Source: an uncultured Chloroflexia bacterium (GTDB lineage: Bacteria; Chloroflexota; Limnocylindria; Limnocylindrales; CSP1-4). Taken from it: DNA of 64,000 nucleotides. The DNA is taken from NCBI GenBank assembly GCA_963711105.1, contig CAVQCV010000005.1, positions 905,074-969,073 on the forward strand, in the 5' to 3' direction. This document shows, piece by piece, positions 1 to 64,000 of this stretch. The position numbers and the translations under genes are program-made. Under the pieces are notes generated by a model. That model was given only the letters and a program-made list of their open reading frames with translations, had not been told where the DNA came from and did not search any database. The stretch's first letter is position 1. Each line of letters starts with the position of its first letter.

Positions 1-36933: not shown

Positions 36934-38007
36934 GTGGTCCAACGCCAGCGTTTGACGATCCGGGACGTTGCGGCCGCGGCCGGCGTTTCGACCCAGACCG
37001 TCTCCCGCGTTCTGAACAACCGCATGGACGTGGCGCCTGAGACGTTGCGCCGGGTCAACGAAATCATCCGTGAAACCGGCTACTCCCCCAACATGCTCGC
37101 CCGGGGTCTCACCCAGGGACGCAGCCACATCCTGGGGGTCGTGGCCTACGGACTCGAGTACTTCGGCCCATCCAAGATCGTCACGGCGATAGAACGCCAG
37201 GCGGCGGAGATGGGCTACGCGATCCTCCTGACCCTGGTCCTGGAACCCGAGATCGACAACGTCGAATCCATCCTGAGCGCTCTCTCCGCGCGGCAGGTCG
37301 ATGGGATTATCTGGGCCGTGCCGGAGGTGAGCGCCAACGGAATCTGGTGCCCCGACAAGAGCCCCGTCGCGGATCGCCCGATTTTGCTCGTGGGGGGCAC
37401 GGCCGGCCAGGTGAACCTGCCGTCTCTGGCGATCGACAACGTGGCCATCGGCCGGCTTGCAACCCAGCATCTTCTCGCCGGCGGCGCCCGAAACGTGGGC
37501 ATAGTCACTGGGCCAATGACGTGGTGGGAGGCGCGTCAGCGATTCGAAGGCTGGCAGTCGACGCTGGAGGAGGAGGGCCGCGTGCCACTCGACTGCCTGA
37601 TCACCGAGGGCGACTGGACCGTGTCCAGCGGCGAGCAGGGCCTCTACCGAATCCTCGAACGCTGCCCCGACATCGACGCCGTTTTCGCGAGCAACGACCA
37701 GATGGCCCTAGGAGTGCTCCATGCCGCTCACCGGCTCGGCATATCGGTGCCGGATCGCTTGTCGGTCGTGGGGGTCGACAACATCGCCGAGGCTTCGCAC
37801 TTCTGGCCGCCGCTGACGACGGTCTACCAGCCTTTGGCCGACGAGGGCGCACGCGCCGTCGAGGAGATCGACAGACTGATCAACCGCGCTCTGGGCACGC
37901 GACGGGCACCCACTCAGCCGCTCGAACCGAGGCTGCTCCAGCCGGCCCTGATCGCCCGAGCCAGCAGCCGCCCTCCCGTCCCCGACCGCGTCCCGCTCGC
38001 CAACTGA
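36934..38007 (+). CDS. LacI family transcriptional regulator (candidate repressor of the arabinose locus)
   Basis: GTG start with GGGGAGAG upstream. LTIRDVAAAAGVSTQTVSRVLNN...ETLRRVNEIIRETGYSPNMLARGL, then a periplasmic-binding-protein-like fold. Confidence 0.9.
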   Translation: MVQRQRLTIRDVAAAAGVSTQTVSRVLNNRMDVAPETLRRVNEIIRETGYSPNMLARGLTQGRSHILGVVAYGLEYFGPSKIVTAIERQAAEMGYAILLTLVLEPEIDNVESILSALSARQVDGIIWAVPEVSANGIWCPDKSPVADRPILLVGGTAGQVNLPSLAIDNVAIGRLATQHLLAGGARNVGIVTGPMTWWEARQRFEGWQSTLEEEGRVPLDCLITEGDWTVSSGEQGLYRILERCPDIDAVFASNDQMALGVLHAAHRLGISVPDRLSVVGVDNIAEASHFWPPLTTVYQPLADEGARAVEEIDRLINRALGTRRAPTQPLEPRLLQPALIARASSRPPVPDRVPLAN

Positions 38008-38048
38008 CCGTCCGGGGGCTGGCGCACGGACCGGCCGGACCGCGGCCG

Positions 38049-38077
38049 TTGACACCACCGGGGCGTTCTCGTATCCT
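38049..38077 (+). promoter_or_regulatory. Near-consensus sigma70-type promoter
   Basis: TTGACA (38049-38054), 17-nt spacer, TATCCT (38072-38077). Confidence 0.55.
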
Positions 38078-38113
38078 CCCCGGGTCTGCCGACTACGGCA
38101 GCAGGAGCACGAG

Positions 38114-38215
38114 GTGTGTTTCGTGGGCGACATCAACACCAACGCAATCGGCGGAACCGCTCGCCCGAGCGGCGATACCGCCGTCTGCGGGAAATCTGTG
38201 CCCACCGAGAGCTAG
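38114..38215 (+). CDS. 33-codon small ORF (candidate leader peptide or small exported peptide)
   Basis: AGGAG (38103-38107), 6 nt, then GTG. MCFVGDINTNAIGGTARPSGDTAVCGKSVPTES followed by TAG. 27 of 33 codons end in G/C (hand count). Too short for the ORF track. Confidence 0.4.
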   Translation: MCFVGDINTNAIGGTARPSGDTAVCGKSVPTES

Positions 38216-38249
38216 CCTGAGGCGGCAGTGCCGCCAGGACGACCTCTGA

Positions 38250-38281
38250 GCCGTGGGCCAGATCGGGCCCCCGGCTTTTTT
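38250..38281 (+). terminator. Intrinsic terminator
   Basis: GCCGtGGGCC-agatcg-GGCCCcCGGC followed by TTTTTT. Confidence 0.65.
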
Positions 38282-38320
38282 GATGCCTGTCTCCGGCCTT
38301 GACCCCGGATGACCGCGAAG

Positions 38321-38384
38321 CCGCGAGCCCGCTCCCGCCCCGTCCGGCTCGCGGATCCCACCGCGAGCCCCTCCGAACTGGAGG
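38321..38384 (+). promoter_or_regulatory. Leader with mutually exclusive helices and an SD-sequestering hairpin upstream of the ABC ATPase gene
   Basis: CCGCGAGCCC occurs at 38321-38330 and again at 38361-38370, flanking its complement GGCTCGCGG (38346-38354). CCTCC (38370-38374) can pair with SD GGAGG (38380-38384). Confidence 0.35.
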
Positions 38385-38390
38385 TGCCTT

Positions 38391-39302
38391 ATGAGCATCG
38401 CGGTACTAGATCCATCAAATACGCCGGCCACGAGCCGGCTCTCGACCAAGAACCAGCCGGCCGGACCTGCGGCGCTGCTGGTGGTGAATGCCACCAAGCG
38501 TTTCAAGGTCGATCGACGCAAACCTCCCCTCGTGGCGGTCGATGACGTCTCGCTCCAGATAGAGCGGGGCGAGATCTACGGCCTGCTCGGAGCCAACGGC
38601 AGCGGCAAATCGACGTTCATCCGCCTGGTCAGCGGCCTGTTGACCCTGGACTCGGGACGAGTCGAGGTCTTCGGCCACGACCTCATTCGCGAGGAGATGG
38701 CCGTCAAACGGCTGATCAACAGGGTCAGCGTCGACGCAGCCTTCTTCAAGAAACTCTCGCCGGCCGAGAACCTCTCGTTCGCGGCTCGCTTGTACGGCCT
38801 CGACGCCGGCGTCGCCAGACGCCGAGCGGTCGAGATCATGGGCCGGCTGGGCATCGGCGAGAAGCGGATGGGCCGGCCCGTGGAGCAGATGAGCCGGGGC
38901 ATGCAGCAGAAGGTGGCAATCGCCAGAGCTCTGCTGACCAGCCCGGCCCTGCTGCTGCTCGACGAGCCGACGACGGGGCTCGACCCCCGCTCCAAGCTGG
39001 ACGTCCAGGCGTTCATCGAGGAGCTGAGGGCCGAGCACGACGCCACGATCCTGCTGACCACGCACGACCTGACGGAAGCCGAACGGTTGTGCGGCCGAAT
39101 TGGGATCCTGGCCGGCGGCCGGCTCGCTGCCGAGGACACACCCGATCGCCTCAAGACCAGAGTCGCTTTCGAGCACGGGCTGTCGCCCACGCTCGAAAGC
39201 GCCTTCATGGCCTACACCGGACGCTCCCTGGACGACGACCCCTCCGAGGGCGAACTCGATGGGGCCGACGCCGATGAGGGCGCCGCGGAGCCGGCCCGAT
39301 AG
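38391..39302 (+). CDS. ABC transporter ATP-binding protein (ABC-2 / DrrA-like exporter type)
   Basis: GLLGANGSGKST, MSRGMQQKVAIARAL, LLLDEPTTGLD, TTHDLTEAE. Confidence 0.92.
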   Translation: MSIAVLDPSNTPATSRLSTKNQPAGPAALLVVNATKRFKVDRRKPPLVAVDDVSLQIERGEIYGLLGANGSGKSTFIRLVSGLLTLDSGRVEVFGHDLIREEMAVKRLINRVSVDAAFFKKLSPAENLSFAARLYGLDAGVARRRAVEIMGRLGIGEKRMGRPVEQMSRGMQQKVAIARALLTSPALLLLDEPTTGLDPRSKLDVQAFIEELRAEHDATILLTTHDLTEAERLCGRIGILAGGRLAAEDTPDRLKTRVAFEHGLSPTLESAFMAYTGRSLDDDPSEGELDGADADEGAAEPAR

Positions 39303-39345
39303 CCGGCCTCCATCAATCAGAACCATCTTCGAAAGGGACACTCCG

Positions 39346-39540
39346 TTGTTGTCACACGAAATCGCGTTCCTGATACATCGCGAACGCCAGCGAGAGATCG
39401 AGCGACGAATGGCCGTCCGGTCGATTCCGGCCGGCCAGATCCAGGACCGCTCGATTCGCCGGCGCGTCGGCCGGGCGCTGATCCGAGCAGGTTCTGCCCT
39501 GGCCGCCGACGCACCCGTAGCCCTGGCCTCCCGCCGCTGA
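39346..39540 (+). CDS. Candidate small Arg-rich protein (64 aa) between the ABC ATPase and permease genes
   Basis: TTG 39346 (AGGGA 7 nt upstream) or ATG 39409: LLSHEIAFLIHRERQREIERRMAVRSIPAGQIQDRSIRRRVGRALIRAGSALAADAPVALASRR. It fills an otherwise unexplained 272-nt gap. Confidence 0.4.
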   Translation: MLSHEIAFLIHRERQREIERRMAVRSIPAGQIQDRSIRRRVGRALIRAGSALAADAPVALASRR

Positions 39541-39574
39541 GCGGCGGGCGGCCAGCCCAAACCAGGAGACCACC

Positions 39575-40375
39575 GTGATCTCACTCACTCGCGAGGCACG
39601 CGCAAGCTATGCCTTCGTCGAGCGCAACTTCAACCTGACCAAACGCTACTGGGGCTGGGAAGTCGCATTCCTGGTCTATGCCATCGCCGGTGCGTTGAGC
39701 GTCTCTCTCATCGGGCAGTCTGTGGGCAGCCGCCGGCTGCTCATGTCCCTGGTTGTCGGCGCCGTGTTCTGGAACTACCTCTCGGTGGTCTTCCAGTCGA
39801 TCGGCGACACGATCACCTGGGAGCGCTGGGAAGGCACGCTCGAGTACACGATGATGGCCCCCATCCGGCGGTCGGTGCAGCTGCTGGGTTCGGCCCTGTA
39901 TGCGGTCGTGTACGGGCTGATCCACACGGCCCTGCTGCTCATCGTCCTGGCGCTGTTCTTCTCGCTGGACCTTGGTCAGGCCGATCTCGGCGCCGCGGCC
40001 GTGTTCATGGTCGTGGGTTCGGCCAGCCTGATCGGCATCGGCATGCTGGCCGCAATCCTGCCGATGATGTCGGTCGAGCGCGGCTCGCAGATGGTGTTCG
40101 TCCTGCAGTCGTGCCTGCTGCTGATCAGCGGCGTGTACTACTCGACCGACATCCTGCCCGGATGGATGCAGCTCCTGTCGCGGATCTCACCGGCGACGTA
40201 CGTCCTGGACGCGGTTCGCAAGGCGCTCATCGACGGAGAACCACTCGGGAGGCTGCTGCCGGACCTGTGGCCGCTCATCGGTATGGCTTTTGTCTTCATC
40301 CCGCTGGGACTGTGGGGCTTCGGTCAGGCCGAGCACTACGCCAAGCGAACCGGCAAGCTCAAGAGGGTAGGCTGA
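39575..40375 (+). CDS. ABC-2 type transporter permease
   Basis: GTG with AGGAGA upstream. Six hydrophobic helices and an ABC-2-like signature region (...TITWERWEGTLEYTMMAP...). Confidence 0.88.
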   Translation: MISLTREARASYAFVERNFNLTKRYWGWEVAFLVYAIAGALSVSLIGQSVGSRRLLMSLVVGAVFWNYLSVVFQSIGDTITWERWEGTLEYTMMAPIRRSVQLLGSALYAVVYGLIHTALLLIVLALFFSLDLGQADLGAAAVFMVVGSASLIGIGMLAAILPMMSVERGSQMVFVLQSCLLLISGVYYSTDILPGWMQLLSRISPATYVLDAVRKALIDGEPLGRLLPDLWPLIGMAFVFIPLGLWGFGQAEHYAKRTGKLKRVG

Positions 40376-40377
40376 AC

Positions 40378-41469
40378 ATGAGCGCTGAACTCGAACTCTG
40401 GGGCTGGGACGCCGGATGGGCCGACGAACTGGCGAGGCTCGGTGAACCGGGCCTCGTTCCCGCTCGCGTCGTCGCCCAGCACCGCGGCAGGTGGACCGTC
40501 GTCACCGAATTCGGGGACGCGCCGGCCGCGCCCACGGGACGCCTCCGCCACCGCGCCCTCGACGGCGACCTGCCGGCCGTGGGCGATTGGGTAGCTTGTC
40601 TCCCCTCCCCCGACGAGGGCGACCTGCGAATCCAGGCGGTCCTGAATCGGCGTTCGGCGTTCCGGCGCCGGATGGCCGGCCCGCAGGTCGGCGCCCAGAT
40701 CGTCGCGGCCAACGTCGACACTGTGTTCATGGCCACTTCCCTCAACCACGATTTCAAGCCGGGCCGCCTGGAACGCTACGTGGCCATGGCCCGAGAGTCC
40801 GGCGCGGAGCCGGTCGTACTGCTTACCAAGGCGGATCTGCACGACGACCCCGACGGCACCGCCGAGAGATCGGCGCAGGACCTGGGAGTGGCGGCCGTGG
40901 CCGTCAGTTCGGCAACCGGATTCGGCGTCGAGCGCATCGGACGCTGGCTGGTCCCCGGTCGCACGGTCGGCCTGGTCGGATCGTCCGGCGTGGGCAAGTC
41001 GACGCTCCTCAACCTCCTGGCCGGCGAGCGGCTGATGGCAACTCGCGAGATCAGGGAGGACGACGGTCGCGGGCGGCACACCACCACCCACAGGGAGCTG
41101 TTTCGGATTGCCGGAGGCGCTCTCGTACTCGACACGCCGGGCCTGCGGGAACTGGGCCTCTGGGACGCGGAGGCCGGCGTCGAAGACACCTTCGCCGACA
41201 TCGTGGCCCTGGCGAAACGATGCCGCTACCGCAACTGCGGCCACTTCATGGAGCCCGGCTGCGTCGTGATGGGCGCCGTCAAAGAAGGCAAGCTCGACGC
41301 GCGCCGCCTCCGCAACTACAGGCGGCTGTCGCGGGAGCTGGCCGACCAGCCGGAACCGGCGGTCGGGCGACACGAGCGGGAGCGCCGGTTCACCAAGAAG
41401 GTCCGGGACGCCTCGGACGAGAGCACGGCGCGCAAGAGATACGGAGGCGAGGTCGACTTCGACACTTGA
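40378..41469 (+). CDS. rsgA: Ribosome small-subunit-dependent GTPase A
   Basis: Circularly permuted GTPase: NVDTVFMATS, VVLLTKADL, GSSGVGKSTLLN, DDGRGRHTTTHRELF, DTPG. Zn knuckle CRYRNCGHFMEPGC. Confidence 0.9.
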   Translation: MSAELELWGWDAGWADELARLGEPGLVPARVVAQHRGRWTVVTEFGDAPAAPTGRLRHRALDGDLPAVGDWVACLPSPDEGDLRIQAVLNRRSAFRRRMAGPQVGAQIVAANVDTVFMATSLNHDFKPGRLERYVAMARESGAEPVVLLTKADLHDDPDGTAERSAQDLGVAAVAVSSATGFGVERIGRWLVPGRTVGLVGSSGVGKSTLLNLLAGERLMATREIREDDGRGRHTTTHRELFRIAGGALVLDTPGLRELGLWDAEAGVEDTFADIVALAKRCRYRNCGHFMEPGCVVMGAVKEGKLDARRLRNYRRLSRELADQPEPAVGRHERERRFTKKVRDASDESTARKRYGGEVDFDT

Positions 41470-41489
41470 CCGCGGGCGCCGGGGCGCGG

Positions 41490-42089
41490 ATGCTCAGGGC
41501 AATGCGTCCTTCTCGTGTGCCGCACCGTGATCGCATGGCCCCGTGGTGGGCTGCCGTGCTGGCACTTGGAGCGTTCGCCGGTTGCGGCGGCGCCTCCGGG
41601 ACGCCGCTCGACACAACGTCGGGGGAGGAGACCCATATGGCCGGGTTCGTTCTATCCAGTCCCAGCTTCGTCGAAGGCGGCGCGATTCCCATCAAGTACT
41701 CGTGCGACGGAGCGGATGTGTCCCCTGCCCTGGTCTGGGAAGGAGCCCCCGAGTCGACCCAGGCCCTGGCACTCATCGTGGACGACCCCGACGCGAGGGG
41801 CTTCATCCATTGGATCGTCTACAACATCCCGGGCGGCCATTCGGGCGGCCTGCCCGAGGGCGCCGGGGCGGCCGGCGTACCGCCGCAGGGGCGCAACGAT
41901 TTCGGGGGCGGCGGCTGGGGCGGCCCCTGCCCCCCGGGCGGCACGCATCACTACCGCTTCACGCTCTACGCCCTGTCCGCGCCGCTGGGCATAACCGGCG
42001 CACCGACCGCTTCGGAGGTGCGAAACGCGGTCTCGAAGGCGCTGCTGGGGCACACGACACTGACGGCGACATACACGCGCCGCAAGTAG
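41490..42089 (+). CDS. YbhB/YbcL (PEBP) family lipoprotein
   Basis: Lipobox GAFAGC. ...YSCDGADVSPALVWEGAP...IVDDPDA...FIHWIVYNIP...GPCPPGGTHHYRFTLYAL. Start at ATG 41490 or 41502. Confidence 0.85.
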   Translation: MLRAMRPSRVPHRDRMAPWWAAVLALGAFAGCGGASGTPLDTTSGEETHMAGFVLSSPSFVEGGAIPIKYSCDGADVSPALVWEGAPESTQALALIVDDPDARGFIHWIVYNIPGGHSGGLPEGAGAAGVPPQGRNDFGGGGWGGPCPPGGTHHYRFTLYALSAPLGITGAPTASEVRNAVSKALLGHTTLTATYTRRK

Positions 42090-42115
42090 TCCACGCAACC
42101 CCGGAGAGCGGCCCC

Positions 42116-42149
42116 GAGGCCCGGACGGAATCCGGTTCAGCCGGGCCTC
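42116..42149. terminator. Hairpin between convergent genes
   Basis: GAGGCCCGG...(16 nt)...CCGGGCCTC, a 9-bp stem. The loop itself can form CCGGA/TCCGG. Confidence 0.4.
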
Positions 42150-42161
42150 ACTTCGGTGGCG

Positions 42162-42647
42162 TCAGCCCTGGGCCAGACCCGCGGCCTCAGACGAGGCGCC
42201 TGAGGCCGCCTCGGCTTCGATGCCTGCCTTGAGGCACTCCAGGGTGCGGTCGATGCCCTTCTGGATGGGGCCCTGGACCATCGTCTTGAAGCCCGCCAGG
42301 ATCCCGCCCAGTTCCAGTTCGACCGCCCAAACGAGGTGGGTCGACTCGGGCGCCAGCTCGGTGAGTGTCAACCAGCCGCTCGCCGACGCCGGACTGCCCA
42401 TGACGGCGGCGGTCGCCTCAGCCTGGGCCCTGGCCGGGGCGGACAGTTCGGTCAATTCGAGCTCGATCGTGGCAGTGGCTCGCATGAAGGCGTTGCCGAC
42501 CTCGGCCGTGACGTGGAAGTGGCGGTCGTCGAGATACTCGACCTTCGGATCGGCGGGCAAGCAGGCGCCGACCCGGTTCGGATCCGTCACGACTTCCCAC
42601 ACACGCTGGCGGGCAGCCGCGATCTCCATCTCGCCGCTGAGTTGCAT
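42162..42647 (-). CDS. SRPBCC-fold protein, CoxG family
   Basis: MQLSGEMEIAAARQRVWEVVTDPNRVGACLP... matches the typical CoxG N-terminus. Confidence 0.8.
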   Translation of the reverse strand: MQLSGEMEIAAARQRVWEVVTDPNRVGACLPADPKVEYLDDRHFHVTAEVGNAFMRATATIELELTELSAPARAQAEATAAVMGSPASASGWLTLTELAPESTHLVWAVELELGGILAGFKTMVQGPIQKGIDRTLECLKAGIEAEAASGASSEAAGLAQG

Positions 42648-42754
42648 CGCTCCTCCAGGCTCGGTCCATTTGTGGTGGCGGACCGGGGTGCATCGTAGCC
42701 GCTGATCTCGATCTCGTCCGGGCGGGCCGGCGCAGCTTCACGGTTTGACCGGGT

Positions 42755-43897
42755 ATGCGACCGAGCGTAGCCTTCGGGGGACGCCGACGCCGGCACGGAC
42801 TGACCGCGCTGCCGCTGAGGCGTGGCGTGCCTCCGCGTCACCCGGGGGTCGACGGCAAGAGGGTTCTGATGCTGCCTGCGTTGACCCTTCCCGAGACCGG
42901 CTCCAACGGCTGCGGACCTTCGCCAGTCATGGGCGCCAATGCTCCCAAGCTGCGGCCGATGAGGGTAGCAGCGGCCATCACCGATCCTGCCGAACCGTGG
43001 GAAATCCCCGTACCGGCCCGCGATCGGTACAAGATCGACCGAATGCTGCCCGGCCGGCCGTTCCGTCCGATTGAGCCGGACGAAGTCCCGCCCGGGGCCG
43101 GTATCGCGCTGGCGTCGGAATGCGGGCCGCTCGGCCTCGATCAGCTCTACGTCGTACCCAGGACCACGCGGCTGGTGAACCGACTGAACTGCGTCATCAC
43201 TCCGGCGATGGTGCTCGGTTTCGGGGAGAGCCGGATCGGGCTGTGGATCGACGATGGGCCCGAGGGCCGCACGTCGTCCCTTCCAGTCGACGACCTGCTC
43301 GCAGTAGACGACCGCACGATCCTCCTGTACGGGCGGCTTCGCCTGGTCGCCGCGGCTCACCAGATAGTGGTCCGGTACAACACGGTCTCGCGGACCGAGG
43401 TTCAGCAGAACCTGGGCCGGCTGCGGGCCCGCATGGCCACTCGGGCCGAACCGGTTCAGCCGCGATTCGTCTGGGGCGACGCCGAGGACGACTCCCGGAC
43501 CGCGGCGGATCTGCCGCACAAGTGGCGCGTCGTGCTCGAGAACCCGGCCGTGCGGCCGGATCTGGACGAGCCCGTGGTCATCGCCGCCGGCGATCTGGCC
43601 GAGATCAGGGCGGGCCGCACGCGGCCGGCTTCAGGTGTCGCCGTCCTGGGGTCGCGAGAACTCGTGATCGCCAACGAGCCGGTCGAATACCTGGATCGCG
43701 CCCGCTACGGCGTCGACCTGCTGGCCATCCCGCGCGAGCGCCTCGACAGCCTCGGCTGGGACGGCCGGTCGCTGACGGTTCGGGTTGCCCGGACGCGCCC
43801 GGACCCCGAAGCTGCGACGTCCATCGCCCTGCCGCTCGACGCCTGCCTGGTGGAAGCGATGTGGCGCGCCTTCGGCGACGCCGTCCGCTGGGGCTGA
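42755..43897 (+). CDS. Hypothetical protein (380 aa as tracked; start uncertain)
   Basis: Coding-like codon usage throughout. No motif recognised. Immediately upstream of the OmpR/HK pair. Confidence 0.6.
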   Translation: MRPSVAFGGRRRRHGLTALPLRRGVPPRHPGVDGKRVLMLPALTLPETGSNGCGPSPVMGANAPKLRPMRVAAAITDPAEPWEIPVPARDRYKIDRMLPGRPFRPIEPDEVPPGAGIALASECGPLGLDQLYVVPRTTRLVNRLNCVITPAMVLGFGESRIGLWIDDGPEGRTSSLPVDDLLAVDDRTILLYGRLRLVAAAHQIVVRYNTVSRTEVQQNLGRLRARMATRAEPVQPRFVWGDAEDDSRTAADLPHKWRVVLENPAVRPDLDEPVVIAAGDLAEIRAGRTRPASGVAVLGSRELVIANEPVEYLDRARYGVDLLAIPRERLDSLGWDGRSLTVRVARTRPDPEAATSIALPLDACLVEAMWRAFGDAVRWG

Positions 43898-43963
43898 CGC
43901 CGGCCTTACGTCGGCCTTACATACGACCGGAGGCTTCCTTCGGCCGGGACGTATGCTGCCGCC

Positions 43964-44680
43964 ATGAAGACGATCCTCGTGGTGGACGACGAGCGCAACA
44001 TCGTGGAACTGGTCCGGCTCTACCTCGAGAAGGAAGGGTTCGCCGTCGTGGCCGCGTCCGACGGCGAGCAGGCGCTCGTCCAGTTCGAACGGACGGCGCC
44101 GAGCCTGGTGATCCTGGATCTGATGTTGCCCAAGATGGACGGCTTCGAGGTCTGCCGTGAACTCCGGCACCGCGGCGACGTGCCGATCCTGATGCTGACG
44201 GCCCGGTCCGAAGACGTGGACGCGATCGTGGGCCTGGAGCTGGGCGCGGACGACTACGTGACCAAGCCGTTCAACCCGCGCGCCCTGGTGGCCCGGGTCA
44301 AGGCGATCCTGCGCCGGACCGACGGCACGACCAGAGGCGGCAGGCCCATCGAGGTCGGCGACCTGCGAATCGACCCCCGCCGGCGCGAGGCCAGCGTCGG
44401 CGACCGCAACCTCGAACTGCGCGCCCGCGAATTCGATCTGCTGGCGGCCCTGGCGCGCGACCCGGGCGTGGTCCTGACCCGCGACTCTCTGCTCGAGAAC
44501 GTCTGGGGCACGGACTTCCCGGGTGAAACCAGGACGGTCGACGTCCACGTGGCCGAACTCCGCAAGAAGCTCGGCCACGACGGGCCGCAGCTCGAGACTA
44601 TTCGGGGCGTCGGCTACAGGCTGGTCCCACCGCCCCGCGCCGGGGCCGGGGCCGGTGGCGGTGGCGGAGAGCAGGCCTAG
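43964..44680 (+). CDS. OmpR-family response regulator
   Basis: MKTILVVDDERNIVELV...LVILDLMLPKMDG...LTARSEDVD...GADDYVTKPF, then a winged-helix C-terminus ...TVDVHVAELRKKL...IRGVGYRL. Confidence 0.93.
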   Translation: MKTILVVDDERNIVELVRLYLEKEGFAVVAASDGEQALVQFERTAPSLVILDLMLPKMDGFEVCRELRHRGDVPILMLTARSEDVDAIVGLELGADDYVTKPFNPRALVARVKAILRRTDGTTRGGRPIEVGDLRIDPRRREASVGDRNLELRAREFDLLAALARDPGVVLTRDSLLENVWGTDFPGETRTVDVHVAELRKKLGHDGPQLETIRGVGYRLVPPPRAGAGAGGGGGEQA

Positions 44681-53550: not shown

Positions 53551-53844
53551 ATGCACTCCTATATGTTAGATAAGCAACTAACATCAACATTACGTTTGGC
53601 TAACTCGGAGGTTCGACCGGCGTGGTCCAACGGCCCCTCGGCGGAGAGAATGCTCATCGCCCGGACGCGGCAGTTCGAGCTCATCGCGCAGGCAAGGGCC
53701 TATCGACTCGGTCAAAGCCGCAACCAAGAACGCGGTCCGCTTGCGTTGGATAGGGTTCGCGGTTTCCGGCTCCGGCTTGGCTGGCTCATGATCGTCGTCG
53801 GCCGAGCCGTATCTGACGAGGAGCCCTGCGCCGACGCCGCCTGA
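53551..53844 (+). CDS. Candidate small Arg-rich protein upstream of the MFS gene (start uncertain)
   Basis: ...SAERMLIARTRQFELIAQARAYRLGQSRNQERGPLALDRVRGFRLRLGWLMIVVGRAVSDEEPCADAA. Possible starts are ATG 53551 (GGAGGG upstream), TTG 53596 and ATG 53650. About 47 of the last 64 codons end in G/C (hand count). Confidence 0.4.
   Translation: MHSYMLDKQLTSTLRLANSEVRPAWSNGPSAERMLIARTRQFELIAQARAYRLGQSRNQERGPLALDRVRGFRLRLGWLMIVVGRAVSDEEPCADAA
53564..53583. promoter_or_regulatory. Inverted repeat TGTTAG-N8-CTAACA (operator site 2)
   Basis: TGTTAGataagcaaCTAACA has arms identical to site 1. It lies in an AT-rich patch 37 nt after the ArsR-type stop. An extra CTAAC half-site is at 53600-53604. Confidence 0.5.
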
Positions 53845-53867
53845 GCCGGCGAACCGGAGGGGTAAAC

Positions 53868-55157
53868 GTGCCGGGAGCCCTCGTTCGATACGTCAAGAGC
53901 TTCACCGGTTTCGGCCGGAATGCCCGCCTGTTCCTGGTTACGACCATCGTCTTCGGGGCGGCGACGGGCCTGTACTGGGCCGACTTCAACCTGTACCTGG
54001 ACAAGATCGGCGTGAGCCGGGGCATGATCGGGGGGCTCATGTCCGTGAGCCAGCTCGCCGCGGTGGTGGTGTCGTTCCCCTGCGGGGCGCTCTCGAACCG
54101 CATCGGCCGGCGGGCGGTCATGGCCGGCGGCATGGGCCTGGTGGCGCTGGCCTTCCTGGCGGTTCTGCCGGGCGACCCGATCCTGCTCGTGCTGGGCGTG
54201 GCCGCCCTCGGCGCGGGCACTCAGGCCGTCTACGTGGTCCAGGTCCCCTACATCGCCGAGCAGACGCGGAGCGAGGAACGCAACGCGTACTTCGCCATCT
54301 GGGCGGCCATCGGCAACGTCACCTACCTCATCGCCACGCTGGCAGGCGGTTTCCTGGCCGAGGATCTGGCCCGCAGTCTCGGTCTGGGCGGCGGAGCGGG
54401 ACCGTACCGCCTCCTGATCGGGGCCACGGCCGCCCTGGCGGCGCTCTCGCTGGCGTCGACCTGGCTTCTCTCGAGCGACCGGCCCGGGCCGGCCGAACGA
54501 ATCGTCTCCAGTCTGGGCGGGCGGCTCGGCATCGTCGTGTCGGATAGACGGCTGTTCGCGAAGCTCCTTCTGCCAGGCTTTATCACCGCCCTCGGCGCCG
54601 GTCAGCTCATTCCGTTCCTCAACCTGTTCGTGCAGACCAAGTTCGATCTCGATCTGGCCGGGGTGAACGCCGTCCTGGCCGTCACCAGCCTCGGCACCAC
54701 GATTGCCATCCTGGCTCAGCCGGCGATCGCGAACCGGTTCGGGCGCATCGGCTCGATCGTTCTGGTCCAGGGCGTGAGCATCCCATTCCTGGTCGTCCTG
54801 GGCTTCTCGCCGATCCTGTGGAGCGTGATCATGGCCATGGCCGTCCGCAATTCGCTCATGAATGCGGGCAGCCCCATCTTCGACGCCTTCGCCATGGACC
54901 GCGTCTCCGCGGCCGAGCGGGCGACCCTGAGCGCCGGCATGACCCTGCTCTGGTCGCTCGGCTGGACGATCGCGCCCCTGTACTACGGCGCGCTCCAGAG
55001 CACGCTCGGCTTCACGGCCGGCTACACGGTCGATTTCGTGACGATCATCGTCCTCTACACGCTCTCGACCAGCCTCCTGTGGCGCTGGTTCCACGGGGCG
55101 GAGGCCGGCACGACGGCCCAGCCGGCCTCGGCGGCGGAGCCGGTCGCTCAGCCGTAG
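53868..55157 (+). CDS. MFS transporter
   Basis: GTG with GGAGGGG upstream. 12 hydrophobic segments. MFS loop motif GALSNRIGRR. Confidence 0.9.
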   Translation: MPGALVRYVKSFTGFGRNARLFLVTTIVFGAATGLYWADFNLYLDKIGVSRGMIGGLMSVSQLAAVVVSFPCGALSNRIGRRAVMAGGMGLVALAFLAVLPGDPILLVLGVAALGAGTQAVYVVQVPYIAEQTRSEERNAYFAIWAAIGNVTYLIATLAGGFLAEDLARSLGLGGGAGPYRLLIGATAALAALSLASTWLLSSDRPGPAERIVSSLGGRLGIVVSDRRLFAKLLLPGFITALGAGQLIPFLNLFVQTKFDLDLAGVNAVLAVTSLGTTIAILAQPAIANRFGRIGSIVLVQGVSIPFLVVLGFSPILWSVIMAMAVRNSLMNAGSPIFDAFAMDRVSAAERATLSAGMTLLWSLGWTIAPLYYGALQSTLGFTAGYTVDFVTIIVLYTLSTSLLWRWFHGAEAGTTAQPASAAEPVAQP

Positions 55158-55816
55158 TAGAGCGTGAGCATGTCCCAGTTCTCGGCGAGGTCGTAGATCG
55201 CGATCCCGATCAGCATCAGGCCGCCGACGAAGTTGATGGCCCGTGAATGCATGGCGAACCAGCGCGTCAGGTTGCGCTGCAATGCGCCCGACATCAGCGA
55301 GATGGCCAGGAGCGGCAGCCCGAAGCCGAGCCCGAACCAGGCGAACGCCCAGAACTGGGTCAGCGCCTCGCCCAGCGTGAACGAGTAGACGAAGATCGCC
55401 ACGACCAGCGGCCCGGAGCACGGCATCGCGATCGGGCCGTAGAGGAGACCGTAGGTGTAGGCGTTCAGGGCGGGGTGTCGCAGCAGCGGAACCTTGACCT
55501 GGGGCAGCCGGTAGAACGGATTTCGATTGAAGAGCAGCAGGATGCCGAGCACGGTGATGGCCACGATCGCCAGCGGGATGACGATGGCCAGGACCCTGCC
55601 GATCGAGACCGAAAGCAGCGCGATCAGCGCGCCCAAAGCCAGCATCGCCGTCAGCACGCCGGCCAGGACGAAGAGGCCCATCACGTAGCGGAGCCGCCCC
55701 TGGCCCACTCCGGCCGTCCCGCTCAGATAGGCCAGGAAGCCCGGGTAGAGGGGCAGGACGCAGGGGCTCGCGGTCGCAAGAAGCCCGAAAGTGAGCGACG
55801 TAAGGGCGACGTCCAT
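55148..55816 (-). CDS. ccdA: Cytochrome c biogenesis / thiol-disulfide electron transporter CcdA
   Basis: ATG 55816: MDVALTSLTFGLLATASPCVLPLYPGFLAYL...GPIAMPCSGP (two conserved Cys). Confidence 0.88.
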   Translation of the reverse strand: MDVALTSLTFGLLATASPCVLPLYPGFLAYLSGTAGVGQGRLRYVMGLFVLAGVLTAMLALGALIALLSVSIGRVLAIVIPLAIVAITVLGILLLFNRNPFYRLPQVKVPLLRHPALNAYTYGLLYGPIAMPCSGPLVVAIFVYSFTLGEALTQFWAFAWFGLGFGLPLLAISLMSGALQRNLTRWFAMHSRAINFVGGLMLIGIAIYDLAENWDMLTLYYG

Positions 55817-55820
55817 CCGG

Positions 55821-56447
55821 CTAGGCTGCCAGGTACTCCGCCAGTGTCTTGCTGATGCTCGTGGCGGACTTGATGCCGAGCGGCAGTCCCCACACGCCAC
55901 CCTGCTTGTCCACGAACAGCATCGCCTGCTCGGGCGGGTTCAGGTACGCCTCGTCGTAGTTCATCGAGAGGAAGCGGCCGATCTCGATGGGCGCGATGGC
56001 GATGCGCCAGTTGGTGTACTTGTTCTTGACCGCGAACTTCTTGAGGATCGAGGCATCCTCGTTGGGATCGACGTCCAGGCTGATCGCGACGAAGTCCTTC
56101 GGGTCGAGTTTGTTGACGACCTCCTGCACCTGGCTCATCTCGCCCTGACACGTCGGGCACCAGGTTGCCATCGTCTCGACGAGGATGACCTTGCCTTTGA
56201 AGTCGGCGACCCGGAACGTCTCGCCGCTATTCACGTCTGTCAGCGGGACGGCGAACCAGGACGGATCCGTGGGGTTGGGGTTCACGGTGCCGATGAGATC
56301 CACGTAGGGCGTGGGCGTCGGGCTGGGCGTTGCAGTCGGTGCTGCGGTCGGTTGCGGCGTCGGCGTCGCCGCGGACGCGCAAGCGGCGACGATCAGCAGG
56401 CCGGCCGCAAGGGCGGCGCTGCTTCGAAAGAGGCGTCGAGTTTCCAT
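55821..56447 (-). CDS. TlpA/ResA-like thioredoxin-fold lipoprotein (redoxin)
   Basis: Lipobox IVAACAS, PT linker, KGKVILVETMATWCPTCQGEM (CxxC). Confidence 0.85.
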   Translation of the reverse strand: METRRLFRSSAALAAGLLIVAACASAATPTPQPTAAPTATPSPTPTPYVDLIGTVNPNPTDPSWFAVPLTDVNSGETFRVADFKGKVILVETMATWCPTCQGEMSQVQEVVNKLDPKDFVAISLDVDPNEDASILKKFAVKNKYTNWRIAIAPIEIGRFLSMNYDEAYLNPPEQAMLFVDKQGGVWGLPLGIKSATSISKTLAEYLAA

Positions 56448-56546
56448 GAAGCATTATGAGACTGCGTCGCTACACATTCCTAGCCCGTTGCGGGCGTCGG
56501 CGCGACCTACGCAACAGGGTAGGTAGACACCACTCCGGCGGGGCGT

Positions 56547-57875
56547 TCAGACGGCGGGCGCCCGTGACCTCAGCTTCGCCAGTACCTCCGCGACGCGCTT
56601 GTCCGGGGCCACGCGGGCGATGTCGGCGAGGGCCGGCTCCGACAACCTCACCGGACCCAGCGCGAGGACCCTCTCGAGCGCGGCCGCCACTTTCTTGCGG
56701 TCGCCGGCGCGAGCCGCGCTGCGGGCCTCGAGAACCGCCGAGCCGGGGCCCCCGGCCTGGCCCAGCGTCGAAGCCGCGGCCATCGACTCGTCGAACCTGC
56801 CGAGCGAGTGCAGCGCGACCTGCAGCTTGAGCAGGCCCTCCGTTCGGCCAGGGCCGTCGTAGCGGCGGAATGCCCCCAACAGCTGCGAGACCCGCTTGCC
56901 CTCGACGACCCTGGTCACGATCCAGAACACCGCCAGCGGGTCATCCTCCGCCACGAGCCTCGCCGCCACGGCGCCGTCGTCGCGCCGCGCGACTATGGCC
57001 GCGACATCAGGCAGAAGCGGTGCGGGACGGCGCTCGAACTCGTCAAGGTCGAGCGGTTCGGCGTCCTGGCCGGTCGGAGGCATCGTCTCCTCGTACGCCT
57101 CGCCGAACGCTCGCTTCGAATCGGGCGCGATAACCGCTACGGGCCGGTCCTTGCGCCGCTCCTCGCGGTACGGTTCCAGCGGCGCCGGTTGGGACGGGCG
57201 CGATTCCCGGCGCACTCCCCCGCCCCGGGCCGAGGCCACCCGCCAGAGAGTCATGTAGGGGGCCGGCTCCATCAGCGCAAACAGGAATATCACGAGGGCC
57301 AGATACCAGAAACCCCACGCCACCGCACCGACCGCGATGGCGATGCTGCACAGGCCCACCATCGCCTGGCCGGGCGTACGGGCCTGCTGCCCGCCGAAGA
57401 TCAGGAACAGATCGGCCACTACGTGCCCACCGTCCAGCCCGGCGACCGGTAGCAAGTTAAGGATCGCCCAGCCCAGGCTGACGAAGACCATGTCGCCGAG
57501 GACGATCCAGAGCGGCTCTATGGATACCACCCACGGCTGCAGGACCATCGCCGCCAGGCCGAACGGAACGCCTACGAGCGGGCCGGCCAGGCTCACCAGG
57601 ATCGAACGCCTCGGCGGCAGCGTGAAACCTGAGATGGTGAGCCCGCCCATGCCCCAGAGCCTGATTTCCGGATGGATGCTGTAGCGGGCGTAGGCGAAAG
57701 CGTGACCCAGTTCGTGGATCAGGATCGCGACCGCGACCACAACGAGCCACTCGAAGATGTACGGGCCGGGCCGGACCTGCAGGCCCAGGAGCAGCGTGAT
57801 CAGGAAGAAGTCCAGCGCGATCGTGACCGGGAAGCCGAAGAGCGTGAAGCGCAATCCGGGGAGCGAGGGAAACAC
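56547..57875 (-). CDS. M50 (site-2 protease) family metalloprotease with a C-terminal helical/TPR-like domain (paralog 1)
   Basis: GTG 57875: VFPSLPGLRFTLFGFPVTIALDFF...ILIHELGHAF...NLLPVAGLDGG. The N-terminus is colinear with paralog 2. The tracked ORF extends spuriously to 58496. Confidence 0.8.
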   Translation of the reverse strand: MFPSLPGLRFTLFGFPVTIALDFFLITLLLGLQVRPGPYIFEWLVVVAVAILIHELGHAFAYARYSIHPEIRLWGMGGLTISGFTLPPRRSILVSLAGPLVGVPFGLAAMVLQPWVVSIEPLWIVLGDMVFVSLGWAILNLLPVAGLDGGHVVADLFLIFGGQQARTPGQAMVGLCSIAIAVGAVAWGFWYLALVIFLFALMEPAPYMTLWRVASARGGGVRRESRPSQPAPLEPYREERRKDRPVAVIAPDSKRAFGEAYEETMPPTGQDAEPLDLDEFERRPAPLLPDVAAIVARRDDGAVAARLVAEDDPLAVFWIVTRVVEGKRVSQLLGAFRRYDGPGRTEGLLKLQVALHSLGRFDESMAAASTLGQAGGPGSAVLEARSAARAGDRKKVAAALERVLALGPVRLSEPALADIARVAPDKRVAEVLAKLRSRAPAV

Positions 57876-58033
57876 TGAGTGGCGTCCTGACTGCGAGATC
57901 CAACCTCGCCCGGCGGCGTCCCCCCGGCGGGGCTCGGGCGTGCCAGTCAGGTTAGCGGAGCCGGCCGCCCGCCGACAGGGGCAATTCGGACATCCCTTCG
58001 CCGTCCGACCGGCCGGCGGAGGCCGGACGCGTT

Positions 58034-59896
58034 TCAGGGGTTGCTGGGCGCAGGCGTGATCATCGGGCCGGGCGACCAGTTCGGCCCCGGGACGAAGAGC
58101 GTCTGACCTGGGGTCACTTCGGCCACGTCGGGGTTCGCAGCCTGGAGAAGCTCGGTCGAGATGCCCAGCTTGTCGGCGATCGATTGCCAGGTGTCGCCCG
58201 ACTCGACCACGTAGAACTGGAACGTCGATTCCACGACGCCTGTCGGGGACGGGACGGCCGTGCCGCTGGACGCCGGGGTAGGCGTCGAGGTCGGGACGGG
58301 CGTCGTGGCGGCCGGCGTTGGGATCGCGGCGCTGCGAAGAGCCGAATCGATCGCCGCCGCCAGCTCTTCGTAGGTGGGCGCGCTGACGCCCTGGCCCATG
58401 GCCACGCCGTTGATGAGGACCGTCGGGACGCCGGTAATCGTGAAGCTGGGCTGATCCACGGTCACAGCGCTGTCGTGGGTTCCCCGACGCACGCACGGCT
58501 CGAAGGAGCCCATGTCCAGTCCGGCCGCGCGGCCGATCGCCACGAGCCGGTCCAGGGTGAACGACCCGGACGACTCGCTCGGCGACTCATTGGCCAGCAG
58601 CCAATCCTTGTAGTCCCAGAACCTGCCCTGGTCCGCGGCGCAGCGGGCCGCGTTCGCGGCATCGCGCGATTCGGTACCGCCGGCGTTCGCGTCGATCACG
58701 AGGAAGTCGTGGTACACGATCCGGAGCTTGCCACGGCGGACGTAGGCATCGATCAGCCCGGGCTCGGTGTCCTGCTCGAACGCGCGGCAGGCGGTGCATC
58801 GAAAGTCCGCCCAGACGTCCATCGTGACCGGTGCGCCCGGGTCGCCGAGGGCTCTACCCTCTTTCGCGATGCCCGCGAGAGGCGCGGCCGAAGGCATCGC
58901 GAGCGGAGCGACGGCGGACGATCCGCCCGACGTGCCGGGGTTGTCGCTCGACGCTTCGACGAAATACCCCGTAACCGGGACCGGCAGGCTGCCGAACTCC
59001 AGAGTCGTGGCCAGCTGTCGGGCCTCGTCGGCTGTGAACCCGCCGGCCACTGTGATGGCACCGTCGGTGATCGGCTCGGCGACATAGGGCACGGACAGAA
59101 CGGTGCCGTCGAGGACGAGTGCGAAGAACTCGTGCCCATGCGCCGCCGACCAGGCGGCGAATCTGGCCGCCGCCTCGGCCTTGAGGTTGAACCGGACGGC
59201 CCAGCTGCCGTTGGTCTGGTCATCGGTGCGGAAGGTGCCGGACTCGATGTCCGAGCTGCTCAGCAGTTCGGGCAGCGCCGGATCTATCGGCGACCCGTTC
59301 AGCGCGGTCTTCGTCCCTGGAACGTCGGCCGTTCCGTAGTCGGCCGGTGGCAGGGGCACCACCTCCAGCCGGCCGCTCGCCTCCAGCATATCGAGCGTCC
59401 GGGCGGCGTCGGCGGGTTCGGCTACTTCCACCGTGACCCGATCGGGCGGCACCGCGGTCACGCCCGACCAGGCTGCTCCCGCGGCCGCAAGCCGCGCCTG
59501 CATGATCTCCACCGTCTTGTCCAGATCGGCGCGACTCGGCTCGCTGCCGTCCGGCGTAACCAGGCTCATGGAGATGGTCGTGACTGGGCCGATGGGGCTG
59601 GCCGAACTGCCCGAGGCCGGGCCGACAGGTTGCCCTTGACGGTTCCCCGGCAAGAGCAGCCCGGCCGCCACAGCGACCACGGCGACAACCGCCAGGCCGC
59701 CCAATCCCAACGCGCCGATGGCCCGGACGCGGACATTGGCCCCGCGAGTGTGCTCGATCATCGCTCGATCCCCTCTCACTTGCCGCCACGCCGGCGGCTG
59801 CGGCACCAGCGGTTCGGAGGCCGCCATATGGCGCCGGATGCCACGCAGGACTTCTTCGTCCTGCGCCCCCAACGGATCCATCCCCTGTTCGTTCAT
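58034..59896 (-). CDS. Anti-sigma-factor-like membrane protein: cytoplasmic N-terminus, TM, SecD-P1-like domain, DsbA-like thioredoxin domain (CTAC), PT linker, LysM
   Basis: The ATG overlaps the sigma gene stop (ATGA). TM at aa 58-82. aa ~105-310 resemble the SecD periplasmic P1 domain (...FFALVLDGTVLSVPYVAEPITDGAITVAGGFTADEARQLATTLEFGSLPVPV). aa ~345-520 are DsbA-like, with CTAC at nt 58787-58798. aa 561-603 are LysM (YVVESGDTWQSIADKLGISTELLQAANP...PGQTLFVP). Confidence 0.8.
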   Translation of the reverse strand: MNEQGMDPLGAQDEEVLRGIRRHMAASEPLVPQPPAWRQVRGDRAMIEHTRGANVRVRAIGALGLGGLAVVAVVAVAAGLLLPGNRQGQPVGPASGSSASPIGPVTTISMSLVTPDGSEPSRADLDKTVEIMQARLAAAGAAWSGVTAVPPDRVTVEVAEPADAARTLDMLEASGRLEVVPLPPADYGTADVPGTKTALNGSPIDPALPELLSSSDIESGTFRTDDQTNGSWAVRFNLKAEAAARFAAWSAAHGHEFFALVLDGTVLSVPYVAEPITDGAITVAGGFTADEARQLATTLEFGSLPVPVTGYFVEASSDNPGTSGGSSAVAPLAMPSAAPLAGIAKEGRALGDPGAPVTMDVWADFRCTACRAFEQDTEPGLIDAYVRRGKLRIVYHDFLVIDANAGGTESRDAANAARCAADQGRFWDYKDWLLANESPSESSGSFTLDRLVAIGRAAGLDMGSFEPCVRRGTHDSAVTVDQPSFTITGVPTVLINGVAMGQGVSAPTYEELAAAIDSALRSAAIPTPAATTPVPTSTPTPASSGTAVPSPTGVVESTFQFYVVESGDTWQSIADKLGISTELLQAANPDVAEVTPGQTLFVPGPNWSPGPMITPAPSNP

Positions 59897-60468
59897 CGCC
59901 AGATCTCCGGATTCCGGCGCAGCGTCTCGCAGGCGCGCGCCACCAACGACCGAACGCCCGAGGCCGACAGGCCCAGGACTTCGCCGATCAATTCGTCGTC
60001 CAGGTCGCGCTGGTAGCGCAGGATCAGGACCTCGCGCTGGCGCGGCGGTAGTTCACGGGCGAACCGATCGAACCAGAGCCAGAACTCGGTTCGACCGGCG
60101 TCCGATTCGGCGGCGGGCTCGCTGGCAGGATGAAGGCCGCCGAGCGGCAGCCAGGCCAGGAGGCGGCGCCGTCTGACCCTGTCTATCACCAGCCGGCGGG
60201 CGATCAGCAGCAGCCACGGCAGGGCCTGCCCTTTCGGGCCGCGGTTCTGCCGCCAGGCGGCATAGGCCCGCTGGAAGGTCTCCGACGCGACGTCCTCGGC
60301 ATCCGATTCGGAGCGGAGCATCAACAGGGCGTAGCGGAATACGTCGCGGTAGCGCCGCCGGTACAGCTCCTCGAACAATTCCCCCACCACCTCATCGCGC
60401 GGACGGACATCCTCCACGGTCCCGAGCACGCCGTCTCTCCCGTGCTCCACGCCCACGATTGCCACCAT
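59893..60468 (-). CDS. ECF-type RNA polymerase sigma-70 family factor
   Basis: Region 2: FEELYRRRYRDVFRYALLMLRSESDAEDVASETFQRAY. Region 4: LPPRQREVLILRYQRDLDDELIGEVLGLSASGVRSLVARA. Confidence 0.88.
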   Translation of the reverse strand: MVAIVGVEHGRDGVLGTVEDVRPRDEVVGELFEELYRRRYRDVFRYALLMLRSESDAEDVASETFQRAYAAWRQNRGPKGQALPWLLLIARRLVIDRVRRRRLLAWLPLGGLHPASEPAAESDAGRTEFWLWFDRFARELPPRQREVLILRYQRDLDDELIGEVLGLSASGVRSLVARACETLRRNPEIWR

Positions 60469-60546
60469 GTTCAGATTGACGAACCAGACCCAAATTCCGT
60501 CCCGCGCCGGCCTGGACCCCCGGCAAACCCGATACCCGCCGCCTCC

Positions 60547-64000: not shown

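What the first reader, a model, noticed from the sequence alone, without database searches (positions are those of the whole stretch)
58034..59896. Anti-sigma-like protein with an unusual SecD-P1 + DsbA (CTAC) + LysM ectodomain
Reading the translation, a short cytoplasmic N-terminus lacking a ZAS-type HxxxCxxC motif leads into one TM segment (aa 58-82). Three domains follow. The first is a region whose end (FFALVLDGTVLSVPYVAEPITDGAITVAGGFTADEARQLATTLEFGSLPVPV) closely follows the conserved pattern of the SecD periplasmic P1 domain. The second is a DsbA-family thioredoxin domain with CxxC = CTAC (nt 58787-58798) and further Cys residues. The third, after a Pro/Thr linker, is a C-terminal LysM peptidoglycan-binding domain.

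A translocon-derived substrate-cradling domain, an oxidase and a wall anchor on a single sigma regulator suggest it monitors oxidative folding of freshly exported proteins. That is inference. The domain order itself is directly visible in the sequence.
Basis: partly seen in the sequence, partly recalled or inferred. Interest (0 to 1): 0.75.

Follow-up and report, generated by a model that had tools for sequence, protein, structure and literature searches.

The report
SecD-P1/DsbA/LysM partner of ECF sigma
A soil Chloroflexota bacterium encodes a sigma-factor partner protein whose outside part joins a copy of the protein-export machine's substrate-handling domain to a disulfide-bond enzyme and a cell-wall anchor; this is a real, unannotated design that probably links gene control to the folding of exported proteins.

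Summary
ORF 58034-59896 (minus strand, 620 aa) has a Cys-free 57-aa cytoplasmic tail, one TM segment, a complete SecD P1 domain, a DsbA/TsdA-type thioredoxin domain (CTAC plus a second Cys pair that is invariant in the 9-sequence alignment), a Pro/Thr linker and LysM.

Its start overlaps the stop of an ECF sigma gene (ATGA). That coupling holds in all ~20 orthologous loci examined, all from uncultured Limnocylindria (Chloroflexota). A conserved ECF-type promoter (GGGAC-N17-CGTCAA) ends 7 nt before the sigma ATG. M50 site-2-type proteases and a TlpA/CcdA pair are recurrent neighbours.

The three-domain combination is one variant of a modular family. Orthologous partners carry P1 only, Trx only, P1+LysM, two P1, or two LysM. 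At least three other ECF-coupled partner groups with unrelated N-termini also carry P1 ectodomains. Named members are "hypothetical protein" or carry JGI domain labels (protein-disulfide isomerase, SecD), never anti-sigma.

Best reading (0.6): a proteolysis-controlled anti-sigma factor that doubles as an envelope foldase. The tail matches no known anti-sigma domain, and sigma binding, the signal and the redox direction remain untested. It is a new variant of a known kind; interest 0.6.

The parts
60476..60503 (-). ECF-type promoter-like element GGGAC(60503-60499)-N17-CGTCAA(60481-60476). It ends 7 nt before the sigma ATG at 60468, implying a leaderless or near-leaderless transcript.
   Evidence: Conserved in 12/12 aligned loci. 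A motif scan of the ~1.25 Mb of loci then held gave 13 upstream-of-sigma sites, plus three 2-mismatch hits elsewhere that I take as chance. All 9 extended-motif hits in a metagenome scan also precede this sigma. There is a single copy in the window. Promoter function and autoregulation are inferred.
59893..60468 (-). ECF sigma factor, 191 aa (sigma-2 plus sigma-4), with a conserved ~30-aa N-terminal extension.
   Evidence: Pfam Sigma70_r2 and r4; NCBIfam sigma70-ECF above cutoff, SigE-fam_strep and BldN-family models below cutoff; PDB hits to Mtb SigE, SigW and the 6DXO ECF sigma; 68-76% identical across orthologous loci.
58034..59896 (-). Partner gene (putative anti-sigma factor and foldase), 620 aa. 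Its ATG overlaps the sigma stop codon (ATGA).
59786..59860 (-). Conserved cytoplasmic tail motif, aa 13-37: DEEVLRGIRRHMAASEPLVPQPPAW.
   Evidence: Conserved in 44 representatives at 50% identity and in alignments A1 and A3. AF2 predicts helices at aa 13-30 and 37-48 with pLDDT ~60. No Pfam or PDB match.
59645..59728 (-). Single transmembrane segment, aa 57-84.
   Evidence: The only hydropathy peak in the protein; corresponds to TM1 of the SecD model TIGR01129.
58961..59584 (-). SecD P1-like domain (base plus head), aa 105-312.
58331..58894 (-). DsbA/TsdA-type thioredoxin domain, aa 335-522. CTAC at 58787-58798; second Cys pair C419 (58640-58642) and C468 (58493-58495); cis-Pro P491 (58424-58426).
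   Evidence: The CxxC, C419, C468 and P491 are invariant in the 9-sequence alignment. C419 and C468 align with both extra Cys of Mtb DsbA 4K6X.
58223..58330 (-). Pro/Thr-rich linker, aa 523-558.
   Evidence: Sequence; pLDDT below 50.
58085..58222 (-). LysM domain, aa 559-604.
   Evidence: Pfam LysM, 32 bits against a cutoff of 20.9; pLDDT ~90. Present in only a minority of family members.
60547..62226 (-). M50 (site-2-protease family) metalloprotease with a C-terminal TPR domain, upstream of the sigma gene.
   Evidence: Pfam Peptidase_M50 plus TPR; intact HELAH and NLMPFPGLDG motifs; orthologs adjacent to the sigma locus in L004, L080, L132 and L148.
56547..57875 (-). Second M50 metalloprotease, downstream of the partner gene. 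The GTG start at 57875 is tentative.
   Evidence: Pfam Peptidase_M50; HELGH and NLLPVAGLDG motifs; the most frequent neighbour of the sigma/partner pair (L001, L003, L004, L005, L010, L089, L120, L128, L132, L148).
55821..56447 (-). TlpA/ResA-like thioredoxin-fold lipoprotein (WCPTC).
   Evidence: also adjacent to the sigma locus in L120, L133 and L144.
55148..55816 (-). CcdA/DsbD-type transmembrane electron transporter. The start at M29 of the listed ORF is inferred.
   Evidence: Pfam DsbD_TM; co-located in L120, L133 and L144; a DsbD_TM gene also precedes the zinc-ribbon P1-Trx protein in L091.

Best explanation
The gene encodes the membrane partner, most likely the anti-sigma factor, of the ECF sigma factor encoded immediately upstream.

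Proposed mechanism:
1. The conserved ~57-residue cytoplasmic tail, predicted to form two short helices, holds sigma at the membrane.
2. Outside the cell, a SecD-derived P1 domain handles unfolded, newly exported polypeptides (in SecDF this domain contacts unfolded precursor). An adjoining membrane-tethered DsbA/TsdA-type thiol-disulfide oxidoreductase acts on their cysteines, and LysM pins the assembly to peptidoglycan.
3. When exported or unfolded client load or envelope redox state perturbs the ectodomain, it is trimmed. One of the neighbouring M50 site-2-type proteases then cuts the membrane segment and sigma is released.
4. Free sigma fires its own leaderless GGGAC-N17-CGTCAA promoter. That makes more sigma and more of the P1-DsbA partner, which both repairs the defect and re-silences sigma.

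Shown: domain anatomy, translational coupling, conservation of the tail, promoter conservation, and recurrent M50 and TlpA/CcdA neighbours.

Inferred: sigma binding, proteolytic release, the nature of the signal, the redox direction, and autoregulation.
For: - Domains confirmed by sequence profiles and by structure prediction and search.
- Sigma stop and partner start overlap (ATGA) in 12 of 13 loci. Sigma-then-partner order holds in every orthologous locus where both are visible.
- Across orthologs the ectodomain is swapped (P1, Trx and LysM in many combinations) while the tail and TM are kept. This is the pattern expected of an anti-sigma factor with a modular outer domain.
- Three further ECF-coupled partner groups with different N-termini also carry P1 ectodomains: P0079/P0091, P0068 and P0069.
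- The promoter-like element is conserved upstream of the sigma gene in every locus examined and, at full motif length, nowhere else.
- Catalytically intact M50 proteases lie next to the pair in most loci.
- Precedent: SecDF's periplasmic region binds unfolded precursor (PMC5974789). TsdA, the closest solved relative of the Trx domain, is a membrane-tethered, stress-induced oxidoreductase (PMC9974433). RsbN and CnrY/NepR show that anti-sigma domains can lack similarity to known ones (PMC6101532).
Against: - The tail is short (57 aa, ~25 conserved) and matches no Pfam or PDB anti-sigma domain.
- No co-fold could be run.
- No regulon member other than the operon itself was found.
- M50 adjacency is frequent but not universal: none within the flanks held (<=8 kb) in L002, L006, L007 and L045.
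- P1+Trx also exists on a zinc-ribbon-anchored protein with no sigma gene nearby. The ectodomain can therefore function outside sigma control.
- The free exchange of ectodomain modules among orthologs argues against any one of them being the obligatory sensor.
Confidence: 0.6

Rival explanations
1. Effector only. The protein is a sigma-dependent envelope foldase (P1 holdase, DsbA-type enzyme, wall anchor) that is simply the first gene of the sigma regulon. It does not bind or inhibit sigma, and sigma activity is set by something else, such as its conserved N-terminal extension or the M50-TPR proteins.
For: The tail has no recognisable anti-sigma domain. P1+Trx occurs without a sigma gene on a zinc-ribbon anchor. 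The sigma has a conserved ~30-aa N-terminal extension. The only promoter copy found drives the operon itself.
Against: The cytoplasmic tail is conserved in 44 representatives while the ectodomains vary. The strict ATGA coupling suggests translational coupling (inference). Orthologs whose ectodomain is only two LysM repeats or only P1 make little sense as a dedicated foldase effector yet still keep the tail.
Confidence: 0.2
2. Redox-switch anti-sigma. The CxxC of the DsbA-type domain is itself the sensor, with its oxidation state set by the quinone/VKOR pathway or by the CcdA-TlpA pathway. Its state gates proteolysis of the anti-sigma factor, and P1 and LysM are scaffolding.
For: The CxxC and cis-Pro are invariant in the 9-sequence alignment. 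TlpA/CcdA is a neighbour in the window, L120, L133 and L144. Trx is the best-conserved ectodomain (49-61% identity, against 37-44% for P1).
Against: Orthologous partners lacking Trx altogether (P1 only, P1+LysM, two LysM) are coupled to the same sigma.
Confidence: 0.1
3. Artefact or decaying gene. The fusion is a mis-assembly, a merged gene call or a secD pseudogene fragment.
For: The sequences come from metagenome-assembled genomes. One locus (L006) has a frameshift inside the Trx domain and one (L116) is truncated.
Against: The ORF is continuous, with coding-type GC3 of 0.82. About 27 clusters at 50% identity from independent assemblies share P1+Trx. Key catalytic residues are invariant in the 9-sequence alignment. 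The domains are predicted confidently.
Confidence: 0.02

Closest known systems
RIP-controlled ECF anti-sigma factors (E. coli RseA/sigmaE with DegS and RseP; B. subtilis RsiW/sigmaW with PrsW and RasP)
   Same: An ECF sigma gene is followed by a single-pass membrane partner with the N-terminus inside. M50-family site-2 proteases are available. A probable autoregulated ECF promoter is present, and the theme is envelope or secretion stress.
   Different: The tail is not a class I or ZAS anti-sigma domain and is only 57 aa. The ectodomain consists of P1, DsbA and LysM. The M50 proteases have no PDZ hit in Pfam, carry TPR domains and are encoded next to the pair. No site-1 protease has been identified.
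Streptomyces BldN-RsbN (class III anti-sigma domain) and CnrY/NepR (class II two-helix clamp)
   Same: The sigma scores on the BldN-family model (E 1e-16, below cutoff) and hits the PDB ECF sigma 6DXO, which I take from memory to be BldN. [quoted passage not shown] The predicted two short helices resemble class II in size.
   Different: No detectable similarity to RsbN or any other solved chain. The RsbN tail is 117 aa (PMC6101532), against 57 aa here. The RsbN ectodomain has no known function.
SecD/SecDF P1 periplasmic domain (T. thermophilus 3AQO/3AQP, D. radiodurans 5XAP)
   Same: The complete P1 base-plus-head fold, preceded by a TM1-like helix. The domain is known to contact unfolded precursor (PMC5974789).
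   Different: One TM segment only, with no TM2-6 proton path and no SecF or P4 partner. It is fused to an oxidoreductase and coupled to a sigma gene. Identity to true SecD P1 is ~24-33%.
Actinobacterial membrane-tethered DsbA-like oxidoreductases (C. diphtheriae TsdA/DsbA 7UNN/4PWO, MdbA, M. tuberculosis DsbA 4K6X/4JR4, B. subtilis BdbD)
   Same: A thioredoxin fold with a helical insert, a CxxC motif, a cis-Pro loop and a membrane tether. The second Cys pair aligns with that of Mtb DsbA. TsdA is a stress-induced backup folding catalyst (PMC9974433).
   Different: The domain lies C-terminal to a P1 domain on a sigma-coupled protein. The CxxC dipeptide is variable (TA, PA, PR, PG, PF, AA). The redox partner and direction are unknown.

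Membership tests
ECF anti-sigma factor (class I / ZAS) | Gene adjacent to and co-oriented with an ECF sigma gene | tested here: met
   ATGA overlap in 12/13 loci. The sigma gene lies directly upstream in all orthologous loci where both are visible.
ECF anti-sigma factor (class I / ZAS) | Recognisable anti-sigma domain (zf-HC2, RskA_N or similar; ~80-90 aa helical bundle; HxxxCxxC for ZAS) | tested here: not met
   No ASD family at E<=10. No PDB anti-sigma match. No Cys before residue 367. The tail is only 57 aa.
ECF anti-sigma factor (any class) | Physical binding and inhibition of the cognate sigma | not testable with these tools
Biochemistry or AlphaFold-Multimer is needed.
RIP-controlled anti-sigma factor | Single-pass N-in topology and an available M50 site-2 protease | tested here: met
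   One TM segment. Two M50 genes with intact HExxH and LDG motifs flank the pair, and M50 genes are adjacent in most orthologous loci. Cleavage itself was not tested.
SecD/SecDF translocon subunit | P1 periplasmic domain (base plus head) | tested here: met
   Pfam, NCBIfam, PDB profile and Foldseek results.
SecD/SecDF translocon subunit | Six-TM RND-type membrane domain (SecD_SecF_C) with a proton path | tested here: not met
   Only one TM segment and no SecD_SecF_C hit. It is not a SecD.
DsbA/MdbA/TsdA thiol-disulfide oxidoreductases | Thioredoxin fold with helical insertion, CxxC motif and cis-Pro loop | tested here: met
   Thioredoxin_4 E 1e-23. End-to-end alignment to TsdA with CTAC aligned to CPFC and G-V-P to G-T-P. 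C367, C370 and P491 are invariant in the 9-sequence alignment. Foldseek TM-score 0.76 to BdbD.
DsbA/MdbA/TsdA thiol-disulfide oxidoreductases | Oxidase activity and a reoxidising partner (DsbB or VKOR) | not tested
   No DsbB or VKOR among the window ORFs scanned, but not all ORFs were scanned. A CcdA/TlpA reducing pair is adjacent instead.
LysM peptidoglycan-binding module | Match to the LysM profile above the curated threshold | tested here: met
   32 bits against a cutoff of 20.9; confident beta-alpha-alpha-beta prediction. Binding was not tested.
Rcas_1661 thioredoxin-like (seleno)lipoprotein family (NF041057) | Score above the NCBIfam cutoff | tested here: not met
   101 bits against a cutoff of 190.

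The most novel reading that the evidence does not exclude
In Limnocylindria the SecD P1 domain (with its TM1) has been duplicated out of the translocon and co-opted as a receptor for unfolded exported polypeptides on several independent ECF anti-sigma factors. In this reading the anti-sigma factor sits at or near the Sec exit site and converts secretion or oxidative-folding load directly into transcription. That would be functionally analogous to the DegS/RseA unfolded-OMP sensor, built from translocon parts, and here it is fused to its own repair enzyme.
Probability: 0.2. Interest if true: 0.8.

Novelty: new variant of a known kind. Interest (0 to 1): 0.6.

Why it matters
- If the reading is right, a translocon domain has been recruited as a signalling ectodomain. 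I know of no other example, and none turned up in the literature searched.
- It would also be an anti-sigma factor that is at the same time the enzyme the response needs.
- It defines an unannotated family: at least 100 of the 150 best-scoring 50%-identity representatives are single-pass, non-SecD P1 proteins. Those with names are called 'hypothetical protein', 'protein-disulfide isomerase' or 'SecD'.
- The family comes with a clean, conserved promoter and clear partners (sigma, M50 proteases, TlpA/CcdA), so it could be reconstituted heterologously.
- It offers a handle on how abundant but uncultured soil and peat Chloroflexota sense envelope protein-folding stress.
- It provides an independent test of the idea that the SecD P1 head binds unfolded substrates.

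Tried and rejected
- **Tail against Pfam and PDB at E<=10.** There were no anti-sigma hits; the only hits were Pro-rich noise from designed Kelch proteins.
- **Regulon search by promoter motif.** The window has one copy, against 1.9 expected by chance at one mismatch. In the held loci the only clean copies lie upstream of sigma. A metagenome scan returned mostly chance hits from unrelated organisms, and all 9 true extended motifs precede the same sigma. The regulon beyond the operon therefore remains unknown.
- **Operon boundary.** No intrinsic terminator was found, and the 158-nt spacer folds no better than shuffled sequence (z = -0.83).
- **Literature.** Nothing was found on anti-sigma factors with SecD, DsbA or thioredoxin ectodomains or on Limnocylindria envelope signalling.
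- **Taxonomy from cluster names.** Only four members carry an organism name, all Candidatus Limnocylindrales. Restriction to this class is therefore likely but not proven.
- **'All single-TM P1 proteins are sigma partners'.** I rejected this: P0133 is a split SecD next to a SecD_SecF_C gene, and the zinc-ribbon P1-Trx protein P0045 has no sigma neighbour.
- **The ordinary DsbA-like paralogs of the lineage (L008-L079)** are not sigma-linked.
Full report
**Observation.** The ORF at 58034-59896 (minus strand) encodes 620 aa. Pfam finds SecDF_P1_head (aa 211-306, E 7e-20), a weak SecD_1st (aa 126-179), Thioredoxin_4 (aa 346-517, E 1e-23) and LysM (aa 562-603, above threshold). The NCBIfam secD model aligns aa 67-309, which is the first SecD transmembrane helix plus P1.

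A profile of nine homologs matches the crystallised isolated P1 domain of T. thermophilus SecDF (3AQO) almost end to end (E 3e-29). It also matches C. diphtheriae DsbA/TsdA, M. tuberculosis DsbA, BdbD and MdbA. An AlphaFold2 model (mean pLDDT 67; P1, Trx and LysM domains 75-92) retrieves SecDF (E 4e-15; TM-score 0.74-0.78 to 3AQO) and DsbA/BdbD by Foldseek.

CTAC lies exactly at nt 58787-58798. The protein has only four cysteines (367, 370, 419, 468) and one hydrophobic segment at aa ~55-86. The CxxC, the cis-Pro (P491) and the second Cys pair are invariant in the nine-sequence alignment. C419 and C468 align with both extra cysteines of M. tuberculosis DsbA, whose CPAC aligns with CTAC.

**Context in the window.** The partner's ATG overlaps the stop codon of a 191-aa ECF sigma gene at 59893-60468. 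Two paralogous M50 metalloproteases flank the pair, at 60547-62226 (with a TPR domain) and at 56547-~57875. Both have intact HExxH and NxxPxxxLDG motifs. Downstream lie a TlpA/ResA-like lipoprotein (WCPTC) and a CcdA/DsbD-type membrane protein. The rest of the window is ordinary: transporters, two-component systems, arabinose genes and carB.

**Relatives.** A word-indexed search of 5.8 billion clusters found only nine P1+thioredoxin proteins. An exhaustive HMMER search with aa 1-320 showed a larger family:
- The 150 best representatives at 50% identity are almost all single-pass, non-SecD proteins with a P1 domain.
- Forty-four share the N-terminal motif DExILxGVRRxLxxVEPLVPxPPAW.
- About 27 have P1+Trx.
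- Other variants are P1 alone, P1+LysM, two P1, P1 plus an unknown domain, and a zinc-ribbon N-terminus with P1 or with P1+Trx.

Every genome hit is a Limnocylindria/Limnocylindrales (Chloroflexota) MAG from fen, peat or soil. Named members are 'hypothetical protein', 'protein-disulfide isomerase' or 'SecD'.

**Synteny.**
- The sigma gene immediately precedes the partner in every orthologous locus where both are visible: the window, L001-L007, L010, L045, L080, L081, L085, L089, L120, L128, L132, L144, L148 and L155. The overlap is ATGA in 12 of 13 loci measured.
- Sigma is 68-76% identical across these loci. The tail is 41-56%, P1 37-44% and Trx 49-61% identical.
- Partners of this one sigma vary in their ectodomains. 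P1+Trx(+LysM) is most common. L010 and L045 have Trx only, P0017 has P1 only, P0015 has P1+LysM, P0004 has two P1 plus Trx, and L128 has two LysM only.
- M50 genes are adjacent in most loci, and TlpA plus CcdA are adjacent in the window, L120, L133 and L144.
- The ordinary DsbA-like paralogs of these genomes, which often occur in tandem, are not sigma-linked.

**P1 is a recurrent ECF-partner ectodomain.** P1-only proteins with unrelated N-termini overlap their own upstream ECF sigma genes. These are P0079/P0091 next to gltX, P0068, and P0069, whose sigma gene is frameshifted in that assembly. There are exceptions. The zinc-ribbon P1-Trx protein P0045 sits beside a DsbD_TM gene with no sigma. 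P0133 is a split SecD next to a SecD_SecF_C gene.

**Promoter.** Directly upstream of the sigma ATG is an element conserved in every locus: CGGGACGGAAC-N12-TTCGTCAATC. In the window it occupies 60476-60503. Read as GGGAC-N17-CGTCAA it has ECF -35/-10 geometry. The -10 element ends 7 nt before the ATG, which implies a leaderless or near-leaderless mRNA; this is an inference. A metagenome scan found nine more full copies, all upstream of the same sigma, and no other target genes.

**Is it an anti-sigma factor?**
- For: strict coupling to sigma; a conserved cytoplasmic tail plus TM while ectodomains are exchanged; neighbouring site-2-type proteases.
- Against: the tail is short and matches no Pfam or PDB anti-sigma domain, and a co-fold could not be run.
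- Precedent softens the negative. RsbN (class III) and CnrY/NepR (class II, a two-helix clamp) lack similarity to other anti-sigma domains (PMC6101532). The sigma here scores on the BldN-family model and on the PDB ECF sigma 6DXO, which I take from memory to be BldN.

**Mechanism proposed (confidence 0.6).** The protein is a proteolysis-controlled anti-sigma factor whose ectodomain is also the response's effector. P1 binds unfolded exported chains, as the SecDF periplasmic region does (PMC5974789). The DsbA/TsdA-type domain exchanges disulfides with them; TsdA is a stress-induced, membrane-tethered backup oxidoreductase (PMC9974433). LysM anchors the assembly to the wall. Overload or redox imbalance would lead to ectodomain trimming, M50 cleavage, sigma release and autoinduction of the operon.

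Oxidase versus isomerase/reductase cannot be decided from sequence, and the adjacent CcdA-TlpA pair keeps the latter open. The rival readings are effector only (0.2), a CxxC redox switch (0.1) and an artefact (0.02).

**Novelty and verdict.** This is a new variant of a known kind: an ECF sigma with a single-pass partner and M50 proteases. It has a previously undescribed translocon-derived ectodomain fused to an oxidoreductase, and it belongs to an unannotated, modular family of an uncultured class. No description was found in the literature searched. Its functional story is plausible but unproven, and the modularity of the orthologs shows the triple fusion is not obligatory.

Noticed in passing
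window 57947-57962 (-), within the 57876-58033 spacer; also L001 2659-2674, L010 9199-9214, L089 5162-5177, L116 548-563, L120 3713-3728, L128 5849-5864: A second conserved non-coding element, GAGTTGsCyCTGTC-N13-GGCTCsGCTAACCTGA, lies ~70-90 nt upstream of the downstream M50 protease gene in 7 distinct loci. It may be a separate promoter (TAACCT as the -10 element) or a regulatory site. It is unrelated to the sigma promoter motif.
   Followed up: partly
window 60379-60468 (-), sigma residues 1-30: The ECF sigma has a conserved ~30-aa N-terminal extension before region 2 (consensus MMxxVxVERGxxExLERVG). Its function is unknown, and it could be a regulatory or pro-sequence.
   Followed up: no
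window 60547-62226 (-) and 56547-57875 (-): Two paralogous M50 intramembrane metalloproteases with intact catalytic motifs bracket the sigma/partner pair. Each carries a long C-terminal TPR or helical domain, and Pfam reports no PDZ hit. M50 fused to TPR is an unusual site-2-protease architecture.
   Followed up: partly
window 55148-56447 (-); L120 8573-9863; L133 310-1597; L144 5-899: A TlpA/ResA-like lipoprotein plus a CcdA/DsbD_TM electron transporter recur next to the sigma locus. A reducing thiol pathway is thus co-located with the DsbA-type partner.
   Followed up: partly
L128 5022-5711: An orthologous sigma partner whose ectodomain is only two LysM repeats, with no P1 and no Trx.
   Followed up: partly
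L091 1298-3286 (P0045); L086 177-1139 (P0047): Proteins with a zinc-ribbon N-terminus, a TM segment and P1 (with or without Trx). P0045 is not sigma-linked; it sits between a DsbD_TM gene and the same MFS/ArsR-type genes that lie next to the window's cluster.
   Followed up: partly
L213 3001-5278 (P0133): A split SecD: TM1 plus P1 is encoded as a separate 351-aa gene upstream of a SecD_SecF_C gene. This is a possible evolutionary intermediate for free-standing P1 proteins.
   Followed up: partly
L116 156-2007; L006 7274-7859; L212 2451-3004: Three irregular loci. L116 has the promoter and the first ~10 sigma codons, then a Trx C-terminal fragment and an M50 gene, which is either a deletion or a mis-assembly. 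L006 has a frameshift inside the Trx domain. L212 has a frameshifted sigma gene.
   Followed up: no
L081 1015-3345 (P0004); P0013: Tandem duplication of the P1 domain within one partner protein.
   Followed up: no
L016, L021, L023, L027, L032, L038, L039, L042-L044, L047, L048, L051: Limnocylindria genomes carry many DsbA-like paralogs, often as adjacent tandem pairs. This suggests heavy reliance on extracytoplasmic disulfide chemistry.
   Followed up: no
window 47348-48721 (-), 50955-52292 (-), 52415-55157 (+): A rhomboid protease, an M16 peptidase and an ArsR-type HTH plus MFS pair lie nearby. The M16, MFS and ArsR genes are syntenic with the sigma locus in L081, L085, L089 and L091.
   Followed up: partly
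window 7016-7103 (-): A single tRNA-Leu gene; no other Rfam family reached threshold in the window.
   Followed up: yes
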